A DNA stretch of 64,000 bases from a virus. Numbering within the stretch: the stretch's first letter is position 1; every line of letters starts with the position of its first letter. Both the position numbers and the translations under genes were made by a program. The stretch is taken from positions 1-64,000 of the IMG/VR virus record IMGVR_UViG_3300043409_002042, one strand, 5' to 3'. Under the pieces are notes generated by a model that was not told where the DNA came from, made no database searches, and was given only the letters and a program-made list of their open reading frames with translations. This document shows, piece by piece, positions 1 to 64,000 of the stretch.

Positions 1-219
1 TCTACAGTTTGATTTTGGCGTCTGGTTGGACTCGGTCCGGGCAGAGTATTTCTGCCAGCGGAACAATCATCATAGCCGGGCGGCAGATATCGGGGCAGGG
101 GCAGACGTCGCGGGGGGCGGTCTACAGTTTGATTTTGGCGTCTGGTTGGACTCGGTCCGGGCAGAGTATTTCTGCCAGCGGAACAATCATCATAGCCGGG
201 CGGCAGATATCGGGGCAGG
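1..219 (+). repeat. Tandem direct repeat, 120-bp period (40 codons)
   Basis: 1-99 is identical to 121-219. Confidence 0.95.
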
Positions 220-1412
220 CGCAGATTGCTGGCTCTGGTGTTGGTGGCATCACCATTTCTGGCGCTGGGATAACGGCGCAAGGTCAGCGCCAACGTGGGT
301 TTGGCATGGGTCGTGGTGAAACGACACCGGCCCGGCAATACCTGCTCAAGATGCTGAAATACCCGCATGCAGCGGTGTTCGACAAAGGGCCCGTTGGCGT
401 GGCGGTTATTCGCTGGGGCCCGTCACACGGGGACACTCTCTCATGGGGGGTCAGAGATGGTGTTTTGCGCGTGACGGAGGCAGGGGTATCGCGTTGGTTT
501 GAACTGGGGACACACACGATTGAGAGCCTTGCTGCTGCTTTGCGCGCGTCAGGCTTCGATCTTCATGTGCCTGACGAAATGCTGCCTTTTAGCGCTTCCG
601 TGCTCTTGGAGGACCGCGACAGGCTGGGCTGGGACAATGTGCTCGGGTTCAGGTCTCTGCTTTGGGTTTTTCTCCACGCCTACTCTGGAGAATTGTCCGA
701 CGTCGAATTCCATGTGAAGCAGGCGCTGCGCCAGATGGTAATTTGGCAAGCTGAGGATGATTGGCTAGATGTATGGGGTGGCCTGTATGGCGTGATGCGC
801 CGCGACGGCGAGTCTGATGCCAGCTATCAGAGACAAATTCCAGCCGAGGCTTTTCGACGGCGCGTCAATGCGTTGGCAATCGAAAAGGCGATCCTGGACA
901 TCACCGGATACAGCGTCCGGATTCTGGAGCCGTGGGAGGACATTTTTACGCTTGATGAGTCCGCGCTATCTGGCGGTCACAAGATGTACGACGGCGACCG
1001 CGTTGGGTATCACCTGATCCAGCCTGCGGCCTACGGAAGCGTCAGGCCGAATTGGTCTGCGGTGATGTCGGTGATTGAGCGAAACAGGGCGGCCGGTGTT
1101 TTGGTCTTGCCCCCGCAGACCTATTCGACCGCAGGTATTGTCTACACAGGCTTATCTCTGGATGCTGGGCGCAACAGGCGGCATGTGGACACGATGGTCT
1201 ATGAAGACCGTGATTTCTTGGATGAAACTCTTTTTCTGGATGATATTGGACAGACCATCCAGAACCAAAGAAGCCGACACACCACGGAGTTGCGCCGCGC
1301 GTCAGGCATTTCTGTGGCAAAGCGCCAATGGGGCAGTTTTACGTGGAGCGCTGCCGGCCTGACCTGGGGGTCGGACTACCTGGTCGCATCAAAGCGCACA
1401 ACATTGTCGTGA
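3..1412 (+). CDS. Baseplate wedge/tail protein (probably 5'-truncated by window)
   Basis: Frame open from window start; QAEDDWLDVWGGLYGVMRRDGESDASY resembles the baseplate wedge WLD..G...G..R..GE.D..Y motif; upstream of tail-fibre genes. Confidence 0.65.
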   Translation, partial: YSLILASGWTRSGQSISASGTIIIAGRQISGQGQTSRGAVYSLILASGWTRSGQSISASGTIIIAGRQISGQAQIAGSGVGGITISGAGITAQGQRQRGFGMGRGETTPARQYLLKMLKYPHAAVFDKGPVGVAVIRWGPSHGDTLSWGVRDGVLRVTEAGVSRWFELGTHTIESLAAALRASGFDLHVPDEMLPFSASVLLEDRDRLGWDNVLGFRSLLWVFLHAYSGELSDVEFHVKQALRQMVIWQAEDDWLDVWGGLYGVMRRDGESDASYQRQIPAEAFRRRVNALAIEKAILDITGYSVRILEPWEDIFTLDESALSGGHKMYDGDRVGYHLIQPAAYGSVRPNWSAVMSVIERNRAAGVLVLPPQTYSTAGIVYTGLSLDAGRNRRHVDTMVYEDRDFLDETLFLDDIGQTIQNQRSRHTTELRRASGISVAKRQWGSFTWSAAGLTWGSDYLVASKRTTLS

Positions 1413-1421
1413 TGATAAAAT
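1406..1421 (+). promoter_or_regulatory. Late-promoter box GTCGTGA-tga-TAAAAT
   Basis: Copy of recurrent motif; its TGA is the stop of the upstream gene. Confidence 0.75.
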
Positions 1422-1439
1422 TTCTCAAAGGACTCACCC

Positions 1440-1925
1440 ATGGCAATTCTTGTCAAAAATGGCCGGATCGTTTTGGCCGAATCTATCGCCGCAAGACCCA
1501 TTCACCTAGCTTGGGGTGAGGGAGATGGCCAGTGGCTGAACAATGTCCCGCCCGAAGATGTGAATGCGACTGCTTTGCAGGGGGAGGTTGCGCGCCGCCT
1601 TGCCACACAAGTTGGCTACGTGTTGCCGGACGTGACCGGTAACATTGAGCTACCTAACGGCAACCGTTACCGACTGTCTCAAACCTCGACAAACCATCTG
1701 TATGCGCGAACGCAGTTCGACTACACCGATGGCGTTGGTGCTGCGATCCGAAATATTGCGATCTTCGTCGGGACGGAGGTCGTTGGTGGGCTTCCGCCTG
1801 GGCAGCAATATTTCACGCCAGCGCAAGTGTCCAACCCTGGCAGGATGCTTCACCTAGAGCATTTTCCACCAATTTTTCGCGGGTCAAATGAGCGCGAGTC
1901 TTTTGAAGTTGTCATCACCTTTTGA
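1440..1925 (+). CDS. Baseplate/tail-fibre attachment protein
   Basis: HLAWGEGD...LQGEVARR and C-terminal FEVVITF, typical of the small gene preceding tail fibres. Confidence 0.65.
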   Translation: MAILVKNGRIVLAESIAARPIHLAWGEGDGQWLNNVPPEDVNATALQGEVARRLATQVGYVLPDVTGNIELPNGNRYRLSQTSTNHLYARTQFDYTDGVGAAIRNIAIFVGTEVVGGLPPGQQYFTPAQVSNPGRMLHLEHFPPIFRGSNERESFEVVITF

Positions 1926-1933
1926 GGTCTTAA

Positions 1934-4900
1934 ATGCAGTTTCCTGACCAATATTACAGCCGTTTTAGCCCTGGTCAGAACTACGATCAGCATTTGTTTA
2001 TTGCTGGGCGTGCGCTGCAGTCGGCTGAGCTGAATGAAATTCAGCAGCAGGCAGCCAGTCGCGTCAAGTCTGTGGCTGATGCACTCTTTAAAGATGGCGA
2101 CATCATCCGTGATGCAAAGATCATCGTGGACTCTCAGACCGGAAGTGTGCAGTGCCAGTCCGGCGCCATCTATCTGATGGGCGCCGTGCGTGGTGTGCCC
2201 ACTGGATCGTTGACCATCCCCGTCACCGGATCGGTTTCGATCGGCATCCGGCTGCAGCAGTCTGTGGTTACCTCGCTTCAGGACCCTGATCTTCTGGACC
2301 CAGCCACGGGTACCCGAAATTATGACCAGCCGGGGGCCGAGCGCCTGCAGGTGAATCCTGTATGGGTGGTCGGCGCCAGCGGGCTGACGGACTACTACCC
2401 TGTGTATTCGGTCACGGACGGCGTTCCTGACGCCAAAGAGCCTCCGCCAAACCTGGACGCCGTCACGCAGTCCTTGGCGCGCTACGATCGAGACAGCGCC
2501 GGTGGTAGCTATGTGGTGTCTGGCCTGCGCCTGAAAGCGCTGAGCGACGACGGTGCCACGCAGGTCTACTCTCTGTCTGAGGGGCGCTGCCGAGTCTACG
2601 GCTATCCTTTTGAGTTTGCCACGTCGCTTCGGCTGCGTTTGTCTGCAGCGCCAGATTTGAGGCTGATCAGCAATGAGCCGCACCTGTCTTCTGGTACCGG
2701 GGCCCAGCGCATCAATCTGAACAGAACGCCAGCAACAAACATCAGCCACGTCGCGATCACCGCCGAGAAGACGGCTACGCTGACCCATGGCGTTGTGACA
2801 GGAGCCAGTGATCCTCTACCGGACACGTCGGTGCTCCAGATCCTTGAGGTCAAGCAAGGGGGCACGACTTATGTCGCAAACACAGATTACAAGCTGACCT
2901 CCGGCAACGTGGATTGGTCACCGGCCGGCGCCGAGCCTGCGCCGGGCTCCACGTACACGGTGAAATATCAGTACATCACCACGGCCGCCCCCACCGCCGT
3001 GGATGACGCTGGCTTTACAGTGACCGGTGCCGTCTCTGGCACCTTGGTGCTCGTCACCTACCAGCAGAAGCTGCCGCGCATTGATCGATTGTGCATCAGC
3101 AGTGAAGGCCGCCCCGTGTGGCTGATGGGGGTCGCGTCTGAGTTCAACCCTCAGCGCCCCAATGTCCCTGATGACATGCTGGCGATCGCCAGTGTTTACC
3201 AGACATGGGTAACCGCTACGCGCCAAGTGTTCAACGATGGTGTGCGTGTGGTCCCTATGCAGCAGCTGGCCGCCGTCGACAGCCGAATTGATTGGCTTGC
3301 TCAGTTGATTGCGCAAAACCGGCTTGAGTCCAGCATCCACACCCGTGAGGGCGGTTCAAAGCTGGGCTTGTTCACCGACCCGTTTTTGGATGATAGCCAG
3401 CGCGATGCAGGGGCTGCGCAGACTGCGGCCATCGTCCGCGGTGAGTTACTGCTTCCGATCACGGCCACCGTCCACCAGCTGTCGGGTGACATTACGGCAA
3501 GCACATCGCTGAATTTCACAAAGGCCGCGGCGCTGGCGCAGCCCCTGCGCACCGGAAACATGGCGATCAATCCCTACATGGCTTTTGAGCCCGTCCCGGC
3601 GGTAGTGCAGCTCACGCCTGCAGTCGATCGCTGGACCGAGGTTTCATCAAGCTGGACCAGCCCGCAGACTTTCCGCTTTGACACAAGTGGTGTCGCCGCT
3701 CCGATCAGCAACGAAATCACGACCACTAGGCAAGCCCTGGTTGGCAGCTCGTCTTCGCAGATAGAGACGCTGCGGTCTATCACGGTCGCGTACCACATTA
3801 CCGGGTTCGGCCCTGGCGAGCAACTTCAAACGCTGACTTTTGACGGCTTGTCGCTGGCGACCGGTGGGGCCACTGCAAACGGCTCTGGTGCGCTCACTGG
3901 CACATTCTTGGTGCCATCCGGGGTTCCTTCTGGCAGTAAAGATGTTGTGTTCACCGGCGCTGGCGGGAGCCGTGGCAGCGCCACGTTTTCTGGGCAGGGC
4001 ACACTTGAGCGTCAAGTGTGGCAGCAGCAAACAACAACCGTTGTGTTCCGCTCGCCTCCACCGCCTGCGCCAATTTTTGCTCAAACAGACCCGCTTGCTC
4101 AAACTTTCACGCTGACCTCCACGACGCAGGTCGCGGCGGTTGATGTGTGGGTTGTGGCAAAGCCAACATCCACAACGCGTCTGCAACTGCGCGCAACGGG
4201 TAATGGTGTGCCGACCGGCGCCGTGCTGGCCGAGTCCATACTGCAGCCTGCGGCGATCAATGTTGGACTGACCACTTTCAACTTTGATGCGCCGATCACT
4301 CTGATCGGTGGCGCAGAGTATGCCGTTGTGGTCCTGTGCAACGACGCCGCTGGCTCGCTGGCGGTCGCCGAGCTTGGCAAGTACGACAGCAATGCTCAGA
4401 AGTGGATCACCAGCCAGCCCTACACCGTGGGCGTGCTGCTGTCGTCGTCGAATGCCAGCACATGGACCGCGCACCAAGATCGTGACATGGCGTTCTGGAT
4501 TCAGCGTGCTTCTTTTACGCAGACGACGCGCGCGGTTGCCCTCGGCTCTGCAACGGTCTCAAGCGCCACGGATTTGTTGCTGATGAGTTATGCTGAATGC
4601 CCTTTCAGCAGCACCATGGTCCAGTATGAGTTGACGCTGCCTGATGGGTCTGTGGCAACCACAGACGATGGTCGGTCTGTGCAGCTTCCGGCTGGAATCA
4701 CGGGGGCAGTTGCGGTCGCTGCAAAATTGACCGGCACGGCTGATTACTCGCCGGTGCTTTACCCTGGCACACAGCTTGTTGCTGGAACGGTTGGTGCCTC
4801 CGGGACCTATGTGACGCGCGCGATCCCGGCTGGCGCCAGTGTTAGGCTGAAAACGATTTTTGAGGCGGTTGTTCCGTCGGGGGCGGGCGTTGCTGTGCAT

Positions 4901-5095
4901 TACAAGCCGGTTGGCTCAGGTACTTGGACCACCCTTCCTCAGACTGCCACACGCCCCGTGGACGATGGCTTTACTGAGTTCACATGCGAGGCGTCAGGGG
5001 TTGCTGCGGCGAGTGGCGTGGCATTCCGGTTGACGCTGACCGGCACAAGCGCCGCACGGCCTCGTGTGCGCGATCTGCGTGCAATTGTTTTGTGA
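1934..5095 (+). CDS. DUF4815-like large tail/baseplate protein
   Basis: YYSRF...GRALQSAELNEIQ, GLFTDPFLDD, DPLAQTF, C-terminal PRVRDLRAIVL. Confidence 0.8.
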   Translation: MQFPDQYYSRFSPGQNYDQHLFIAGRALQSAELNEIQQQAASRVKSVADALFKDGDIIRDAKIIVDSQTGSVQCQSGAIYLMGAVRGVPTGSLTIPVTGSVSIGIRLQQSVVTSLQDPDLLDPATGTRNYDQPGAERLQVNPVWVVGASGLTDYYPVYSVTDGVPDAKEPPPNLDAVTQSLARYDRDSAGGSYVVSGLRLKALSDDGATQVYSLSEGRCRVYGYPFEFATSLRLRLSAAPDLRLISNEPHLSSGTGAQRINLNRTPATNISHVAITAEKTATLTHGVVTGASDPLPDTSVLQILEVKQGGTTYVANTDYKLTSGNVDWSPAGAEPAPGSTYTVKYQYITTAAPTAVDDAGFTVTGAVSGTLVLVTYQQKLPRIDRLCISSEGRPVWLMGVASEFNPQRPNVPDDMLAIASVYQTWVTATRQVFNDGVRVVPMQQLAAVDSRIDWLAQLIAQNRLESSIHTREGGSKLGLFTDPFLDDSQRDAGAAQTAAIVRGELLLPITATVHQLSGDITASTSLNFTKAAALAQPLRTGNMAINPYMAFEPVPAVVQLTPAVDRWTEVSSSWTSPQTFRFDTSGVAAPISNEITTTRQALVGSSSSQIETLRSITVAYHITGFGPGEQLQTLTFDGLSLATGGATANGSGALTGTFLVPSGVPSGSKDVVFTGAGGSRGSATFSGQGTLERQVWQQQTTTVVFRSPPPPAPIFAQTDPLAQTFTLTSTTQVAAVDVWVVAKPTSTTRLQLRATGNGVPTGAVLAESILQPAAINVGLTTFNFDAPITLIGGAEYAVVVLCNDAAGSLAVAELGKYDSNAQKWITSQPYTVGVLLSSSNASTWTAHQDRDMAFWIQRASFTQTTRAVALGSATVSSATDLLLMSYAECPFSSTMVQYELTLPDGSVATTDDGRSVQLPAGITGAVAVAAKLTGTADYSPVLYPGTQLVAGTVGASGTYVTRAIPAGASVRLKTIFEAVVPSGAGVAVHYKPVGSGTWTTLPQTATRPVDDGFTEFTCEASGVAAASGVAFRLTLTGTSAARPRVRDLRAIVL

Positions 5096-5103
5096 GGTGC
5101 TGA

Positions 5104-6102
5104 ATGATTGATGACAAGACCCCGAATTTGCAGCTGCCGCTGCCAAATGCAGCAAACATGCTTGAGGAGGACGTTGCCCGCCTGCGCTCAGCTTTTGGAA
5201 TGCTTGACGCCGCCCTGCCCTCCAAAGCCGACTTGGTGGCGGGGAAGGTACCAGCCGCGCAGCTGCCGTCTTTTGTAGACGACGTGATTGAGGTGGCCGA
5301 CTACACCGCCCTTCCCGCCACTGGTGAGTCTGGGAAAATCTACGTCACGCTGGCGGATGTGACAGTCAATGGCACTCTGTACAAGGCAAACACTCAGTAC
5401 AGGTGGGGTGGGTCGGCTTACATCGCCATCACGGCCTCACCTGGCACCACTGACGACGTGCCTGAAGGCGGCACCAATCTGTACTTCACGGCCCAGCGCG
5501 CGCGCGACGCAGTCGGAACGGTGTCAGCGGCCTACGTGGATCAGTTGTTTACGGCAACTGCTGGGCAGACAACGTTCGCTGTGACGGGTGGCTACACGGT
5601 CGGCAATGTGGACGTGCACGTTGACGGCGTCGAGTTCGTCGGCGGCGGCGACGACTACACGGCCATAAACGGCACCACGGTGGTGATGACATCGGGCTTA
5701 GTGAATGGTGCAAAGGTTCGGGTGCGCAAGTGGTCGATTTCGTCGGTGGCTGGCGCGGTGCAAAAGTCTGGGGATACAATGACCGGCGATCTTACGGTCC
5801 CCAACTTGATTGTCACGGGAACGCTTGATTCAAGTGCCGCGGTGACCGTCATCAGCGCAAACACCGCGGCCCAAAAATCACGCACGTATGTGATGACCGC
5901 ATCTTTGAGGCTGACTTTGCCGGCAACGCCAAGTCCTGGTGATAGGGTGATGTTTGTCAACAGGTCGGCCACATCCACTCCTGTAATCGCCCGAAATGGG
6001 CGGAACATCATGGGCCTGGCCGAAGACATGACGCTAGACAACGTCAACCACTTCGGGGTTTTGATATATGCGGACTCGACCAACGGCTGGATATTTAACT
6101 GA
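5104..6102 (+). CDS. Tail fibre protein
   Basis: TPNLQLPLP N-terminus, GKVPAAQLPSFVDDVIE, TATAGQTTF, VQKSGDTMTGDL, LTLPATPSPGD fibre motifs. Confidence 0.8.
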   Translation: MIDDKTPNLQLPLPNAANMLEEDVARLRSAFGMLDAALPSKADLVAGKVPAAQLPSFVDDVIEVADYTALPATGESGKIYVTLADVTVNGTLYKANTQYRWGGSAYIAITASPGTTDDVPEGGTNLYFTAQRARDAVGTVSAAYVDQLFTATAGQTTFAVTGGYTVGNVDVHVDGVEFVGGGDDYTAINGTTVVMTSGLVNGAKVRVRKWSISSVAGAVQKSGDTMTGDLTVPNLIVTGTLDSSAAVTVISANTAAQKSRTYVMTASLRLTLPATPSPGDRVMFVNRSATSTPVIARNGRNIMGLAEDMTLDNVNHFGVLIYADSTNGWIFN

Positions 6103-6111
6103 GGTAAATTT

Positions 6112-6939
6112 ATGAGCGCGATGAGTCAATTTTTTGCAAGCAGTGGCGGAAACACCGGAATACCTAACCAATTCGCGCGGCTTGAATCTGGCACTTTTAC
6201 GACACCAATTGCTGGCAAGTATTTGCTGACAGCAATTGGTGGTGGTGCGGCTGGCACTATTAACGGACGCGGTGGTGGAGCTGGTGGTTTTGCGCAGTCA
6301 CTTGTTGCTTTGGCTGCGGGTGTAACACTCACTTTTACGGTGGGATCAGGTGGGGCCACAAGTGGAGCTTCTGGGGGCACCACAACAATCGCTGGAGCTG
6401 GAATCACCACGCTTACGGCAAGCGGCGGATCAAGCACCGCGGGTGGATCGGCGACAGGCGGAACTTTGGCAAATGTGACGGGCGGGGCCTCCGGAAACGC
6501 CCTCTTCACAGGCGGAGGAGCTGTCGGTGTGTACGGCACTGGTTATGGCACGGCAGCAGTAAGTGGTAGCGCTGGCGCCGGTGTTGGCGCGGCGGGTGTG
6601 GTTGGCTTAGGGGGCGGAGCTTTGGGCTCTGGCGCTGCTGGCTTGGGCAGTACTTCATTGCCAGGTGCCACGCTAGGAGCAGCAACTTTTGGAAGCAATA
6701 GGTTGCTGTTGCCGCTTGGGCGCGGTGCGATTGGAGCAAGAGAACTTTATAGCGGGGAGCCGGGTGGTGGTTCTATTGGTAATAGCTCAAGCACCGGTGG
6801 CCTGTTTGCTGGCGGCGGTGGTGCTCAAGGTGGTAGTGGTGGCGGCGGCGGTTACTTTGGTGGCGGCGGTGGTGGTGGTGGTGGTGATTTTGGTCGTGGT
6901 GGCGTTGGTGGCGTCATCATTGAGTGGTTTACCTTTTAA
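6112..6939 (+). CDS. Glycine-rich tail-fibre tip/adhesin-like protein
   Basis: SGTFTTP..GKYLLTAIGGGAAG followed by poly-Gly segments and terminal GGVIIEW. Confidence 0.7.
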   Translation: MSAMSQFFASSGGNTGIPNQFARLESGTFTTPIAGKYLLTAIGGGAAGTINGRGGGAGGFAQSLVALAAGVTLTFTVGSGGATSGASGGTTTIAGAGITTLTASGGSSTAGGSATGGTLANVTGGASGNALFTGGGAVGVYGTGYGTAAVSGSAGAGVGAAGVVGLGGGALGSGAAGLGSTSLPGATLGAATFGSNRLLLPLGRGAIGARELYSGEPGGGSIGNSSSTGGLFAGGGGAQGGSGGGGGYFGGGGGGGGGDFGRGGVGGVIIEWFTF

Positions 6940-6948
6940 GGACATAAC

Positions 6949-7359
6949 ATGATATACGAAATCATGAGCGGAGAAACCGTAATAAACACCATCGTGGCAG
7001 AAGAGGCGTTTATGCAAGTGGCTTTTCCCGGTGGCAATTATCGTTTGCAGGCGCATACTCAGCCACAGGAGCCGGTCCAGACGGTTTGGAAGTGGTACCT
7101 GGATATTGGCCCATTTTTTGATCGATTTGGCGCAGTGAAAATGCAGGTCCTTGTTTCTAGCGATGCCGGTGTTCAGGCGCTGATAAAAGACATACAAATA
7201 CGGAAGTGGATCGACCTGCAAAACGCCGAGGTGGCGCAAGGATTGGCATACATCGGCACCAAGGTGACAACGCTAACGGCTGAGCTGCAGGCTTCAATCC
7301 TGACGACGCCCGTCACAGACGACGAAAACATGGCCCTAAGAAAGCTCTACTTTACTTAA
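6949..7359 (+). CDS. Tail-fibre-associated hypothetical protein (possible chaperone)
   Basis: AAGGA RBS; position after fibre genes. Confidence 0.55.
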   Translation: MIYEIMSGETVINTIVAEEAFMQVAFPGGNYRLQAHTQPQEPVQTVWKWYLDIGPFFDRFGAVKMQVLVSSDAGVQALIKDIQIRKWIDLQNAEVAQGLAYIGTKVTTLTAELQASILTTPVTDDENMALRKLYFT

Positions 7360-7431
7360 GGATGGTTTTGAAAATTTTGCGCGCTAATCAGCGGCGCGAG
7401 GCGCAATGATCCACATCTTAACTGGAGTTTT

Positions 7432-8053
7432 ATGAGCAATGCCCCAAACCTTGCCGCTGCCGCGACCGTTGCCGGTGGCCTAGCGCCCGCTGGTGTTCTA
7501 CTTCCCTTCGCTGGCTCAACCGCCCCGACAGGTTGGCTGCTTTGCGCGGGTCAGGCGATTTCCCGCGCCACGTATGCGGGATTGTTTGCGGTGATTGGAA
7601 CGGCTTATGGAGCCGGTGACGGCACCACGACTTTCAACGTACCAGACCTGCGCGGTCGCATCCCTGCCGGGAAAGACAACATGGGGGGGTACGGCAGCAA
7701 GCAGGCTCACTGCTGTCGCGAGCGGTATTGATGGCGCGACGCTTGGGGCCAGCGGCGGAGCGCAGACGCATGTGCTGCTCTCCAGTCAAATCCCGGCTCA
7801 TACGCACACTGCCAGCATCTCTACAGACCCAGGTCACACGCACGGCGGCATCGTGACAGGGACCGGGTCCGTAACCAACATCACAAACACTGCCGGTGGG
7901 ACGGCGACAGCCGGGGCAGTGAACACGGCGGGGAGCACTGCAACCGGCGGGTCGCACAGCCACACAGTGGCAGTGAACGCAAACACTGGTGGCGACGGCG
8001 CCCACAACAACACGCAACCAACCATCGTTGCAAACTACATCATAAAATCATGA
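7432..8053 (+). pseudogene. Phage tail-collar domain protein split by a +1 frameshift in a G7 run
   Basis: PAGVLLPFAGSTAPTGWLLCAGQAISRATYAGLFAVIGT...FNVPDLRGR in one frame; GGAQTHVL...HTH...HNNTQPTIVANYIIK in another; junction ATGGGGGGGTACG at 7681-7693. Confidence 0.8.
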
Positions 8054-8565
8054 AAATCGCCAGCTACAAGGCCATAAGGTCAGGTTTCAATGGCGTTTTC
8101 AGCCACCTTATTCGTCGACGCCTGCGCAGCAAAAACAGCCACACCGAGCTGGTTTTTGAGCCCAGCGACGGGGTTGATCACCTCATGCCCGATGGCACCT
8201 GTGAGCCAGATGAAAATGGCGCGCTGTGGTGCTTTAGCTCGTCAGCGCGTGACGTCATACCAGCCTGGTCAAGGTACCGCGCTGGGCGAGTCGGTGGCTG
8301 TCGATTTAAGCGGATTGTGCTGGCAGCTGAAAAGTGGGACCTGGACACCCCGACGCGCACCAACCCGGTGTCTGCTGCGCTCAAGGCCCAAGAAATTGAG
8401 GGATCCCCATACGACTGGCAGCTGATTGCTGGCTTCTTGGTGTGGTTCATTCCGCAGGCGGAGGCTGCCCGCCACTGCACGGAGTGCGTTGCTGAGTGCA
8501 TCGGGCACCCGGAGCCGTGGCGCTTTGATCCGGCTGTGCTGCCCGCCGCCCATCGGCTGTCGTGA
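8050..8565 (+). CDS. Putative permuted papain-like (NlpC/P60, YiiX-type) amidase
   Basis: SHTEL ... GSPYDW ... HCTECVAE (His before Cys order). Confidence 0.6.
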   Translation: MKIASYKAIRSGFNGVFSHLIRRRLRSKNSHTELVFEPSDGVDHLMPDGTCEPDENGALWCFSSSARDVIPAWSRYRAGRVGGCRFKRIVLAAEKWDLDTPTRTNPVSAALKAQEIEGSPYDWQLIAGFLVWFIPQAEAARHCTECVAECIGHPEPWRFDPAVLPAAHRLS

Positions 8566-8574
8566 TGTCAAAAT
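8559..8574 (+). promoter_or_regulatory. Late-promoter box GTCGTGA-tgt-CAAAAT, 8 nt before ATG 8583
   Basis: Recurrent motif; TGA is the upstream stop codon. Confidence 0.7.
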
Positions 8575-8582
8575 TCGCGGCC

Positions 8583-8987
8583 ATGAAGATGAATTCCATC
8601 CGCGCCCTAGTCGCCGCACTGACCGCCGTCACGTACCCAGCCAAGAGCTGGGCGGCCGTTGCGACCGCCGTCACGGCTGGTTTTACGGCGCAGTTTGCGG
8701 GTGCTGACCCTTGGCCCTGGGTGATCGGCGGCTTTGGTGCCGCCATCGTCTACGTCAAGAAACAAGGCAAGAGCCGCCTTGATGCCATCACGAATGCGCT
8801 GATCTCGGTGCTGATCGGCGGGCTTGTTACACCACTATGGGTTGCACCAGCCGTTGCCAAGCATCTGGGACCGGAGCTGGCTAACCAGTACGCGCTGGCC
8901 TTCATTTTCAGCGCCGCGTGGCCTTGGCTTGTACCGCTGGCACTCAGCAAAATGAAGTCGGCAAAGCTCCCAGGAGACCAACAATGA
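8583..8987 (+). CDS. Putative holin
   Basis: Several hydrophobic segments, basic C-terminus, upstream of endolysin. Confidence 0.65.
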   Translation: MKMNSIRALVAALTAVTYPAKSWAAVATAVTAGFTAQFAGADPWPWVIGGFGAAIVYVKKQGKSRLDAITNALISVLIGGLVTPLWVAPAVAKHLGPELANQYALAFIFSAAWPWLVPLALSKMKSAKLPGDQQ

Positions 8988-9274
8988 CGGATTACATCTT
9001 CCTGATTCTTGCGGTGCTCGGGTTGATCATGGCTTTGCACATGATCTGCGCCGCGACCTTTTTGCCGCCGAATGCGCCCGTTTTGCTGTCCATGGCCGTC
9101 GTGGCTGGGTTTGGGTTCTCGGTTGGTGTTGTGGTCACCGCGATGACGCAGGACGTGCCGCACTTGCTGATTTTCTTGGCCGCCTCTTTGGGTTCCATGC
9201 TGTTCCAGTCGATATTCTTGTGGTTCCATGGCTACCACGTGTCAGGCTTCGTGATGCGGCAGTTTCGCAGCTGA
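8984..9274 (+). CDS. Second lysis membrane protein (holin/antiholin-like, 3 TM)
   Basis: MTDYIFLILAVLGLIMAL...; ATGA overlap; AGGAG RBS. Confidence 0.6.
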   Translation: MTDYIFLILAVLGLIMALHMICAATFLPPNAPVLLSMAVVAGFGFSVGVVVTAMTQDVPHLLIFLAASLGSMLFQSIFLWFHGYHVSGFVMRQFRS

Positions 9275-9279
9275 CCTTT

Positions 9280-9295
9280 GTCGTGACGGCATAAT
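9280..9295 (+). promoter_or_regulatory. Late-promoter box GTCGTGA-cgg-CATAAT upstream of endolysin
   Basis: Recurrent motif in intergenic position. Confidence 0.75.
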
Positions 9296-9296
9296 C

Positions 9297-9320
9297 AAGG
9301 CTTCTTCGTGAAGCCTTTTT
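9297..9320 (+). terminator. Intrinsic terminator-like hairpin
   Basis: AAGGCTTC-ttcgt-GAAGCCTT followed by TTT. Confidence 0.6.
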
Positions 9321-9339
9321 ACTTTGCCGGAGTGATCAT

Positions 9340-9963
9340 GTGAGCCACATCACCGCAGACCGTTGGATCGCTGTCCTTGCCGAGCTTGGTGTTCGTCCTC
9401 CCACAGCCGCCCGTTGGTCGCAACATTTCGCCGCCGTCGTGCAGCCGTCGGCTTTCAGCCTCGGGCTGTCCGAGATTGACGACTTTGTTGCCCAGGTCCT
9501 GCACGAGTCCGGGCGGCTCGAGCGACTGGAGGAGGGTCTGTCCTACTCCACCGCCTCGCGCATCCGTGCCGTGTGGCCAAGCCGATTTCCGACCGACGCC
9601 AGTGCGCAGCCATTTGTGCGCAACCCGCAGGGCCTGGCCGATAAGGTCTACGGCGGACGCATGGGCAACACGCAGCCTGGTGACGGCTGGCGGCACCGAG
9701 GCTCTGGCCCCATCCAGGTGACGGGCCGATCCAACTTTGAAGCCCTGCAGCGCGCCACAGGCCTGCCGCTGCTGGAAAACCCCGACCTGCTGCGCCAACC
9801 GAGCGACGCCGCCCTGCGCGTGTGCGTGGCCTGGTGGGAGGGTAACGTGCCCGACCGTTTGATGGGCGACAAAGTGCGCGTTCGCCGCGCCGTGAATGGC
9901 GGCGCCATTGGCCTTGATGACACCGCTGCGCTGACCGACAAGGCCAGCCGGTTGCTGACATGA
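9340..9963 (+). CDS. Endolysin, glycoside hydrolase family 19
   Basis: FVAQVLHESG..LEEGLSYS, YGGRMGN..PGDGWRHRGSGPIQVTGRSN, VNGG. Confidence 0.92.
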   Translation: MSHITADRWIAVLAELGVRPPTAARWSQHFAAVVQPSAFSLGLSEIDDFVAQVLHESGRLERLEEGLSYSTASRIRAVWPSRFPTDASAQPFVRNPQGLADKVYGGRMGNTQPGDGWRHRGSGPIQVTGRSNFEALQRATGLPLLENPDLLRQPSDAALRVCVAWWEGNVPDRLMGDKVRVRRAVNGGAIGLDDTAALTDKASRLLT

Positions 9964-10457
9964 AGTGGTTTCGCCCATGGATGATTTGGGCCGCTCTGGT
10001 GCTGGTCCTGTTGGGCGCGCTCGGTGTGCAGACCGTGCGCCTGTCCGACCTGCGCGCCAAGCACGCCGATACCCTGCGTGAGCACGCCGAGGCGGTGGAA
10101 CGCGCCAGCGAAAAAGCCCGTAAAACCGAGAAGGACCTACGGGATGACCTGAACAATCTTGCGTCCAAACTGGACGAGGAGAAAAACAATGCGAAAAAGC
10201 GCGAAGATGCTCTTGTGGAGTCTGTGCGTGTTGGCAACCGCCGGTTGTCAATCGCTGCCACCTGTCCCCCAAGCCAGGGTGGAGGTGCCGCCCCTGCCCA
10301 GGGAGGTGGGGCCGCGCCACAGAGAGCCATCATTGACCCAGCGGCTGCTGAACGAATTATCGGAATCACCCGGGACGGCGACAACGCCATCCGCGAGCGA
10401 AACACCTGCATCGACGCCTACGAGGCCGTGAGAGCGCGGATCAACGGCGGGGAGTGA
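9960..10457 (+). CDS. i-spanin (Rz-like)
   Basis: N-terminal TM, coiled coil, RRLSIAATC, DGDNAIRERNTCIDAY. Confidence 0.85.
   Translation: MKWFRPWMIWAALVLVLLGALGVQTVRLSDLRAKHADTLREHAEAVERASEKARKTEKDLRDDLNNLASKLDEEKNNAKKREDALVESVRVGNRRLSIAATCPPSQGGGAAPAQGGGAAPQRAIIDPAAAERIIGITRDGDNAIRERNTCIDAYEAVRARINGGE
10189..10431 (+). CDS. o-spanin lipoprotein (Rz1-like), embedded in Rz
   Basis: GAGGAG RBS; MRKSAKMLLWSLCVLATAG-C lipobox then Pro-rich segment, in a different frame inside Rz. Confidence 0.8.
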   Translation: MRKSAKMLLWSLCVLATAGCQSLPPVPQARVEVPPLPREVGPRHREPSLTQRLLNELSESPGTATTPSASETPASTPTRP

Positions 10458-10460
10458 GGT

Positions 10461-11108
10461 CTAGGCTGTCATGGTCGCTTTTGCCTCGTCGTACATCTTG
10501 ACCGCCCAGGCGATGGCGTAGCAGTTCCAGATGTATTGGCCCGTGAACCGCTCGACGTTCGTTTCCCAGAAGTCCTGGAACTGAAAGTCAACGTACTGAT
10601 TGACCTCGTGTTGAAAGTCGTAGGCCGCGATTTGCTTGCGGTCTGCGCCATCGGCTCCGATCACCTCGCCCACCACGCGATCCCACAGCTCGCGGCGCTC
10701 TTCTGCGTTGGTTCGGTCGCGGTTGTTGCGAATCCAATCGCGCAGGTACTCAGTGATGGCGTTGTCGAACTTCTGTTCGTCAAACTCCTTGAGCCCTTTG
10801 CCCGGGTGGGCCTGCACCTTCTCGGCCCAATAGCCGGGGTTGATGGCCAGCTTGCAGCCCTTGCGCTCCATGTACTCGCGGTCGGTTCGGAAGAACTCGA
10901 ACATATCGGTCAGGCGCCGGAACACGTAGGTGCCGCAGTCGCCAGTGATCACCAGCTCACCGGGGTAGGTGATGACGTCGAACCAGTAGACGCTGCTCTT
11001 GGTGGCGGCGAACCGCAAATGACGGTTCACGCCGTCGTCGCGGATGATGGTCATGACGTGGCGCCGAACGTCATTTAGAAATTGCGCCTTGATGTCGCGT
11101 TGGCTCAT
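10461..11108 (-). CDS. Phage hypothetical protein
   Basis: MSQRDIKAQF...RDDGVNRHLRF...INPGYWAEK; ATGA-coupled to upstream ORF. Confidence 0.7.
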   Translation of the reverse strand: MSQRDIKAQFLNDVRRHVMTIIRDDGVNRHLRFAATKSSVYWFDVITYPGELVITGDCGTYVFRRLTDMFEFFRTDREYMERKGCKLAINPGYWAEKVQAHPGKGLKEFDEQKFDNAITEYLRDWIRNNRDRTNAEERRELWDRVVGEVIGADGADRKQIAAYDFQHEVNQYVDFQFQDFWETNVERFTGQYIWNCYAIAWAVKMYDEAKATMTA

Positions 11109-11326
11109 TTTGCTGATAAAAATAATGCGGCCACAAGGAGCGCAGTCAGGAAGATCACCAGCTTTTTGCTCAAGCGGCCGTCGTGGCCGCCGGGGCTGAA
11201 AACAGCCTTCGGCGGGGGCAGGAGCGCCCCCTGGACCTTGGACATAGACGCGTCGCAGCGCGGCATTGGTGGCGTGTACAGGCGTCCTATTTTGACGCCG
11301 GCTCGGGTTGTGTAGGGTGGTGTCAT
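11105..11326 (-). CDS. Small membrane hypothetical protein
   Basis: AAGGAG RBS; C-terminal TM. Confidence 0.55.
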   Translation of the reverse strand: MTPPYTTRAGVKIGRLYTPPMPRCDASMSKVQGALLPPPKAVFSPGGHDGRLSKKLVIFLTALLVAALFLSAK

Positions 11327-11352
11327 GGGCTCTCCTTTGGGGGGTTGGTGAT

Positions 11353-13014
11353 TCAGTTGTTGCTGGCAACGAGGATGCAGACGCTCACGCTGGTGCCTGC
11401 AAATTCGTTGTCATAGGGCCCATGCCACTCGCACGTCAGGCCTGGTAGATTGAAGCTTTTGCGCGCGCTGGCGGGCAGGATGGCAACTAGGCGGCCTTCT
11501 GGGCGCAGCATGCTGGCTGCGTGCTCTGTGTGGGCTTGCCAGCGGCCATCGCTGAATGGCGGGTTCATGACGATGCGGTCAAAGCGCGCCGCCGTTGTGT
11601 TTGCCCAGGCAAGAAAATCACCTGTGGCGACCATGTGGCCCTTAGACTCCAGCACCTTGCAGTGCAGTTTGCTGATCTCCACGCAGGTGGTGCGGTATTT
11701 GGGCAGCAAATCGGCAAGCCCGCCGGTGCCTGCGCTGGGCTCCAGAACTGTGTTGTTGCAGCCGATCTCGGCCAAGTCCACCGCGATGCGCGCCAGCTTT
11801 TCGGGCGTCGGGTAGTATTGATGCGCCTTTTGGTCGGGGATGCACCCGCTTGCAACAATCTCTTTGACGGCCTCCATGGGGTCGTAGTCAAATGCCCATC
11901 GACTTGGGCTCACCTGCGTGCCGCCCAGGGCCTGCAGCACGCGGTTTGCCTCGGCTACCACGGCATCGGATGGAGAGCCGCCATTCTGGCGGATATCGTA
12001 GCAGCCTGGCACGCTGATGTATGAGTTTGTTCTCCAGCCCCTGTCTGGATTGAGGTCTTGGGCGGGGCACAATCCTTGCAGCCTGCCCAGCACCGCGAAC
12101 GGCAGCGGGCGGCCCATCATCTGAAACTGCTTGAGCTTCTTTTTGGGCCGCTCGCGGAATTCGCTCGGGATGGCCAGAGGGTAAAGCTGCGCCAAGACGC
12201 AGTTTAGGCGCCATGCCATGTCGGGGTGCACCTCCAGGTGCGCGGTGCCCACGCCATAGCAGCGGATGCGGAGCGCGCCACCGTCGATGCTGACCCATTC
12301 GCCGCGGTGGTAGTCGCGCGCGTATTTCAGGACGCTGCTGGTCGCGTCGTATTTGGGCTCGTCGCGGCCCATGTACTTGGCGATGATGCAGCGCAGGTCG
12401 TTGATCGTGCCCGATCGGCTGTGGTCTGCGCCGCCCCACTCGGAGAAAACGTTGGCGATGATCATCCGGCGGCCAAAGCCCTCGGGCGCATTTGTGACGT
12501 GGGTCTTTGAGAGCGTGCGGAAAATGCCATCGACGCGCTCGGCAAAAAAGGTCTGACGCTGTGTCAACAGCGCCGTGAGCGTGCTGCGGACGTTTTCGTC
12601 GTTGAATTCGGGGATCGGCTCGGTGATCCATTCTTTGGTGCGGTCGTGGCGCTCGCCCAGCGGGGCCCTGATCTGCTTGTGCCAGGCGTCTCGCCGGGCC
12701 TGCGGCATCACGTCCAGCACATCGGTCAGGTGCATGGCCTTGGACCAAAAGGCAGCATGCAAGTAGGCGATGGCGCCATCAAGGTCAAAGAGGTTTTGAA
12801 CGGTGTGCGAGGAAATATGCCGGTCGTAGCTGCCAGCATGCTCGGCGAAGTAGTGCAGCGCGCCATCAAGGTCTGGGCTGTTCATCACCTCGGCGACTCG
12901 CTCGATTTTTCGGCGCATGAATGCATGCTGACCGAGCAGGCCGTCGATCATGTCGCTGGGTGCGGGGGCAAAAAACTTGCCTGTGTCGGCGTCGTCAACA
13001 ACTTGGAAGTTCAT
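11353..13014 (-). CDS. DUF4942-type SAM-dependent DNA amino-methyltransferase
   Basis: QYYPTP, VLEPSAGTG, FDRIVMNPPF; GTAHLEVHPDMAWRLN. Confidence 0.85.
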   Translation of the reverse strand: MNFQVVDDADTGKFFAPAPSDMIDGLLGQHAFMRRKIERVAEVMNSPDLDGALHYFAEHAGSYDRHISSHTVQNLFDLDGAIAYLHAAFWSKAMHLTDVLDVMPQARRDAWHKQIRAPLGERHDRTKEWITEPIPEFNDENVRSTLTALLTQRQTFFAERVDGIFRTLSKTHVTNAPEGFGRRMIIANVFSEWGGADHSRSGTINDLRCIIAKYMGRDEPKYDATSSVLKYARDYHRGEWVSIDGGALRIRCYGVGTAHLEVHPDMAWRLNCVLAQLYPLAIPSEFRERPKKKLKQFQMMGRPLPFAVLGRLQGLCPAQDLNPDRGWRTNSYISVPGCYDIRQNGGSPSDAVVAEANRVLQALGGTQVSPSRWAFDYDPMEAVKEIVASGCIPDQKAHQYYPTPEKLARIAVDLAEIGCNNTVLEPSAGTGGLADLLPKYRTTCVEISKLHCKVLESKGHMVATGDFLAWANTTAARFDRIVMNPPFSDGRWQAHTEHAASMLRPEGRLVAILPASARKSFNLPGLTCEWHGPYDNEFAGTSVSVCILVASNN

Positions 13015-13042
13015 GGTTTTTTTGTGAGGTGGTAGTCGTCGG

Positions 13043-13435
13043 TCATGCTGCGGCGAGAATCGCGTCGATCTCCGCGATGCGCTCGAGAAGTTTTTGGCGT
13101 TCTTCGCGCAGCGACTCTTGATTTGCCACAGGCTTTTTCTCGGCTTGCATTTCCCGCGATGCCTTGATCGCAGCCGCTTTGCTCATGTACTCGCGTGATC
13201 CGTCTTCGCGGATGATTGCGTAGTCCGGTGTGCCGTTGTTGCCGCGATTGTCTTTTTGGCCCTTCATGATCACGTCACCTGGAGCGGCCTCAATTTCGAG
13301 GATGCCTTCGCTTCCTGGCGTGCCGATCCATGTGCCCCAGCGGTTGACTGTGGCATCGGTGCTGTTGAGGACGGCGATGTAAGGTTTGCCGTAGCGACGC
13401 TCGTTGTACGAGCCTGTTTCAATTGAGATTTTCAT
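13043..13435 (-). CDS. Hypothetical protein
   Basis: MKISIETGSYNERRYGKPYIA...; C-terminal coiled coil. Confidence 0.6.
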   Translation of the reverse strand: MKISIETGSYNERRYGKPYIAVLNSTDATVNRWGTWIGTPGSEGILEIEAAPGDVIMKGQKDNRGNNGTPDYAIIREDGSREYMSKAAAIKASREMQAEKKPVANQESLREERQKLLERIAEIDAILAAA

Positions 13436-13499
13436 GATTTTGTAGTGCGGTGAGTTGAGGGGGTGCCCGGCGGGCCGGGCGGGTGGTGGGGTCATGTAT

Positions 13500-13724
13500 T
13501 CAAAAAGCAAAGTTGCGAAGATTTTCCACGGCATGGCGCAGGGATACCCAAAGACCGCCAATTCGCTCGCCTTCAATCTCAAGCCGGATGTATTTTTTCC
13601 CGGAGGCTTGCTTGCGGGCAAGAGTGCCGGGGATTCCGTATGTCACTGGATGCATCGTGCGCACGGCCAAAACACTCAAAGTGGAACCATCTTCAAATGT
13701 GACGATTATTTTTTTGCTGCTCAT
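13500..13724 (-). CDS. Hypothetical protein
   Basis: GGAG RBS; MSSKKIIVTFEDG. Confidence 0.5.
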   Translation of the reverse strand: MSSKKIIVTFEDGSTLSVLAVRTMHPVTYGIPGTLARKQASGKKYIRLEIEGERIGGLWVSLRHAVENLRNFAF

Positions 13725-13800
13725 GATGTTCTCCGGTTTTTGCCTCGCCCTATTGCTCGGCATGGCTGTATTGTACTGCATTTTTTTTGTTGCACACCAA

Positions 13801-14988
13801 CTATTCTGTTATTTCTTCTAGGGGTTTACCCCATGACGCTGTAATCATGCCCGCCAGTGCGCCGACTGTGCGCGTGTTGGTGCCCGCGAGGCTGTGCAAG
13901 TAGCGTTCCGTGGTGCTCAGCTGGCTGTGGCCCAGCATCTCGGCGATTTCCTTTTGCGTGGCCCCAGCCATGTGGGCCAGTGACCCGGCGGTGTGCCGCA
14001 GGTCGTGCAGGCGCAGCTCGCGGGGCAGGTCGGCGGACGCTTTGATGGCGTTCCAGACTTTGTACGGGGTCTTGAGCGGCTGGCCCTTGACCCGACCGGG
14101 TATCAGCCACTGGCGCTTGTCGGCGAGCAGCGCCCTGGCAATCTCAAGCGCTGGGGCCGAGAGGGCGATGCGGCGCTGCCCAACTTTGGAATCTGGCAGC
14201 AGCAGCAGGCCGCGCTCGAGGTCGATCCAGCTGGCCTCAGCCAGCATGATCTCGGACTTGCGGCAGCCGGTGAGCATGAGCAGCCGGATGAAGGCGGCGA
14301 AGTCGGGTTTGAGCGTGCCGTCGGCTGTCTTGGCGTCCAGCGTGGCGTTCAGGCGCGAGATTTGTGCGGGTGCGAGGATCAACTCTTTTTCTGCGATCTC
14401 GTACTTCTTGACGCCGTGGCAGGGGTTGGTGTTGCGGTCGCGGTACCCCCATGTCTCGGCCAGATTGAATGCCTTGCTGAGGAGGGCCAGCACCTGGTTG
14501 GCTGTGGCGCGCTTGTCGGACAGGCCACCGAAGAGCTTGAGCACATCGGATGCCGTGATCGACTTGACCTTGCGCCCCGCCCAGACCGGCAGTATGTGCA
14601 GACGCCAGTTTTGGGTGTCGCTGGCCTGGCTGGTGGCTTTTTTGAATGGGACCGCGTGCTCGCGGGTGTAACGCTCCTCGAGCTCGGCCATGGTGGGCGC
14701 CTGACGGGCCTTGATATGCTCCGCGCGCGGGTCCTTGCCCTCGGCGACCTGGGCGAAGATGCGGCGGGCCATCTCACGGGCCTTCTCGGGCGGGAAGTCT
14801 GAGCAGCGGCCCAGCTTCTGCTTGCGCGCCGTGCCGTCCAGCGTCCGGTACCGGACGACGTAGGTCTTGCGGCCGCCTGGTTGGACGCGCACACCGAAGC
14901 CCGGCACCTCTGGGCACCAGTAGGAGGTGTCCTTGCCGGTGTCCTGGAGCTTGTCGACGTTGGTTTTTGTGAGTTTCATTTGGGTCAT
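13801..14988 (-). CDS. int: Tyrosine recombinase/integrase with arm-binding domain
   Basis: PGFGVRVQPGGRKTY; TGCRKSE (R), HDLRHT (HxxR), LGHS, ERY (Y). Confidence 0.93.
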   Translation of the reverse strand: MTQMKLTKTNVDKLQDTGKDTSYWCPEVPGFGVRVQPGGRKTYVVRYRTLDGTARKQKLGRCSDFPPEKAREMARRIFAQVAEGKDPRAEHIKARQAPTMAELEERYTREHAVPFKKATSQASDTQNWRLHILPVWAGRKVKSITASDVLKLFGGLSDKRATANQVLALLSKAFNLAETWGYRDRNTNPCHGVKKYEIAEKELILAPAQISRLNATLDAKTADGTLKPDFAAFIRLLMLTGCRKSEIMLAEASWIDLERGLLLLPDSKVGQRRIALSAPALEIARALLADKRQWLIPGRVKGQPLKTPYKVWNAIKASADLPRELRLHDLRHTAGSLAHMAGATQKEIAEMLGHSQLSTTERYLHSLAGTNTRTVGALAGMITASWGKPLEEITE

Positions 14989-15344
14989 GGCTTCGCTCCT
15001 GTCGCGTCTTCCCAGTCGATGGCGTTGAGGTCTTTCATCTGGTCCCAGCGCAGCGCTTGGGCCCCGTCGAGGCTGTAGGTGGCCTGCCAGTCGGTGCCGC
15101 CTCTGGCGTAGGTCTGCCGGGCGCTCTCAATGGCGGCGGCCGCCGTCTTGGCGGTGACGTTGTAGAGGCGCAGCAGTGACCCGGTGGCCCGGTGCTGCCC
15201 GAAGACCGCCCACTTGGGGGCTGGCTTGCGCGGCTTCGTGCGCTGCTGGCCTGTACCTTGGCACCCGTAGCATTTGGTGCCGTGGATCAGGTTGAAGCTG
15301 AACCGGCCGGTGCCGTTGCAGCGGGTGCAGGTGTAGGTGGTCAT
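14985..15344 (-). CDS. Zn-finger protein (CxxCxGxG repeats)
   Basis: CTRCNGTG ... CYGCQGTG. Confidence 0.65.
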   Translation of the reverse strand: MTTYTCTRCNGTGRFSFNLIHGTKCYGCQGTGQQRTKPRKPAPKWAVFGQHRATGSLLRLYNVTAKTAAAAIESARQTYARGGTDWQATYSLDGAQALRWDQMKDLNAIDWEDATGAKP

Positions 15345-15763
15345 GCTGCACCGCCTTCCGTGTCGTCGCTGGGCAGGTGCACCACGGTGGGCTGCGGCTG
15401 GCAGGCGGCGATGGCGGAGCGGGCAACGGTCGACGCGTCCACGGACATGCTGCACCCATCTACATAGTTGCGCAGCGCCGCCAGCAGCTGGTCGCGCTGG
15501 GCCCGGGCGTCTGCGACTTGGCTCATCGCTGACTGGAGTGTGGCGTCAATGCTGCCGAAGGCGTGCTTCTCCATCCAGTCCGTTGGAATCCCCTCGCAAG
15601 CATTCCAGCAGGCGACCAAGCGGCGGGCGTTGGCTTCGTCAACACCCGAGCTAAATGCGCTAAGCACGTCGGCAATAGTGAAGCGCTCGGACATAAGCGC
15701 AATTCTTCCACCGGCGTGCATTTCGCCCACGTGCAGCCGACCCTGTGTGTGTTGTTTGCTCAT
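15341..15763 (-). CDS. Phage hypothetical protein
   Basis: EANARRLVACWNACEGIPT motif typical of early phage ORFs. Confidence 0.7.
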   Translation of the reverse strand: MSKQHTQGRLHVGEMHAGGRIALMSERFTIADVLSAFSSGVDEANARRLVACWNACEGIPTDWMEKHAFGSIDATLQSAMSQVADARAQRDQLLAALRNYVDGCSMSVDASTVARSAIAACQPQPTVVHLPSDDTEGGAA

Positions 15764-15950
15764 AAATTCCCCTTTTTCCAGGCCCCAAACAGGCCGCATC
15801 ACCCCGGGAAACGCCGGGTATCGTCCGGGATTTTCCGTGCGGTGGGGAGTTTGCTAAGCGGTTGAAGCCGTGCAGTTTTCGCCCTCGCCGGGTAGTCCCG
15901 TGAGGTGCAGGGCGACTAACTTTTAATCACTTGCCCTGAACCGTGAAGCC

Positions 15951-15978
15951 ATTGTAACTCAAGGGAAAAAACAAGCAA
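15951..15978 (-). promoter_or_regulatory. Sigma70-like leftward promoter
   Basis: Minus strand TTGCTT-N16-TACAAT. Confidence 0.5.
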
Positions 15979-16044
15979 CAAATTTTTTAGGGCGCATCTC
16001 GGGCTGTTGCGAAAATGATAAAGCGTGATATGGCGTGACGATGT

Positions 16045-16119
16045 GGGCCGGAAGCCAACCGGTACGGCAACGAACTTTTAATTCGTGGACAGTGGGTTCG
16101 ATTCCCACCCGGCCCACCA
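16045..16119 (+). tRNA. tRNA-Lys(UUU)
   Basis: GGGCCGG/CCGGCCC acceptor stem, ACGAA-CTTTTAA-TTCGT anticodon arm, GTGGG-TTCGATT-CCCAC T arm, encoded CCA. Confidence 0.9.
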
Positions 16120-16120
16120 C

Positions 16121-16513
16121 TCACTTTCGGCGGTAGTTGCGCATGTAGGCGGCTTTGGCCTCGCGGCATTCAGAGCACTTGCAAAGTCGAAACGACGAGA
16201 GCGTTCCGTGTGTGCCCTCGGCCATCGTGAAGCCTCGCTCCGCGACCGTCTTTCGAACGTGGCATGACCAGCACAGCAGCTGGCACTTCTCCAGCTCAGG
16301 GTTCAGTTTCACCGCACTGAGGTTCCAAAGTTTGGCAATGTTGAAGGCTTTCTGCCCGGGCTCCTTGTGGTCCGTCTCTAGATCAGTCGTTGATCCACAT
16401 TGGACGCAAGCGCCGCCAAGCCTAGCAATGATTTCAGCGCGCTTGGCGTGGTATCGCTTGAGCATGTACTCGGCCATGTAGGCGTTGTATTCTTCCTTGT
16501 TCTTCTTCGCCAT
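16121..16513 (-). CDS. HNH endonuclease
   Basis: CVQCG...LETDH...KCQLLCWSCHVRKT; C-terminal HGT...CKCSEC. Confidence 0.85.
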   Translation of the reverse strand: MAKKNKEEYNAYMAEYMLKRYHAKRAEIIARLGGACVQCGSTTDLETDHKEPGQKAFNIAKLWNLSAVKLNPELEKCQLLCWSCHVRKTVAERGFTMAEGTHGTLSSFRLCKCSECREAKAAYMRNYRRK

Positions 16514-16552
16514 AAATACGGGTTAAAAAACCAATATTCTACGCTCTAACTA

Positions 16553-16867
16553 TCACCACTCCCCCGCCCCGCGCCTCGGGTCCTCGTAGGGCTGCCGGAA
16601 CGGCGTCAGCACCTTGCCTGCGCTCTCGGTCAGGCCACGCCACGGCAGCGCCTGGTGGATGGCGTCGTTGAGTCCGCGCACCGGGTCCCAAACGTACCAG
16701 ACGCCCGGGTAGAGGACGTCTTTGGGGTCGGGCACGGGCTCCCACCAGTCGCGGCTGATGCCCCGGTCGAACTCGTCTTGGTACTCGCACTGCCTGTGAT
16801 CGCGCTCGTACCAGCCGCGACGGGCGGGGACTTGTGGGGGGTGGTACCAGGGGGTTAAAGGGGGCAT
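16553..16867 (-). CDS. Hypothetical protein
   Basis: LTPWY...PARRGWYER...PWRGL. Confidence 0.6.
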   Translation of the reverse strand: MPPLTPWYHPPQVPARRGWYERDHRQCEYQDEFDRGISRDWWEPVPDPKDVLYPGVWYVWDPVRGLNDAIHQALPWRGLTESAGKVLTPFRQPYEDPRRGAGEW

Positions 16868-17340
16868 GTATGCTCCTCTGTCTTCATGAAGACCAGCCAG
16901 TGCGTTTTGTTAGCCCTCTTGTTGCCAACAATCGGACGCTCTGGGGTCAGTGCCAGCACTTCGCTGACTGGTATCTGTGTCTCATTCCACTTGAACACCA
17001 AAGTTCCAAATGGGGCCAGAACACGGAAGCATTCAGAAAAACCAGACCGGAGGTGGTCACGCCATTCCTCCGTGAGTTTCCCGTACTTCTTGGCCTGCCA
17101 CGACTGTGGACCAGCTTTGCGCAGATGGGGTGGGTCAAAAATCACCATGCGGAACTGCCCGTCGGCAAACGGCAGATCAGTGAAGTTCATAACCATGGTT
17201 GGCTTCACTTCCAGAGTCCGGCCATCGCAAAGGATGTGGGTCTCATGACGGATGTCGCCGAAAAGTACGCGCTGATCATCGCGGTCAAAGTAAAACATCC
17301 GGCTTCCGCTTGCCGGATCAAGGACGGCGGGATCGCTCAT
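16855..17340 (-). CDS. Small class I SAM-dependent (DNA) methyltransferase
   Basis: VLDPASGSRMFYFD, IFDPPH, ECFRVL..GTLVFKWNE. Confidence 0.85.
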   Translation of the reverse strand: MSDPAVLDPASGSRMFYFDRDDQRVLFGDIRHETHILCDGRTLEVKPTMVMNFTDLPFADGQFRMVIFDPPHLRKAGPQSWQAKKYGKLTEEWRDHLRSGFSECFRVLAPFGTLVFKWNETQIPVSEVLALTPERPIVGNKRANKTHWLVFMKTEEHTCPL

Positions 17341-18455
17341 ACCACCACCGTCACTTTCTCGGCCGCTCGGGTGATCGCGGTGTAGAGGTGTTTGGCTGCG
17401 TCCTCCCGAAACGTCCGGCTCTCGTCGAACACCACCACGTTGTCCCATTGACTGCCCTGACTTTTGTGAACGGTGAGCGCCCAGCCAAATGTGAACTCAT
17501 CGGCTTCGCGCCGATCGCGCCAGTGCAGGTCTTTTTCGGTGCCTTTGAAGAACTCTGGCCGAACCTCAATGTCGATCGGGGCGATATTGTCGTCGTCGAG
17601 GCTGGTGACGCGCATCTGAATCAGCTTGCCGCCAGTGCCCAGGCTGTCGACATTCCAGAGGCCGCCATTAAGCAGGCCTTTGTCGCGATTGTTGCGCAAA
17701 CAGACCAAGCGGTCGCCCACATCGGGCATCCACGGCGCGCCTTGATCAGCCAATCCCTTGAGCCATCGGATGCGGGCGTTGAATTGGTGGCGTGTGCGGT
17801 TGAGACCGCACAGCAATTGGTCAGCCCCGAGCACGATATCGCGCATCCTGTCTTTGTCGACGTCTTGGCGCGCAACGACGAGGCTGCCGCCGTACTGGCC
17901 TGGTGTCAGATACCGGCCTTCCCGGATATCCATGCTCATCCGAATGATGGGGCTCTCTGCCGCCTGGCGGTGCACCTCGGTGAGCATGACGTCGGGCGTG
18001 GCGTTGATGAAGAAGCCCTCGCCCTTGACGGGTGGCAACTGCGCTGGGTCGCCAAGCACCAGCACCTTTGCCCCGAAGCTCAGAAGGTCTCGGGCCAGTT
18101 CCTCGCCGACCATCGACACCTCATCAATGACGATCAGTTTTGCTATCGACGCTGGGCTGTCCCGGTTGATATTGAATTTGGCCTCGCCCGTTACATCGTC
18201 CTGCTCGACCTTGTAGATCAGGCTGTGGATGGTGCCAGCGGCTTCGCAGCCCTTCTTTCGGAGCACCAAAGCAGCTTTGCCGGTAAAGCAGGCGTAGAGC
18301 ACCAAGCCTTTGACGTCCTCAGCAAGATGGCGGGCCAGCGTGGTTTTGCCCGATCCGGCAAAGCCAAACAGGCGGAATACTTGGGGGCCGCGCTTGTCTG
18401 TTAGCCATGCCTTCACGGCGGTGATGGCCCGGTCTTGTTGTGGACTCCAGCTCAT
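17337..18455 (-). CDS. RecD/Dda-like SF1B helicase
   Basis: GFAGSGKT, IDEVSM, LGDPAQLPPV, TVHKSQGSQW, LYTAITRA. Confidence 0.92.
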   Translation of the reverse strand: MSWSPQQDRAITAVKAWLTDKRGPQVFRLFGFAGSGKTTLARHLAEDVKGLVLYACFTGKAALVLRKKGCEAAGTIHSLIYKVEQDDVTGEAKFNINRDSPASIAKLIVIDEVSMVGEELARDLLSFGAKVLVLGDPAQLPPVKGEGFFINATPDVMLTEVHRQAAESPIIRMSMDIREGRYLTPGQYGGSLVVARQDVDKDRMRDIVLGADQLLCGLNRTRHQFNARIRWLKGLADQGAPWMPDVGDRLVCLRNNRDKGLLNGGLWNVDSLGTGGKLIQMRVTSLDDDNIAPIDIEVRPEFFKGTEKDLHWRDRREADEFTFGWALTVHKSQGSQWDNVVVFDESRTFREDAAKHLYTAITRAAEKVTVVV

Positions 18456-20650
18456 ACGCCTCCCTTGATCGCGGCATCGATGCGGCGGCCAATCCAGGCA
18501 ACGCAAGGTATAGCCCATGAGTTGCCCAAGGCTTTGTAGCGTGGGCCGTCTACGTCTTTGACGCGCCATTTGCCGGTTTTTTTGTTTTGCTTGACCTCCA
18601 GGCCTTCGGCCATCATCTGCTCTGGCGTCTCGCTGGGGTCCAATTTGCGCCAGCCATTCCACGTCGGGATGCGGGTGTAGCCGTCCGGGAACCCCTGCAG
18701 GCGCTCGCATTCGACGGGTGTGAGGCGGCGCACGGCCATGGCGTGCATAACGTGCGGGTCTTGGTCGCTTGCTCCGCGACCGTGGCTTGCGGCCAGCGTC
18801 GGAAACACCTCTGTGTTAGGTTCGCTGCCGCATCCCCTTTTTAAGTTTCCGGGCTGGAACGCCACCGGCGCAGCCACCGCCCCCACCCCAATCCCACCGC
18901 GCCCGCCGTTTGGCGTCAGCAGCGCGTTGGCCGTGCCGTCCCGCCGGTACTCCAGCTGGTGCGTGTCGCCGCGCCCGCGAATTGCCAGGGTGTAGGGTTG
19001 GGCGACTGCAATGCTTGCCTGCCCAGTCCTTGACGACCCGCACCCCAGCCCGTGCGTGGTGCCATCTGTGCTGCTGATCGGGGTTTGGGTGGGGTGGAAG
19101 GCGATCGGCTCAGATTGGTCTGCATACGCAATATTTCGCTCTTCTCCGCAGCGTGGGCACTCGGCGGGGATCGGAGTTTTATCGCCGACTCCGGTCGCGT
19201 ACTTGTCAGCGAAAGACTCTCCGCAGCTCATGCACTTGTAGTGATGTACGGCCACCGCCACCACGTTCATCCCCCGATCCGCGCACGGGCTGCTGTCGTG
19301 GCGCGCGGTCAGCGTGCCAGCGGTGTCGCCGAATTGGGTGACTGGCACGATGTACTGATCACGCATCTGCCCGCTGACTTGATTGTGGCTGGTGTCGCTT
19401 GGGCCGCCAGCTGTCATTGTGGGCATGGTTTCGACGTGGTCGATCGACTGAAACACCGCAGGCGGCGGGCTGTTGGCGTCCAGGCTGGTGGTGTACTCTG
19501 CGTAGACCTTGCCCGCCTGGTTGCTGGCGGTGTTGTGCAGTTTGGTGGAGTAGGCAATATTGAGGTTCCCGCTGGCGTGCGCCTCTTTTGTGAGAGCTGG
19601 ATTGACGCCATCCACGCTTGTGATCCGGTCGTGTGCGTAGTCGTGGCTGTAGTGTGCGTATTTCACGCCCGTCCCAGGCTGCACCAGAAACGTCTCTGTC
19701 TCAAAGCCCCCTTTGTAACCGCTGCCTGGATGGGCCAGGAGCGCAGGGGTGACGTCAATGGAGCTGCTGGTGCGGTTGCCGCCGAAGGCGACCGGAATCA
19801 GGCTGTCTGCGGTGTCCACGTCAGTGCCTGGTGGTCGGTCTCCGCCTGTCTTGTTGCCGCCCGCTCTGAGTGTGGGGCACACCGCAACTACTGGGTCTTG
19901 CCCCCGTGTGTCCCCCGTTCGCTCGACGCCACGGCCACTGCTTGTAAGGCATGGAGCAGTTGCGTGGGCAGTTGTTTCCCGCGCTTCTCGGCTCGGCGCA
20001 GTATCCCGGCGCACGCAGTCGGGCTCAAAAAGTACCGCTGCGGGATCGAACCCGTCTCGAGAACTTGCGACAACGAACACACGGCGGCGTCGCTGGGCCA
20101 GTCCGAAAAATTGTGCGTCAAGCAATCGCCACGCAAGTGCTCTTTTGGGTCCAAGCACATAACCAGCGTTCGACCATTTTCCCCCTGGTGGCTGGAGCGG
20201 ATCATCTTCGCCGGCAAGTCCTGCCAGAAAGCACCCGAAGGCGTTATCGGACGTCGACAAAACTCCGGGCACGTTCTCCCAAAATATGACGGCGGGGGCG
20301 TCGCCTCGGGCGACTCGAACAGTGTCAATTGCATTTGCTATCTCGCAAAAAGTAAGTGAAAGGTTGCCGCGTGCGTCGTCCAGTGATCGACGCAGGCCCG
20401 CGACCGAGAAAGCCTGACACGGCGTCCCGCCGCAAAAAACATCAGGCGCAGGAACTTCGCCGCTGGCGATGCGCTCGGGCAGCGCGGTCATGTCGCCAAG
20501 ATTGGGTACTTCAGGGTAGTGATGCGCCAGCACGGCGCTGGCAAATGGATCAATCTCTGCAAGCCAAGCGGCACGCCACCCTAGTGAGTTCCAGGCAACG
20601 CTTGCGGCTTCTATCCCTGAGCAAGCCGATCCGAATTCAATTTCATTCAT
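18452..20650 (-). CDS. C5 DNA cytosine methyltransferase with very long variable region
   Basis: ACSGIEA, GGTPCQAFS, WENVPG, QRRRRVF, RRLTPVECERLQGFPD, YKALGNS. Confidence 0.93.
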   Translation of the reverse strand: MNEIEFGSACSGIEAASVAWNSLGWRAAWLAEIDPFASAVLAHHYPEVPNLGDMTALPERIASGEVPAPDVFCGGTPCQAFSVAGLRRSLDDARGNLSLTFCEIANAIDTVRVARGDAPAVIFWENVPGVLSTSDNAFGCFLAGLAGEDDPLQPPGGKWSNAGYVLGPKRALAWRLLDAQFFGLAQRRRRVFVVASSRDGFDPAAVLFEPDCVRRDTAPSREARETTAHATAPCLTSSGRGVERTGDTRGQDPVVAVCPTLRAGGNKTGGDRPPGTDVDTADSLIPVAFGGNRTSSSIDVTPALLAHPGSGYKGGFETETFLVQPGTGVKYAHYSHDYAHDRITSVDGVNPALTKEAHASGNLNIAYSTKLHNTASNQAGKVYAEYTTSLDANSPPPAVFQSIDHVETMPTMTAGGPSDTSHNQVSGQMRDQYIVPVTQFGDTAGTLTARHDSSPCADRGMNVVAVAVHHYKCMSCGESFADKYATGVGDKTPIPAECPRCGEERNIAYADQSEPIAFHPTQTPISSTDGTTHGLGCGSSRTGQASIAVAQPYTLAIRGRGDTHQLEYRRDGTANALLTPNGGRGGIGVGAVAAPVAFQPGNLKRGCGSEPNTEVFPTLAASHGRGASDQDPHVMHAMAVRRLTPVECERLQGFPDGYTRIPTWNGWRKLDPSETPEQMMAEGLEVKQNKKTGKWRVKDVDGPRYKALGNSWAIPCVAWIGRRIDAAIKGGV

Positions 20651-20665
20651 AAAATCTTTTGTTGG

Positions 20666-20875
20666 TCACGACCGCTGGCTGTCCACGCGATGCCTGCACC
20701 TTTGGCACCCTGGGTCGGCTTGCCCCTGGGGGGTCTTGGTGTACTGACAGTCCTTGGTCATGGGATCTGTGATGGTGATCAAAACGGGGGTTCGGCTGCC
20801 CTGGTGCGACTGCCATCCGGCTTGCACGGTGACGAGGTCGTTCAGGGGTTCGCGGTTGTGGCAGCCGTAGGTCAT
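20666..20875 (-). CDS. Small Cys-containing hypothetical protein
   Basis: MTYGCHNR...DCQY...DPGCQRC; ATGA-coupled. Confidence 0.6.
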   Translation of the reverse strand: MTYGCHNREPLNDLVTVQAGWQSHQGSRTPVLITITDPMTKDCQYTKTPQGQADPGCQRCRHRVDSQRS

Positions 20876-21489
20876 GATGCGCTGCTGATGCCGTAAAGAC
20901 GCCGGAAGTCATTGGCAGACCGCTGCGCCACTAGGACAACAGACTCGCCTGGTACCCAGTCAATCGGCTCTGAAACGCCTGGCAGTCGAAAAACGGCGCG
21001 CATTTTTATGTGCGTTCTGCCGCCACGGTATGTCACGATGTTTGTGGCATCGGGCCATCTGAGGCATGTGGCCTCAATGGCTGCCGACTGCCGGCGCTTG
21101 GTGTCTTCTTGATCCGCCCATCCCTGCATCATGCAGGCGTGGCTGCAGTAGTGGAGGCCCTTGGCATCGGTGACAGGGCTGCACTCGTCGTCTCGGTCAT
21201 CGTCGGAGCCGTACTCACGCCGCCCCTCTTCGTCGAAAGTGCACGAGCAGCTCGCGCAGGAGTGCCACCAGCCGTTTGGCAGGGTGGCACTGAGTGGTAC
21301 CGGGCCTGGTGCGTACTTGTCGAACTCCGGCTCTCGGCGGCAAAATTCGACTTCGTCGGAGTCCATGCCCAGCTTCTTTGCGCCATAGCGGCGAGCGGCC
21401 GCACTGTTGTTGGCAAAGACAATCTCGCTTCCTTCGTCGTCGCTTGCTTTGACAACGTAGGCTTTTGTGGGGTGGGTGGTGGTAGTCAT
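20872..21489 (-). CDS. Hypothetical Zn-binding phage protein
   Basis: GWWHSCASC ... HYCSHAC. Confidence 0.65.
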   Translation of the reverse strand: MTTTTHPTKAYVVKASDDEGSEIVFANNSAAARRYGAKKLGMDSDEVEFCRREPEFDKYAPGPVPLSATLPNGWWHSCASCSCTFDEEGRREYGSDDDRDDECSPVTDAKGLHYCSHACMMQGWADQEDTKRRQSAAIEATCLRWPDATNIVTYRGGRTHIKMRAVFRLPGVSEPIDWVPGESVVLVAQRSANDFRRLYGISSAS

Positions 21490-21525
21490 TTTGGATGAAC
21501 AGGGCCGGTTTCCCGGCCCCTGGTG

Positions 21526-21798
21526 TCACTGGACTGCTTGCTTGAGGCTGGTGCTGACCTTGAATTTCACGGATTTGCTCTCCGCGATCTGGACTGCCTC
21601 ACCGGTCTTTGGGTTGCGGCCGGTGCGCGCGCTGCGCGACTTCGTGAACAGCTTGCCCAGGCCTGGCAGCGGCACTTCGCCCCCCGTAGACAGCTCCATG
21701 GCGGCCACTTCGGCGAGGCTGTCCAAGACTGGCGTGACTTTGCTTGCGGGGATGCCAGCGTGTGTGGCGATTTTCTTTGTCAGATCTGCGAGTTTCAT
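21526..21798 (-). CDS. HU/IHF-family DNA-binding protein
   Basis: LPGLGKL...RSARTGRNPKTGEAVQI..SKSVKFK. Confidence 0.92.
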   Translation of the reverse strand: MKLADLTKKIATHAGIPASKVTPVLDSLAEVAAMELSTGGEVPLPGLGKLFTKSRSARTGRNPKTGEAVQIAESKSVKFKVSTSLKQAVQ

Positions 21799-21861
21799 GC
21801 TGTGATGCTCCTGCCGGTGTTGATGATGCGCGAGAACTACCGGCGTCGTCCTCGCGCGGGG

Positions 21862-22074
21862 TTACCGTTTGTACTGGCTGGTGTTCTGGACCGTTCGCTT
21901 GGCTTCCCAGGCGTCCAGGTCGGTGGTGCGGTACATTACGCGCCCGCCGACTTTGACAAATGGTGGCCCGTCGCCATTGGTGCGCCAGTTTGCCAGCGTC
22001 CGGACGCTGATATTGCCGCTGTATCGAGCGGCGACATCATCCGGTGTCAGGTACTGCTGCTGTGGCTGGCTCAT
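21862..22074 (-). CDS. Excisionase-like HTH protein
   Basis: YLTPDDVA...RTLANWRT..GPPFVKVGGRVMYR. Confidence 0.8.
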   Translation of the reverse strand: MSQPQQQYLTPDDVAARYSGNISVRTLANWRTNGDGPPFVKVGGRVMYRTTDLDAWEAKRTVQNTSQYKR

Positions 22075-23105
22075 CAGAACACGTCCTCGTCATCTGCTGG
22101 CGGCGGGGTCTGCGCTGGTGCCGGTGCCGGGGCCGGAGCCGCCGGCGCTGGCGCTGGTGCGGGGGCGGGCGCAGGCGCGGGGGCTTCTGCAGCGGCAGTC
22201 TGCCGGGTAGCGGCTCGGGTGCTGGCCTTGGGCTGTGGTGCGGCTGCGGTTGCCTGAGCGGTGGCTTTGATCGCGTCAGCGGTGCTGGCCGATGCCTCTG
22301 CGGCTTCTTGCTGCCCAAAGTATTCGGAGGCTGGCTCGCCGTCTCGCAGCGCGTTGTAGATGCCCGTCATCTCGACCAGCTCGTCCAGCAGCACCGAGTC
22401 CAGACCGTGGCCCAAGCGCTTCTCGAGGTGCTGAGTAGTGACGCCAAACTTGGCGAACGCCTGCGTCATCTTGCGCACGCGCACTTCCAGCGGTTCGTCG
22501 TTCGAACCGGCGATGGTCTTCTTGCACTCCTGGATCGCATCCTCGACCAGCCACTTGGGCATCATGGCCAGAATCAGCCCGCGCACCTGCTTGCTGGCGA
22601 CGTTGCTGATTTTCATGTCGATATCGGACTGATCGCGCAGGGCCTTGGGGCCGTCGCGCGTGTCGCGCACGTGCATGATCGTCAGCTGGCGCTTGTTGTA
22701 GTTGTTTTTTTCCATGTCCCAGGCGAAGACCTCAACCTCCGACTTTTTGTTGTCACGGCTCAGTTCTCGGTGCCCGTACTGAAAGTTGCCCACCACCCGG
22801 GCCAATTCCTCGGCCATGCGGATGCTGGGGCCCGTGATCGTGCCGCCGCCTTGTGGCTTGCTGTAAAAAGCCACTGCGGCGAAGGACGGGCTCTTGCACG
22901 CCGTCATCATTTCAGCGTGGGCGGACGTCAGGTCCCGGGGGAATTTCTTCGCGAGGACGAGTTGCCCCTGCGCCTCGGCAATCGCGCGCTCTTGCTCGAC
23001 GGCGACAGCGCCTGCGTTGAGCGCAGCGGGAAGGTTGTTTGCCTTCGCAAATGGCGACGCTTGTTGAGTCGCCTGCGCTTGAATTGTGGTCAGTTCTTGG
23101 CCCAT
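22074..23105 (-). CDS. Putative ssDNA-annealing recombinase
   Basis: AKKFPRD...GPSIRMAEELAR; Ala/Pro linker and acidic tail; co-operonic with RecE-like nuclease. Confidence 0.6.
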   Translation of the reverse strand: MGQELTTIQAQATQQASPFAKANNLPAALNAGAVAVEQERAIAEAQGQLVLAKKFPRDLTSAHAEMMTACKSPSFAAVAFYSKPQGGGTITGPSIRMAEELARVVGNFQYGHRELSRDNKKSEVEVFAWDMEKNNYNKRQLTIMHVRDTRDGPKALRDQSDIDMKISNVASKQVRGLILAMMPKWLVEDAIQECKKTIAGSNDEPLEVRVRKMTQAFAKFGVTTQHLEKRLGHGLDSVLLDELVEMTGIYNALRDGEPASEYFGQQEAAEASASTADAIKATAQATAAAPQPKASTRAATRQTAAAEAPAPAPAPAPAPAPAAPAPAPAPAQTPPPADDEDVF

Positions 23106-23160
23106 GATTACTCCTGTGTTGGTTGATTGGGTTCTTGGATTTTATCCGATTTTCTCGAAT

Positions 23161-24486
23161 TTACTTGGTTTCCACCGAAAATTCACCGTCCGTCACTCGC
23201 GTGACAAAGACCTGCAGTCCAGCGTCCTGCGTTTGCTGCTCAAGTTCTGCGAGGTGATCGCTGTCGAGCAGCTCGCAGCCGTCGAGACACACAAGGCGCA
23301 GGTCGCCGACGCGCATCTCTGCGATGTTGACCGCGATTTCGACTTGCTGGGCGGTGTTCAGGCGGTCGAAGTTGATGCCGTGGCGCCAGATTTCGCCGTC
23401 GCGCACCTCAATGCCCGGGATGGGCATGCTGGCGAGCAGTTCTTCTTTGTATGCGTCGATCGCGTCGATCGCCTCGGTTTGTTTGGTGGCATCAGCTTGC
23501 AGGTCTTTAAGGTCATCTTCCATGGTCTTGATGACTTTTTGGGTCTGCTCACGCTTCGCGGCCGCATCGCGGTTGGCCCGGATGGCCGCCAGCGCCTGGT
23601 TGATCGGCATCAATGCTTCGATGCGGGTGTCGTTTGCTTTCTGCCGCTGATTTGTGGCCAGCCCCTCGATGCGACGCGCTTCGGTGTCGATCGCGTTGAT
23701 GTCTGCCAACAGATCGGCTTTGATCTTGTCGATCTTTTCTTGGGCTTCGGCTCGCAGTTGCTCTTTCTTTGTGGTGTTCGCCGACTGGATGCCTGCCAGC
23801 TTGGCGGTGATGCGGTCCATTTCGGCTTGGTAAGACTTCTGGTGCTGATCGCGCTGCGCCTGCAGCTCGTCCTCGCTGCCCGTGACACCCTCTGGCGCCT
23901 CTGGCATCGCCAGCCGGAGCTGATTGATCGTGGCGTCTTTTTCTTTGATCGCCCGGTTTGTGCCCGTTCGGTCGTCGTAGACCTGCTGGCGGACCATGTC
24001 GATGATCGCCAGCGCGTTGGTGTCAGCCCTGGGTGGCTCCACCGGGATGCCGCTGATCTTGCTCAGGTGGGCGGCATCCAGCGGCAGGGGCATGCTCTCA
24101 AGCAGGACCTTGACGCGGTCTTTTTTGCTCGCTCGCAGGAACTCAACAGGGTTTACGCTGAGGGTGTCGGTCAACTCTTTGATGACGTCGCTGGGGCGGG
24201 TGACCTTCTTTCCCTGCGGGTCGGTCACGTCGACCGTGGTGGTCTTGGCTGTGACGCGCTTCTTGATCTCGGTGCCGTCGTCCAGAATCAGGACGACCTC
24301 GCCCTTTTCCGCGCCCTTGCGCAGGAGGGTGGCGTCGGCCCCCCCCTTGATGGCCGCTTTGATGGCTTCGAGGACGCTGGTCTTGCCCTGTCCGTTTTTG
24401 CCGGTGATGGCGTTCCAGTTGCCGGCGTCGAACTCAAGCTCTTGAATGCCGAGGAGGTTTTTGATTGAGACGTGTTGGATTTTCAT
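23161..24486 (-). CDS. SMC/Rad50-like coiled-coil ABC ATPase
   Basis: ITGKNGQGKTS, long coiled coil, LNTAQQ, VCLDGCE, FVTRV. Confidence 0.85.
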   Translation of the reverse strand: MKIQHVSIKNLLGIQELEFDAGNWNAITGKNGQGKTSVLEAIKAAIKGGADATLLRKGAEKGEVVLILDDGTEIKKRVTAKTTTVDVTDPQGKKVTRPSDVIKELTDTLSVNPVEFLRASKKDRVKVLLESMPLPLDAAHLSKISGIPVEPPRADTNALAIIDMVRQQVYDDRTGTNRAIKEKDATINQLRLAMPEAPEGVTGSEDELQAQRDQHQKSYQAEMDRITAKLAGIQSANTTKKEQLRAEAQEKIDKIKADLLADINAIDTEARRIEGLATNQRQKANDTRIEALMPINQALAAIRANRDAAAKREQTQKVIKTMEDDLKDLQADATKQTEAIDAIDAYKEELLASMPIPGIEVRDGEIWRHGINFDRLNTAQQVEIAVNIAEMRVGDLRLVCLDGCELLDSDHLAELEQQTQDAGLQVFVTRVTDGEFSVETK

Positions 24487-24490
24487 GGTT

Positions 24491-25099
24491 TTATCGGCCA
24501 ATGGCCTGTTTGATGAGTTGATAAGTGCGCTGTGCGACGCCGCGTTCCGTGCGCCATTCTGGGCACTCTTCGTCCATGGTGGCGCAGATCGTGTCCCACT
24601 GATCGACAAGGCAGGCCCAGGCCGGTGAGACGCTTTTCATTTCCTGGATTCTTGGAGCCAGCTCGGGCGCCTGCTCCAAAAGCAGGCGGCATCGCCGGAA
24701 GTCGGCGGGCTCGTATGGCGTGTCAAAGCCCGATGATCCGGTGGCATCAATGCCGGTCAAATGAGAAAAGATCGCGTTGCTACTCACCCCTCGGTGTCCG
24801 CTCGCCAGCCATTTAGCGGCTGCGTCCGACACGCTTGGGTTTTTTGCCCTGGCCTCCTTCTCTGCATGCGGGGCCTGGGTGGCGCGCAGCTGATCAAGTT
24901 CGTCTTTCGGGCCAATCGCGAATGTTACGCCAAGAACTCGCGCCGTGTCCGCGCACGCAACGGAGCCCTCTGGGGCAAGCTTCGTGAAGGCGATAAAAGC
25001 TGATGCACGCACAGGCCCCGTGATCAGGATGCAGTTGCCACGGTGCTCAACCGTATAGGCGGTGTAGCCGCTGATGTGAGCGGTGATTGCCGTGCTCAT
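24491..25099 (-). CDS. Phage hypothetical protein
   Basis: WLASGHRGVSS...PYEPADFRRCRLLL. Confidence 0.65.
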   Translation of the reverse strand: MSTAITAHISGYTAYTVEHRGNCILITGPVRASAFIAFTKLAPEGSVACADTARVLGVTFAIGPKDELDQLRATQAPHAEKEARAKNPSVSDAAAKWLASGHRGVSSNAIFSHLTGIDATGSSGFDTPYEPADFRRCRLLLEQAPELAPRIQEMKSVSPAWACLVDQWDTICATMDEECPEWRTERGVAQRTYQLIKQAIGR

Positions 25100-25971
25100 A
25101 GCTTGCTCCATCCGGGCAACGCCAGTGGGCGTGGCTCAAAGCCCCAGTCGGGCCACTGCCCGCTTTGGCGGCATGCGGCGATGGTTTCGAGGTTTCGTTG
25201 CGCCGCGATGGCGGCGCGCTCGACCTGGTCGACCTCGGTGAAGTAGACCCCGATCGCGTAGGGCGGCTCTTTCTCAACAGCCAAAAAGACCCAATCTTTG
25301 GGGTGCTCACCGAAAGCCGCATCAAGCACGCGGTGGTACCAGGCGGTCTGCACCGTGTAGCGCAGGTTGGCCGCCGACTTGCCAAAGCCTTCGGGGCTGG
25401 CGTCTTTTGTTGTCTTGACGTCCACGATCATGCGGCCGCTGTCGTGGATGTAGTCCGTCCGGCACTTGATGAGTTCGCCCGTGCCTTGGTCGTGGGCGTA
25501 GAACGACTGCTCGGCCTTGCCGCCGCGCAGCAGGCCAGCAGCCACCGGGTGGCGGTGCACGGCGTCGCGGACGCGCAGGCACGTCATGAAGTCTTCAGGC
25601 TCGAGCACGATTTTTCCAGCGTGTTGCGCATAGAATTCTTCGTACCCGGCTTTGCCGTTCTTGGTGCGACGGTCAAATCCAGGGCTTTCGATAACCTCTT
25701 GAGGGAAGAGGTCGGGCTCAAGAATGGCAATGTGAACAGCTTGCCCCATGATCATCTCAGGCGTTGGCTTGTTTGGCTCTCGCTCGGGGTTGATGTACTT
25801 CTGCCAGTAGTGGAGGGGGCTGCCGGCCGCGATGGTGTCGAGGTGGCTTTTACTGGTTCCTGGACCCGAGTGATATTCGTCATTCGTCCGCTCAAGCAGA
25901 CCGGTTGGGTGAGGCGCAAGGACGCCATCGGCATCCGGGAAAAGCGCAATTGGTGGCGGTGATTCTGTCAT
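25096..25971 (-). CDS. RecE/ExoVIII-like PD-(D/E)XK exonuclease (DUF3799-like)
   Basis: YHSGPGTSKS, GQAVH..ILEP, KCRTD, IVDVKTT, Y.VQTAWY, FLAVEKEPPY. Confidence 0.9.
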   Translation of the reverse strand: MTESPPPIALFPDADGVLAPHPTGLLERTNDEYHSGPGTSKSHLDTIAAGSPLHYWQKYINPEREPNKPTPEMIMGQAVHIAILEPDLFPQEVIESPGFDRRTKNGKAGYEEFYAQHAGKIVLEPEDFMTCLRVRDAVHRHPVAAGLLRGGKAEQSFYAHDQGTGELIKCRTDYIHDSGRMIVDVKTTKDASPEGFGKSAANLRYTVQTAWYHRVLDAAFGEHPKDWVFLAVEKEPPYAIGVYFTEVDQVERAAIAAQRNLETIAACRQSGQWPDWGFEPRPLALPGWSKL

Positions 25972-26033
25972 TTTCTCAGTTCCTTAAAAATTTACGTGGA
26001 GGTCAATTGGTGGACTCGATTTTTACCTGCAAG

Positions 26034-26097
26034 TCACGGCAATTCACGGCTTTATTCTACAGCAGATTTTTTGTTTCTTGCGTTTTTCTGCTAAGAT
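26034..26097. promoter_or_regulatory. Divergent early promoters with tandem TCACGGC operator-like repeats
   Basis: Minus TAGAAT (26054-26059), plus TGcTAAGAT (26089-26097), TCACGGC at 26034 and 26044. Confidence 0.5.
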
Positions 26098-26123
26098 ACT
26101 GAAAATTTTTTTTAAGGACTGCG

Positions 26124-26708
26124 ATGTCAACTTTCTACGAATCCATGGTCAGCCGACTGGCCAACATTGAAGCGCGCGCCAAGGCGCTTGGCTCAAACAT
26201 GACCCAGGTGTGCAAGGCCACCGGCGTGGCCCGGGTTACTTATGAGCGCTGGCGTCAGCGGCCACCGAAGTCGGTCCAGTTGGTGGACGTTCTGGATGCG
26301 CACGTGAGGACGATGGAGGAAGCGCCGCAGAATAGTGAATCCATGGACAAGGTTTATGTCGCCGGGCCTATGACCGGCCTACCACAAGACAATTATCCAG
26401 AGTTCAACCGGGTTTCGGAGTGGCTTCGAGGCCAAGGTTTGGTGGTCCTGAATCCGGCGGAAAACAGACGCCCCCTTGACCCGACATGGCTGAACTGGAT
26501 GCGAATTGCCGTGCCGCTGCTTGTCCAGTGCGATGCAGTTGTTTTGCTGAATGGCTGGGATAAATCTCGTGGAGCTATGATTGAGTACGATCTGGCCCGT
26601 GCGCTTGGCTTGTGGATTTACGCGCTGGATCCAGCTGGGGACGGCGCCGAGCCCAGCTTGACGCTTGTGCACCAGGGCGGCGACGACGTGCCAGGTCGCA
26701 TCGCATGA
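26124..26708 (+). CDS. Cro-like HTH fused to DUF4406 domain
   Basis: N-term MTQVCKATGVARVTYERW; C-term KVYVAGPMTG..NYPEF..LNPAE..CDAVVLLNGWDKSRGAMIE. Confidence 0.75.
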   Translation: MSTFYESMVSRLANIEARAKALGSNMTQVCKATGVARVTYERWRQRPPKSVQLVDVLDAHVRTMEEAPQNSESMDKVYVAGPMTGLPQDNYPEFNRVSEWLRGQGLVVLNPAENRRPLDPTWLNWMRIAVPLLVQCDAVVLLNGWDKSRGAMIEYDLARALGLWIYALDPAGDGAEPSLTLVHQGGDDVPGRIA

Positions 26709-28261
26709 GTTTGCGCGACGCTCTTGCCGGTGTGCCCCTGCGCCAGACGGTGGTGGCCGAGCCCCAGCCAGCGGCGGCCCCGAGCCTGCGCGACTATCAA
26801 GAGGACTTTGTGCATCAGGTGCGGATGGAGTACCGGAGCGGGCATAAGGCGGTGTTGCTTGTGGCAGCTACAGGGGCCGGCAAGACCGTGGTGTTCAGCT
26901 ACATCGCCCGTTCTGCGGCTCAAAAAGGCTCACGGGTGCTGATTCTTGCCCACCGCGACCAACTGATCAAACAGGCCAGCAGAAAGCTGACCGAGAACGG
27001 GGTTCAGCACGGCATCATCATGGCTGGCTTCACCCCTGCCCCGCGCCGCCTGGTGCAGGTGGCCAGCGTGCAGACGCTGGTGCGCCGGATCGAAAAGCTC
27101 AAAGCGGTAGGCGCGACGTTCGACCTGATCGTCATCGATGAGGCTCACCTGTCGGCGGCCGCCAGCTACATGAGGGTGCTGGCGGCCTGGCCAGACGCCC
27201 GAGTCTTGGGTGTGACGGGCTCGCCGATCCGCCTGGACGGCAAAGGGCTGGGTCGTCAAGCCGGGGGCTGTTTTGACACCCTGGTGCAGGGGATTTCAAT
27301 CCGGCAACTGATCGACCAGGGCTACCTCGTTCGCCCTCGCGTTTTCGCGTCGAAGGACGTGATCGATATGTCCGGCATCAAGAAGATCGGCGGGGACTTT
27401 GACACCCATGCCGTGGCCGAGCTGATGGACAAGCCCAAGATCACCGGCGACGCGATCGCGGCGTACCGCAAGCATTGCCCCGGTGTGGGTGCCGTGGCGT
27501 GGTGCGCCAACGTCGCCCATGCGCAGCACGTGGCTGCAGAGTTCAATGCGTCCGGTATCCCGGCTGTGGCCCTGTGCGGCGAAGACGACAGCGTGGCGCG
27601 CGACAAGGCGCTGGCCGACCTGACTGCTGGCCGCATCAAAGTGATCACGTTTGCCATGCTGCTGGTCGAGGGCGTGGACTGCCCGTCGATCGGCGCCGTC
27701 ATCCTTCTGCGGCCCACGATGTCGCTGTCGTCTTACCTGCAGGTGATTGGGCGCGGCCTGCGTCCGATCTTTGCGCCGGGCATGCCGCTGGACACGGCTG
27801 AGCAACGCTTCGCCGCGATTGACGCGGGCCCCAAGGGGCGGTCGTGCTTTGTGATCGACCACGCTGGTCTGACTTTTCGCCACGGCATGGCCGACGAGGA
27901 GCGCGAGTGGTCGCTGGATGGTGCCAAGAAGAAAAAGGGCAAGAAAAAAGAGACCGATAACGTCGTGCCAGTGGCACAATGCCCCAAGTGCTTTGCAGTC
28001 TTCGAACCCGCCGATGTGTGCCCCAATTGTGGCCACGTCATGGAGAAGAAGGTGCGCAAGGGGCCCGAGCATGTCGACGGTGAGCTGACCGAGGTGACCG
28101 CCGAAATGGCGGACGCGATCCGGCGGCAGCGCCGCGCTGAGGTCTATGCGGCGAAGACGTTGGACGACTTGAAATCAATCGGGGCGGCCAAGGGTTACAG
28201 CCCTGGCTGGGCAAAGCACATTTACGAAGCGCGCCAGCGCAAGGCAGCAAGCCGGGCCTGA
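26705..28261 (+). CDS. SF2 DEAH helicase with Zn ribbon
   Basis: LRDYQ, ATGAGKT, IDEAH, TGSP, QVIGRGLR, CPKC..CPNCG. Confidence 0.92.
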   Translation: MSLRDALAGVPLRQTVVAEPQPAAAPSLRDYQEDFVHQVRMEYRSGHKAVLLVAATGAGKTVVFSYIARSAAQKGSRVLILAHRDQLIKQASRKLTENGVQHGIIMAGFTPAPRRLVQVASVQTLVRRIEKLKAVGATFDLIVIDEAHLSAAASYMRVLAAWPDARVLGVTGSPIRLDGKGLGRQAGGCFDTLVQGISIRQLIDQGYLVRPRVFASKDVIDMSGIKKIGGDFDTHAVAELMDKPKITGDAIAAYRKHCPGVGAVAWCANVAHAQHVAAEFNASGIPAVALCGEDDSVARDKALADLTAGRIKVITFAMLLVEGVDCPSIGAVILLRPTMSLSSYLQVIGRGLRPIFAPGMPLDTAEQRFAAIDAGPKGRSCFVIDHAGLTFRHGMADEEREWSLDGAKKKKGKKKETDNVVPVAQCPKCFAVFEPADVCPNCGHVMEKKVRKGPEHVDGELTEVTAEMADAIRRQRRAEVYAAKTLDDLKSIGAAKGYSPGWAKHIYEARQRKAASRA

Positions 28262-28288
28262 GACCGGTGATTTTTTAAAGGGGAATTT

Positions 28289-28732
28289 GTGGCTTCATTT
28301 CATCAAACAATAATTGTCGGGCACCTTGGGCGGGACCCGGAAAGCCGAAACCTGCCCAGCGGCGACGCTGTGTGCAACTTTTCAGTTGCCGTCACCGAAA
28401 AGTGGAAGGACAAGGCAGGCGACACCAAAGAGCAGACCACCTGGTACCGCGTGAACGCCTTCGGGAAACTGGCAGAAATATGCGGGCAGTATCTAAAAAA
28501 GGGCAGCTTGGTCATGTTGACCGGCAAAATGCAGGCCCGAAAGTTCGAGAAGGACGGCGTTGAGCGCGAGTCCTGGGAACTCAAGGCCGACCAGCTGCAG
28601 ATGCTGAGTGGCCGCGATGGCGCTGCTGGCGGCGGTGCACCTGCGCAGCGTCCAGCTGCGGCTCCTGCGGCGCGTCCGGCTGCGGCTCCTGCAGGCGGCT
28701 TTGATGACATGGACGACGATATACCATTCTAA
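28289..28732 (+). CDS. ssb: Single-stranded DNA-binding protein
   Basis: IVGHLGRDPE, YLKKGS, C-terminal DDDIPF. Confidence 0.95.
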   Translation: MASFHQTIIVGHLGRDPESRNLPSGDAVCNFSVAVTEKWKDKAGDTKEQTTWYRVNAFGKLAEICGQYLKKGSLVMLTGKMQARKFEKDGVERESWELKADQLQMLSGRDGAAGGGAPAQRPAAAPAARPAAAPAGGFDDMDDDIPF

Positions 28733-28746
28733 TTTTTTGTAGCATC

Positions 28747-29343
28747 ATGAGCGATTTTAACGAGCCCGGATATGAAAAACTGGCCGCTGTCCTGCAGCGC
28801 GCATACGACCAAGCCGCCAAGGGCAAGGGCAAGGAGCGCCACGCCGCTGGCGAGCCATTCCACGAGCAGGTCATGCAGATCATCGGAGCCCGCAAGTTTG
28901 GCGTCGGCTCCCTGCTGTGTCAGGCTTTCAAGAAGTCTGATGAGACCCAGAGCCTGCCGCTTGATCGCGGCGTGAACGAGCTCTTGGGGGCCATTGTGTA
29001 CTTGGCTGGGGCTGTGATCGCGCGCGAGGCCGAGGGTGATGGCGGCGAGACGGGGATGGAGGTCCAAAGTTACACTGAGAGAGAAGCAGCCAGCCGCGCT
29101 ATAGCACTGGCGGCTGGTTTTGTGCGCAATGAATCCACCCCTGAGGAAAGAAAACCGCAAAACGCCAAGGTGGAGAGCGACTGGATCGGTTGGTTCGGGG
29201 GTGTGATGCCGGTTCCGGCCCATCAAGCGGTACGGGTTAGATTTAGAAACGGCATAGAGAGCGTTGGTGTAGCGGGCCATCTTGACTGGGGTCATAATGA
29301 CAATCCCTATGACATCGTGACCTACCGTGACCTACAAACTTGA
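28747..29343 (+). CDS. Phage hypothetical protein
   Basis: AYDQAAKGKGKERHA; C-terminal WIGWFGG.MPV...DIVTYR module. Confidence 0.65.
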   Translation: MSDFNEPGYEKLAAVLQRAYDQAAKGKGKERHAAGEPFHEQVMQIIGARKFGVGSLLCQAFKKSDETQSLPLDRGVNELLGAIVYLAGAVIAREAEGDGGETGMEVQSYTEREAASRAIALAAGFVRNESTPEERKPQNAKVESDWIGWFGGVMPVPAHQAVRVRFRNGIESVGVAGHLDWGHNDNPYDIVTYRDLQT

Positions 29344-29346
29344 GCC

Positions 29347-29784
29347 ATGACCACCGAAAGCACCGTACTTCGGCAGGTCTGGCTGGCACTCGGCTCACGC
29401 TGCAGGCTTTTCCGCGTCAATACCGGCAAGGCCTGGGTGTGCCACGGGGAGCCGCGCTATTTGCGCGACGGGTCCGTGGTGCTGCCGCCCGGTAGCCGCC
29501 CGGTGCCGCTGGGGCTGAGCTATCCAAACGGCGACCCGGTGTCGGGCACGCCCGATCTGGTCGGCTGGTCCCCCGTGGTGGTCACCGCAGACATGGTTGG
29601 TCGCACGCTGCCTGTGTTCACCGGCGTGGAGGTCAAGGCATCCAGTGGCGGACGCAGGCGCGAGGCGCAGATCAATTTTGTCGAGCAGCTGATCAAGTCC
29701 GGCGGCATCGCTGGCTTCGCAAGCAGCGCCGATAGAGCACACGAAATTATTGATGCATGGCAGCGTGGAGAGTCTTCGCTTTGA
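29347..29784 (+). CDS. VRR-NUC nuclease
   Basis: GTPDLVG...GVEVK...Q..F...GGIAG. Confidence 0.85.
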   Translation: MTTESTVLRQVWLALGSRCRLFRVNTGKAWVCHGEPRYLRDGSVVLPPGSRPVPLGLSYPNGDPVSGTPDLVGWSPVVVTADMVGRTLPVFTGVEVKASSGGRRREAQINFVEQLIKSGGIAGFASSADRAHEIIDAWQRGESSL

Positions 29785-29986
29785 GGTATTATCGCACCCT
29801 GCACAATTTTTCACGGCTTTGCTCGAGCGCTGAATCACCCGACTGAGCCAATGTTTTACGGGCTCCCAGGCCTGGTCTGGGAAAAGGCGCGGACGGTCCT
29901 CCCCCCGTCTGCGCCGCCCACCTTTTTTAAAAACAGGGGAGGATCGCGGGGAGGCGATGTGGTCCTGAATATTTACCGGAGCGTCT

Positions 29987-32881
29987 ATGCATGACTCCGA
30001 CATGGAGCGCGCAAGGTCTGCGCTGGCTTACCTCAATCCTGCTGATCGCACGCTGTGGGTGCGCGTAGCATTTGCGCTTAAATCGGAATTTGGCGACGCC
30101 GCGTTTGAGGTCTTTGACAGCTGGGGGTTCGACTCCTACCCGCGGCCTCAGAAAGAGGTTCGGGCGACGTGGAAGTCGGCAAGCGAGGGCGGATCGGTCA
30201 CGATCGGCACGCTCTTTTGGGAGGCCAAGCAGGCCGGATGGAAGGACGACAGCAAGCGCACCAAGCCAAGTGCTGCTGACCTGGTCGCGCGCCGTGAGTC
30301 CGCCGAGCGCCGCCGCGCTGAGTACGAGCGCCAAGAGGCCGAGCAGCACGCTGATGCCGCTGATCGCGCGCGGTCAATCTGGGAGGCGTCACAGCCCTGT
30401 GACGCGCATGATTACCTGGATCGGAAAGCGGTGCAGTCACACGGCTTGCGCGTGGGTCGCTGGGATAAAATAGACGGCGATACGGGCGAGATACTAGGTC
30501 ATGTCGACGGGGTCTTGATGATCCCCATCATGGACCGCACGCGCAAAATCTGGAGCCTGCAGGGCATCGCGCCCGACGGGTCCAAGCTTTACCTGACGGG
30601 CGGTGCCAAGCGCGGCAATTTCTACGCGCTGGGCTCTCGTCCTCAAGCCAGCGGCGACGGTGCGCCGATCTTCGTGCTTGGAGAGGGCTATGCCACGTGC
30701 GCCAGCGTGCATGCAGCGACCGGTCACATGGTGCTGGTCTGCTTTGATACATCCAATCTTCTGCCCGTGGCCAAAGCCTTGCGCGAGCGCCTGCCAGCGG
30801 CCGTGATCTTGTTTGCTGCAGACAACGACGAGGCCGGCATCGATGAGCGCCTGGCTCGCGCAATTGAGCGTGGTGCTCACGATCCGGTTTGGGGCAGCAC
30901 CAGCGGGGCTCGGTCGGTCGCCGTCACGGGAAGCGATGGCCGCCAGATTGTGATCGACAACCCGGGTATCGTTGCTGCGCGCGCGGCCGCGTCCGCTGTT
31001 TCTGGCCTGGTGGCCGTGCCTCCACCTGGAGACTTCAACGACTTGCAGGCCAGCGAGGGCCTGGAGGCCGTGGCTGGCGTGATTGATGCTGCGTTGGGCC
31101 CGGCCCCGGCCCCAGATCCCGATCCTGTTCCTCCACCAGATGACGACGACAGCGAGATTGCGTTTGACGACCTGCCTCCCCAGGCGCCGGTGGCAAGCGC
31201 CGAAATGCCGCCAGATGATGTCCCGCCCGGTGATGATATTCAGGAGGCCGACGGCTTTGCGGTCTTGGGCTACGACCTGGACGAGTACTACATCTACCAC
31301 AAGGCCAAGCAGCAGGTGATTGTGCGCCGCCGCTCCGACTTTGGCCCCACTGGGCTGGTGGAGCTGGCCCCACTGAACTGGTGGGAGATGTTCTTTCCCT
31401 CGGCCAAGCGCGATGGCGGCGTCAATTGCACGATGGCAGCCGAGTGGCTTTTCGGCGTTGCCCACCGCCGTGGCATCTACGACGCCAGCCGCACGCGTGG
31501 GCGCGGGGCTTGGCGCGACAACCGCCGGATGGTGTTTCATCACGGCGACCACCTGACGGTGGATGGCGAGAGCTGTGGACTGTCCGAGATCAAAAGCAGT
31601 TTTGTGTACCAGATGGCACGGCCCATGCCTGCGCTGTCGGCCACTCCCGCAACGGATACCGATGGTCAGTACCTGCTGGACGTAGCCAAGATGGCGCGCT
31701 GGCAAAAGCCGGGCAGCTCGCTGATGCTGGTCGGCTGGGCGTTCCTGAGCCCTGTGTGCGGGTCACTCAAATGGCGGCCGCACATCTGGCTCACGGGCCC
31801 TGCTGGATCGGGCAAATCAAGCATTCAGTCGTCATTCCTTAATCCGCTCGTGCGCGGCATCGCGCGCAGTTTCCAGGGTGACTCGACCGAGCCTGGCATC
31901 CGGCAAAACCTGCAGGCCGACGCCATCCCCGTGATCATTGACGAGGCCGAGCCGAATGACGAGGCCGACAGGAAGCGGGTCGCCGCCATCCTGCGCATGA
32001 TCCGGCAGGCCAGCTCGGAGAGCGAGGCCGAGACGGCCAAGGGCACCGTGTCCGGCGAGGGCGTGCACTACCACATTCGCTCGATGTTTTGCCTGGCCTC
32101 GATCTCGACGATGCTGGACAAAGACAGCGACCTGAGCCGCGTCACGCCCCTGCAGCTGCGCGGTCCGGCCAAATCGGGCGACACCGAGGACCATTGGCCC
32201 GAGCTCGAGGCGGAGCTGACAAAGATCGACGAGGACTCGACCTGGCCCCAGCGCCTGCTTGCTCGAGCGCTGGGCATGATGCCCACGATCTTAGCCACCG
32301 TCAAAGTGTTCACCACCGTGGCCGCCAAGAAGTTCGGGAGCCAGCGCCGCGGCGACCAGTTCGGGACCCTGGTCGCTGGGTCCTGGTGCTTGACGCGCTC
32401 TGACGTTCCAAGCGAGGCCGAAGCGAAGGCTTTGCTGGACTCCTACGACTGGCGCGACCACTCAACCGAAGGTGACCCAGACGATCCGCACCGGGCTCTG
32501 TCCGCGATCATGTCCTCGCTCATCCGAGTGGGCACGTCGGACGTCACCGTGCACGAGCTGGTGGCTGAGGCTGCGGGCTATCTGAGCGGCAGTACCAGCG
32601 TTGGCGCAGAGGCCGCGACGGACGTGCTCAAGCGCCACGGCATGCGCATCATGGGCGACAGCCTGGTGTTTGGGGTCACAGCCGACAACCTCAAGAAACT
32701 GACGTCAAAGACGGCCTACGCCACCGACCTTCGCGGCCAGTTGATGCGGCTGCCGGGGGCAACCAATTTTGGCAACAAAACGCTGAAATTCTCGGGGTGC
32801 ACGACCAAGTGCGTGGCGGTCCCCCTGGGCCTGGTGATCGACGCGCTGCAGGCGTCGGCGTCTGACGAGGCCCCTATTTGA
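29987..32881 (+). CDS. Primase-helicase (PriCT-2 + Toprim + P-loop)
   Basis: WVRVAFALK..TIGTLFWEAK..GW; GEGYAT, AADND, DFND; GPAGSGKS, IIDEAE. Confidence 0.9.
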   Translation: MHDSDMERARSALAYLNPADRTLWVRVAFALKSEFGDAAFEVFDSWGFDSYPRPQKEVRATWKSASEGGSVTIGTLFWEAKQAGWKDDSKRTKPSAADLVARRESAERRRAEYERQEAEQHADAADRARSIWEASQPCDAHDYLDRKAVQSHGLRVGRWDKIDGDTGEILGHVDGVLMIPIMDRTRKIWSLQGIAPDGSKLYLTGGAKRGNFYALGSRPQASGDGAPIFVLGEGYATCASVHAATGHMVLVCFDTSNLLPVAKALRERLPAAVILFAADNDEAGIDERLARAIERGAHDPVWGSTSGARSVAVTGSDGRQIVIDNPGIVAARAAASAVSGLVAVPPPGDFNDLQASEGLEAVAGVIDAALGPAPAPDPDPVPPPDDDDSEIAFDDLPPQAPVASAEMPPDDVPPGDDIQEADGFAVLGYDLDEYYIYHKAKQQVIVRRRSDFGPTGLVELAPLNWWEMFFPSAKRDGGVNCTMAAEWLFGVAHRRGIYDASRTRGRGAWRDNRRMVFHHGDHLTVDGESCGLSEIKSSFVYQMARPMPALSATPATDTDGQYLLDVAKMARWQKPGSSLMLVGWAFLSPVCGSLKWRPHIWLTGPAGSGKSSIQSSFLNPLVRGIARSFQGDSTEPGIRQNLQADAIPVIIDEAEPNDEADRKRVAAILRMIRQASSESEAETAKGTVSGEGVHYHIRSMFCLASISTMLDKDSDLSRVTPLQLRGPAKSGDTEDHWPELEAELTKIDEDSTWPQRLLARALGMMPTILATVKVFTTVAAKKFGSQRRGDQFGTLVAGSWCLTRSDVPSEAEAKALLDSYDWRDHSTEGDPDDPHRALSAIMSSLIRVGTSDVTVHELVAEAAGYLSGSTSVGAEAATDVLKRHGMRIMGDSLVFGVTADNLKKLTSKTAYATDLRGQLMRLPGATNFGNKTLKFSGCTTKCVAVPLGLVIDALQASASDEAPI

Positions 32882-33266
32882 ACGCTCGCAGGATCTGCGA
32901 GAATGGGTTGTCTGCGGCCGTTTTGCCCGACCGCCGGAGCCTTTGGCGCGCTGCGATGATCTCTTTGTTTGCCTCTCTGTAGCGCTTGTTGGCCGCTTTT
33001 TGGCGGTCCACGAGACGTGGCTTCTCTGCGTCTTTTCCGGGGCCTGCGGCATAGACCGCCTGGGGCTTGCCGCCTTTCCCCCGCATGGGCCGGTATTCGA
33101 CGATGTGCAGCTTTTCTGCTCCGCGCTGTTGGCGCTCCCAATAAATTGACGCCTGTACCGTGTTGCGTTTTTTTCCCAGGTATTCGGAGAGTTCGTCTTT
33201 CGTCATGGGCGAGACGGTCGACAAGACGTCGATGATGGCGTTGATGGTTTCGGGCTTGCTTGCCAT
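32874..33266 (-). CDS. Putative winged-helix DNA-binding protein
   Basis: PMTKDELSEYLG...HIVEY...AVYAAGPGKDA. Confidence 0.6.
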   Translation of the reverse strand: MASKPETINAIIDVLSTVSPMTKDELSEYLGKKRNTVQASIYWERQQRGAEKLHIVEYRPMRGKGGKPQAVYAAGPGKDAEKPRLVDRQKAANKRYREANKEIIAARQRLRRSGKTAADNPFSQILRAFK

Positions 33267-33324
33267 TTTTACTGCTTTTTGGCAAAAAAGGCCCGGGTGG
33301 GCCTGGGTTTTGTGGGTTGATGAT

Positions 33325-34259
33325 TTACGGGGTTTCGTTCCATTCGCGGCCATCGAGCGCACGGCCTGCGGCTTTTTTGCCGACGCGGTAAACACCGATG
33401 TAGCTTTCAGGCCCATTCGGCTGATGGAATGGAACCACGCGGCCATCAGCGGTTAGCTTCGACGTGGTGCGCTTGATTGAAGCGTGTACCGGCTGATCAA
33501 GGTTTGCGTGTCTCTCATCAACCCACTCCCCCCACTGCTTGAACAGGAACGGCACGCCTGCAGCCTGGCACTGATCGCGCAAGCTGCGCACCCAGACTGG
33601 GTTCATCGGGCGCGCTTGTGGGCCGCTTTCGCCGCCGACGATCACCCAATCGATTTCTTCGAGAGCGTTGCTATGATCTCGCATGTCATTTTGGTTTGCG
33701 AACAAACCCTCACAAATGACACCGGCCCCAGCAGCGGCTCCATGCTCAGGAACCGCTTCACAGCGGGAACGGCCAACAGCTTCGGGATGTCCCGGTAGGC
33801 TTCCTTTTGGTTGCAGATCGTCGCGCCAAGCCAGACGTTCGACCACGGCTCACGCCATGAGCGCATGATGTCGCTGCACGCATCGTTAATCATCGACTCA
33901 GCGTTGCCGATTCGCTTAGTCAAAAGTAGCCAGTCCAGATGTGGCGTGTCCTCTATCAGTTGGAATAAATCGGCACGCCATTGACCCGGCACGGCGTTGT
34001 CAAACACATCGGACAGCGATGCGCAAAACACCCTGTACCGCACGCCCAAGCGCTCGGCCTCGGCGTTCCACTTGATCGGCTGCTTCCAGTTGGCTTCGCT
34101 GGTACGCTTGCGCGGCTGTCCAGCGCCCCATGTGACGCCCTGAAGCTTTGCGGGCATGCTCTTTTCTGCGTAGCAGTTGTCGCAGGCTGGGCTGACCTTC
34201 GTGCACCCGATCCATGGATTAAAAGAATGGTGGCACCATTCGATTTTGGTGTCTTTCAT
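33325..34259 (-). pseudogene. Gp37/Gp68 (DUF5131) family protein, frameshifted near 33712
   Basis: IEWCHHSFNPWIGCTKVSPACDNCYA...SMEPLLGPV in one frame; [11 protein letters not shown]...[10 protein letters not shown]...GRALDGREW in another. Confidence 0.8.
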
Positions 34260-34486
34260 GCGTTTCCTTTCTTTGCCGACCTGGTGGCCTCACGCTTGAG
34301 GCGTTTCTGCTCGTCTATTGCGGCGTTGTGCGCCTCAATTTCCGCCGTGTTGTGCACCGGGCGCTGTGCCCATGCGTGGGGCTTGCGCGGTGGCTTTACA
34401 GGTATCCGGCGTGGTGCTGTGGCAGCCATGAATTCAGGATCGCTGACCATCGCCAGTACGGCGGTGGCTAAGAGGCCGCGCATCAT
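34256..34486 (-). CDS. Small basic hypothetical protein
   Basis: ATGA-coupled on both sides. Confidence 0.5.
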   Translation of the reverse strand: MMRGLLATAVLAMVSDPEFMAATAPRRIPVKPPRKPHAWAQRPVHNTAEIEAHNAAIDEQKRLKREATRSAKKGNA

Positions 34487-35451
34487 GCCTCGCCCCCTTC
34501 CTTGGGTGCGGCTGGCAGGGGCATCCAATAAATATTGATTGCTGTGTGGGGTTCTTTTGCCCACTGGCAAATCTCGCTTCCCAGCCAGTAATCCGGTCGT
34601 ACATCGCCCCTGCTGTCGCAAACAATGATCCACCTGCCATCCTTCGGAGCTGTCTTGATGGTCTGCCACCCATCCTGCACCGTCGCTGGCTTGGTTTCTG
34701 CCGCTGACTGCGCTGTGATGCCGTGGGCATCGCTTTTAATTGATGCGGCAAACGCATTTAGCTGATAGTGTCTTGCCTCCCAAAACCCGCTCAAGCCGTG
34801 CCATTTCATGCCAACTTTTAAAGCCAACTCATCAACTGGCAGCACGGGCACCGCTGGGGCCGTATAGGCGGGTGGGGTGGTGTATAGGTCGGCAGCTTTA
34901 AACCAACGGGCATCACAGTCCGTAATATAGCCCGTCATGGTGATGCGGGTGCGTCCGGTCTCGCCATTTTGCCAAAGTGTCGCCACTGGCTCCTGCACAA
35001 GTGTTGGTATTTCCCCCTTCACGATCCAGTCTGCGACATCATCGAAATAGTCAGGCAGGTCGCCAATGACGCAAAGCGTTTTGATGGCGTCTGCAATGTC
35101 CATCTTGCTCAGTGGGGCGTCTGGCTCGGTGGTGGGCTGTGCACCCTGTTGGTTCGCGGCCAGCCATTCGCCCATCATCTTGCCCACGTCTGCCCAGTTG
35201 TCGGCATGGCGTTCAATCAGGTGGTAGGCGATTCCGCCATCCATGCCCGCCCATTCTTGGCTGTTTGTTGGGACTGTTGGCTTTGCTGGCTCCACGTACT
35301 CCACCAGCTGCACCGCCCGGTGGGGGGCGTTGCTGGGATGGTGTCGGTTTGCTGATTGCGCCTCTTGCTCAGCGTCCTGTTTGTCGTTGCACGGCGTTGT
35401 CATGCCGTGCTTGTCCACGCAGTACCAGCGCGGTGTTGTTGCTTGTGTCAT
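34483..35451 (-). CDS. Mosaic early phage protein (DUF551/Ea22-like modules)
   Basis: QEPVA...LYTTPP; WQTIKTAPKDG...YWMPLPAAP. Confidence 0.7.
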   Translation of the reverse strand: MTQATTPRWYCVDKHGMTTPCNDKQDAEQEAQSANRHHPSNAPHRAVQLVEYVEPAKPTVPTNSQEWAGMDGGIAYHLIERHADNWADVGKMMGEWLAANQQGAQPTTEPDAPLSKMDIADAIKTLCVIGDLPDYFDDVADWIVKGEIPTLVQEPVATLWQNGETGRTRITMTGYITDCDARWFKAADLYTTPPAYTAPAVPVLPVDELALKVGMKWHGLSGFWEARHYQLNAFAASIKSDAHGITAQSAAETKPATVQDGWQTIKTAPKDGRWIIVCDSRGDVRPDYWLGSEICQWAKEPHTAINIYWMPLPAAPKEGGEA

Positions 35452-35581
35452 TTCTTCTCCTCATTTGTTGGATAAGGGTCTTGTCCAGCATCAATGCAGT
35501 CAAGTACACGTAAAAGCTCTTGCTTTTGAGCCTCCCAGGCGGCGTCCCTAGCAGCGTCCCCTGTGTCTAAGTCAATCCAAT

Positions 35582-35890
35582 TCATTTCCGCCCCCCTTCG
35601 CACCGCTTCTTGATGCTCTCAGGCACGTCCGGGTGCCAGCCGCCGATCAAAGACGAGCAGTCGAACACGGGGCGTGGCTTGGCGAAGAAAATTGCCACCA
35701 CCAATGCGGCCACCAAGACGGCGCAGCAAACCAGCGCCAGCGCCCAAATCAGCAGCTTGGTCTGTCGCTGCTCCGGGTGGTCTTCGACTTGCCGCACCAG
35801 TTGCCGGTGTGCGACGCAGCCGATGGCATCGGTGCATCCGCTTGTTGAGCAGTGCTCGCCGCACCGATTGAGCTCGTTTGTGTTTTGCAT
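35582..35890 (-). CDS. Membrane-anchored hypothetical protein
   Basis: AAGGAG RBS; one TM segment. Confidence 0.6.
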   Translation of the reverse strand: MQNTNELNRCGEHCSTSGCTDAIGCVAHRQLVRQVEDHPEQRQTKLLIWALALVCCAVLVAALVVAIFFAKPRPVFDCSSLIGGWHPDVPESIKKRCEGGRK

Positions 35891-36017
35891 ATTTCTCCTT
35901 GGTTTGAGGGTTAAAAAGGTGCAGGCGGGATTTGATCGCGCAGCTTGCCCTGGTATTCGCTCTCTTGCGCTGGCGTCCAGGGCACGGGGCCACCTGGTGG
36001 GGTGAAGGGCCAGGTGG

Positions 36018-36359
36018 TCATGGCTTCTTGCTGTTCTCTTCGAGCATGATTCTTTTTACGTGCTGGTTTGCAGCTTCGTTGTAAACCGCGCCATTTCTTG
36101 CAATTAAGCCGTCCCAGACGTAAAACTGTTTTTCACCAATGCCTGGATATTCAAACGTTTTTAGGATGTACCTTTGCGTTGGATGTGCTGGCCTGGTTTT
36201 GCGATTTACATCGAACGATTTTCCAAAAACATCGGTGCTCTCGTATTTTGTGAAAAAATCCAACGGAACACGAACGATCAGCTCGATTTCTCGCCCCTGT
36301 AGGTCAATTGTTTGGCCGTTGGACTCCCCTCCAATAATGTGGATGGTGTCGTTTTTCAC
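36018..36359 (-). CDS. Hypothetical protein (AT-richer)
   Basis: GTGA overlap with upstream stop. Confidence 0.45.
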   Translation of the reverse strand: MKNDTIHIIGGESNGQTIDLQGREIELIVRVPLDFFTKYESTDVFGKSFDVNRKTRPAHPTQRYILKTFEYPGIGEKQFYVWDGLIARNGAVYNEAANQHVKRIMLEENSKKP

Positions 36360-36844
36360 GCCGACACCCACTCGCTCTTGTGCACCGTTTCGGTCCACTC
36401 CAGATTAACTTGGACGTGGTGTCCGCACCACAGGAACTCCCGCATCTCTGGCGTGCGGCGACGGTGGAGGTGTTTGGCGGGAGTGACCTTCCACCGGGTT
36501 TCGTCACCGATGAAGTGCATGGTGTGGTCGGGGTCTATGGCGCAGCGGCCGTCGCGGATGTAGCGGGGCCAGAAGGTGGGGTCTATTTCGTTTGGTGAAT
36601 TAAGCGCCCATGTTTTTGCCCTTGCGCCGTGTCCAAGCACTTCCCTTAAATGGGATCCTGAAATCCAGCGGCCATCGTGCAAAATTCCGATGTATAAGTG
36701 CTTCTGGAATTCGCCTGATGGTTTTGTTGCCACAATCTGATGCGCTGTGGTCTTCCAATTTCTGCGGATCCACGCATGCAGGTTCGGGCTGTACTTTGGC
36801 CCCAGCCTGGGGTCGATCAATGGTAGGAGTTCGCGGGCGATCAT
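36356..36844 (-). CDS. Hypothetical protein
   Basis: KYSPNLH...FWPRYIRDGRCAIDPDH; ATGA-coupled. Confidence 0.6.
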   Translation of the reverse strand: MIARELLPLIDPRLGPKYSPNLHAWIRRNWKTTAHQIVATKPSGEFQKHLYIGILHDGRWISGSHLREVLGHGARAKTWALNSPNEIDPTFWPRYIRDGRCAIDPDHTMHFIGDETRWKVTPAKHLHRRRTPEMREFLWCGHHVQVNLEWTETVHKSEWVSA

Positions 36845-37239
36845 GGCGCCGCTCCTGGCGTTCCGGCGAGGCCGCAGTAGCCGTAGGTTGGGGTGGTTTG
36901 CTTTGGTGCAATTACGGTATGCGCACTCGCCGATGTGTGTGTCGGCATTGATGCGGATTCGTATTTCGGCACCCACCGCCACATGGCGCACTTTTCGGCA
37001 ACGCACTCAGACCCCGTGCTGATGTTGACGTCGATCTCCATCGCCATGATGGTGCCAGTTTCGGGTTTCGGCATTTCGCCCATCTCAAAGTTCGACGGGC
37101 TTTGAACAATCGCAACTTTCACCGGTTTTAAAAACCGAGACATCGTGCGGTTGTAGGCAACTGGAACGTCTACTTCGCCAACCTGACCAACCCTTGCCAT
37201 CGGGCACCACAATTCTTTGGCTTGTTCGGGTGTGTGCAT
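36841..37239 (-). CDS. Hypothetical protein
   Basis: AAGGA RBS; LWCPMAR...CVAEKCAMWRW...GYCGLAG. Confidence 0.65.
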   Translation of the reverse strand: MHTPEQAKELWCPMARVGQVGEVDVPVAYNRTMSRFLKPVKVAIVQSPSNFEMGEMPKPETGTIMAMEIDVNISTGSECVAEKCAMWRWVPKYESASMPTHTSASAHTVIAPKQTTPTYGYCGLAGTPGAAP

Positions 37240-37336
37240 ATCGTCCTTTCGGTTTCAGGTTGTCAAAAAAGCGGCCACCAAGCCTATCGCCGCGCCTGCG
37301 CCCAAAATGAGCGCTGTGGCAATGTTCAAAATGGTG

Positions 37337-37678
37337 TCAGTTTTCATCGCTGCCCTTCTTCGCTGGTGGTGTGAAAATCGCCCCCAGCATGCTGGAGACG
37401 TTGGTGGTGAAATCTTCTGGCAGTTCAGCGTCCATGGCCGCCATGGTTGCCATCGCCTTCGCTGAGCGCGCTTTCGCTTTTTCGACTTCGCCGTGCGCCA
37501 GCATCATCTTGGTGGCCGCCAGCACCGCTGCCGCATGCAGTTCGCGCGCTGCCTGCGCATAAAGACGCTTGCGCTGGATCATGGCTTTAAATCCACCGGC
37601 GCCGCGCTGCGCCAGTTCTTCGTTGCTCAGGCCTTCGCAGGCCGCGAGGGCAAGCTGGATTCGGTCCTGATGGCTCAT
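37337..37678 (-). CDS. Hypothetical protein
   Basis: ATGA-coupled helical ORF. Confidence 0.5.
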   Translation of the reverse strand: MSHQDRIQLALAACEGLSNEELAQRGAGGFKAMIQRKRLYAQAARELHAAAVLAATKMMLAHGEVEKAKARSAKAMATMAAMDAELPEDFTTNVSSMLGAIFTPPAKKGSDEN

Positions 37679-37878
37679 GCTGAAACTCCCGCAGCCGCGG
37701 CAAATTTCTCGCCGCGTTCCTGCAGGTTCTGCGCGGTCAACCCGTACAATTTTCCGCTCGGAGCCTTGCGTGCGCGCTCAGCCAGCCCCGAGAGCTGCTT
37801 GGCATTCGCTGCCTGCTGCTGGCGCACCGGCTCTGGTGTGCAGCCAAAAATGGCGGCGATTTCTTGCGCTGTTTTCAT
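37675..37878 (-). CDS. Small HTH-like hypothetical protein
   Basis: MKTAQEIAAIFGCTPE; purine-rich RBS. Confidence 0.5.
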   Translation of the reverse strand: MKTAQEIAAIFGCTPEPVRQQQAANAKQLSGLAERARKAPSGKLYGLTAQNLQERGEKFAAAAGVSA

Positions 37879-37957
37879 GGCGGTTCCCCTTTTTGTTTGC
37901 GATGACTGAATTGTACTTCAAAAAATTTGTTTATAGATCGCTGCCTCAAAAATATTT

Positions 37958-38875
37958 TTATGCGTCGCCCTCAAAGTCATCACCCAGCACTGCGCGTGCG
38001 TGGGCCAACTGCCAGTCTTCTTCGGGTGGCTTGGCTGGCGTCGGTGTGGTTGATCCCAGCGGGCTGTGAACCACGGTGATGGTCATGTGGCCGTCGGTTT
38101 CAACGGTGTTGAACCGGAAGGTTGTTCTGCGTCTCGTGGTGTCGAGGAAGTCCAAAATCTCGTCAGCCATCTCGGTGGTGGTCAGATTCACGGTCAGGCT
38201 GTCCCCTATTTTTCGAAGCTTGGTTATGTCGACGGGTGGAAGCTTCTTGTGTCCGGCCTGGGTGGACTCGATGCCGTCGCGGTAGCGAATGACGATCGCC
38301 TGGGTGCCTTTTTTGTGCACGCGCCAGACGCCCTCGCCCGTTAAATTCAGTCGTGAGGCAAGGCTTCGGAGGTAGTTCTCGCTGGTGCCCGGCTGCCCCA
38401 GCACGCCCTCGAGTTCAACGTTGATCTGTGACCCTGGGGCCATGGCGCGCATGCTGCCGGCCAGTGTCCCCGGCTCCATGGCCTCTGCTGGTGTCATTTG
38501 CTCTCGCGTGATCTCGGTGATTTGGCGCTCTTTGTTCCATGCGACCTTGTACTTGCCGATACTGGCCGCCTTGAGCTTGCTTGCCATGCTCTGCGCGTAA
38601 CTGAGGCCGCTGAGGCCTTTGTCCTGCTCGATGACGTCATCAATGTCCATGTCCATCATGCGCCTCTGGAGGCTGGCGTTCTTTCCCGTGTCGTAGCGTT
38701 TGATGGTGGTGGTGTAGTCGTTGGTGGGCTCAATCAGGAAGCGCCGCCCCGCCCTGGTGAGTGGCGCGGCAATGGCGCGCACGCCCATGAGGCTTGTTTT
38801 GTGCTCGTGGTGCGCAATCCTGACGCTCTGGCCCGGCTTGAGTGAGGTGATTATCACCTTGAGTTTGTCGCTCAT
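37958..38875 (-). CDS. Hypothetical protein of four tandem ~60-aa modules (putative DNA-binding)
   Basis: AAGG RBS, extended -10 TGaTAGAAT at 38913-38921; internal repeats visible. Confidence 0.6.
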   Translation of the reverse strand: MSDKLKVIITSLKPGQSVRIAHHEHKTSLMGVRAIAAPLTRAGRRFLIEPTNDYTTTIKRYDTGKNASLQRRMMDMDIDDVIEQDKGLSGLSYAQSMASKLKAASIGKYKVAWNKERQITEITREQMTPAEAMEPGTLAGSMRAMAPGSQINVELEGVLGQPGTSENYLRSLASRLNLTGEGVWRVHKKGTQAIVIRYRDGIESTQAGHKKLPPVDITKLRKIGDSLTVNLTTTEMADEILDFLDTTRRRTTFRFNTVETDGHMTITVVHSPLGSTTPTPAKPPEEDWQLAHARAVLGDDFEGDA

Positions 38876-38989
38876 ACAATACCTTCTTTCATTTTTGGTG
38901 TAATGCCGCGAGATTCTATCACATTGCTTCCTTTCTTTCCTTTTTTTCGCGCCTTGGCCTCAAAAAACCACGCTTGGACCGCGCTGCGG

Positions 38990-39310
38990 CGCGGTTCGGT
39001 TCCGGCGGTTTCCGGGTGGTTTCCCCCTGTTTGGTTCCGGTTTTTTCCTTATAGAAAAAAGGTTTTGTAAAAAAACGGAACCGAGAAACCTGGCGTCGAC
39101 TGACGGAAACCAAAAATTCATTATTATTCAAGTTATGTAATATATTGTTTGTTTTATTGTTTTTTCAAAAAAGCTCGATTCAAATTCTCGTTTTCGGTTC
39201 CCTCGGTTTCCTTCCTCTTATCTTATCTCTTATTTCCTTTATAGAATAAGATAAATAAATGGGGAACCGAAGGGCGGAACCGGGGTGGAACTTGCAGGAA
39301 CCGAGAATTT
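38990..39310. other. Putative replication origin (GGTTCC/GGAACC iteron-like repeats around AT-rich core)
   Basis: More than ten GGTT(T)CC / GGAA(A)CC copies in alternating orientation blocks; AT-rich 39110-39260; no credible ORF. Confidence 0.65.
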
Positions 39311-39326
39311 TTTACTCACTCCCCTT

Positions 39327-39342
39327 GTCGTGATGCTATGCA
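39327..39342 (+). promoter_or_regulatory. Late-box copy GTCGTGA-tgc-TATGCA
   Basis: Intergenic motif upstream of Zn-finger gene; hexamer imperfect. Confidence 0.55.
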
Positions 39343-39362
39343 GCCTGCAATAATCGCCACCC

Positions 39363-39896
39363 ATGAACCACCTCGTTGCTGCTGGCGTCGTCTACAAAAC
39401 ATCCGACCTCCTCCCAGGTCGGCAACTGTTCGATTGCTCCCGCCTCTCCGCCACCCTGCAGGTCACCTCCTGCGCCCAAATGTGGCAACAGGCCAACGGC
39501 CGCAAAAAGCCCCCGGACTCACTCCTGCGTTGCCACGGCTGCTCAATCGGTGCCCAGCACGCCGGTGAGCCACCCCCAGGCCAGCATTGGCTTTTCGGGT
39601 CCACCACCTGCAGCCGGTGCCATCGAACCGACCAACGCCTCATCGGCGCCGACGTCTGCGTCAGCTGCTACAACCGCCAGCGTGAGTGGATGCTCGGCAA
39701 AAACGGCAAAGGCCAGTTCCCGAGGCAGTACCGAGGCCTGCATCGCGTCAGGCTTGCGGTCCTGGTGGGCGGCTCGGTAAAGCTGCTGGAACGCCAAGCG
39801 TCAAACTCGAATGAGGTCGTCGTCGGCCTGCTTAGGGACTCCCGGCAGGCCGTTTGTTTTGGCTTTGGGAAAGGCGGGGTTTATGGGGGTGATTGA
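39363..39896 (+). CDS. Multi-Cys Zn-finger protein
   Basis: CHGCSIG, CSRCHR, CVSCYNR. Confidence 0.7.
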   Translation: MNHLVAAGVVYKTSDLLPGRQLFDCSRLSATLQVTSCAQMWQQANGRKKPPDSLLRCHGCSIGAQHAGEPPPGQHWLFGSTTCSRCHRTDQRLIGADVCVSCYNRQREWMLGKNGKGQFPRQYRGLHRVRLAVLVGGSVKLLERQASNSNEVVVGLLRDSRQAVCFGFGKGGVYGGD

Positions 39897-40326
39897 AAAA
39901 ACCTATGGGTTGGCCGAAGCCGATAGGTTTTGCAAATCGGGCAAAAGTGGTGATGGCATAGGAAAAACCAATCAAAACCACGTGTCCGATAGTCAAAACC
40001 TAAGACGGCCGCAAAAAATGCGCGCGCCCGATCCAGACGCAGCCTGGACGCTGGAGCCCCATGTGTGCGCGTCCTGCTTTGGCCGCCTGGTTTCGCAGCC
40101 CGCCACCTCTGATGGCATCGTGCGGTACCGGTGCACCAACTGCGAGGCTGAGGCGATAGGCAAAACCTCTGCTGTGCTTTGCGCGTGTGGGTCGGAGGTG
40201 CGCCGCCATGGCCCTAGTTCTGGTGCTGCTGACCTGGGTTTGCGTTGCCGTCCCAATCCGTCGCCATCACCCGAGTTCCCGTCCGCTTTTGTGGCTGTTT
40301 ACGTGCGCTGCAAAGATGACAACTGA
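39883..40326 (+). CDS. Zn-ribbon protein
   Basis: HVCASCFGR..YRCTNC..LCACG. Confidence 0.65.
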   Translation: MGVIEKTYGLAEADRFCKSGKSGDGIGKTNQNHVSDSQNLRRPQKMRAPDPDAAWTLEPHVCASCFGRLVSQPATSDGIVRYRCTNCEAEAIGKTSAVLCACGSEVRRHGPSSGAADLGLRCRPNPSPSPEFPSAFVAVYVRCKDDN

Positions 40327-40481
40327 TTCGTAGTCACTTTGTCTGCTTAAAAAATGTGTTTATTTTCATTGGCTTACGGTGTTCGACATGGTTTTAGGGC
40401 GCAAACAGGGCTTGATGCCTGTGTTTTTGCGCGACTTTGCTTTGCCACATCGTTGGTTGGTTTTGCGGTAACATGGCGATC

Positions 40482-41225
40482 ATGAATTCTTCGATGCCCG
40501 TTTCTTGGCCGCTCTTGCGCCGCTTTGCTCGGAACACTAGGGGCCGTGATCTGATCGTTGGCGACATCCATGGCTGCTTCACCAAGCTGCAAGCCGCTCT
40601 GTCGGCGGTGGGTTTTGATCCGGAGGATGGCGATCGCCTGTTCTCGGTCGGCGACTTGGTGGACCGAGGCCCCGATTCTGAGGTGGCGCTGGACTGGCTT
40701 GCCTCGCCTTGGTTCTTTGCCGTTCGAGGCAATCACGAGGACATGGCGGTTCGTTGGCCGAATGGGCGCATGGACGCGGCCAAATATGCCACGAACGGCG
40801 GAGCCTGGAACATCGGCAACCCACCGGCCCGGCGCTTGGAAATCGCCGACGCTTTCCGTTCGCTCCCCTTGGCGATTGAGATTGAAACGCCCGGTGGCCT
40901 TGTTGGCATTGTTCATGCCGACTGCCCCTTGGGGTCCTGGCCTGCTTTCAAAGCTGTTCTGGAAAATCCATCTGATTTTTCGGGGTCCCACGATGTCGTC
41001 AACTGCTGCATGTGGTCACGGGATCGGATTGCGCTTGATGACCGATCTGGTGTGTCTGGTGTCCGCGCTTTAGTGGTGGGTCACACGCCGCTTCCTGGCG
41101 TTCAAGTGTTGGGGAATGTCTTTCACATCGACACCGCCGGCTGGCATCCGTCGGGCGCGGGGTTTACGCTGCTTGACGCCGCCTCTCTGGAGTCTGTGAC
41201 TGTGCGTCTGGAGGCTGCAGCGTGA
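40482..41225 (+). CDS. Ser/Thr protein phosphatase (lambda NinI/PphA-like metallophosphoesterase)
   Basis: GDIHG, GDLVDRGP, RGNHE, VHA, VGHTP, IDTA. Confidence 0.92.
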   Translation: MNSSMPVSWPLLRRFARNTRGRDLIVGDIHGCFTKLQAALSAVGFDPEDGDRLFSVGDLVDRGPDSEVALDWLASPWFFAVRGNHEDMAVRWPNGRMDAAKYATNGGAWNIGNPPARRLEIADAFRSLPLAIEIETPGGLVGIVHADCPLGSWPAFKAVLENPSDFSGSHDVVNCCMWSRDRIALDDRSGVSGVRALVVGHTPLPGVQVLGNVFHIDTAGWHPSGAGFTLLDAASLESVTVRLEAAA

Positions 41226-41584
41226 CCTTCGCACTCGCTCTTGCCCGCCACACCTGGCTGCTGATGACGCTGCGACACTCTGGTTGGGGTTTGCCTAAGT
41301 CTTGGGTTCTTTGCCTTTTGATGGTTGCTGCGTCGTGCTGGGCAAACATCGCTTTTTTCCCTAAATTTGCCGCCCTGAATCCGGAGCATGTCGTCGTTTT
41401 TTTTGCCGTGATGCTTGCGGGTTATGGGCGTAGGACAACTTTCGTTTTCTCTTTGGTTTCTTTCGTTGCTGCCTTCGTGGCTGGCTTTTTGGGCCAGGAC
41501 CTTGACTTTATTGCCAATTTTTGGGGGTGGCTCGCTATGTTGGTTTTTGCCTTTCGTGTTTTGTTTAGCGAGGCCCCGTTGTGA
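41222..41584 (+). CDS. Membrane protein
   Basis: About four hydrophobic segments; GTGA coupling. Confidence 0.55.
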   Translation: MTFALALARHTWLLMTLRHSGWGLPKSWVLCLLMVAASCWANIAFFPKFAALNPEHVVVFFAVMLAGYGRRTTFVFSLVSFVAAFVAGFLGQDLDFIANFWGWLAMLVFAFRVLFSEAPL

Positions 41585-41883
41585 CCTGCCCCACCTGCCC
41601 CCGCCCCGACCGCCCTGGCTGCTCACCCGTCCAGCTGCTTGCTGGTGGTGTGGCGTGCTCTTGGTCGGCTGAGTGGGCGGCTGAATGCCGAGACCGTCAT
41701 GCCGAGGCGCTGCGCGTTCTGGCGCTGGCCGACCGTGAGGCGCGCCATGCTCGCCTTGCGTCGGTCGCTGCTGGCTACCCCGACCCTGGTGTCGGCGCCC
41801 TGGCCCGCGAGCGGCTGGAGGCTGAGGTCTTGCGCGTGTGGGAGGTTCGCCGTACCCGGCGCATGGAGGCGGCCAATGCTTGA
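41581..41883 (+). CDS. Hypothetical protein
   Basis: CSWSAEWAAEC..EALRVL; GTGA coupling. Confidence 0.55.
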   Translation: MTCPTCPRPDRPGCSPVQLLAGGVACSWSAEWAAECRDRHAEALRVLALADREARHARLASVAAGYPDPGVGALARERLEAEVLRVWEVRRTRRMEAANA

Positions 41884-42115
41884 CGCCTTGCTGTTTTTCC
41901 TTGCGGTGGCCTATTTGGTGGTTGGGTTTGGTCTGGCCTCGTTTGGTACGGTTGCCTTTTGTCGGTCCAGTAAATTTTACGGGTTCTTCGCTCGGGAGGT
42001 GCTGGCTGTTGGTGTCTTGGCTGCCGTTATACTGACCACTCTGGTGCTGGTTCTTGGCTTCGTGAGGCTGGCCTTGTTCTGGCCGCTTGATGTTGCCTGG
42101 GGGCTTCGTCGATGA
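41876..42115 (+). CDS. Small membrane protein
   Basis: GGAGG RBS; two TM segments. Confidence 0.55.
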   Translation: MLDALLFFLAVAYLVVGFGLASFGTVAFCRSSKFYGFFAREVLAVGVLAAVILTTLVLVLGFVRLALFWPLDVAWGLRR

Positions 42116-42468
42116 CCTCCTGCGTTTTCCCGGCTTTCCCCGTGCCGCTGCAGCTGCCCGGCGGCTATGGTTTGCGGTGCGAGGGGGTCGCCGCCATGGT
42201 TTTGATCGCTGGGTTGTATGCTGTGACGCTGTGGCTGGCGCTGCTGGCCTACTGCGTGATTTTGGGGGCTTCGGTGCTGCCGGTGCTGCTGCTGGCGCCC
42301 GTTTTGATTTCCGGCTTCGTGGCGTTGCTGCTGGGGCTGGACCTGCTTGTTTCCCTGCTTGGCGGCCTGCTTGGTCGGGCTGCTCGGTGGGTGTGGCGCT
42401 CCCTTGCAACCGTCCGATTGTGGCGCTGGGTGCGGCCTGGGGCTGGCCCTGAAAATCGGCCCCTGTAA
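42112..42468 (+). CDS. Membrane protein
   Basis: Long Leu-rich hydrophobic stretch; ATGA coupling. Confidence 0.5.
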   Translation: MTSCVFPAFPVPLQLPGGYGLRCEGVAAMVLIAGLYAVTLWLALLAYCVILGASVLPVLLLAPVLISGFVALLLGLDLLVSLLGGLLGRAARWVWRSLATVRLWRWVRPGAGPENRPL

Positions 42469-42490
42469 CCCTGACGCTGCGTGCGTCCTG

Positions 42491-42526
42491 AACCCCGGCC
42501 TCGCCACAGGTCGGGGTTTTGTTTTT
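42491..42526 (+). terminator. Intrinsic terminator
   Basis: AACCCCGGCC-loop-GGTCGGGGTT then TTGTTTTT. Confidence 0.75.
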
Positions 42527-42549
42527 GTGCTGCCCGGGGTCGCTTATTG

Positions 42550-42565
42550 GTCGTGATGGCATGCT
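42550..42565 (+). promoter_or_regulatory. Late-promoter box GTCGTGA-tgg-CATGCT, 7 nt before ATG 42573
   Basis: Recurrent motif immediately after a terminator. Confidence 0.75.
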
Positions 42566-42572
42566 TCGCGCC

Positions 42573-43253
42573 ATGACTACCTCAAACAAACCAATCGAAG
42601 CCCCGGATGGCGGCCTGCCGACCCCGGATCGTGAGCGGGCGATGGTCCCGTGGGACAAGCGCCTGGGTGGCACTGGCGAGCCGCCTGATGAGATTCGGGC
42701 TTCAGCCCGCGCGATGTGGGAGGGCGTGCCGAATTCCTCTGTGGCGTCGGTGTCGGATGAACTCAAGGTGCCAGCGGCGCAGATTCGGGCGTGGAAAAAC
42801 CAGGGCGGCTGGGTGAAGACCCACCTTCGCATGCCCGGAATGTCGCAGCGCGCGCATGAGGCTGCGGACCGCTACACCGAGCAGGTGGCCGAGGCTGTTG
42901 GTGCTGAGCCTGGCGCGAAGGTGCGCGATGCGGATGTGCCGCCTGCGCTGGCGGATAGCGTTGCTCGGTCGGTGTCCGACGACCTGGCGCTTGATGTTCG
43001 CGGCCAGCTGCTGAACCGTCACCGTCAGGAGTGGGGTGTGCCGCGCAAGCTGGCCTATGAGGCCGTGAAGTCTGCGGGCACTCCAGGTTTCGACCCGGTG
43101 GCGGCGTTTGAAAAGGCCAAGCTTGCGAAGATCACCGCCGAAACGCTGACCCTGGTCCAGGGCGGCGAGCGCAAGGCTTATGGGCTCAAGGACGGCGATC
43201 TGGACACCACTGCCGTGCTGATCGACCGCGGCGGCGATGGTGGTGGCGAATGA
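42573..43253 (+). CDS. Putative terminase small subunit
   Basis: N-terminal HTH (SVASVSDELKVPAAQIRAWKNQGGW), helical core, GERKAYGL; first gene of packaging block. Confidence 0.6.
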   Translation: MTTSNKPIEAPDGGLPTPDRERAMVPWDKRLGGTGEPPDEIRASARAMWEGVPNSSVASVSDELKVPAAQIRAWKNQGGWVKTHLRMPGMSQRAHEAADRYTEQVAEAVGAEPGAKVRDADVPPALADSVARSVSDDLALDVRGQLLNRHRQEWGVPRKLAYEAVKSAGTPGFDPVAAFEKAKLAKITAETLTLVQGGERKAYGLKDGDLDTTAVLIDRGGDGGGE

Positions 43254-44755
43254 GCAGCGCGGTTGCGCCGGGGCTGGAGCTGCGCCCGGCTGCTGAGCTG
43301 ATCCCGTATGCGCGGAACTCGAACACGCACCCGCAGTCGCAGCTTGAGAAGCTGAAGGCTTCGCTGCGCGAGTTTGGCTGGACCAACCCGGTTTTGATTG
43401 ATGAGCGCGGCGGCGTGGTGGCTGGGCACGGTCGCCTGCTGGCCTATGGGCAGATGCTCGAGGCCGGTGAGACTGTGCGGTTCCCGAGTGGGGCGGCGAT
43501 CCCGGCTGGCCGTGTGCCGGTGCTGTCGTGCTCGGGGTGGTCGGAGGCGCAGAAGCGGGCCTATGTGATTGCCGACAACAGAATTGCGTCGGATTCTTCG
43601 CTGGATGAGGAGGTGTTGGCGCTGGAGCTGGCGGACCTGAAGGCGCTGGGTTTTGACCTGTCGCTGACCGGTTTGGATGCTGTCGAGCTGGGCGACTTGC
43701 TGGGCGGAGGCGATGACGAGAATGGCGGCGGCGGGCATGGTGATCCGGATTTAGTGCCGGATGTGCCGGAGGTCCCGGTGTCGCGGCGCGGCGACGTGTG
43801 GATTGTTGGTGGTCACCGCGTGATGTGCGGCTCGTCGCTGGAGCCCAATGATTGGGATGTGCTGATGGCGGGCGAGTCCGCCGACTGCGTGTTCACGGAT
43901 CCGCCATACAACGTGGCGATCGGCGAGAAGAACGATGCCATGGCGAAGGCGCAGGGGCGTGGAAAGAGCAAAACCGGCGGCATCTTGAACGACTCGATGG
44001 GCGATGGCGAGTTCTACAAGTTCTTGCTGTCGATGTACCGCTGCGTTCTGGAGGTCATGAAGCCCGGGGCGTCGATCTACGTGTACCACGCTGACAGCGA
44101 GGGGATCAATTTCCGGACGGCTTTCCGTGATGCGGGGTTCAAGCTGCAGAGCTGCCTGACCTGGAAGAAGAACACGTTTGTGCTGTCGCGCTGGGACCAC
44201 CACCCGATTTCTGAGCCGTGCCTGTACGGCTGGAAGCCTGGGGCTGGCCACAAGTGGTACGGTGGCCGCAAGCAGAGCACGTTTGTGGACCTGGGGGATG
44301 GCAGTCCGTTTCACAAGCAGGATGACGGCACGTGGGCGGTGACCTGGGGGGATCAGGTGTTCGTGGTGTCGGGTGATGCGCGCGTGGAGGTTTTGGCGTC
44401 GTCGATGATTTCTGAGCCCAAGCCTGCGCGCTCGGACCTGCACCCGACGATGAAGCCGGTGATGCTGGTGCGTCGGCACCTGCGAAACTCGGCGCAGCCT
44501 GGTGATCTGGTGGTGGATGCCTTTGGCGGCTCGGGTACGACGATGCTGGCTGCTCACGAGGAGCGGATGTTGTCGCGGCTGATGGAGCTGGATCCGAAGT
44601 ATGTCGATGTGATCTGCCGCCGGATGTGGGCGTTCTCGGGTCTGCGCCCGGTGCATGCCGTGACTGGGGAGCCGTTCCCTGGCGAGGGTGAGTTTCGGTC
44701 TGCTGACCTGGTGGTGGGCCCTTCGGATGCTGCCGATGATGGGGGGCCGTTCTGA
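43250..44755 (+). CDS. ParB-like domain + N6A/N4C DNA methyltransferase
   Basis: LIPYARNS..EFGWTNPVLID..AGHGR; FTDPPYN; HPTMKP; VVDAFGGSGTT. Confidence 0.92.
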   Translation: MSSAVAPGLELRPAAELIPYARNSNTHPQSQLEKLKASLREFGWTNPVLIDERGGVVAGHGRLLAYGQMLEAGETVRFPSGAAIPAGRVPVLSCSGWSEAQKRAYVIADNRIASDSSLDEEVLALELADLKALGFDLSLTGLDAVELGDLLGGGDDENGGGGHGDPDLVPDVPEVPVSRRGDVWIVGGHRVMCGSSLEPNDWDVLMAGESADCVFTDPPYNVAIGEKNDAMAKAQGRGKSKTGGILNDSMGDGEFYKFLLSMYRCVLEVMKPGASIYVYHADSEGINFRTAFRDAGFKLQSCLTWKKNTFVLSRWDHHPISEPCLYGWKPGAGHKWYGGRKQSTFVDLGDGSPFHKQDDGTWAVTWGDQVFVVSGDARVEVLASSMISEPKPARSDLHPTMKPVMLVRRHLRNSAQPGDLVVDAFGGSGTTMLAAHEERMLSRLMELDPKYVDVICRRMWAFSGLRPVHAVTGEPFPGEGEFRSADLVVGPSDAADDGGPF

Positions 44756-45102
44756 TGGCGGCCGCCGAGGATGCTGGTGGTGGTGCGCCGACGCCGGCGG
44801 ACGTGGAGCGCCAGAAGCGGCAGGAGAGGCGCAACCGTCGGTTTGGTGTGGTGCTGGTGCAGATTGAGGGTTTTCCGTTGGTGGACCCTGGGCGGCGGCT
44901 GGTGTTTGACGTGAGGTCGTCGGAGTCGCGGGCGCGCAAGATGGTGGCGCGGATGGCGGTGCGGATGCCGGAGCACCGGTGGTCGCACGAGATGATGAAG
45001 TCGGAGGACATCAAGCGGCTGAGGCGTGCGCCGTTCATTTCGCCGGAGGCTGGGATGCGGGTTTCGCTGCACGACGCGAGGTCGGTGTCTGTGGGGTCGT
45101 GA
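44755..45102 (+). CDS. Basic hypothetical protein
   Basis: TGATG coupling; ends in the late box. Confidence 0.55.
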   Translation: MAAAEDAGGGAPTPADVERQKRQERRNRRFGVVLVQIEGFPLVDPGRRLVFDVRSSESRARKMVARMAVRMPEHRWSHEMMKSEDIKRLRRAPFISPEAGMRVSLHDARSVSVGS

Positions 45103-45111
45103 CCTAACAAT
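45096..45111 (+). promoter_or_regulatory. Late-promoter box GTCGTGA-cct-AACAAT, 6 nt before ATG 45118
   Basis: Recurrent motif; no Shine-Dalgarno. Confidence 0.75.
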
Positions 45112-45117
45112 CGGTTT

Positions 45118-48100
45118 ATGAACGCACCTGTCCCCCCTCGTTTGGTTTTATTTTTGAAGGCGCTGCCTGGCGCGAAGATTGCGCACCAGTCTGGGTACGC
45201 GCTTTACGGCGGCCGGTGGCACAAGATCACGCCGGACAAGCCTGCGCCGAAGGGTGCGCCGGTGGCTGCGCATCCGGAGGCTGGTGGTGTGCATGCTGGG
45301 GCGAAGCACTTCACGGATGAGCAGTGGGCTCAGTTGAAGCTGCCGCCTGAGAATGTGAATGCTGGAAGCCACAATGCGGCGGTCGACAAGCTCAAGCAGA
45401 TGAGCGAGGCCGGGCACGTCACGGGGATTCTTGGCGCTGGTTACGGCGTCAACACCTATGGCAAAAAGCAAGCGATCATTGCCAACCAGTTGCTCAAGCT
45501 GCACGGAAGCCAGCACCAGGTGGTGTCTGGGCAGAAGGCTGGTGAGCATGCGGCGGTCCAGGGCACGGCAGGCGCCGCGCTGGCCCACAAGGATGCGGTG
45601 CTGCAGGAGGCGATCGACCACCTGAAGGCCGACGAGAAGCAGTCTGGCATGCCTGCTGGCGAGAAGGCGGAGGACGCTGCGCTGGTGTCCAAGCTGGAGT
45701 CAGCGGTGGCGGTGCAGCCGGTGGTGACGTCCGTCGCGGATCAGGTGATGGCTGCTGGCCTTAAGGTGTACACCGCAGCAAACGGTGACGTCTACGTTGG
45801 TTCGGCTTTCAGTGACAACCCGAAGATTTTCACGGATGCGCAGAAGGCGGATGCCGTGATTGCAAAGCTAAAGGATGCGGGGCTTGTTGGCCTTAAGTCT
45901 GGTGCTTTTGTCAAGGTTCAGGCGGCGGCAAAGGCTGCTGAGCCAGCGCAGCCTGCAAAGGACGCCCCTAAGGTTTCGTCTTCAAAAGACTTTTCTGTTG
46001 GTGGTGTGAATTTTGTTGCCGTAAAGAAGCAAAGTCCGAACGGCGAATACTGGATTCCGTCCGTCAAGGAAACCGGTCAGGAAATACCGCACCAGCATTA
46101 CGGCTCTATAAAAGGCATGTGGAGCGATTTATCGCAAGTCGCAAAGATAAAAGGCGACAAGTTCGCTCAGAGTGTGGGGGTTCAGCAGCCGGTGGGTGCT
46201 GCCCCTGGCACGCTGACCGCCGACCAGCTGGGCAAGCTGCAGAGCATCCCCTGGTTCAAGTTGAAGCTACCGGACTCGAACACGAACGCCAAGAGCCACA
46301 ATGCGGCGTTGGCGAAGATTGAGGCCATGGCGTTTGCTGGTGATGTTGCTGGGTTGCAGGCGTTTGTGGCTGCGAAGGCTGGGTCCAAGCAGACGTATGC
46401 GAAGAAGCAGGCTTTGACGGCGCAGACGGCGCTGGCTGCGCTGGAAGTTTCTGATGGTGGACAGACCGGCGGTGCTGGTACCCCTCCGGCTGCTGGCACG
46501 TATGAGCACAATGGTTCAACAAAGCCGATCGGCCTCAAGGATGATGCGTCTGGCACGCTTTCGTCGGCTGCGACTGGTTGGTTGCATGGGTACCAGTGGG
46601 GCGTTGATGCGCCTGATGGTAATGTGAAAAACCCGCTGCCTTCGGATGCGGTCCTGGTGGAGTTGGGGACTTACGTTGGCAAGTCTCCCGTGAAGTTGTA
46701 CCGGGCAGTTTCTCTTGATTCAAACGATGACGGCAAGCTGATTGAGTCTTGGTCGCGTTTTGAGAAGTATGCCAGCGACCTTGTTCAGTCGGGCGCTGAG
46801 CTTGGTCAAAAAATGAAGGTTATATCAAAGGTTTTTGATCCTTCGGACATCGTTGTTGACACGACCAAACTGCCCAAGAAGTTTCATGATGCGAACGATT
46901 CCGGGACTCAGGCGGAGGTGGTCGTCGCTCTTGGTGCGTTCAAGGCGCATATGGCCTCTGTTCGTGGCGGTGGTGTGGCGGCTGCGGTGCCCGCCCCGCC
47001 GGGCCTTCCTGCTGGTTGGGGTGGCGCGATCAATGGCGTGGCGACCAAGCCGGGGCCCGGTGGTGGGATTGTCGACAAGAACGCGGCTGGCCTTGGTTGG
47101 TTTGCGATTGCGCACGATGAGGGCAAGGCGGCGGCGCTGAAAGGAAAGTTTTTCCCGACGCAGCAGGCTGCGATTGATGCGCTGGAGGGGGCGGTGCCTG
47201 TCCCTGTGGCTCCCGCGCCGAAGCCCACCCGGACCACCTCACAAGTGTTCCACAACACCACCAAGGGCCACAGCAAGTCGTGGTCGGTGTCGGTCAGTGG
47301 CTCCAAGTTGAAGACCGAGTACGGCAAGATCGGCGGCACGCAGCAGTCGACGGTGAAGGATTTGGGGACGCCGGATGCCGCCAAGGCGGCGATGGCGACG
47401 CTGATCAAGCAGAAGACCTCGAGTGGGTATGTTTCGAAGGGGGCGGGTGTGCACGTCCACGGCGCCGCCGCTGCGGCTGAAACCGGCCCGAAGGATGGCG
47501 ACACCAAGCAGGGCGCGGACGGCACGCTGGTGTTCAAGGATGGTCACTGGCACAAGCAGGGGAAGTTTGAGCTACCGAAGTTGACTGATTTGTTGGCGGC
47601 TGAGGAGGCCGCCGGTGGTGCGTGGGATTATGAGCCCAGCGACCCGGCTTTTAATGGTCATCCGACTCTGATGATGCACGCGCCTGGTGGCAGCACAGTC
47701 TACATTGCCAAGACCGATGATGGGTACCAGGTTGGTGAGTTTGACGCCGACGTCAACCCGGTGGGCCTGAACGACTTTGGCAGCCTGCCAGACGCCGTGG
47801 CGCACCTCAAGTCTGGCGCCCATGGCGGCGCTGTGCCGCCCGATTCCGAGCTTGCTAAGTTTGGGGATGCTGGGTGGACGCCTGGTTCGGTCCCCACAGG
47901 CTGGGATGCCATACAGCCTCCTGATTTCAGCGACGACAAGACCAAATGGGGCAAGGTTTACAGCGATGCCGCAGTCAGTTTGCTTGCCCACATGAAAGCT
48001 GGTGGCAGCTTGTCGGAGTACGTGACGGCGCACAAAACGGGGGCTAAGGCGGGCGGGTTCACGGTCAAGATCAACGGTTTCAAACTTGTGATGACGCCAA

Positions 48101-49974
48101 GTACAACCGAGGCCCGCCGGGTCAAGATGATGGCGTTCATCAAGCAGTTGCAGGAAATGAAGCCGGGTAAAACGGCTAAGTCGGCGGCAAAGAAAGTGTC
48201 GCCACCGCCCCCCGCTTTCGTCGACGGCGTGCAGTCCATGGACACCTGGACGCAAACCGGCCCGCAGGCTGGCAGCAACCCGGGCGGCAAGTTCCGGGAT
48301 CCTGACGGTCAGGAGTGGTACTGCAAGTTCCCAGCGGATGCCGACACGGCCAAGTCTGAGGTGTTGGCGGCCAAGCTGTACGGTCTGGCTGGTCTGGCTG
48401 GGCAGGACGCCAAGCTGGTAAACAAGGGTGGCAAGATCGGTATTGCGAGCCGCTGGCAGGATGTGTCGAAGGCGTCCAGCGCGAAGGCTTTGACCAAGGT
48501 GCCGGGGGTGATTGATGGGTTTGCCACCGATGCTTGGCTGGGCAACTGGGACGTGGTCGGCATGGGCATGGATAATCTGCAGATCGGGGGCGATGGCAAG
48601 GCTGTGCGTGTGGATGCCGGCGGCAGTCTGGAGTATCGGGCCCAGGGCGAGAAGAAGCCGTTTGGCTCCAAGGTGGAAGAGATCGACACGCTGCTGGATT
48701 CGGGGAAAAACGCGCATTCGGCGGCCGTGTTCTCGGGGATTACCAAGGCGGACATGACGGCCAGCGTGGCGCGCGTGCTGAAAATCAGCGACGTTGCCAT
48801 TCGCGCGATGGTGAACAGTTTCGGCCCTGGTGATGCAGATGCCAAGGCAAAGTTGGCCGACACGCTGATTGCCCGCAAGAAGGACCTTGCGAAGCGGTTT
48901 CCTGCCGCGGCGAAGGCCAAGAAGGCGGTTGTGTTCAAGCCGGAGAAGCTCAGCGAGCCTCCGTCGTTCCTGAATTGGGGTGGTTCTGGCAAGTCGGGCC
49001 CGTCGAGCAAGGAGTTTGTCAACAATGCAAACGATGACGCTGTGCAGGCGATCTTTGCGGCTGCGAAAACCGGGGACCTGAAAGCGATTGAAGGTTTGAA
49101 GTTGCCGGTGTTCGACAAGGACACGGGCCAGCAGACCGGGATGGTGGGTGCGCTGCAGCACCCCAGTCAGCACGTCAAGGGCTACGCGCAGCAGGCGATC
49201 AACGAGATCAACTACCAACTGAACCCACCCAAGCGGTTCAGGTTTGATGGCGGACACCCGTTGTCGGCGCTGAATGCTGCATTCCCTGCGCACGGCGGGG
49301 CGCAAAGCAGCGCGTGCGCGCAGAAGGTGGCAAAGTTCATCCTTCTTGGGGAGCCCGGTGTCGTCAAGTTGGCCGATGTTGGGTTGCCTGAGAAGATCAC
49401 GCATGCTGAGGGTGGGGGCGCGTTGTCGGCGTCAACTTATGCGGCGGCATCCAAGGCGGCATTCGCCAAGATGCCGGAAACGCAGAAGCAGGCGATCAAA
49501 GGTTACACGGGTAGTTCGTACCATGCGATGAATGGTTCGCTGTGGTCTGGTAACCCATCGGGTGCTGCCAAGGCTGCGGGCGAAGCCTTAAAAACGCTGG
49601 GCCATGACATTCAGCCCGGCACGGTTTTGTCTCGGAAGATCAGCCTTCACGGATCTGACCTTGAAGCGTTACTCAAGTCGCAGGGTAAGATTTTGCAGGA
49701 GCCTGCTATCATGTCAACGTCTATCCGCCCGTCGTCGTGGAGTGGCAACGTCCATCTCAAGATGCACGTCGGCCCTGGTGTGAAGGGTTTGTGGGTTGGG
49801 CATGGTTCTGCTGCGTCTGGTGGTGCAATGTCAAAGCACGCCGGTGAGGACGAGATGATTTTGCCGCCCGGTACCCGGTTGCTGATTCTTGGCTCAAGGA
49901 CTGGTGGTAAAGATGCGGACGGTTTTGGCGGCAGTACATCGCACGTTGTTGAGTGCGTAATCTTGCCAACGTGA
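45118..49974 (+). CDS. Large multidomain effector: ART-like + WGR + HipA/PI3K-like kinase + VIP2-like ADP-ribosyltransferase
   Basis: KLYRA..ESWS..QAEVVV; HSKSWSVSV..TEYGKIG..KTSSGY; GSNPGG..WYCKF..SEVLAAKLY..DAWLGNWD..RVDAGGSL; YTGSSY..MNG.L..LSR..MSTS..EDEMILPPGT. Confidence 0.8.
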   Translation: MNAPVPPRLVLFLKALPGAKIAHQSGYALYGGRWHKITPDKPAPKGAPVAAHPEAGGVHAGAKHFTDEQWAQLKLPPENVNAGSHNAAVDKLKQMSEAGHVTGILGAGYGVNTYGKKQAIIANQLLKLHGSQHQVVSGQKAGEHAAVQGTAGAALAHKDAVLQEAIDHLKADEKQSGMPAGEKAEDAALVSKLESAVAVQPVVTSVADQVMAAGLKVYTAANGDVYVGSAFSDNPKIFTDAQKADAVIAKLKDAGLVGLKSGAFVKVQAAAKAAEPAQPAKDAPKVSSSKDFSVGGVNFVAVKKQSPNGEYWIPSVKETGQEIPHQHYGSIKGMWSDLSQVAKIKGDKFAQSVGVQQPVGAAPGTLTADQLGKLQSIPWFKLKLPDSNTNAKSHNAALAKIEAMAFAGDVAGLQAFVAAKAGSKQTYAKKQALTAQTALAALEVSDGGQTGGAGTPPAAGTYEHNGSTKPIGLKDDASGTLSSAATGWLHGYQWGVDAPDGNVKNPLPSDAVLVELGTYVGKSPVKLYRAVSLDSNDDGKLIESWSRFEKYASDLVQSGAELGQKMKVISKVFDPSDIVVDTTKLPKKFHDANDSGTQAEVVVALGAFKAHMASVRGGGVAAAVPAPPGLPAGWGGAINGVATKPGPGGGIVDKNAAGLGWFAIAHDEGKAAALKGKFFPTQQAAIDALEGAVPVPVAPAPKPTRTTSQVFHNTTKGHSKSWSVSVSGSKLKTEYGKIGGTQQSTVKDLGTPDAAKAAMATLIKQKTSSGYVSKGAGVHVHGAAAAAETGPKDGDTKQGADGTLVFKDGHWHKQGKFELPKLTDLLAAEEAAGGAWDYEPSDPAFNGHPTLMMHAPGGSTVYIAKTDDGYQVGEFDADVNPVGLNDFGSLPDAVAHLKSGAHGGAVPPDSELAKFGDAGWTPGSVPTGWDAIQPPDFSDDKTKWGKVYSDAAVSLLAHMKAGGSLSEYVTAHKTGAKAGGFTVKINGFKLVMTPSTTEARRVKMMAFIKQLQEMKPGKTAKSAAKKVSPPPPAFVDGVQSMDTWTQTGPQAGSNPGGKFRDPDGQEWYCKFPADADTAKSEVLAAKLYGLAGLAGQDAKLVNKGGKIGIASRWQDVSKASSAKALTKVPGVIDGFATDAWLGNWDVVGMGMDNLQIGGDGKAVRVDAGGSLEYRAQGEKKPFGSKVEEIDTLLDSGKNAHSAAVFSGITKADMTASVARVLKISDVAIRAMVNSFGPGDADAKAKLADTLIARKKDLAKRFPAAAKAKKAVVFKPEKLSEPPSFLNWGGSGKSGPSSKEFVNNANDDAVQAIFAAAKTGDLKAIEGLKLPVFDKDTGQQTGMVGALQHPSQHVKGYAQQAINEINYQLNPPKRFRFDGGHPLSALNAAFPAHGGAQSSACAQKVAKFILLGEPGVVKLADVGLPEKITHAEGGGALSASTYAAASKAAFAKMPETQKQAIKGYTGSSYHAMNGSLWSGNPSGAAKAAGEALKTLGHDIQPGTVLSRKISLHGSDLEALLKSQGKILQEPAIMSTSIRPSSWSGNVHLKMHVGPGVKGLWVGHGSAASGGAMSKHAGEDEMILPPGTRLLILGSRTGGKDADGFGGSTSHVVECVILPT

Positions 49975-49986
49975 TGGGGGATTCCA

Positions 49987-50481
49987 ATGACTGAAAAACT
50001 AGACCGCCACACGGACCCCTCGGGTCTGGTGGCTTCGCTGGGCGAGGCAGGTGGGCCTCAGTTCCTGGGGGACACTGCTGTTGTCGAGCGCCTGGTGCGC
50101 CAGTTTGTGGCCGACGTGGTCACACGCTACGACGAGGTGGGGCATGGCGTGCTGACGCCGAACGATGCGGCGAATGCGGACCGTGAGGCTTGTTTCCGTA
50201 TGGCGCATGTGTTCTCGGGCCTGGATCCGGCCTACACCGCCATGCGCGGCTGGACAGGGGCTGGGCTTGCGGCGCACCTGCGCAACTCGATGGCCGCCGA
50301 GCTGGCCGAGTCCGATGATGATGCCAATGTGATCGCCCAGGCGTTTGCCGTGCTGGTGCATGCGGTCTACGACGCCCTGCGCGTGTCGGCCACGGCCAAC
50401 GAGGCTTCGGTGATGCAGACCGTTGAGCGCGCCGTGCAGTCGCTGTCGCGGTCCCTTGTGGGGGTGGTGGGCAATGACTGA
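49987..50481 (+). CDS. Helical acidic hypothetical protein (candidate immunity/chaperone)
   Basis: Directly downstream of the ART C-terminus. Confidence 0.6.
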   Translation: MTEKLDRHTDPSGLVASLGEAGGPQFLGDTAVVERLVRQFVADVVTRYDEVGHGVLTPNDAANADREACFRMAHVFSGLDPAYTAMRGWTGAGLAAHLRNSMAAELAESDDDANVIAQAFAVLVHAVYDALRVSATANEASVMQTVERAVQSLSRSLVGVVGND

Positions 50482-51442
50482 ACCACGGATGCCCGAGGTT
50501 GGACAGAAAATTGAGTTCCTGTCCGATGCCATGACCGACAAGGGCCCGGCCACGGGTTCGGTGTCTCGCGTGAAGCCCACCGTGGACGGCTACTACATCA
50601 CCGTCGATTTCGGCGACAGCCAGGAGTCGTTCTCTTGGGACGACATGCGCGAGCAAGGTGCCGATGTGCGCGGCGACTTGTGGCTAATCAAGGCCCACGT
50701 CCGGGGCCACATGCGCGGCTCGGATTACGTCTGCCCGTATGAGCGCGGCACCGGTGGGCATCCGCCAACGCCTGCGCACCACCCGCAGCGCAACGACGAC
50801 GGCAAGCCTGTTTTGATCACGCACCCCAGCCACCCGTCGGCCCCCAGCACCTGGGACATCCCGGATGCCGTGGCAACGTTTGTGCCGGGTGGTGACTGCC
50901 CGGCGCGGCTCAATGGCGTGTCGTTCACCGCTTGGCGCGACCACCCGACCACGGCGGAAGGCTGGGATTACGTGGACGGTGTGGATGATGACCTCGCTGA
51001 GCCGCCGTTCCAGGTCAAGCCCGGGAAGTCGATCGGCGCGGGCGTGGTGATTGAGGAGCCGGATGGCCGTGTGTGGCTTTGCGCGCCATCCAACCAGTTT
51101 GGTGGCTACCGGGCCACGTGGCCCAAGGGAACGGTGGAGGACGGGATGTCGTTCCAGGCGTCGGCAATTCGGGAGGCGTTTGAGGAGACTGGCCTCAAGG
51201 TGAAGATCACCGGGCACCTTGGAGACTTTGAGCGCACCACGTCGGTGGCCAGGATGTACCGCGCCGTCCGTGTTGGCGGGACGCCTGTGGCTTGCGGCTG
51301 GGAAAGTCAGGCCGTGCATCTGGTGCCGCGTTCGATGCTGTACGAGCACTTGAATGGCTCGGCTGATCACCCGATCGCCGAGAAGATCGGCGCTGGACCT
51401 GCGCCGAAGCAACCCGAGAAGCAAAAAAGCAGCTTATTTTGA
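50474..51442 (+). CDS. Nudix hydrolase with N-terminal extension
   Basis: Nudix box WPKGTVEDGMSFQASAIREAFEETGL. Confidence 0.9.
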   Translation: MTEPRMPEVGQKIEFLSDAMTDKGPATGSVSRVKPTVDGYYITVDFGDSQESFSWDDMREQGADVRGDLWLIKAHVRGHMRGSDYVCPYERGTGGHPPTPAHHPQRNDDGKPVLITHPSHPSAPSTWDIPDAVATFVPGGDCPARLNGVSFTAWRDHPTTAEGWDYVDGVDDDLAEPPFQVKPGKSIGAGVVIEEPDGRVWLCAPSNQFGGYRATWPKGTVEDGMSFQASAIREAFEETGLKVKITGHLGDFERTTSVARMYRAVRVGGTPVACGWESQAVHLVPRSMLYEHLNGSADHPIAEKIGAGPAPKQPEKQKSSLF

Positions 51443-51476
51443 GGGGCTGCAAAATTTTTGATGTATAATTCGCCGC

Positions 51477-51851
51477 ATGCCGGATTTCCCGGTTTTTCAA
51501 AGGATTGATATGTGGTGCTGCTTTAATACGTCTTTTTTGTCTATTGTTCACAAACAATGTCAGCCTGACGAGTTGCTTGTTCGAGCTCGAGTTGCTGGGC
51601 ATATTGAGGCGGTTTTCCCGCAAGCCAAGGTGACCGAGTCTTTTGGTACCGACTACCGCTACCGAGCTGCGCTCAAGCGCGACGAGGTTGCCGCAGCCAT
51701 GGTGTCGGCAGTCATGGGGTTGGAGTACTCAAACTTCAAAGACTCGGTTGAAAACGGTCGCTTGCACGACGCCTACTCTCGCGTCTGGCACGAAATGGGC
51801 CGTTTGCAGCCTGGTGGGCCGTACTCGCGTGGTGTTGCGCGGTTGTCGTGA
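51477..51851 (+). CDS. Hypothetical protein (start 51477 or 51510)
   Basis: MWCCFNTSFLSIV..LLVRAR..TDYRYRA..YSNFK; own TATAAT at 51464-51469. Confidence 0.65.
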   Translation: MPDFPVFQRIDMWCCFNTSFLSIVHKQCQPDELLVRARVAGHIEAVFPQAKVTESFGTDYRYRAALKRDEVAAAMVSAVMGLEYSNFKDSVENGRLHDAYSRVWHEMGRLQPGGPYSRGVARLS

Positions 51852-51860
51852 TGCCAGAAT
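51845..51860 (+). promoter_or_regulatory. Late-promoter box GTCGTGA-tgc-CAGAAT
   Basis: Recurrent motif; followed by AGGAG RBS and ATG 51881. Confidence 0.75.
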
Positions 51861-51880
51861 GTCTGAATTCAGGAGTTGCC

Positions 51881-53605
51881 ATGTCGAAAATCCCCGCCGT
51901 TTTTGTTTCCACTGATTTGGTCAAGGCCCATGTTGCGGGGTATACGCGCAAAGATGGGATTGTTGTGAAAGAGCACGATGACAAGAGGGCTGCTGCCGGG
52001 TCCAAACCCACCGGTGCCTCCGCACCCAAAGCCGTGACAAAAAATGAGGGCTACGGATTTCACGGGGAGGCAAGCCGTGAGTTCTTGAGTCGTCGTCATG
52101 GCGCCGACGATTACTACGGAAAATCCACCGAGAAAGATTGGAAGGATGCCCATTCTCATGCGGACACGAAGCTCCACGAGGCTGCTGATCATTTGGTGAG
52201 TGCTGGTCACTTTGAGAACCACCAGCAAGCCGGAGATTACTTGGACTCAACGCACGGGCGGCACTTGCACGATGGCGCTTCGTTTCATGACGGGGATGTG
52301 TCAAAGGTGCCTTGGCTGGGGCGCGATGTGAAGGCGTACAAAAAGAAGGCGGACATGCCGATGACAAAGTCTCTGGTTCTCGTGACCGGTGATCTTGCCA
52401 AGGCCCATGTGGATTCGTACACCCGCAAGGACGGCGTCGTGGTGCAGGCGCATGACGATAAGCGGGCGGCTGCGCAGGCGAAGCCGATGACCGGCGTAAA
52501 TCGCCGCGCTGTAAAGAATTTGAAGGAATATCACAAGGCTGACGCAAAATGGCTGAAAAGCTCTTTAGCCTCAGCCCTCTCCGTGGGCGACACCGAAACG
52601 GAGCATGGAAAACCCATGACGTATGGGGATGTGAAATCTCACATGCACACCATGCGATCGCAGCTTGGTGGTGATGCTTCTCATGCCCAGCACTTGGAGC
52701 ATGCGCAGTACGCCTTGAATCAATCCATGGGCGGCGATAGCGCTCCATTGTCTGAAAAGCATGCAAAGCTGATCGGCGCAGCGCTTTCCGGAAAAACAAA
52801 AATGGACGAGGATGGAATGGTGCGGCATGCAGCCGTGTCCGGTGGCGCCGACAAGCCCACCGCTGGCGCGCCCAGGGCCTCTCAGAAGAAGTTTCAGGTT
52901 CGCGACAACGCTGGCAATGTTCACAAAGTTTTTCACGGCGAGAATGCGGAGTATGAGGCCGGCAATCACGCGCGCGAAATGAATAAAAAGGGTGGTCGGT
53001 ACAGCGTGCGCAACGTGACACCGGTAGGTGAGCCTGCTGGGTCTGGTGGCGCCGCCAAGCCCGCCGCCGAGTTCGGCGTGCATCACTCTAAGCTGAAGGT
53101 GGGTGACCACCTCTACGACAAAAACGGCCAGAAGGTGGATGAGGTAGATGGCTTCTCTCGCGGCATCAACAGCCAGAGGGTACACACTCGCTCTGGCTAC
53201 ACACATGGCACGCGCAGCGATGGGTTTTTGCCCGGCCTATCAAACAAGAAGCCATCCGCCCCAAAGGCTGCGAAGCCGACCGGCTCTGCAGCACCCGCAA
53301 AAATGATGAATGTCGGAACTGAAAAGTGGCCTCAGATGGCCAAGACCAGCGAAAAGCTATCCAGCAAAAACAACGATGGATTCACTCACCACGTGGGTGG
53401 GTTCAAAGCTCCTGACCGGGACGAGCACAGAAATCTTGTTCGTGGAAGCGATCACTTAATTCACCACGAAGGAAAGCTGTTCGGCTTCACGGGAAAGAGT
53501 GGCAAGAACATGAAAACCGGCGAGGATTCGTTCGAATATTCGGCCGGAGATCATCAAGAGCACCGAGCATGGGTTACTCGCTCTGGTCATCTGATGAACG
53601 ACTGA
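51881..53605 (+). CDS. Lys/His-rich modular protein, putative internal head protein
   Basis: Two copies of DLxKAHVxxYTRKDGxVVxxHDDKRAAA; Ala/Pro/Lys linkers. Confidence 0.65.
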   Translation: MSKIPAVFVSTDLVKAHVAGYTRKDGIVVKEHDDKRAAAGSKPTGASAPKAVTKNEGYGFHGEASREFLSRRHGADDYYGKSTEKDWKDAHSHADTKLHEAADHLVSAGHFENHQQAGDYLDSTHGRHLHDGASFHDGDVSKVPWLGRDVKAYKKKADMPMTKSLVLVTGDLAKAHVDSYTRKDGVVVQAHDDKRAAAQAKPMTGVNRRAVKNLKEYHKADAKWLKSSLASALSVGDTETEHGKPMTYGDVKSHMHTMRSQLGGDASHAQHLEHAQYALNQSMGGDSAPLSEKHAKLIGAALSGKTKMDEDGMVRHAAVSGGADKPTAGAPRASQKKFQVRDNAGNVHKVFHGENAEYEAGNHAREMNKKGGRYSVRNVTPVGEPAGSGGAAKPAAEFGVHHSKLKVGDHLYDKNGQKVDEVDGFSRGINSQRVHTRSGYTHGTRSDGFLPGLSNKKPSAPKAAKPTGSAAPAKMMNVGTEKWPQMAKTSEKLSSKNNDGFTHHVGGFKAPDRDEHRNLVRGSDHLIHHEGKLFGFTGKSGKNMKTGEDSFEYSAGDHQEHRAWVTRSGHLMND

Positions 53606-53627
53606 TCTTCTCCTGTTTTTTAAGTAC

Positions 53628-53648
53628 AGCCCGCCCCGTGCGGGCTTT
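53628..53648 (+). terminator. Terminator-like hairpin
   Basis: AGCCCGC-cccgt-GCGGGCT-TT; short U tract. Confidence 0.5.
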
Positions 53649-53659
53649 ATCATTACGGC

Positions 53660-56260
53660 ATGTCAAACACCAACCAGATAAAAATCAGCTTGCCGCGCCT
53701 GCATGATGCCCAGCAGGCGTGTTTGGCTGGTGCTCGGCGGTACAACGTGGTTGTCGCTGGTGAGGATGCGGGGAAAACGGTTCTTGGGATAGAGGTCTTG
53801 TTGACCAGCCCCAAGGGGGCACTGAACAGCCGGCGGCCGGTGGCCTACATCCATCCGACTGATGCTGGCGCCGATGAGGCGCGCCGTCAGGTGGTGCGCT
53901 GCCTGGGGCAGCTGATCAAACGGCGGGTCAATGCCCGCAGGATTGAGTTGACCACCGGAGGTCTGATCGACTTCATTTCGCTCGAGCAGAGTACCGATGT
54001 GTTTGAGCAGTACGGCCTGATCGTGGTCGATGACGCATGGCAGATTGATGGACTGCTGAGGCTTTGGGAAGATGACCTGTCCACCTGCCTCAACCAGTAC
54101 ACCGGCACGGCCTGGGTGCTCTCTGGTGCCTACGGGCGGCGCAACGACTTTTACCGGATCTGGCAGTTGGCCGAGGAAGGCCACCACCGGCTGTGGTCAA
54201 GCCACCGGATGGACAGCTTTTCCAACCCGCATCTGCCTGAGCAGACCCGGGATGCCGCGATGGATGTCACTGCCGTGGAGTACCAGCAGCGGTTTGCCGC
54301 CGAGTTCCTGGATGTTGCCGTTGAGTTTTCTGCTGAGCAGCGCCTGGTGCTGCCCGGCGAGACGTTTGTGCAGTGGTGCGAGCGGCTTGAGGAGACTGGG
54401 CTCAAGGTGGATGGTCACCCCTTCACTTTGTCCAACCGCTCCGCAATGCGGTTCATTTACGAGCTGATCCCGTCCAGTGTTGATGATGCCTTTGGTCACA
54501 TTGATGTCATTATGAAATGCACGCAGGTGGGCTTTACCGTGTTTGAAATGCTGGCGATGGTCTACTTGGCGCTCAAGTTTGCGCCGGCCAAGATCGGCAT
54601 GTTCATGCCGTCGCAGATGCTTGCGTCGGGTAAGTCCAGTGAGCGTTTTCTGCCGATATTGCGCACCATCCCGGATGTGTACGCCCTGATCACGGACGAC
54701 AAGAAGCCCGGCAAGAAGGGCGAGGGTAACGTGCTGATCCGAAACCTGGGCAGCAGCCGTTTTCACTTCCTGTGGACCACTGGTAAAACCGCGACCGAGT
54801 CGTTTCCTATGGACGTCGTCAGCTTCGACGAGGTGCAGGAGATGGCGATCGCGGACATGGAAAAGACCCGCGAGCGTATGTCGGCGTCGGCGCTGCGCTA
54901 CACCCTGATGGGCTCCACTGCCAACTGGCCGGATTCGGACATCCACTGGTGGTACAAGCGCGGCACTCAGCACCAGTTCCACACCGAGTGCCCGCACTGC
55001 GGCACCCACCAGGTGCTGGACGAGCATTTCCCGGAGTGCATTGGCTACGACGAGGATTCGCGCGATTACCGGTACCGCTGCCACGAGTGCCACGGCTGGA
55101 TTGACGACCCGCAGCGTGGAGAGTGGCGGGCGAAGAACCCCGATGCGCGGATCCGCAGTGTGCACTTTCCGCAGTTTCTGTCGCCGACGATCTCGCCGCG
55201 AGAGATCATTGAGGCCTACCACCAGGCCGACGACATGAAGAACTTCTACAACCGGAAGCTCGGCAAGCCATATACCGACCCGTCTCAGGTGCCCGTGAAC
55301 CTGGAAATGCTGAACGAGTGCGCCAAGCTGGGCATGGAGGCGGGCCTGGTGTGGAAGTCTCGGGCGCAGGGTGCGTTCATGGGGCTGGACCAGATGGGCA
55401 GCTTTATTGTGGCCATACTGGCCGAGCGGATGCGCGACGGCCGGATGGCGATTGTGCATGTGGAGTACATCTTTCGGGCGCCAACAAAGGACGACCCTGA
55501 CGCCAGCCCCTGGGACCGCGCCGATGAGCTGATGGCAGCCTTTGGTGTGCAGTGCTGCGTGGTGGAGACGCTGCCAAACTACGACTCGGCGAAGTCGTTT
55601 GCGCGCCGGCACCACGGGAAGGTGTTTCTCGCGCAGTACAAAAAGATCGACGACGACATGCTGGCCTGGGGCGACACGCTGAAACTGAACTCGAGCGAAA
55701 ACCGCACGGATGAGGACATGCGCGACCGGTTCACGGTTTCGCTCGATCAGTACAAGGTCATGCAGATGGCCTTGGCGCGGATTCAGAAGCGCATGACGCT
55801 GTTCCCGGACCCCGACGGCCTGGTGCAGGAGGTGCTGGAAAAGGGTAAGCGCCGGATGTCGGCTGTTTGCAAGGAATACGCTTTCTTCCACTTCACGCGC
55901 ACGGCGCTGGTCGCCGAGAAGGACGACGAGCAGAAGGTTTTCAAGCGGCGCGTGGTGAAGGTTGGTATCGATCCACACACATCGTATGCCTACATGCTTT
56001 TGGTGGTAGCCTGGTCGCGCGCTCACGGTACCAGCATGTTCATCTTGCCAGATGCCGACAAGCCTGTGGGTTCGCCGGCGGCCAAGGCTGTTGTGGGGCA
56101 GATGGGGCAGTCGATCATGAGCCAGCTGGAGACCTTGGAGTCGAACGTCTGCGGCCGCTGCGCATTCCGAGACGAAGCCAGTGGCCGGTGCTCGGAAATG
56201 GAGGCGTTCACCCAGGAGAAAGACCCGGGGTGTTATGCTTTTAGCTCGGCTGGGGGGTGA
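53660..56260 (+). CDS. terL: Terminase large subunit (GpA-like) with extra N-terminal ATPase-like domain
   Basis: MKCTQVGFT, VSFDEVQEM, GST, CPHCG..YRCHEC, FYNRKLGKPY, FMGLDQ, DPH. Confidence 0.88.
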   Translation: MSNTNQIKISLPRLHDAQQACLAGARRYNVVVAGEDAGKTVLGIEVLLTSPKGALNSRRPVAYIHPTDAGADEARRQVVRCLGQLIKRRVNARRIELTTGGLIDFISLEQSTDVFEQYGLIVVDDAWQIDGLLRLWEDDLSTCLNQYTGTAWVLSGAYGRRNDFYRIWQLAEEGHHRLWSSHRMDSFSNPHLPEQTRDAAMDVTAVEYQQRFAAEFLDVAVEFSAEQRLVLPGETFVQWCERLEETGLKVDGHPFTLSNRSAMRFIYELIPSSVDDAFGHIDVIMKCTQVGFTVFEMLAMVYLALKFAPAKIGMFMPSQMLASGKSSERFLPILRTIPDVYALITDDKKPGKKGEGNVLIRNLGSSRFHFLWTTGKTATESFPMDVVSFDEVQEMAIADMEKTRERMSASALRYTLMGSTANWPDSDIHWWYKRGTQHQFHTECPHCGTHQVLDEHFPECIGYDEDSRDYRYRCHECHGWIDDPQRGEWRAKNPDARIRSVHFPQFLSPTISPREIIEAYHQADDMKNFYNRKLGKPYTDPSQVPVNLEMLNECAKLGMEAGLVWKSRAQGAFMGLDQMGSFIVAILAERMRDGRMAIVHVEYIFRAPTKDDPDASPWDRADELMAAFGVQCCVVETLPNYDSAKSFARRHHGKVFLAQYKKIDDDMLAWGDTLKLNSSENRTDEDMRDRFTVSLDQYKVMQMALARIQKRMTLFPDPDGLVQEVLEKGKRRMSAVCKEYAFFHFTRTALVAEKDDEQKVFKRRVVKVGIDPHTSYAYMLLVVAWSRAHGTSMFILPDADKPVGSPAAKAVVGQMGQSIMSQLETLESNVCGRCAFRDEASGRCSEMEAFTQEKDPGCYAFSSAGG

Positions 56261-56717
56261 GGTTCTTGCGTCTCTCGTTGCTCTCAGTTGCGAGGGCTTT
56301 ACGGATGCTGTTTTCAAACGTGCGAAGGTCCACCGCTGTGCGCTGGGCTTCGGCGTAGTCGTAAATCTCGCGGAAAGCCTGGAGCTGCTGGCCTGTGACG
56401 CCCCATTTTTGCGTGCGCTGGTGGCGCTCGAGGACTGACTGCAGGGCCTCTTTGCAGGCTTGGCATGCTGGCAGCGCCTCGGGTCCGATGCCGCTTGTCG
56501 CCATGGCCTCGCAGATTCGGCGCATGCCGTCGATGTTGTTCCAGTCCGCCTGCGTGGCGCCACCCGTCTGGAACGCCTGGATGGAGGTAAGTTCAATCAA
56601 GCGCAGCTTGTCGAGCTTTTGGTTTGAGGTGATGGAAGCCCCCTCAATGGCAAATCTGATAGGGTCCACCAGCTTGTAAACGCGGCGGCGGCGTGGGGGT
56701 TTGGAGCGGCCGGACAT
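56241..56717 (-). CDS. Phage hypothetical protein
   Basis: TAATG-coupled to dut; helical. Confidence 0.65.
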   Translation of the reverse strand: MSGRSKPPRRRRVYKLVDPIRFAIEGASITSNQKLDKLRLIELTSIQAFQTGGATQADWNNIDGMRRICEAMATSGIGPEALPACQACKEALQSVLERHQRTQKWGVTGQQLQAFREIYDYAEAQRTAVDLRTFENSIRKALATESNERRKNLTPQPS

Positions 56718-57160
56718 TACGCGCCCGTGCTGCCGAACCCGCCTGCGCCGCGCTGGGTGTCGCTGAGCTCGTCCACGACTTCAAAGGTGACGCGGGGGTA
56801 GGGGATGACCAAGGCCTGGGCGATGCGGTCGCCGTTGTTGACGTACAGCGTGTCGCCGCGTCGCCAGTCGGCAGTTAGCTTGACCAGAACTTCGCCACGG
56901 TAGTCGCTGTCAATCACGCCCACGCAGTTGGCCAGCCGGACGTCGTGCCTGAAGCCATGGCCGGAACGGCTGAAGATCAGCATGACGTGGCCGGGCGGCA
57001 CCTCAAAGGACGGGCCTGTTCTGAAAACGATACACGGGTCAACCATGAGGCGGCCGTTGGTGACGTCGTCGACAGAGTGTAGATCAAAGCAAGCCGCGCC
57101 ATCTGTTGCGTATTGCGGCACGATGGCATCTGGGTGGAGTTTCTTGATTTTTAGGTTCAT
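56717..57160 (-). CDS. dut: Trimeric dUTPase
   Basis: ACFDL, SRSG, GVIDSDYRGE, RIAQ, RGAGGFGSTG. Confidence 0.95.
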   Translation of the reverse strand: MNLKIKKLHPDAIVPQYATDGAACFDLHSVDDVTNGRLMVDPCIVFRTGPSFEVPPGHVMLIFSRSGHGFRHDVRLANCVGVIDSDYRGEVLVKLTADWRRGDTLYVNNGDRIAQALVIPYPRVTFEVVDELSDTQRGAGGFGSTGA

Positions 57161-57417
57161 GTTCTTGGTTTCAGTGGTGGTTGATCAATGCCCGCACGGC
57201 AGCGAGCCGTCGGGTTGCTGCCGTGCCCCGCAGCTGAGGCAGATTTTGGGGCTGGGTGGTGGGCTTGGTACAGCCGGGACTGTCTCAGCATGTCGTAAAT
57301 CCCCGGCGGAGGGATGATGTCGGCGGCGCGTGGTTTCTCGTAGCTGATTAAAACGTGGTGAGTTTTGCCGCCCAGGGTGTGGAATGTTTCGGTGATCTGG
57401 TTCATGTCTGGCGTCAC
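57157..57417 (-). CDS. Small hypothetical protein (frame uncertain)
   Basis: Coupled overlaps at both ends; an alternative frame ends CLSCGA..LPCGH at 57185. Confidence 0.35.
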   Translation of the reverse strand: MTPDMNQITETFHTLGGKTHHVLISYEKPRAADIIPPPGIYDMLRQSRLYQAHHPAPKSASAAGHGSNPTARCRAGIDQPPLKPRT

Positions 57418-57866
57418 TTCGCGGCATGGATGGTGATTTTGCGCTCACCACCTTTGATCTCGATTTCGTTGTCGGAGTCTCCGCCTTTGGTTGTGATGAC
57501 GACCTCAAGTAGCCCGACAAGGCTTCCTGCAAGGAGGCCTAAAGCTTTATCTGGACTCTCATGAATCAGCGCCATGATTGCGTCGATCGCTTCCTGCTCG
57601 TGGTCAGTTTGCTGCTCCGTCTGGACATATCCCCACGTTGTCGCCAACCGCTTCTGCGTGGCTTTGCAGCTGAGGTTGACGTCTGGCCGTTGGCGCAGCT
57701 CCAGCTCCCGCACCAGCTGTCGCAGCGCCCGGTCGGTGGACAATTCGGCGCCCTGTTCATGGCGGTGGGGGTCGATGCGGTTCAGTTGGTCTTCGATCCA
57801 TTGTTGCTCGGGGTCGAAAACCGCCAGCTGGTCGGGGGTGATGGGGGTGTATTGGTCGTCGCTCAT
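57414..57866 (-). CDS. Hypothetical protein
   Basis: AAGGA RBS; TAGAAT at 57904-57909 on minus strand. Confidence 0.6.
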   Translation of the reverse strand: MSDDQYTPITPDQLAVFDPEQQWIEDQLNRIDPHRHEQGAELSTDRALRQLVRELELRQRPDVNLSCKATQKRLATTWGYVQTEQQTDHEQEAIDAIMALIHESPDKALGLLAGSLVGLLEVVITTKGGDSDNEIEIKGGERKITIHAAK

Positions 57867-57939
57867 GTCTTTCCTTGGTTAAAGACCACCGTGGTCCGCC
57901 TGAATTCTACAACATATTTTTGTTTGCATGCTGTTTGTT

Positions 57940-57955
57940 GTCGTGACGTTATGCT
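57940..57955 (+). promoter_or_regulatory. Late-promoter box GTCGTGA-cgt-TATGCT, 6 nt before portal ATG
   Basis: Recurrent motif, intergenic, no Shine-Dalgarno. Confidence 0.78.
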
Positions 57956-57961
57956 GTTTTT

Positions 57962-59659
57962 ATGCAAAACGCACTCAACACCGCCCACAACGCCGCCGCC
58001 CCCCAAAATGAGCGGGTTGACGCCTTGCGGGAGGCGCAATCGGTGGCTATGCCGTCGTCGGTGCCGGACATGCTCCCGCTGGTGCAGTTCGTTGCCGAGC
58101 AGTACCAGGAGCAGGAGTTCTACAAGTCGCTGCAGCGCCCGAACGTGATCCCGTTTCCTTCGCGTGCCGTGGCCGAGAAAAAGCCGGGCATGCAGTCTCT
58201 GGTGATCAACGACACCTATGGCAACGCCATGGGCGAGTGGCGTGATCGCTGGTCAAACCTCAGTTTTGACATGCTGCGCCAGATGGTCGACCAGACCCCG
58301 GTGTTGGGATCGGTCGTCATGACCCGCATCCGGCAGGTCAAGCGGTTCTGCCGGGTGCCGGACCTTGGCAAGGGCCCGGGGTTCCAGATCCGGCTCAAGG
58401 ACCCGAATGCCAAGCTGGGCAGCGACGAGAAGCAGACCGTGGCCTTGCTGCAGGACTTCTTCACGCACAGCGGCTGGGAGAAGAACCCTCGCCAGCGTGC
58501 GCGCCTGCGGCGCGACAACTTCTCGAACTTCATGGCCAAGTCTGTGCGGGACTCGCTGATTCTGGATTCTGCGCCGATTGAAACCGAGTACAAGCGCGAC
58601 AAGCGCCTTGGGATTGATGGCTTCTATGCTGTCGACGGTGCCACCATCCGGCTGTGCAACGAGGACGGCTACCGAGGCGATGACGAGATTTTTGCTCTGC
58701 AGGTGGTCGATGGGCAGATTCGGTCCTGCTACACGCACGACGACCTGATTTACGTGCCCCGCAACCCGCGCACCGATGTGTTGGTGGCTGGCTACGGCAT
58801 GTCCGAGACTGAGTTGCTGGTTCGTGTGATCACGGGCTTCCTGAACGCTTTTACCTACAACACAAAGTACTTCGATTCGAATGCGATCCCCAAGGGCTTG
58901 CTGCACCTCACGGGCGATTACGGCCAGGAGGACATGGTGGCGTTCAAGCGCTACTGGAACTCAATGGTCAAGGGCATCAACAACGCCTGGACCTTGCCTG
59001 TGCTGGTGTCGAAGAACCAGGAGTCGAAGGCCGCTTTTGAGAACTTCGGTGTTGAGGTCAACGAGATTATGTTTTCGAAGTGGATGGTGTTTCTTACTTC
59101 GATTATTTGTGCGATTTACGGGATTGCTCCTGACGAGATTAACTTCGAATCTTTCACGTCGGGAACTTCGTCGCTGTCTGGGTCAGACACAGAAGAGAAG
59201 CTGATTCATTCCGCAGACAAAGGCTTGCGCCCTCTCTTGTCTCATTATGAGGACATTTTCTCCGACTATATTGTTGGGGAGTTTGGCGACAAGTATTGCT
59301 TCCGGTGGACGGGTCTTGACGAGGAAGACCCTCAAACAGCGTGGCAAAAAGACCAAAAGCTGATGACTTTCAATGAAGGACGGAAGGCTCGAGGGCTTGA
59401 AGCCATCAAAGGAAGTCTTGGCGATTGTCCTTTGGACCCCGCTCTCATGGGGCAATGGTCGCAGATCAATCAAGCTGAGCAGGCCGATTATGGTGACCCT
59501 GGCGCTGAACAAGGCCAAGGAAGTCAGCCCGGCGATGATCAAAATGTTGATCCAGGCCAAGATCCTGCTGGTCCACAGGATGCAGAAGACGATCAGACCG
59601 ATAACGGACCTAGTATGCAGAAGTCCTTTGGCCTGCCTGTCTTTCGGGTTGACCCGTGA
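57962..59659 (+). CDS. Portal protein
   Basis: VDGATIRL, YVPRNPRTD..GYGMSETE, NAIPKGLL, ICAIYGIAPDEI, TFNEGRKARGL. Confidence 0.9.
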   Translation: MQNALNTAHNAAAPQNERVDALREAQSVAMPSSVPDMLPLVQFVAEQYQEQEFYKSLQRPNVIPFPSRAVAEKKPGMQSLVINDTYGNAMGEWRDRWSNLSFDMLRQMVDQTPVLGSVVMTRIRQVKRFCRVPDLGKGPGFQIRLKDPNAKLGSDEKQTVALLQDFFTHSGWEKNPRQRARLRRDNFSNFMAKSVRDSLILDSAPIETEYKRDKRLGIDGFYAVDGATIRLCNEDGYRGDDEIFALQVVDGQIRSCYTHDDLIYVPRNPRTDVLVAGYGMSETELLVRVITGFLNAFTYNTKYFDSNAIPKGLLHLTGDYGQEDMVAFKRYWNSMVKGINNAWTLPVLVSKNQESKAAFENFGVEVNEIMFSKWMVFLTSIICAIYGIAPDEINFESFTSGTSSLSGSDTEEKLIHSADKGLRPLLSHYEDIFSDYIVGEFGDKYCFRWTGLDEEDPQTAWQKDQKLMTFNEGRKARGLEAIKGSLGDCPLDPALMGQWSQINQAEQADYGDPGAEQGQGSQPGDDQNVDPGQDPAGPQDAEDDQTDNGPSMQKSFGLPVFRVDP

Positions 59660-59677
59660 GTATGGCAACATACTAGT

Positions 59678-60385
59678 ATGAAGAGCCAACTCCCCGCATC
59701 ACGAGCTGCAGCAAAGGCAGCCGGACTGAAACATTACTTTACAGGTAAGCCTTGCAAGTTCGGTCACTTGTCAGCGCGTTTGGTTAGCTGTGGTCAATGT
59801 TCGGAATGCAACAAGCAGCGTCTTGCAGCCGGTAGAGCTAAAAATCCAGACAAGTTTCGCTTGTATTCCGCCAAAGCCTATCAATCCAATCCGCAGAAGT
59901 TTATTGACGCGGCGAAGCGTCGTAGGTCGGCTAATTTGTCTGCCGCTCTGCAGGCTGAGCGGGCAACTTACGCCAGAAACAAAGAAAAAGTGAACGCCGC
60001 GCAAAGGATCTCTTACAAGGCCAAAGCGTCGGTATTCAACGAGGCCAGAAGAAATCGTCGTTTACAGGATTCTGTTTGGGCCTTTTCTCAACGATCTCGA
60101 TGCCTGGTTCGTGGTGCGCTGACTCGGTCTGGTTTCAAGAAGTCGAAGCGCACAGAGGAGCTTCTTGGTTGCTCAACGCAAGAATTCCGCGTTCAAATGG
60201 AAAGGCAATTCTTGCCTGGTATGGGTTGGCACAACATGCACCTGTGGGAGATCGACCACATCGTGCCTGCGTCAAGTGCCAGAACGCAGGAAGAAGCTGA
60301 AGTTCTAAATCGGGTGGGGAACCTACGCCCGCTGTGGCGTGACGCAAATCGATCAAAGGGAGCGGCCATCCAATGCCTGCTATGA
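59678..60385 (+). CDS. HNH homing endonuclease
   Basis: YFTGKPCKFGH..CSEC; LLGCS..GMGWHN..WEIDHIVP..NLRPLW..NRSKG. Confidence 0.88.
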   Translation: MKSQLPASRAAAKAAGLKHYFTGKPCKFGHLSARLVSCGQCSECNKQRLAAGRAKNPDKFRLYSAKAYQSNPQKFIDAAKRRRSANLSAALQAERATYARNKEKVNAAQRISYKAKASVFNEARRNRRLQDSVWAFSQRSRCLVRGALTRSGFKKSKRTEELLGCSTQEFRVQMERQFLPGMGWHNMHLWEIDHIVPASSARTQEEAEVLNRVGNLRPLWRDANRSKGAAIQCLL

Positions 60386-60711
60386 AATCAGTCCAGCAGC
60401 AACAGGTCGCACCATCGGCCTACCGTGGCGATGAGGTGTTTTTTCGCAAGGGTGGGCAACCGGTGATCGGCAAAGTGCTTGCCACGGGCCAGCACGGCTG
60501 CACCGTGGAGCACGAGGGCGCGCGCCACAAAATCAAGCACGAGCACATCCTGGGTCACAAAAAGCGTGCCCCGCAGCGGTATCATGTGGAGCATGAGGGC
60601 GAGGATGGTCTGATTGTTCGGGACGGCAACGGGAAGCGCCATTATGTGGGCGTACCACCGGAGGCGAAGGCCGAGCGGTTGGAGTTGCAGAAATCTTTAG
60701 GGCCCCGATAG
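60373..60711 (+). CDS. Hypothetical head-region protein
   Basis: GDEVFF..GKVLATGQHGCTV; ends LQKSLGPR. Confidence 0.65.
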   Translation: MPAMKSVQQQQVAPSAYRGDEVFFRKGGQPVIGKVLATGQHGCTVEHEGARHKIKHEHILGHKKRAPQRYHVEHEGEDGLIVRDGNGKRHYVGVPPEAKAERLELQKSLGPR

Positions 60712-60906
60712 TCCGTGAAGCCTGGCGCGGCCAGCGGGGGGTAAGCCGCTGGAAATGTTTTGCCCCGCTCAGCCGGGGTTCTGCTGCGGGTGACCGTGGT
60801 GGACAGGTGCGCTGATGGCGGTGGTCGCCAGCGTCGTGAGTGGCGTGGCCTTGATGGCGGCAAGTGGCGGGGCTTCGGCCCCGCTGCGCACACGGTTTGA
60901 TTTTTG

Positions 60907-60915
60907 TGGTATAGT
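60907..60915 (+). promoter_or_regulatory. Extended -10 promoter TGgTATAGT for ncRNA/tRNA region
   Basis: Follows a GCGGGGC-TTCG-GCCCCGC hairpin; AT-rich island in GC-rich DNA. Confidence 0.55.
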
Positions 60916-60919
60916 TGTT

Positions 60920-61325
60920 TTCACGAAAGCGGATGCTGTGGAAGCGGCGGGATACGCAACCTGCACACAGACGCAGCGAGTAGTGCCAGGTTGGGGTTTC
61001 CCGGCTGGAGCGGTTGAAGGCACCGACAAGCTTACCCGGTGAAAGGCCCCGGGTGCCATCACCGCTGATCTACCTCAGACCGAATACCGGAACGTATGTC
61101 CGGTAATCATGCCCACAAGAGGACCAGATCGTATGCTGGGTGTCGCTGCAATGGGCCGCAGCGATCAGCGGTGATGGTTATGCGGAGATAGCTGGGACGG
61201 CCCAGCCGGTTGCCTTTTGGCATGTCACCGTCAACGCCCGGACTGAGAGGGCGGGAAAAAGTCCAGTGACGCATGGAGAGCATGAAGACGATCGGCCCCC
61301 TGTTGGGACCCAGGGTCGATCATGT
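60920..61325 (+). ncRNA. Candidate structured non-coding RNA(s)
   Basis: Continuous series of hairpins including a perfect 15-bp stem 61056-61070/61163-61177; no credible ORF. Confidence 0.5.
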
Positions 61326-61351
61326 TTGCAGACTGGAACGAAAGAAATAAA

Positions 61352-61672
61352 ATGCAAGTGCACTTGATCTATACGCAGCGCGAGGACGGTGGGTTTGACC
61401 ACGCAGTGGTATTTGGCGACGCGCCCCCGTGGAGTGCGCCTGAAGAGAACGTCATCAACTGCGCAAGCGAGACAGACGCCGTTCGACTGAAAAAAAAGGT
61501 CGAAGACATGCAAATCGCGTTGTCTCAATCCATTGAGTGCAGCGTGTACGAACGGGATGTTTTGCCGACCATTGAACGCGCCTTTGTTGTCAAATTGGTG
61601 GGGGCTCCAGAGATGGCGACTGCCGATGAACACGCAGAACTGGTTAGCAGCCTCACGGCGCACATGCGATGA
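61352..61672 (+). CDS. Hypothetical acidic protein within the tRNA region
   Basis: MQVHLIYTQREDGGFDH... Confidence 0.5.
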   Translation: MQVHLIYTQREDGGFDHAVVFGDAPPWSAPEENVINCASETDAVRLKKKVEDMQIALSQSIECSVYERDVLPTIERAFVVKLVGAPEMATADEHAELVSSLTAHMR

Positions 61673-61690
61673 ATTGGTGTTGACCATCAT

Positions 61691-61766
61691 CTCGGTTTAG
61701 CTCAGTTGGTAGAGCGCGTGCTTTGGGAGCATGAGGCCGGAAGTTCGAGACTTTCAACCGAGACCA
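61691..61766 (+). tRNA. tRNA-Pro(UGG)
   Basis: CTCGGTT/AACCGAG acceptor, GCTC/GAGC D stem, CGTGC-TTTGGGA-GCATG, TTCGA loop, CCA. Confidence 0.93.
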
Positions 61767-61773
61767 AAATTGA

Positions 61774-61850
61774 CGCGACGTAGAGCAGCTGGTCAGCTCG
61801 TTTGGTTCATACCCAAAAGGTCGCAGGTTCGAGTCCTGCCGTCGCAACCA
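61774..61850 (+). tRNA. tRNA-Met(CAU), initiator-type
   Basis: C1xA72 mismatch (CGCGACG/CGTCGCA), GAGC/GCTC D stem, TTTGG-TTCATAC-CCAAA, CCA. Confidence 0.92.
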
Positions 61851-61915
61851 TATGCATGAAAATGCTGCTGCCATGCGTTGCTGGCAGATGACTTTGCTGG
61901 TGGGAAAGAAACCAG

Positions 61916-62170
61916 CACCATCACATCAGCGGGCCGCATGACTGGATGCCCTGGCGTCACGAACGCGCAGGCGTGCGACGAGCCCCGATGACTCCTGGTT
62001 CGCGCTGGACGAGGTAAGCGGCATATCGAAAAATGCTGAAGGTAGCCCAGCCCGCTGATGTGATGGTGAGGGCAATGCCGGGATTCCGAGCACCCAACAA
62101 CGTGAAGGCAGGTACTAGAGAACGGGGAAGCGCGAATTACCCGGAAAGAGTCGAATTCCTGCCGTGCTCC
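61916..62170 (+). ncRNA. Candidate structured RNA(s) downstream of tRNAs
   Basis: Perfect 19-bp stem 61916-61934/62050-62068, then nested stems GAGCAC/GTGCTC and GGCAGG/CCTGCC. Confidence 0.5.
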
Positions 62171-62222
62171 GTTATAGCAGGGGCCACCATCAACCAATCC
62201 GCCGGTTTCCGCGCGCCATCTT

Positions 62223-62238
62223 GTCGTGACCCTACCAT
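62223..62238 (+). promoter_or_regulatory. Late-promoter box GTCGTGA-ccc-TACCAT, 7 nt before ATG 62246
   Basis: Recurrent motif, intergenic. Confidence 0.78.
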
Positions 62239-62245
62239 TCGCACC

Positions 62246-63409
62246 ATGGGACTCTTCCTCGATCTACTGCATGTGCCCGTTGGCGTGACCAATGATGCCA
62301 TTGAGGGCATATACAAGGCCCTGTCCGATGGCCACAACCACGGCGATGATGGCGCAATCTGGCAACCACACCAATCCGTTTTGATCCGTCGCTTGGTCGA
62401 ACTGTTCACCCAGCGCGGGCTTGATCGCTTGGCCGCCGTGAAGCAGGCCTTGACCGACTGGCAAACAGGAAAGAACCACACCCCATCCACCACCCCGGTG
62501 GTCGTGCCGCCCGGCGCGGTGCAGCGCTGGAATGCCGACGAGCTGGCCCTTGCCGGGGTTTACCTTGAGAGCCTGCCGCCTGCGCAGTGGACGTTGGACG
62601 ACCACATGATGGCCGTTGACCTGGTCATGCACACGCTCATGTCGCCCGATGACCTGATCGCCGAGGCCGAGTGGTTGGCTGTGCGCGCTGGCATGATGGG
62701 CAAGGTGCAGGCCAACATGGCCGCCGAGCCCAGCGTCAAGCAGGCCGACGCCATCCTTGCCGCGCTGCCGTCAAGCGTTGCTGGCGCGGTTCAGCAGTTT
62801 CGCCTGCCGCCCAAGCAGGCGGCTGTGCTCAGTTTCGCGTCGGCACGCGCCGCCGAGCACGTCACCTCGTTGGCTGATGGCGCACGCCACAAGATGCGGG
62901 CGATGATCGCCGAGGACTTGGAGCAGCGCGCCCTGGGTGTGCCTCCTACGGGCTCCAGCAGCCTGCAGACCAAGATGCTGGACGCCTTTGGTACCCTGAA
63001 TCGGGATTGGCGTCGCATCGCCGTCACCGAGGCTGGCGAGGCCCAGCTCCAGGGGCTGGTGGCCAGCATGAAGCCCGGAGCCAAGTTGAAGCGGGTGGAG
63101 CAGTACAAGGGCGCGTGCGCTTTTTGTCGAAAGATCGACGGCCTGGTGGTCACCGTGGTGGCTGCCGATGCGCCGAAAAAGAACCCCGACACCGAGATTT
63201 GGCCTGGCAAGAACAACATTGGCCGCTCAGCGTCGCCACGTAAGCGAGTTGGCGACGTTCTGGTTGAGCGCGAGCCGCACGAGATGTGGCAGGTGCCAGC
63301 GGGTTTGGTTCACCCGCACTGCCGCGGCCGGTGGCTGCACGTGGATGATGGCGCGCAGGCGGGGGATGATCCAGAGTTTGCGGCTTGGCTGGGGGCGACG
63401 TTGTCGTGA
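62246..63409 (+). CDS. Head morphogenesis protein (MuF/SPP1 gp7-like)
   Basis: RDWRRIAVTE, ACAFCRKIDG, VHPHCRGRW. Confidence 0.8.
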   Translation: MGLFLDLLHVPVGVTNDAIEGIYKALSDGHNHGDDGAIWQPHQSVLIRRLVELFTQRGLDRLAAVKQALTDWQTGKNHTPSTTPVVVPPGAVQRWNADELALAGVYLESLPPAQWTLDDHMMAVDLVMHTLMSPDDLIAEAEWLAVRAGMMGKVQANMAAEPSVKQADAILAALPSSVAGAVQQFRLPPKQAAVLSFASARAAEHVTSLADGARHKMRAMIAEDLEQRALGVPPTGSSSLQTKMLDAFGTLNRDWRRIAVTEAGEAQLQGLVASMKPGAKLKRVEQYKGACAFCRKIDGLVVTVVAADAPKKNPDTEIWPGKNNIGRSASPRKRVGDVLVEREPHEMWQVPAGLVHPHCRGRWLHVDDGAQAGDDPEFAAWLGATLS

Positions 63410-63418
63410 CCGCAAAAT
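63403..63418 (+). promoter_or_regulatory. Late-promoter box GTCGTGA-ccg-CAAAAT, 6 nt before ATG 63425
   Basis: Recurrent motif; TGA is the upstream stop. Confidence 0.75.
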
Positions 63419-63424
63419 GAGGCG

Positions 63425-64000
63425 ATGCCGCCACGCCTCCTGATTTTGCCGTCCATGCTGCTCAAGGCAGCGTCGTCCATTCCGCCTGGTTCTCGCTGGA
63501 TCACGGTGCACCCCAATCCTGGAGCCAAGGGTCAAGCCGTCCTCATCCAGCCTCAGCCTGATGGTAGCCATCGCGTGATTGGCGGCGCCGGAGGGATCTT
63601 AAACTACCTCAAGCTGCGCGGCGTAAAGTCGGTGGACCACTACAAGGAAGAGGCGGGCAAAAAGGCCGAGGAGCGCACTGCCGCGCGCAAGGCCCAGCAA
63701 GAGGCTGACAAGGCATCCGGCGTGCACGGTGCCAAGCAGGAAGCCCGCAAGGACATCAAGGCGCAAAAGCAGGCTGCCGAGCGCGAGCTGATTGAGGCCG
63801 TGGCAAAGAAGGCGGGCTGGAAACCCGAGGAGCTGGAGTTCCCAGAGGCCGACTACCAGCACCTGTCTCTGGCCGCTCAGGAAAAGGTGCGCGACAAGTT
63901 CCACCGCGACCTGCTGGGCAAGGCCAAAGATGCGATCACGCAGTCGCGCCAGCGCCTGGTGCAGGACGCTTCGGCTCGCGCCGATGCCAAGATCGGCGAG
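63425..64000 (+). CDS. Head-associated protein, 3'-truncated (absent from ORF track)
   Basis: MPPRLLILPSMLLKAASSIPPGSRWITVHPN..KGQAVLIQ..HRVIGGAGGILNYLKLRGV; open to window end. Confidence 0.75.
   Translation, partial: MPPRLLILPSMLLKAASSIPPGSRWITVHPNPGAKGQAVLIQPQPDGSHRVIGGAGGILNYLKLRGVKSVDHYKEEAGKKAEERTAARKAQQEADKASGVHGAKQEARKDIKAQKQAAERELIEAVAKKAGWKPEELEFPEADYQHLSLAAQEKVRDKFHRDLLGKAKDAITQSRQRLVQDASARADAKIGE

Follow-up and report, generated by a model that had tools for sequence, protein, structure and literature searches.

A freshwater tailed phage (IMG/VR record IMGVR_UViG_3300043409_002042) carries a single rightwards-transcribed open reading frame (ORF) coding for a protein of 1618 residues, and the question raised by this locus is what so large a protein does for the phage and in which cell it acts. 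The window referred to below is the whole stretch of DNA analyzed, 64,000 nucleotides at positions 1 to 64,000 of that record. The ORF and its parts are as follows (ART, ADP-ribosyltransferase).

45118..49974, +: single ORF, 1618 aa, putative polyvalent kinase-ART effector (ORF call; at least 400 relatives at E ≤ 1e-3)
45301..45507, +: helical unit copy 1, residues 62–130 (family HMM, E 1.3e-32)
46234..46443, +: helical unit copy 2, residues 373–442 (family HMM, E 5.5e-27)
46483..47013, +: small ART-like cassette, residues about 456–632, with R529, S544 and Q598-x-E600 (homologues and structure model)
47248..47442, +: WGR domain, residues 711–775 (Pfam PF05406, E 5.5e-8; 33.3 bits against a cut-off of 22)
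47485..47556, +: short motif G-x-L-V-F-K-D-G-H-W-H-K, residues 790–813 (motif search)
47605..48207, +: unassigned region, residues 830–1030 (matches in 22–53 of 119 relatives)
48226..48924, +: atypical protein-kinase-like domain, residues 1037–1269 (AlphaFold2 model, structural matches and conserved residues)
49015..49377, +: conserved linker and helical region, residues 1300–1420 (conserved along with the kinase)
49435..49971, +: Alt/VIP2-type ART with R1506, S1533-T-S1535 and E1577-D-E1579 (Pfam PF03496, PHROGs and PDB profile)

All of the motifs quoted in the earlier note are present where it placed them: LYRAV (46696), ESWS (46744), TQAEV (46906), GSNPGG (48271), WYCK (48316), KSEVL (48352), DAWLGNWD (48529), RVDAGG (48607), VLSRKI (49624), IMSTS (49708) and GEDEMI (49843). 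Its description of the gene as late was an inference rather than an observation. Long low-complexity linkers occur within the protein.

Kinase domain

Residues 1030–1310 are confidently modelled by AlphaFold2 (pLDDT 88.2) as a bilobal atypical kinase of the CtkA/CotH/PI4K-II/HipA fold group, in keeping with the HipA/PI3K-like fold proposed earlier. In VIA comparisons the nearest structure is the Helicobacter pylori atypical Ser/Thr kinase CtkA (3akj/3akk/3akl; Z 16.3, rmsd 3.2, 207 aligned residues, 17% identity), followed by CotH (Z 13.9), MavQ (13.0), PI4K-II alpha (12.8) and HipA (11.9); the best 50 rows are all kinases, with Z from 16.3 to 7.5, and Foldseek returns CtkA at E 3.2e-7 among 36 matches at E ≤ 1e-3. 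CtkA is a stand-alone protein, unlike the phage domain, which has no sequence-level match in the PDB. CtkA is also treated in papers on H. pylori conjugative elements.

The residues GSNPGG (1052–1057), K1070, E1081, N1143, D1145, N1153 and D1166 vary little or not at all across sets of 22 and 19 sequences. From their motifs, rather than from superposition, we take these to be the glycine loop, the Lys and Glu, the catalytic Asp/Asn and the metal-binding Asp, and the GN-x-D...DN catalytic loop and D-x-G magnesium site presumably resemble those of HipA and PI4K-II. The kinase piece belongs to no Pfam, NCBIfam or PHROGs family, and the PI3K/PI4K family PF00454 has no Pfam match in the protein. 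An assignment to the HipA family was dropped despite the common fold, because neither HipA profile (PF07804, PF20613) matches the protein at E ≤ 5; among 22 relatives, sub-threshold hits to HipA_C and HipA_2 occur in 4 and 2, respectively, and the protein lacks the HipB-type antitoxin context of HipA toxin kinases. Atlas leads give HipA_2 in 46% and PI3_PI4 in 12% of distant-cluster members, the latter from one cluster. A profile containing the kinase retrieved ART chains and no kinase chain among PDB sequences, because its long rows carried the ART. The fold does not fix the substrate class, since the nearest folds include lipid kinases; to our knowledge, bacterial hosts lack phosphoinositides. 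The domain is widespread: 4620 protein clusters match it at E ≤ 1e-3, and IMG/VR contains 526 matching stretches. Among the phage proteins that match its fold are some named as portal, head-morphogenesis, ADP-ribosyltransferase or Nudix proteins.

ADP-ribosyltransferase and WGR domains

The C-terminal domain, previously described as a VIP2-like ART, is confirmed at the sequence level as an arginine-style (ExE) Alt/VIP2-type ADP-ribosyltransferase. PF03496 scores 29.4 bits with the whole protein and 35.7 with the fragment (cut-off 23.4), PHROGs matches are to phrog_3895 and phrog_802 (families 'ART exoenzyme toxin' and 'Alt-like'), and the profile whose long rows carry the domain finds Lmo0066 (3.5e-7), Vis (2.3e-5), SpvB and C3 in the PDB. 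The catalytic R, S, S, E and E of the R/STS/ExE set are invariant in all 19 relatives compared.

The small module at residues 456–632 is likely to have an ART fold as well, as had been suggested, although this identity is only moderately supported because the model has a pLDDT of 63.2 and a best VIA Z of 4.9, even with a match list that is almost wholly ART. The nearest structures are ExoS, the Lmo0066 ART, VIP2 and C3; Z reaches 2 in 53 of 48,161 chains, and by their titles ARTs make up at least 40 of the best 50 rows. Four of the five models have pLDDT of 39–46, no structural match reaches Z 5, the best Foldseek E-value is 0.48 and there is no Pfam match. The module has only seven homologues, in proteins of 889–2832 aa, and its Y-R, S and QxE residues (R529, S544, Q598, E600) are invariant in all eight sequences. 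A tblastn search of 50,697 phage records found no match; an Atlas lead places ADPrib_exo_Tox in 20% of distant-cluster members.

The suspected WGR domain is a true Pfam member with a PDB match to 2ra8 (E 0.0011). WGR is the nucleic-acid-sensing domain of PARP1; here it occurs without a joined PARP catalytic domain, and it is an optional cassette, present in 18 of 79 related loci. Downstream of it, the stretch 783–815 containing the short motif repeats at several sites in relatives (BLAST), and a related GRWHK is found at residues 32–36. Residues 830–1030 match no Pfam or PHROGs family.

The duplicated helical unit noted previously is real, the two copies being 54% identical over 35 aa (BLASTP, E 2e-10). 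A profile of residues 1–161 has no real match in the PDB; its sole hit, a designed protein aligned in four sub-threshold pieces, was dismissed as chance.

Genome context and proposed virion delivery

The phages with members of this family are myoviruses of about 90 kb, and the source genome (90.6 kb) encodes TerL, portal, protease, capsid and sheath proteins, the protease being a phrog_1028 head maturation protease. Relatives of the capsid and of the 1618-residue protein are found in one same set of eight isolates; cultured relatives, such as Touem01 and Dolphis, exist, some of them on the laboratory-friendly hosts Pseudomonas putida and P. syringae. Contigs of three other freshwater runs contain short stretches identical to the gene, over the covered parts, and no RNA datasets containing the gene are listed. 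The sequence elements and neighboring genes relevant to delivery are as follows.

45096..45111, +: promoter-like motif GTCGTGA-N3-NANNNT, ending 7 nt before the ATG (motif count)
45151..45162, +: N-terminal F-L-K-A tag, residues 12–15, after a variable leader; candidate propeptide or cargo signal (family motif)
49987..50481, +: p164, a 164-aa small helical protein, predicted ART active-site cap (synteny, complex model and co-variation)
50423..51442, +: Nudix hydrolase ORF, start uncertain; L-I-K-A tag at 50684 and Nudix fold at about 51032–51340 (Pfam PF00293, E 1.1e-12)

T4 Alt is a head-packaged, injected ART with a capsid-targeting sequence. The phage protein shares with it the R-S-ExE catalytic type, the PHROGs 'Alt-like' match and a gene position among morphogenesis genes, although the match is limited to about 100 residues (E 3.6e-7), and the N-terminal tag could act as the capsid-targeting sequence of Alt does. 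Alt is a single enzyme, and we know of no kinase, WGR domain, second ART, inhibitor or Nudix partner associated with it.

The earlier note proposed a virion-delivered effector, and four indirect lines of evidence speak for delivery. First, in Yersinia phage fHe-Yen8-01 the homologue gp129 (named 'phage particle associated protein') and gp130 and gp131 are all annotated as particle-associated in GenBank, which is a database note only; p164 is 34% identical to gp130 and the Nudix ORF 43% identical to gp131, each of which is named 'particle associated protein'. Second, the promoter-like motif occurs ten times in the window against 0.30 expected, and 14 times in the 90.6-kb genome, always on the + strand, with copies immediately in front of the genes for the portal (57940), the head maturation protease (68868) and a virion structural protein (86895); a 'head regulon' is not clean, as a helicase-like ORF (1519 aa) has a copy in front of it too. 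Third, 161 of 169 family members carry a hydrophobic-x-K-[SA] tag within their first 40 residues, where 0.18 per 40 aa would be expected; head proteins are rich in this motif too, with six copies in the scaffold (0.9 expected) and six in the protease (1.3 expected), and it lies near the N-terminus of the capsid protein. Fourth, the kinase fold is joined to portal or head-morphogenesis (MuF) proteins in other phages. Taking these together, we consider it most likely that the particle carries the protein along and that the protein modifies the host infected next.

These same four lines count against an unpackaged intracellular takeover enzyme acting only in the producing cell, in the manner of T4 ModA/ModB or of T7 gp0.7, a host-takeover kinase. 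We regard this as unlikely, although the virion evidence is indirect, a ParB-methyltransferase and other non-structural genes lie just upstream, and a cargo protein has no need of a built-in inhibitor such as p164; T7 gp0.7 itself is absent from every match list obtained.

The presence of a head maturation protease, together with a candidate site motif at the N-terminus, raises a further alternative suggested in the earlier note, that the protein is a polyprotein cut into separate kinase, ART and WGR enzymes, and P1 DdrB offers a precedent for processing before packaging in the main text of PMC5512222. The candidate motif occurs only five times in the 1618 residues, against 7.3 expected, and the four internal copies (520, 1116, 1208 and 1518) fall within folded domains (the ART-like module, the kinase and the ART) rather than between them. 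Pfam finds no peptidase domain in the whole protein or its pieces, and the same main text describes N4 virion RNA polymerase and others as packaged whole. Cutting into separate enzymes is therefore improbable; the N-terminal tag is a candidate protease cleavage site.

A predicted cap and a Nudix partner

Directly downstream of the ORF, a member of the p164 family is found at 58 of 59 loci; loci with a post-kinase tail outside 280–450 aa or with less than 700 nt downstream were left out, leaving 59 of 79 loci plus the window. We predict from a complex model that p164 caps the active site of the C-terminal ART, as in a toxin-immunity pair. The model has an ipSAE of 0.79, compared with 0.01 for the best of three controls, with at least 85% of contacts agreeing between runs and a p164 pLDDT of at least 86; among solved complexes 58 of 80 attain the score mark, and among mismatched pairs 2 of 110, counts that are only approximate here because our own alignments were used. 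The modelled interface includes R1506, S1533–S1535, E1577 and E1579 as well as residues 1379–1421 of the linker and helical region. Part of the score could be memory of solved ART-immunity complexes; p164 matches no natural PDB chain, the only matches of its profile being designed helical repeats, which reflect helical composition and not kinship.

Divergence of p164 follows that of the ART (r 0.81; partial r 0.73 given the kinase; permutation p 5e-4) across the 51 loci that remain when L050 and identical pairs are left out, a correlation that could come from DNA adjacency instead of binding. Co-detection of the two families by single-sequence phmmer (19/4/15/36; Fisher p 3e-5) was dropped as evidence: in single-linkage BLAST all 59 C-termini fall into one cluster and 58 of 59 small ORFs into another (ARI 0), so that the table measured divergence only.

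The arrangement, an ART with a small, fast-evolving neighbor downstream that is predicted to block its active site, is reminiscent of ART toxin-immunity pairs (Lmo0066 ART-ARH, 8za7; Tre1-Tri1, 6drh) and MuF-fused phage toxins. Searches of Pfam, NCBIfam, PHROGs and the PDB detect no relation of p164 to known immunity families, and the particle-associated annotation of its homologue is unusual for an immunity protein. A module for competition with, or exclusion of, other phages or uninfected kin, rather than for host takeover, would be consistent with the predicted capping, with the faster, co-varying evolution of the ART and p164 (mean distances 0.67 and 0.76, compared with 0.46 for the kinase), and with the closest solved sequence relative of the phage ART being 8za7_B, the Listeria ART of such a pair. 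We give this reading a slim chance, as no secretion or delivery domain is present besides the phage particle, the gene lies within the morphogenesis region of a lytic-type myovirus, and such a module would have no use for the kinase and Nudix partners.

The Nudix gene is almost as constant as p164, lying no more than 2 kb downstream or fused at 62 of 69 loci; Nudix and kinase are fused within the same ORF at four loci and within the next gene at eight. The predicted capping by p164 and its co-variation with the ART, and the Nudix enzyme as a near-constant partner of the kinase, are new here.

Family plan and relation to polyvalent proteins

Alignment of 119 relatives shows a common plan in which a conserved N-terminus of about 150 residues and a conserved kinase-ART C-terminus flank a middle of shuffled cassettes. 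Residues 1041–1600 are covered in 113–117 relatives and residues 41–120 in 112–114, compared with 3–4 for residues 481–640, and the middle cassettes are replaced by ART-PolyVal (PF18760) in P0020, a GNAT domain in P0015 and an extra ART in P0085. A mainly structural or ejection protein with enzyme-like relics would accommodate the large size, the low-complexity linkers, the short motifs and the helical units (two to five copies in 162 of the 189 proteins having the unit, by HMM), but is very improbable given kinase and C-terminal ART catalytic residues that are invariant in 19–22 diverse relatives and a middle region exchanged more freely than a scaffold would tolerate.

The protein is a variant of the polyvalent proteins, a published class encoded by phages and conjugative elements (Iyer, Burroughs, Anand, de Souza and Aravind 2017, PMC5512222), that is not described in the main-text passages of that paper. 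It is phage-encoded, joins disparate domains in one polypeptide and recombines cassettes with class-typical domains. According to those passages, the class shares with it giant size, unrelated enzymatic and nucleic-acid-binding domains in one polypeptide, cassette shuffling, the ART-PolyVal and GNAT domains seen in its relatives, and predicted co-delivery with DNA. The polyvalent kinases described there are a C-lobe-less Ser/Thr/Tyr group from Verrucomicrobia and Bacteroidetes, whereas the core here is a CtkA/HipA/PI4K-II-like kinase with an Alt/VIP2-type ART and constant p164 and Nudix partners, and the accessory zincin-like metallopeptidase of the class is absent from the protein in Pfam scans. 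Thus the architecture, thought unfamiliar in the earlier note, belongs to a class already in print, but its exact domain combination was not met in those passages.

Comparison with the literature drew on passages of PMC5512222, PMC9503650, PMC7824862, PMC9503643 and PMC11256456. Searches by phage name (fHe-Yen8-01 or Yen8-01), and by phage virion ADP-ribosyltransferase joined with mass spectrometry and Nudix, returned no paper, and one joining HipA-like, phage ART and virion gave no mention of 'HipA-like'. In their main text, the Mecenats66 and Touem01 papers do not mention ADP-ribosyl, and 'kinase' is absent from the first and appears only in an unrelated context in the second.

Proposed function and implications

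We favor, with a probability of roughly 60%, the interpretation that the 1618-residue protein is a phage polyvalent effector combining several host-modifying enzymes, delivered in the virion, silenced by p164 and partnered by the Nudix enzyme. The gene would be transcribed with the head genes from the common promoter motif, and the hydrophobic-x-K-A tag would send the protein into the prohead, where the head protease would trim the tag. In the producing cell p164 would sit on the NAD-binding cleft of the ART and keep it silent. The protein would ride in the virion and enter the next cell along with the DNA, where the kinase would phosphorylate host proteins and the ARTs would ADP-ribosylate them, in the service of takeover or counter-defence; the WGR domain may hold the effector on nucleic acid, and the Nudix enzyme would be the working partner of the kinase.

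A bolder version, possible but doubtful, is a self-guarded cargo of three parts. The effector would be packed together with the p164 cap and the Nudix enzyme, the cap would be lost on ejection so that the ART fires only in the new host, and the kinase and Nudix enzyme, repeatedly found fused to each other in relatives, would jointly target not proteins but a molecule derived from a nucleotide, for instance an immune signal based on NAD or ADP-ribose. If true, a counter-defence device borne by virions would be spread widely, across thousands of phage protein clusters.

Virion delivery is a known strategy, with known injected enzyme cargo being mainly T4 Alt and a few others. The family described here constitutes a defined system, with a kinase and an ART in one protein, a predicted cap and a Nudix partner, and it includes a large kinase family for which Pfam, NCBIfam and PHROGs have no model. 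The targets of the effector would show how this group of about 90-kb myoviruses starts infection or evades defence.

Genome context

The giant protein, in which kinase and ADP-ribosyltransferase (ART) domains are combined, is encoded in a 90,573-base phage genome that includes the window and comes from the assembly of a freshwater metagenome; three other freshwater runs have short contigs that match parts of the gene identically. The phage is a myovirus, since terminase, portal, protease, head and tail sheath genes are all encoded. The giant gene and the morphogenesis genes are located as follows, with coordinates beyond 64,000 referring to the whole genome.

45118-49974 (+), giant gene, a single uninterrupted ORF of 1618 aa
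53660-56260, large terminase
57962-59659, portal
68891-69784, head maturation protease
70429-71883, major head protein (capsid)
78918-80630, tail sheath

The terminase is 866 aa long, and its PHROGs match begins only at residue 228, leaving an N-terminal extension. A minus-strand ORF of 610 aa within the giant gene (47572-49404) is regarded as a shadow frame arising from GC-rich coding sequence. Two genes upstream of the giant gene lies a fusion of a ParB-like domain with a DNA methyltransferase (43250-44755; phrog_498, E 3e-135), which is also upstream in several related loci.

The capsid protein shares 72% identity with its counterpart in Pseudomonas phage Touem01 and 66% with the one in Morganella phage Mecenats66, and is 40-45% identical to those of phages PHB04, ST4, Dolphis, Jeremy, fHe-Yen8-01, phiT5282EW and ECML-606-1. 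Eight of these nine isolates encode a relative of the giant protein, the exception being PHB04.

Domain organization of the giant protein

An earlier note, made from the sequence alone, listed motifs of several domains, and every one of them lies at its reported position in the giant ORF. The duplicated helical unit that it described is clearly present, the copies sharing 54% identity across 35 aa (E 2e-10); a family HMM places them at residues 62-130 (1.3e-32) and 373-442 (5.5e-27) and also gives a third, weak match at residues 1305-1330 (E 0.0068). This unit is found in 189 of the 265 proteins then collected, 162 of which have two to five copies. The WGR domain is recognized by Pfam at residues 711-775 (33.3 bits, cut-off 22), as is the C-terminal ART, with 29.4 bits when the whole protein is scanned and 35.7 bits when the fragment is (cut-off 23.4). 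The latter also matches the PHROGs families 'ADP-ribosyltransferase exoenzyme toxin' and 'Alt-like RNA polymerase ADP-ribosyltransferase', and its family profile matches the solved R-S-E toxins Lmo0066 (3.5e-7), Vis (2.3e-5), SpvB, VsdC and C3; residues R1506, S1533, S1535, E1577 and E1579 are invariant in all 19 aligned relatives.

The region of residues 1030-1310 has no Pfam, NCBIfam or PHROGs family and matches no solved chain by sequence; a HMMER search of 1.84 billion cluster representatives gives 4620 homologous proteins at E<=1e-3, of which 924 remain at E<=1e-30. That it is kinase-like, as the note had proposed, is borne out at the level of fold. The AlphaFold2 model (pLDDT 88.2, pTM 0.80, from a 22-row alignment) has Helicobacter pylori CtkA as its best Foldseek match (E 3.2e-7), followed by HPK1, CotH, HipA, actin-fragmin kinase and Vps34, and a second structure search, independent of Foldseek, aligns it with CtkA at Z 16.3 (rmsd 3.2, 207 aligned), with CotH (Z 13.9), MavQ (13.0), PI4K-II alpha (12.8) and HipA (11.9) also matched; all 50 of the matches listed in this second search are kinases. 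The GSNPGG glycine loop (1052-1057) and residues K1070, E1081, N1143, D1145, N1153 and D1166 are fully or almost fully conserved, and we take these to include the lysine and glutamate of ATP binding, a HipA- and PI4K-II-like catalytic loop ('GN-x-D...DN') and an aspartate that binds metal. The domain looks active, and it appears to work like a HipA/CtkA-type kinase while lying outside the HipA and PI3K/PI4K Pfam families, with below-threshold matches to HipA_C and HipA_2 in 4/22 and 2/22 kinase relatives, respectively. In some giant proteins, namely the homologues P0132 (3416 aa), P0159 and P0193, the kinase-like domain is present in three to five copies.

The other ART-like domain of the note, at residues about 456-632, is less secure: the R/S/QxE residues are conserved and the structural matches are mostly ARTs, but the model is weak and the best Z is 4.9. 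Specifically, R529, S544, Q598 and E600 are invariant in all eight sequences; the best model has a pLDDT of 63.2 and the other four 39-46; and Foldseek gives nothing below E 0.48, with Vis, ExoS and pertussis S1 in the top rows. In a wide structure search a score of Z 2 or higher is attained by only 53 of the 48,161 chains, and at least 40 of the 50 matches listed are ART-superfamily proteins as judged by their titles, those at the top being ExoS, Lmo0066 ART, CPILE-a, VIP2, Certhrax, ART2.2 and C3. With moderate confidence, the modelled segment is probably a small ART of the R-S-(Q/E)xE kind. It is rare, being matched in 3-4 of the 119 relatives listed, and a targeted search yields seven homologues. 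One of these, the non-polyvalent metagenomic protein P0266 (1235 aa), combines it with AAA ATPase, intein and homing-endonuclease domains, according to precomputed Pfam domains.

Partner genes p164 and Nudix

Directly 3' of the giant gene is p164 (49987..50481, +), coding for a small helical protein of 164 aa, followed by a Nudix gene. We analysed 79 IMG/VR loci with the kinase domain, taken from the best 80 of 526 matching stretches. Within this set a p164 relative lies directly 3' in 58 of the 59 complete-tail loci, the window included, these small partners forming a single family, and a Nudix gene is within 2 kb downstream or fused in 62 of the 69 loci with at least 1500 nt downstream. Four of the loci (L045, L075, L080 and L082) encode kinase and Nudix in one ORF, and in eight others from the same best 80 (L046, L052, L058, L059, L065, L066, L070 and L081) the Nudix gene after p164 has its own kinase copy; the short homologue P0253 is a further Nudix-kinase fusion.

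When residues 1030-1618 of the giant protein are folded together with p164, the complex model scores 0.79, against 0.01 for the best control; of 80 solved complexes 58 reach this mark, as do 2 of 110 mismatched pairs, a calibration that is rough since custom alignments were used for the complex here. At least 85% of contacts agree between runs and the partner pLDDT is at least 86. The predicted contacts are exclusively with the linker end and the ART, with none in the kinase, and the interface holds R1506, S1533-S1535, E1577 and E1579 of the ART as well as the invariant D10 and W89 of p164. In a comparison of 51 non-identical loci, distances for p164 correlate with those for the ART (r 0.81; partial r 0.73 when the kinase is controlled for; permutation p 5e-4), a signal to which DNA adjacency could add, and correlate less with those for the kinase (partial r 0.46); ART and p164 both evolve faster than the kinase. 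We predict that p164 is an inhibitor or guard of the C-terminal ART.

Probable delivery with the virion

The giant protein is probably virion cargo, as the note had suggested; four indirect lines of evidence agree, namely a promoter motif, an N-terminal tag, a database annotation and fusions elsewhere. The motif GTCGTGA-N3-NANNNT has ten copies in the window (0.30 expected) and a genome-wide total of 14, on the + strand only:

1406, 8559, 9280, 38350, 42550, 45096, 51845, 57940, 62223 and 63403 (+), in the window
68868, 72387, 77788 and 86895 (+), beyond the window

In most cases an ORF begins 10-35 nt downstream of the motif, pointing to a phage-specific promoter and very short leaders. The copy at 45096 ends 7 nt upstream of the giant gene's ATG, and others precede the portal, the protease-scaffold-capsid block, a virion structural gene and a helicase-like ORF of 1519 aa.

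The tag, hydrophobic-x-K-S/A, is found in the first 40 residues of 161 of 169 family members (0.18 expected), with a variable-length leader before it and conserved sequence after. It is enriched in the putative scaffold (69781-70413; 6 vs 0.9 expected) and in the protease (6 vs 1.3), occurs at residues 26-29 of the capsid protein, and is also near the N-termini of a 574-aa protein, the helicase-like protein and the Nudix protein. This distribution fits a candidate head-protease site or cargo signal. Cutting of the giant protein into separate enzymes, which the note had entertained, is not supported, as the protein has five copies of the motif where 7.3 would be expected, and all four of the internal ones fall inside domains.

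Yersinia phage fHe-Yen8-01 has a homologue, gp129, that its GenBank entry annotates as particle-associated together with the two genes that follow, with identities over aligned parts of 57% for the giant protein, 34% for p164 and 43% for Nudix; a literature search on the phage name found no publication behind the annotation. Among predicted structures, the kinase model also matches phage proteins whose names are portal, head morphogenesis (MuF), ADP-ribosyltransferase and Nudix.

The 1519-aa ORF, which extends from 63425 in the window to 67984 in the genome, has a helicase match (phrog_62) at its start, and residues 12-15 form an N-terminal tag, L-L-K-A; because it has both promoter motif and tag, as in the giant gene, it may code for a second large cargo protein. 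The 574-aa protein (51881-53605) is without a family match and has relatives in many related loci; its gene has the promoter motif upstream, and the protein has two copies of a 'K-A-H-V-x-x-Y-T-R-K-D-G' leader, at residues about 13-26 and 172-185. The Nudix protein has a 'K-A-H-V' start resembling this leader.

A variant of the polyvalent proteins

The family includes at least 400 proteins of 889-2832 aa, many from contigs of about 90 kb. Among the 119 relatives listed, residues 1041-1600 are matched in 113-117 and residues 41-120 in 112-114, with patchy matching of residues 160-1040; in relatives the middle region is replaced by other cassettes, including ART-PolyVal (PF18760), GNAT and a further ART. 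Two features set the window copy apart, namely the small ART-like cassette, which is rare, and a second helical unit.

Polyvalent proteins are described, in the sections of Iyer et al. (PMC5512222; also PMC9503650) drawn on here, as giant phage and plasmid proteins with disparate domains that are predicted to enter with the DNA, and conserved ends with exchanged middle cassettes correspond to the pattern in those sections (PMC5512222). The kinases described there are a different, C-lobe-less group, unlike the kinase here. With respect to that part of the account, the family belongs to the polyvalent class in the broad sense, and its parts make a new variant. Compared with T4 Alt, the giant protein can be viewed as 'Alt multiplied', with several modifying enzymes in one probable cargo protein and a partner that would act as guard.
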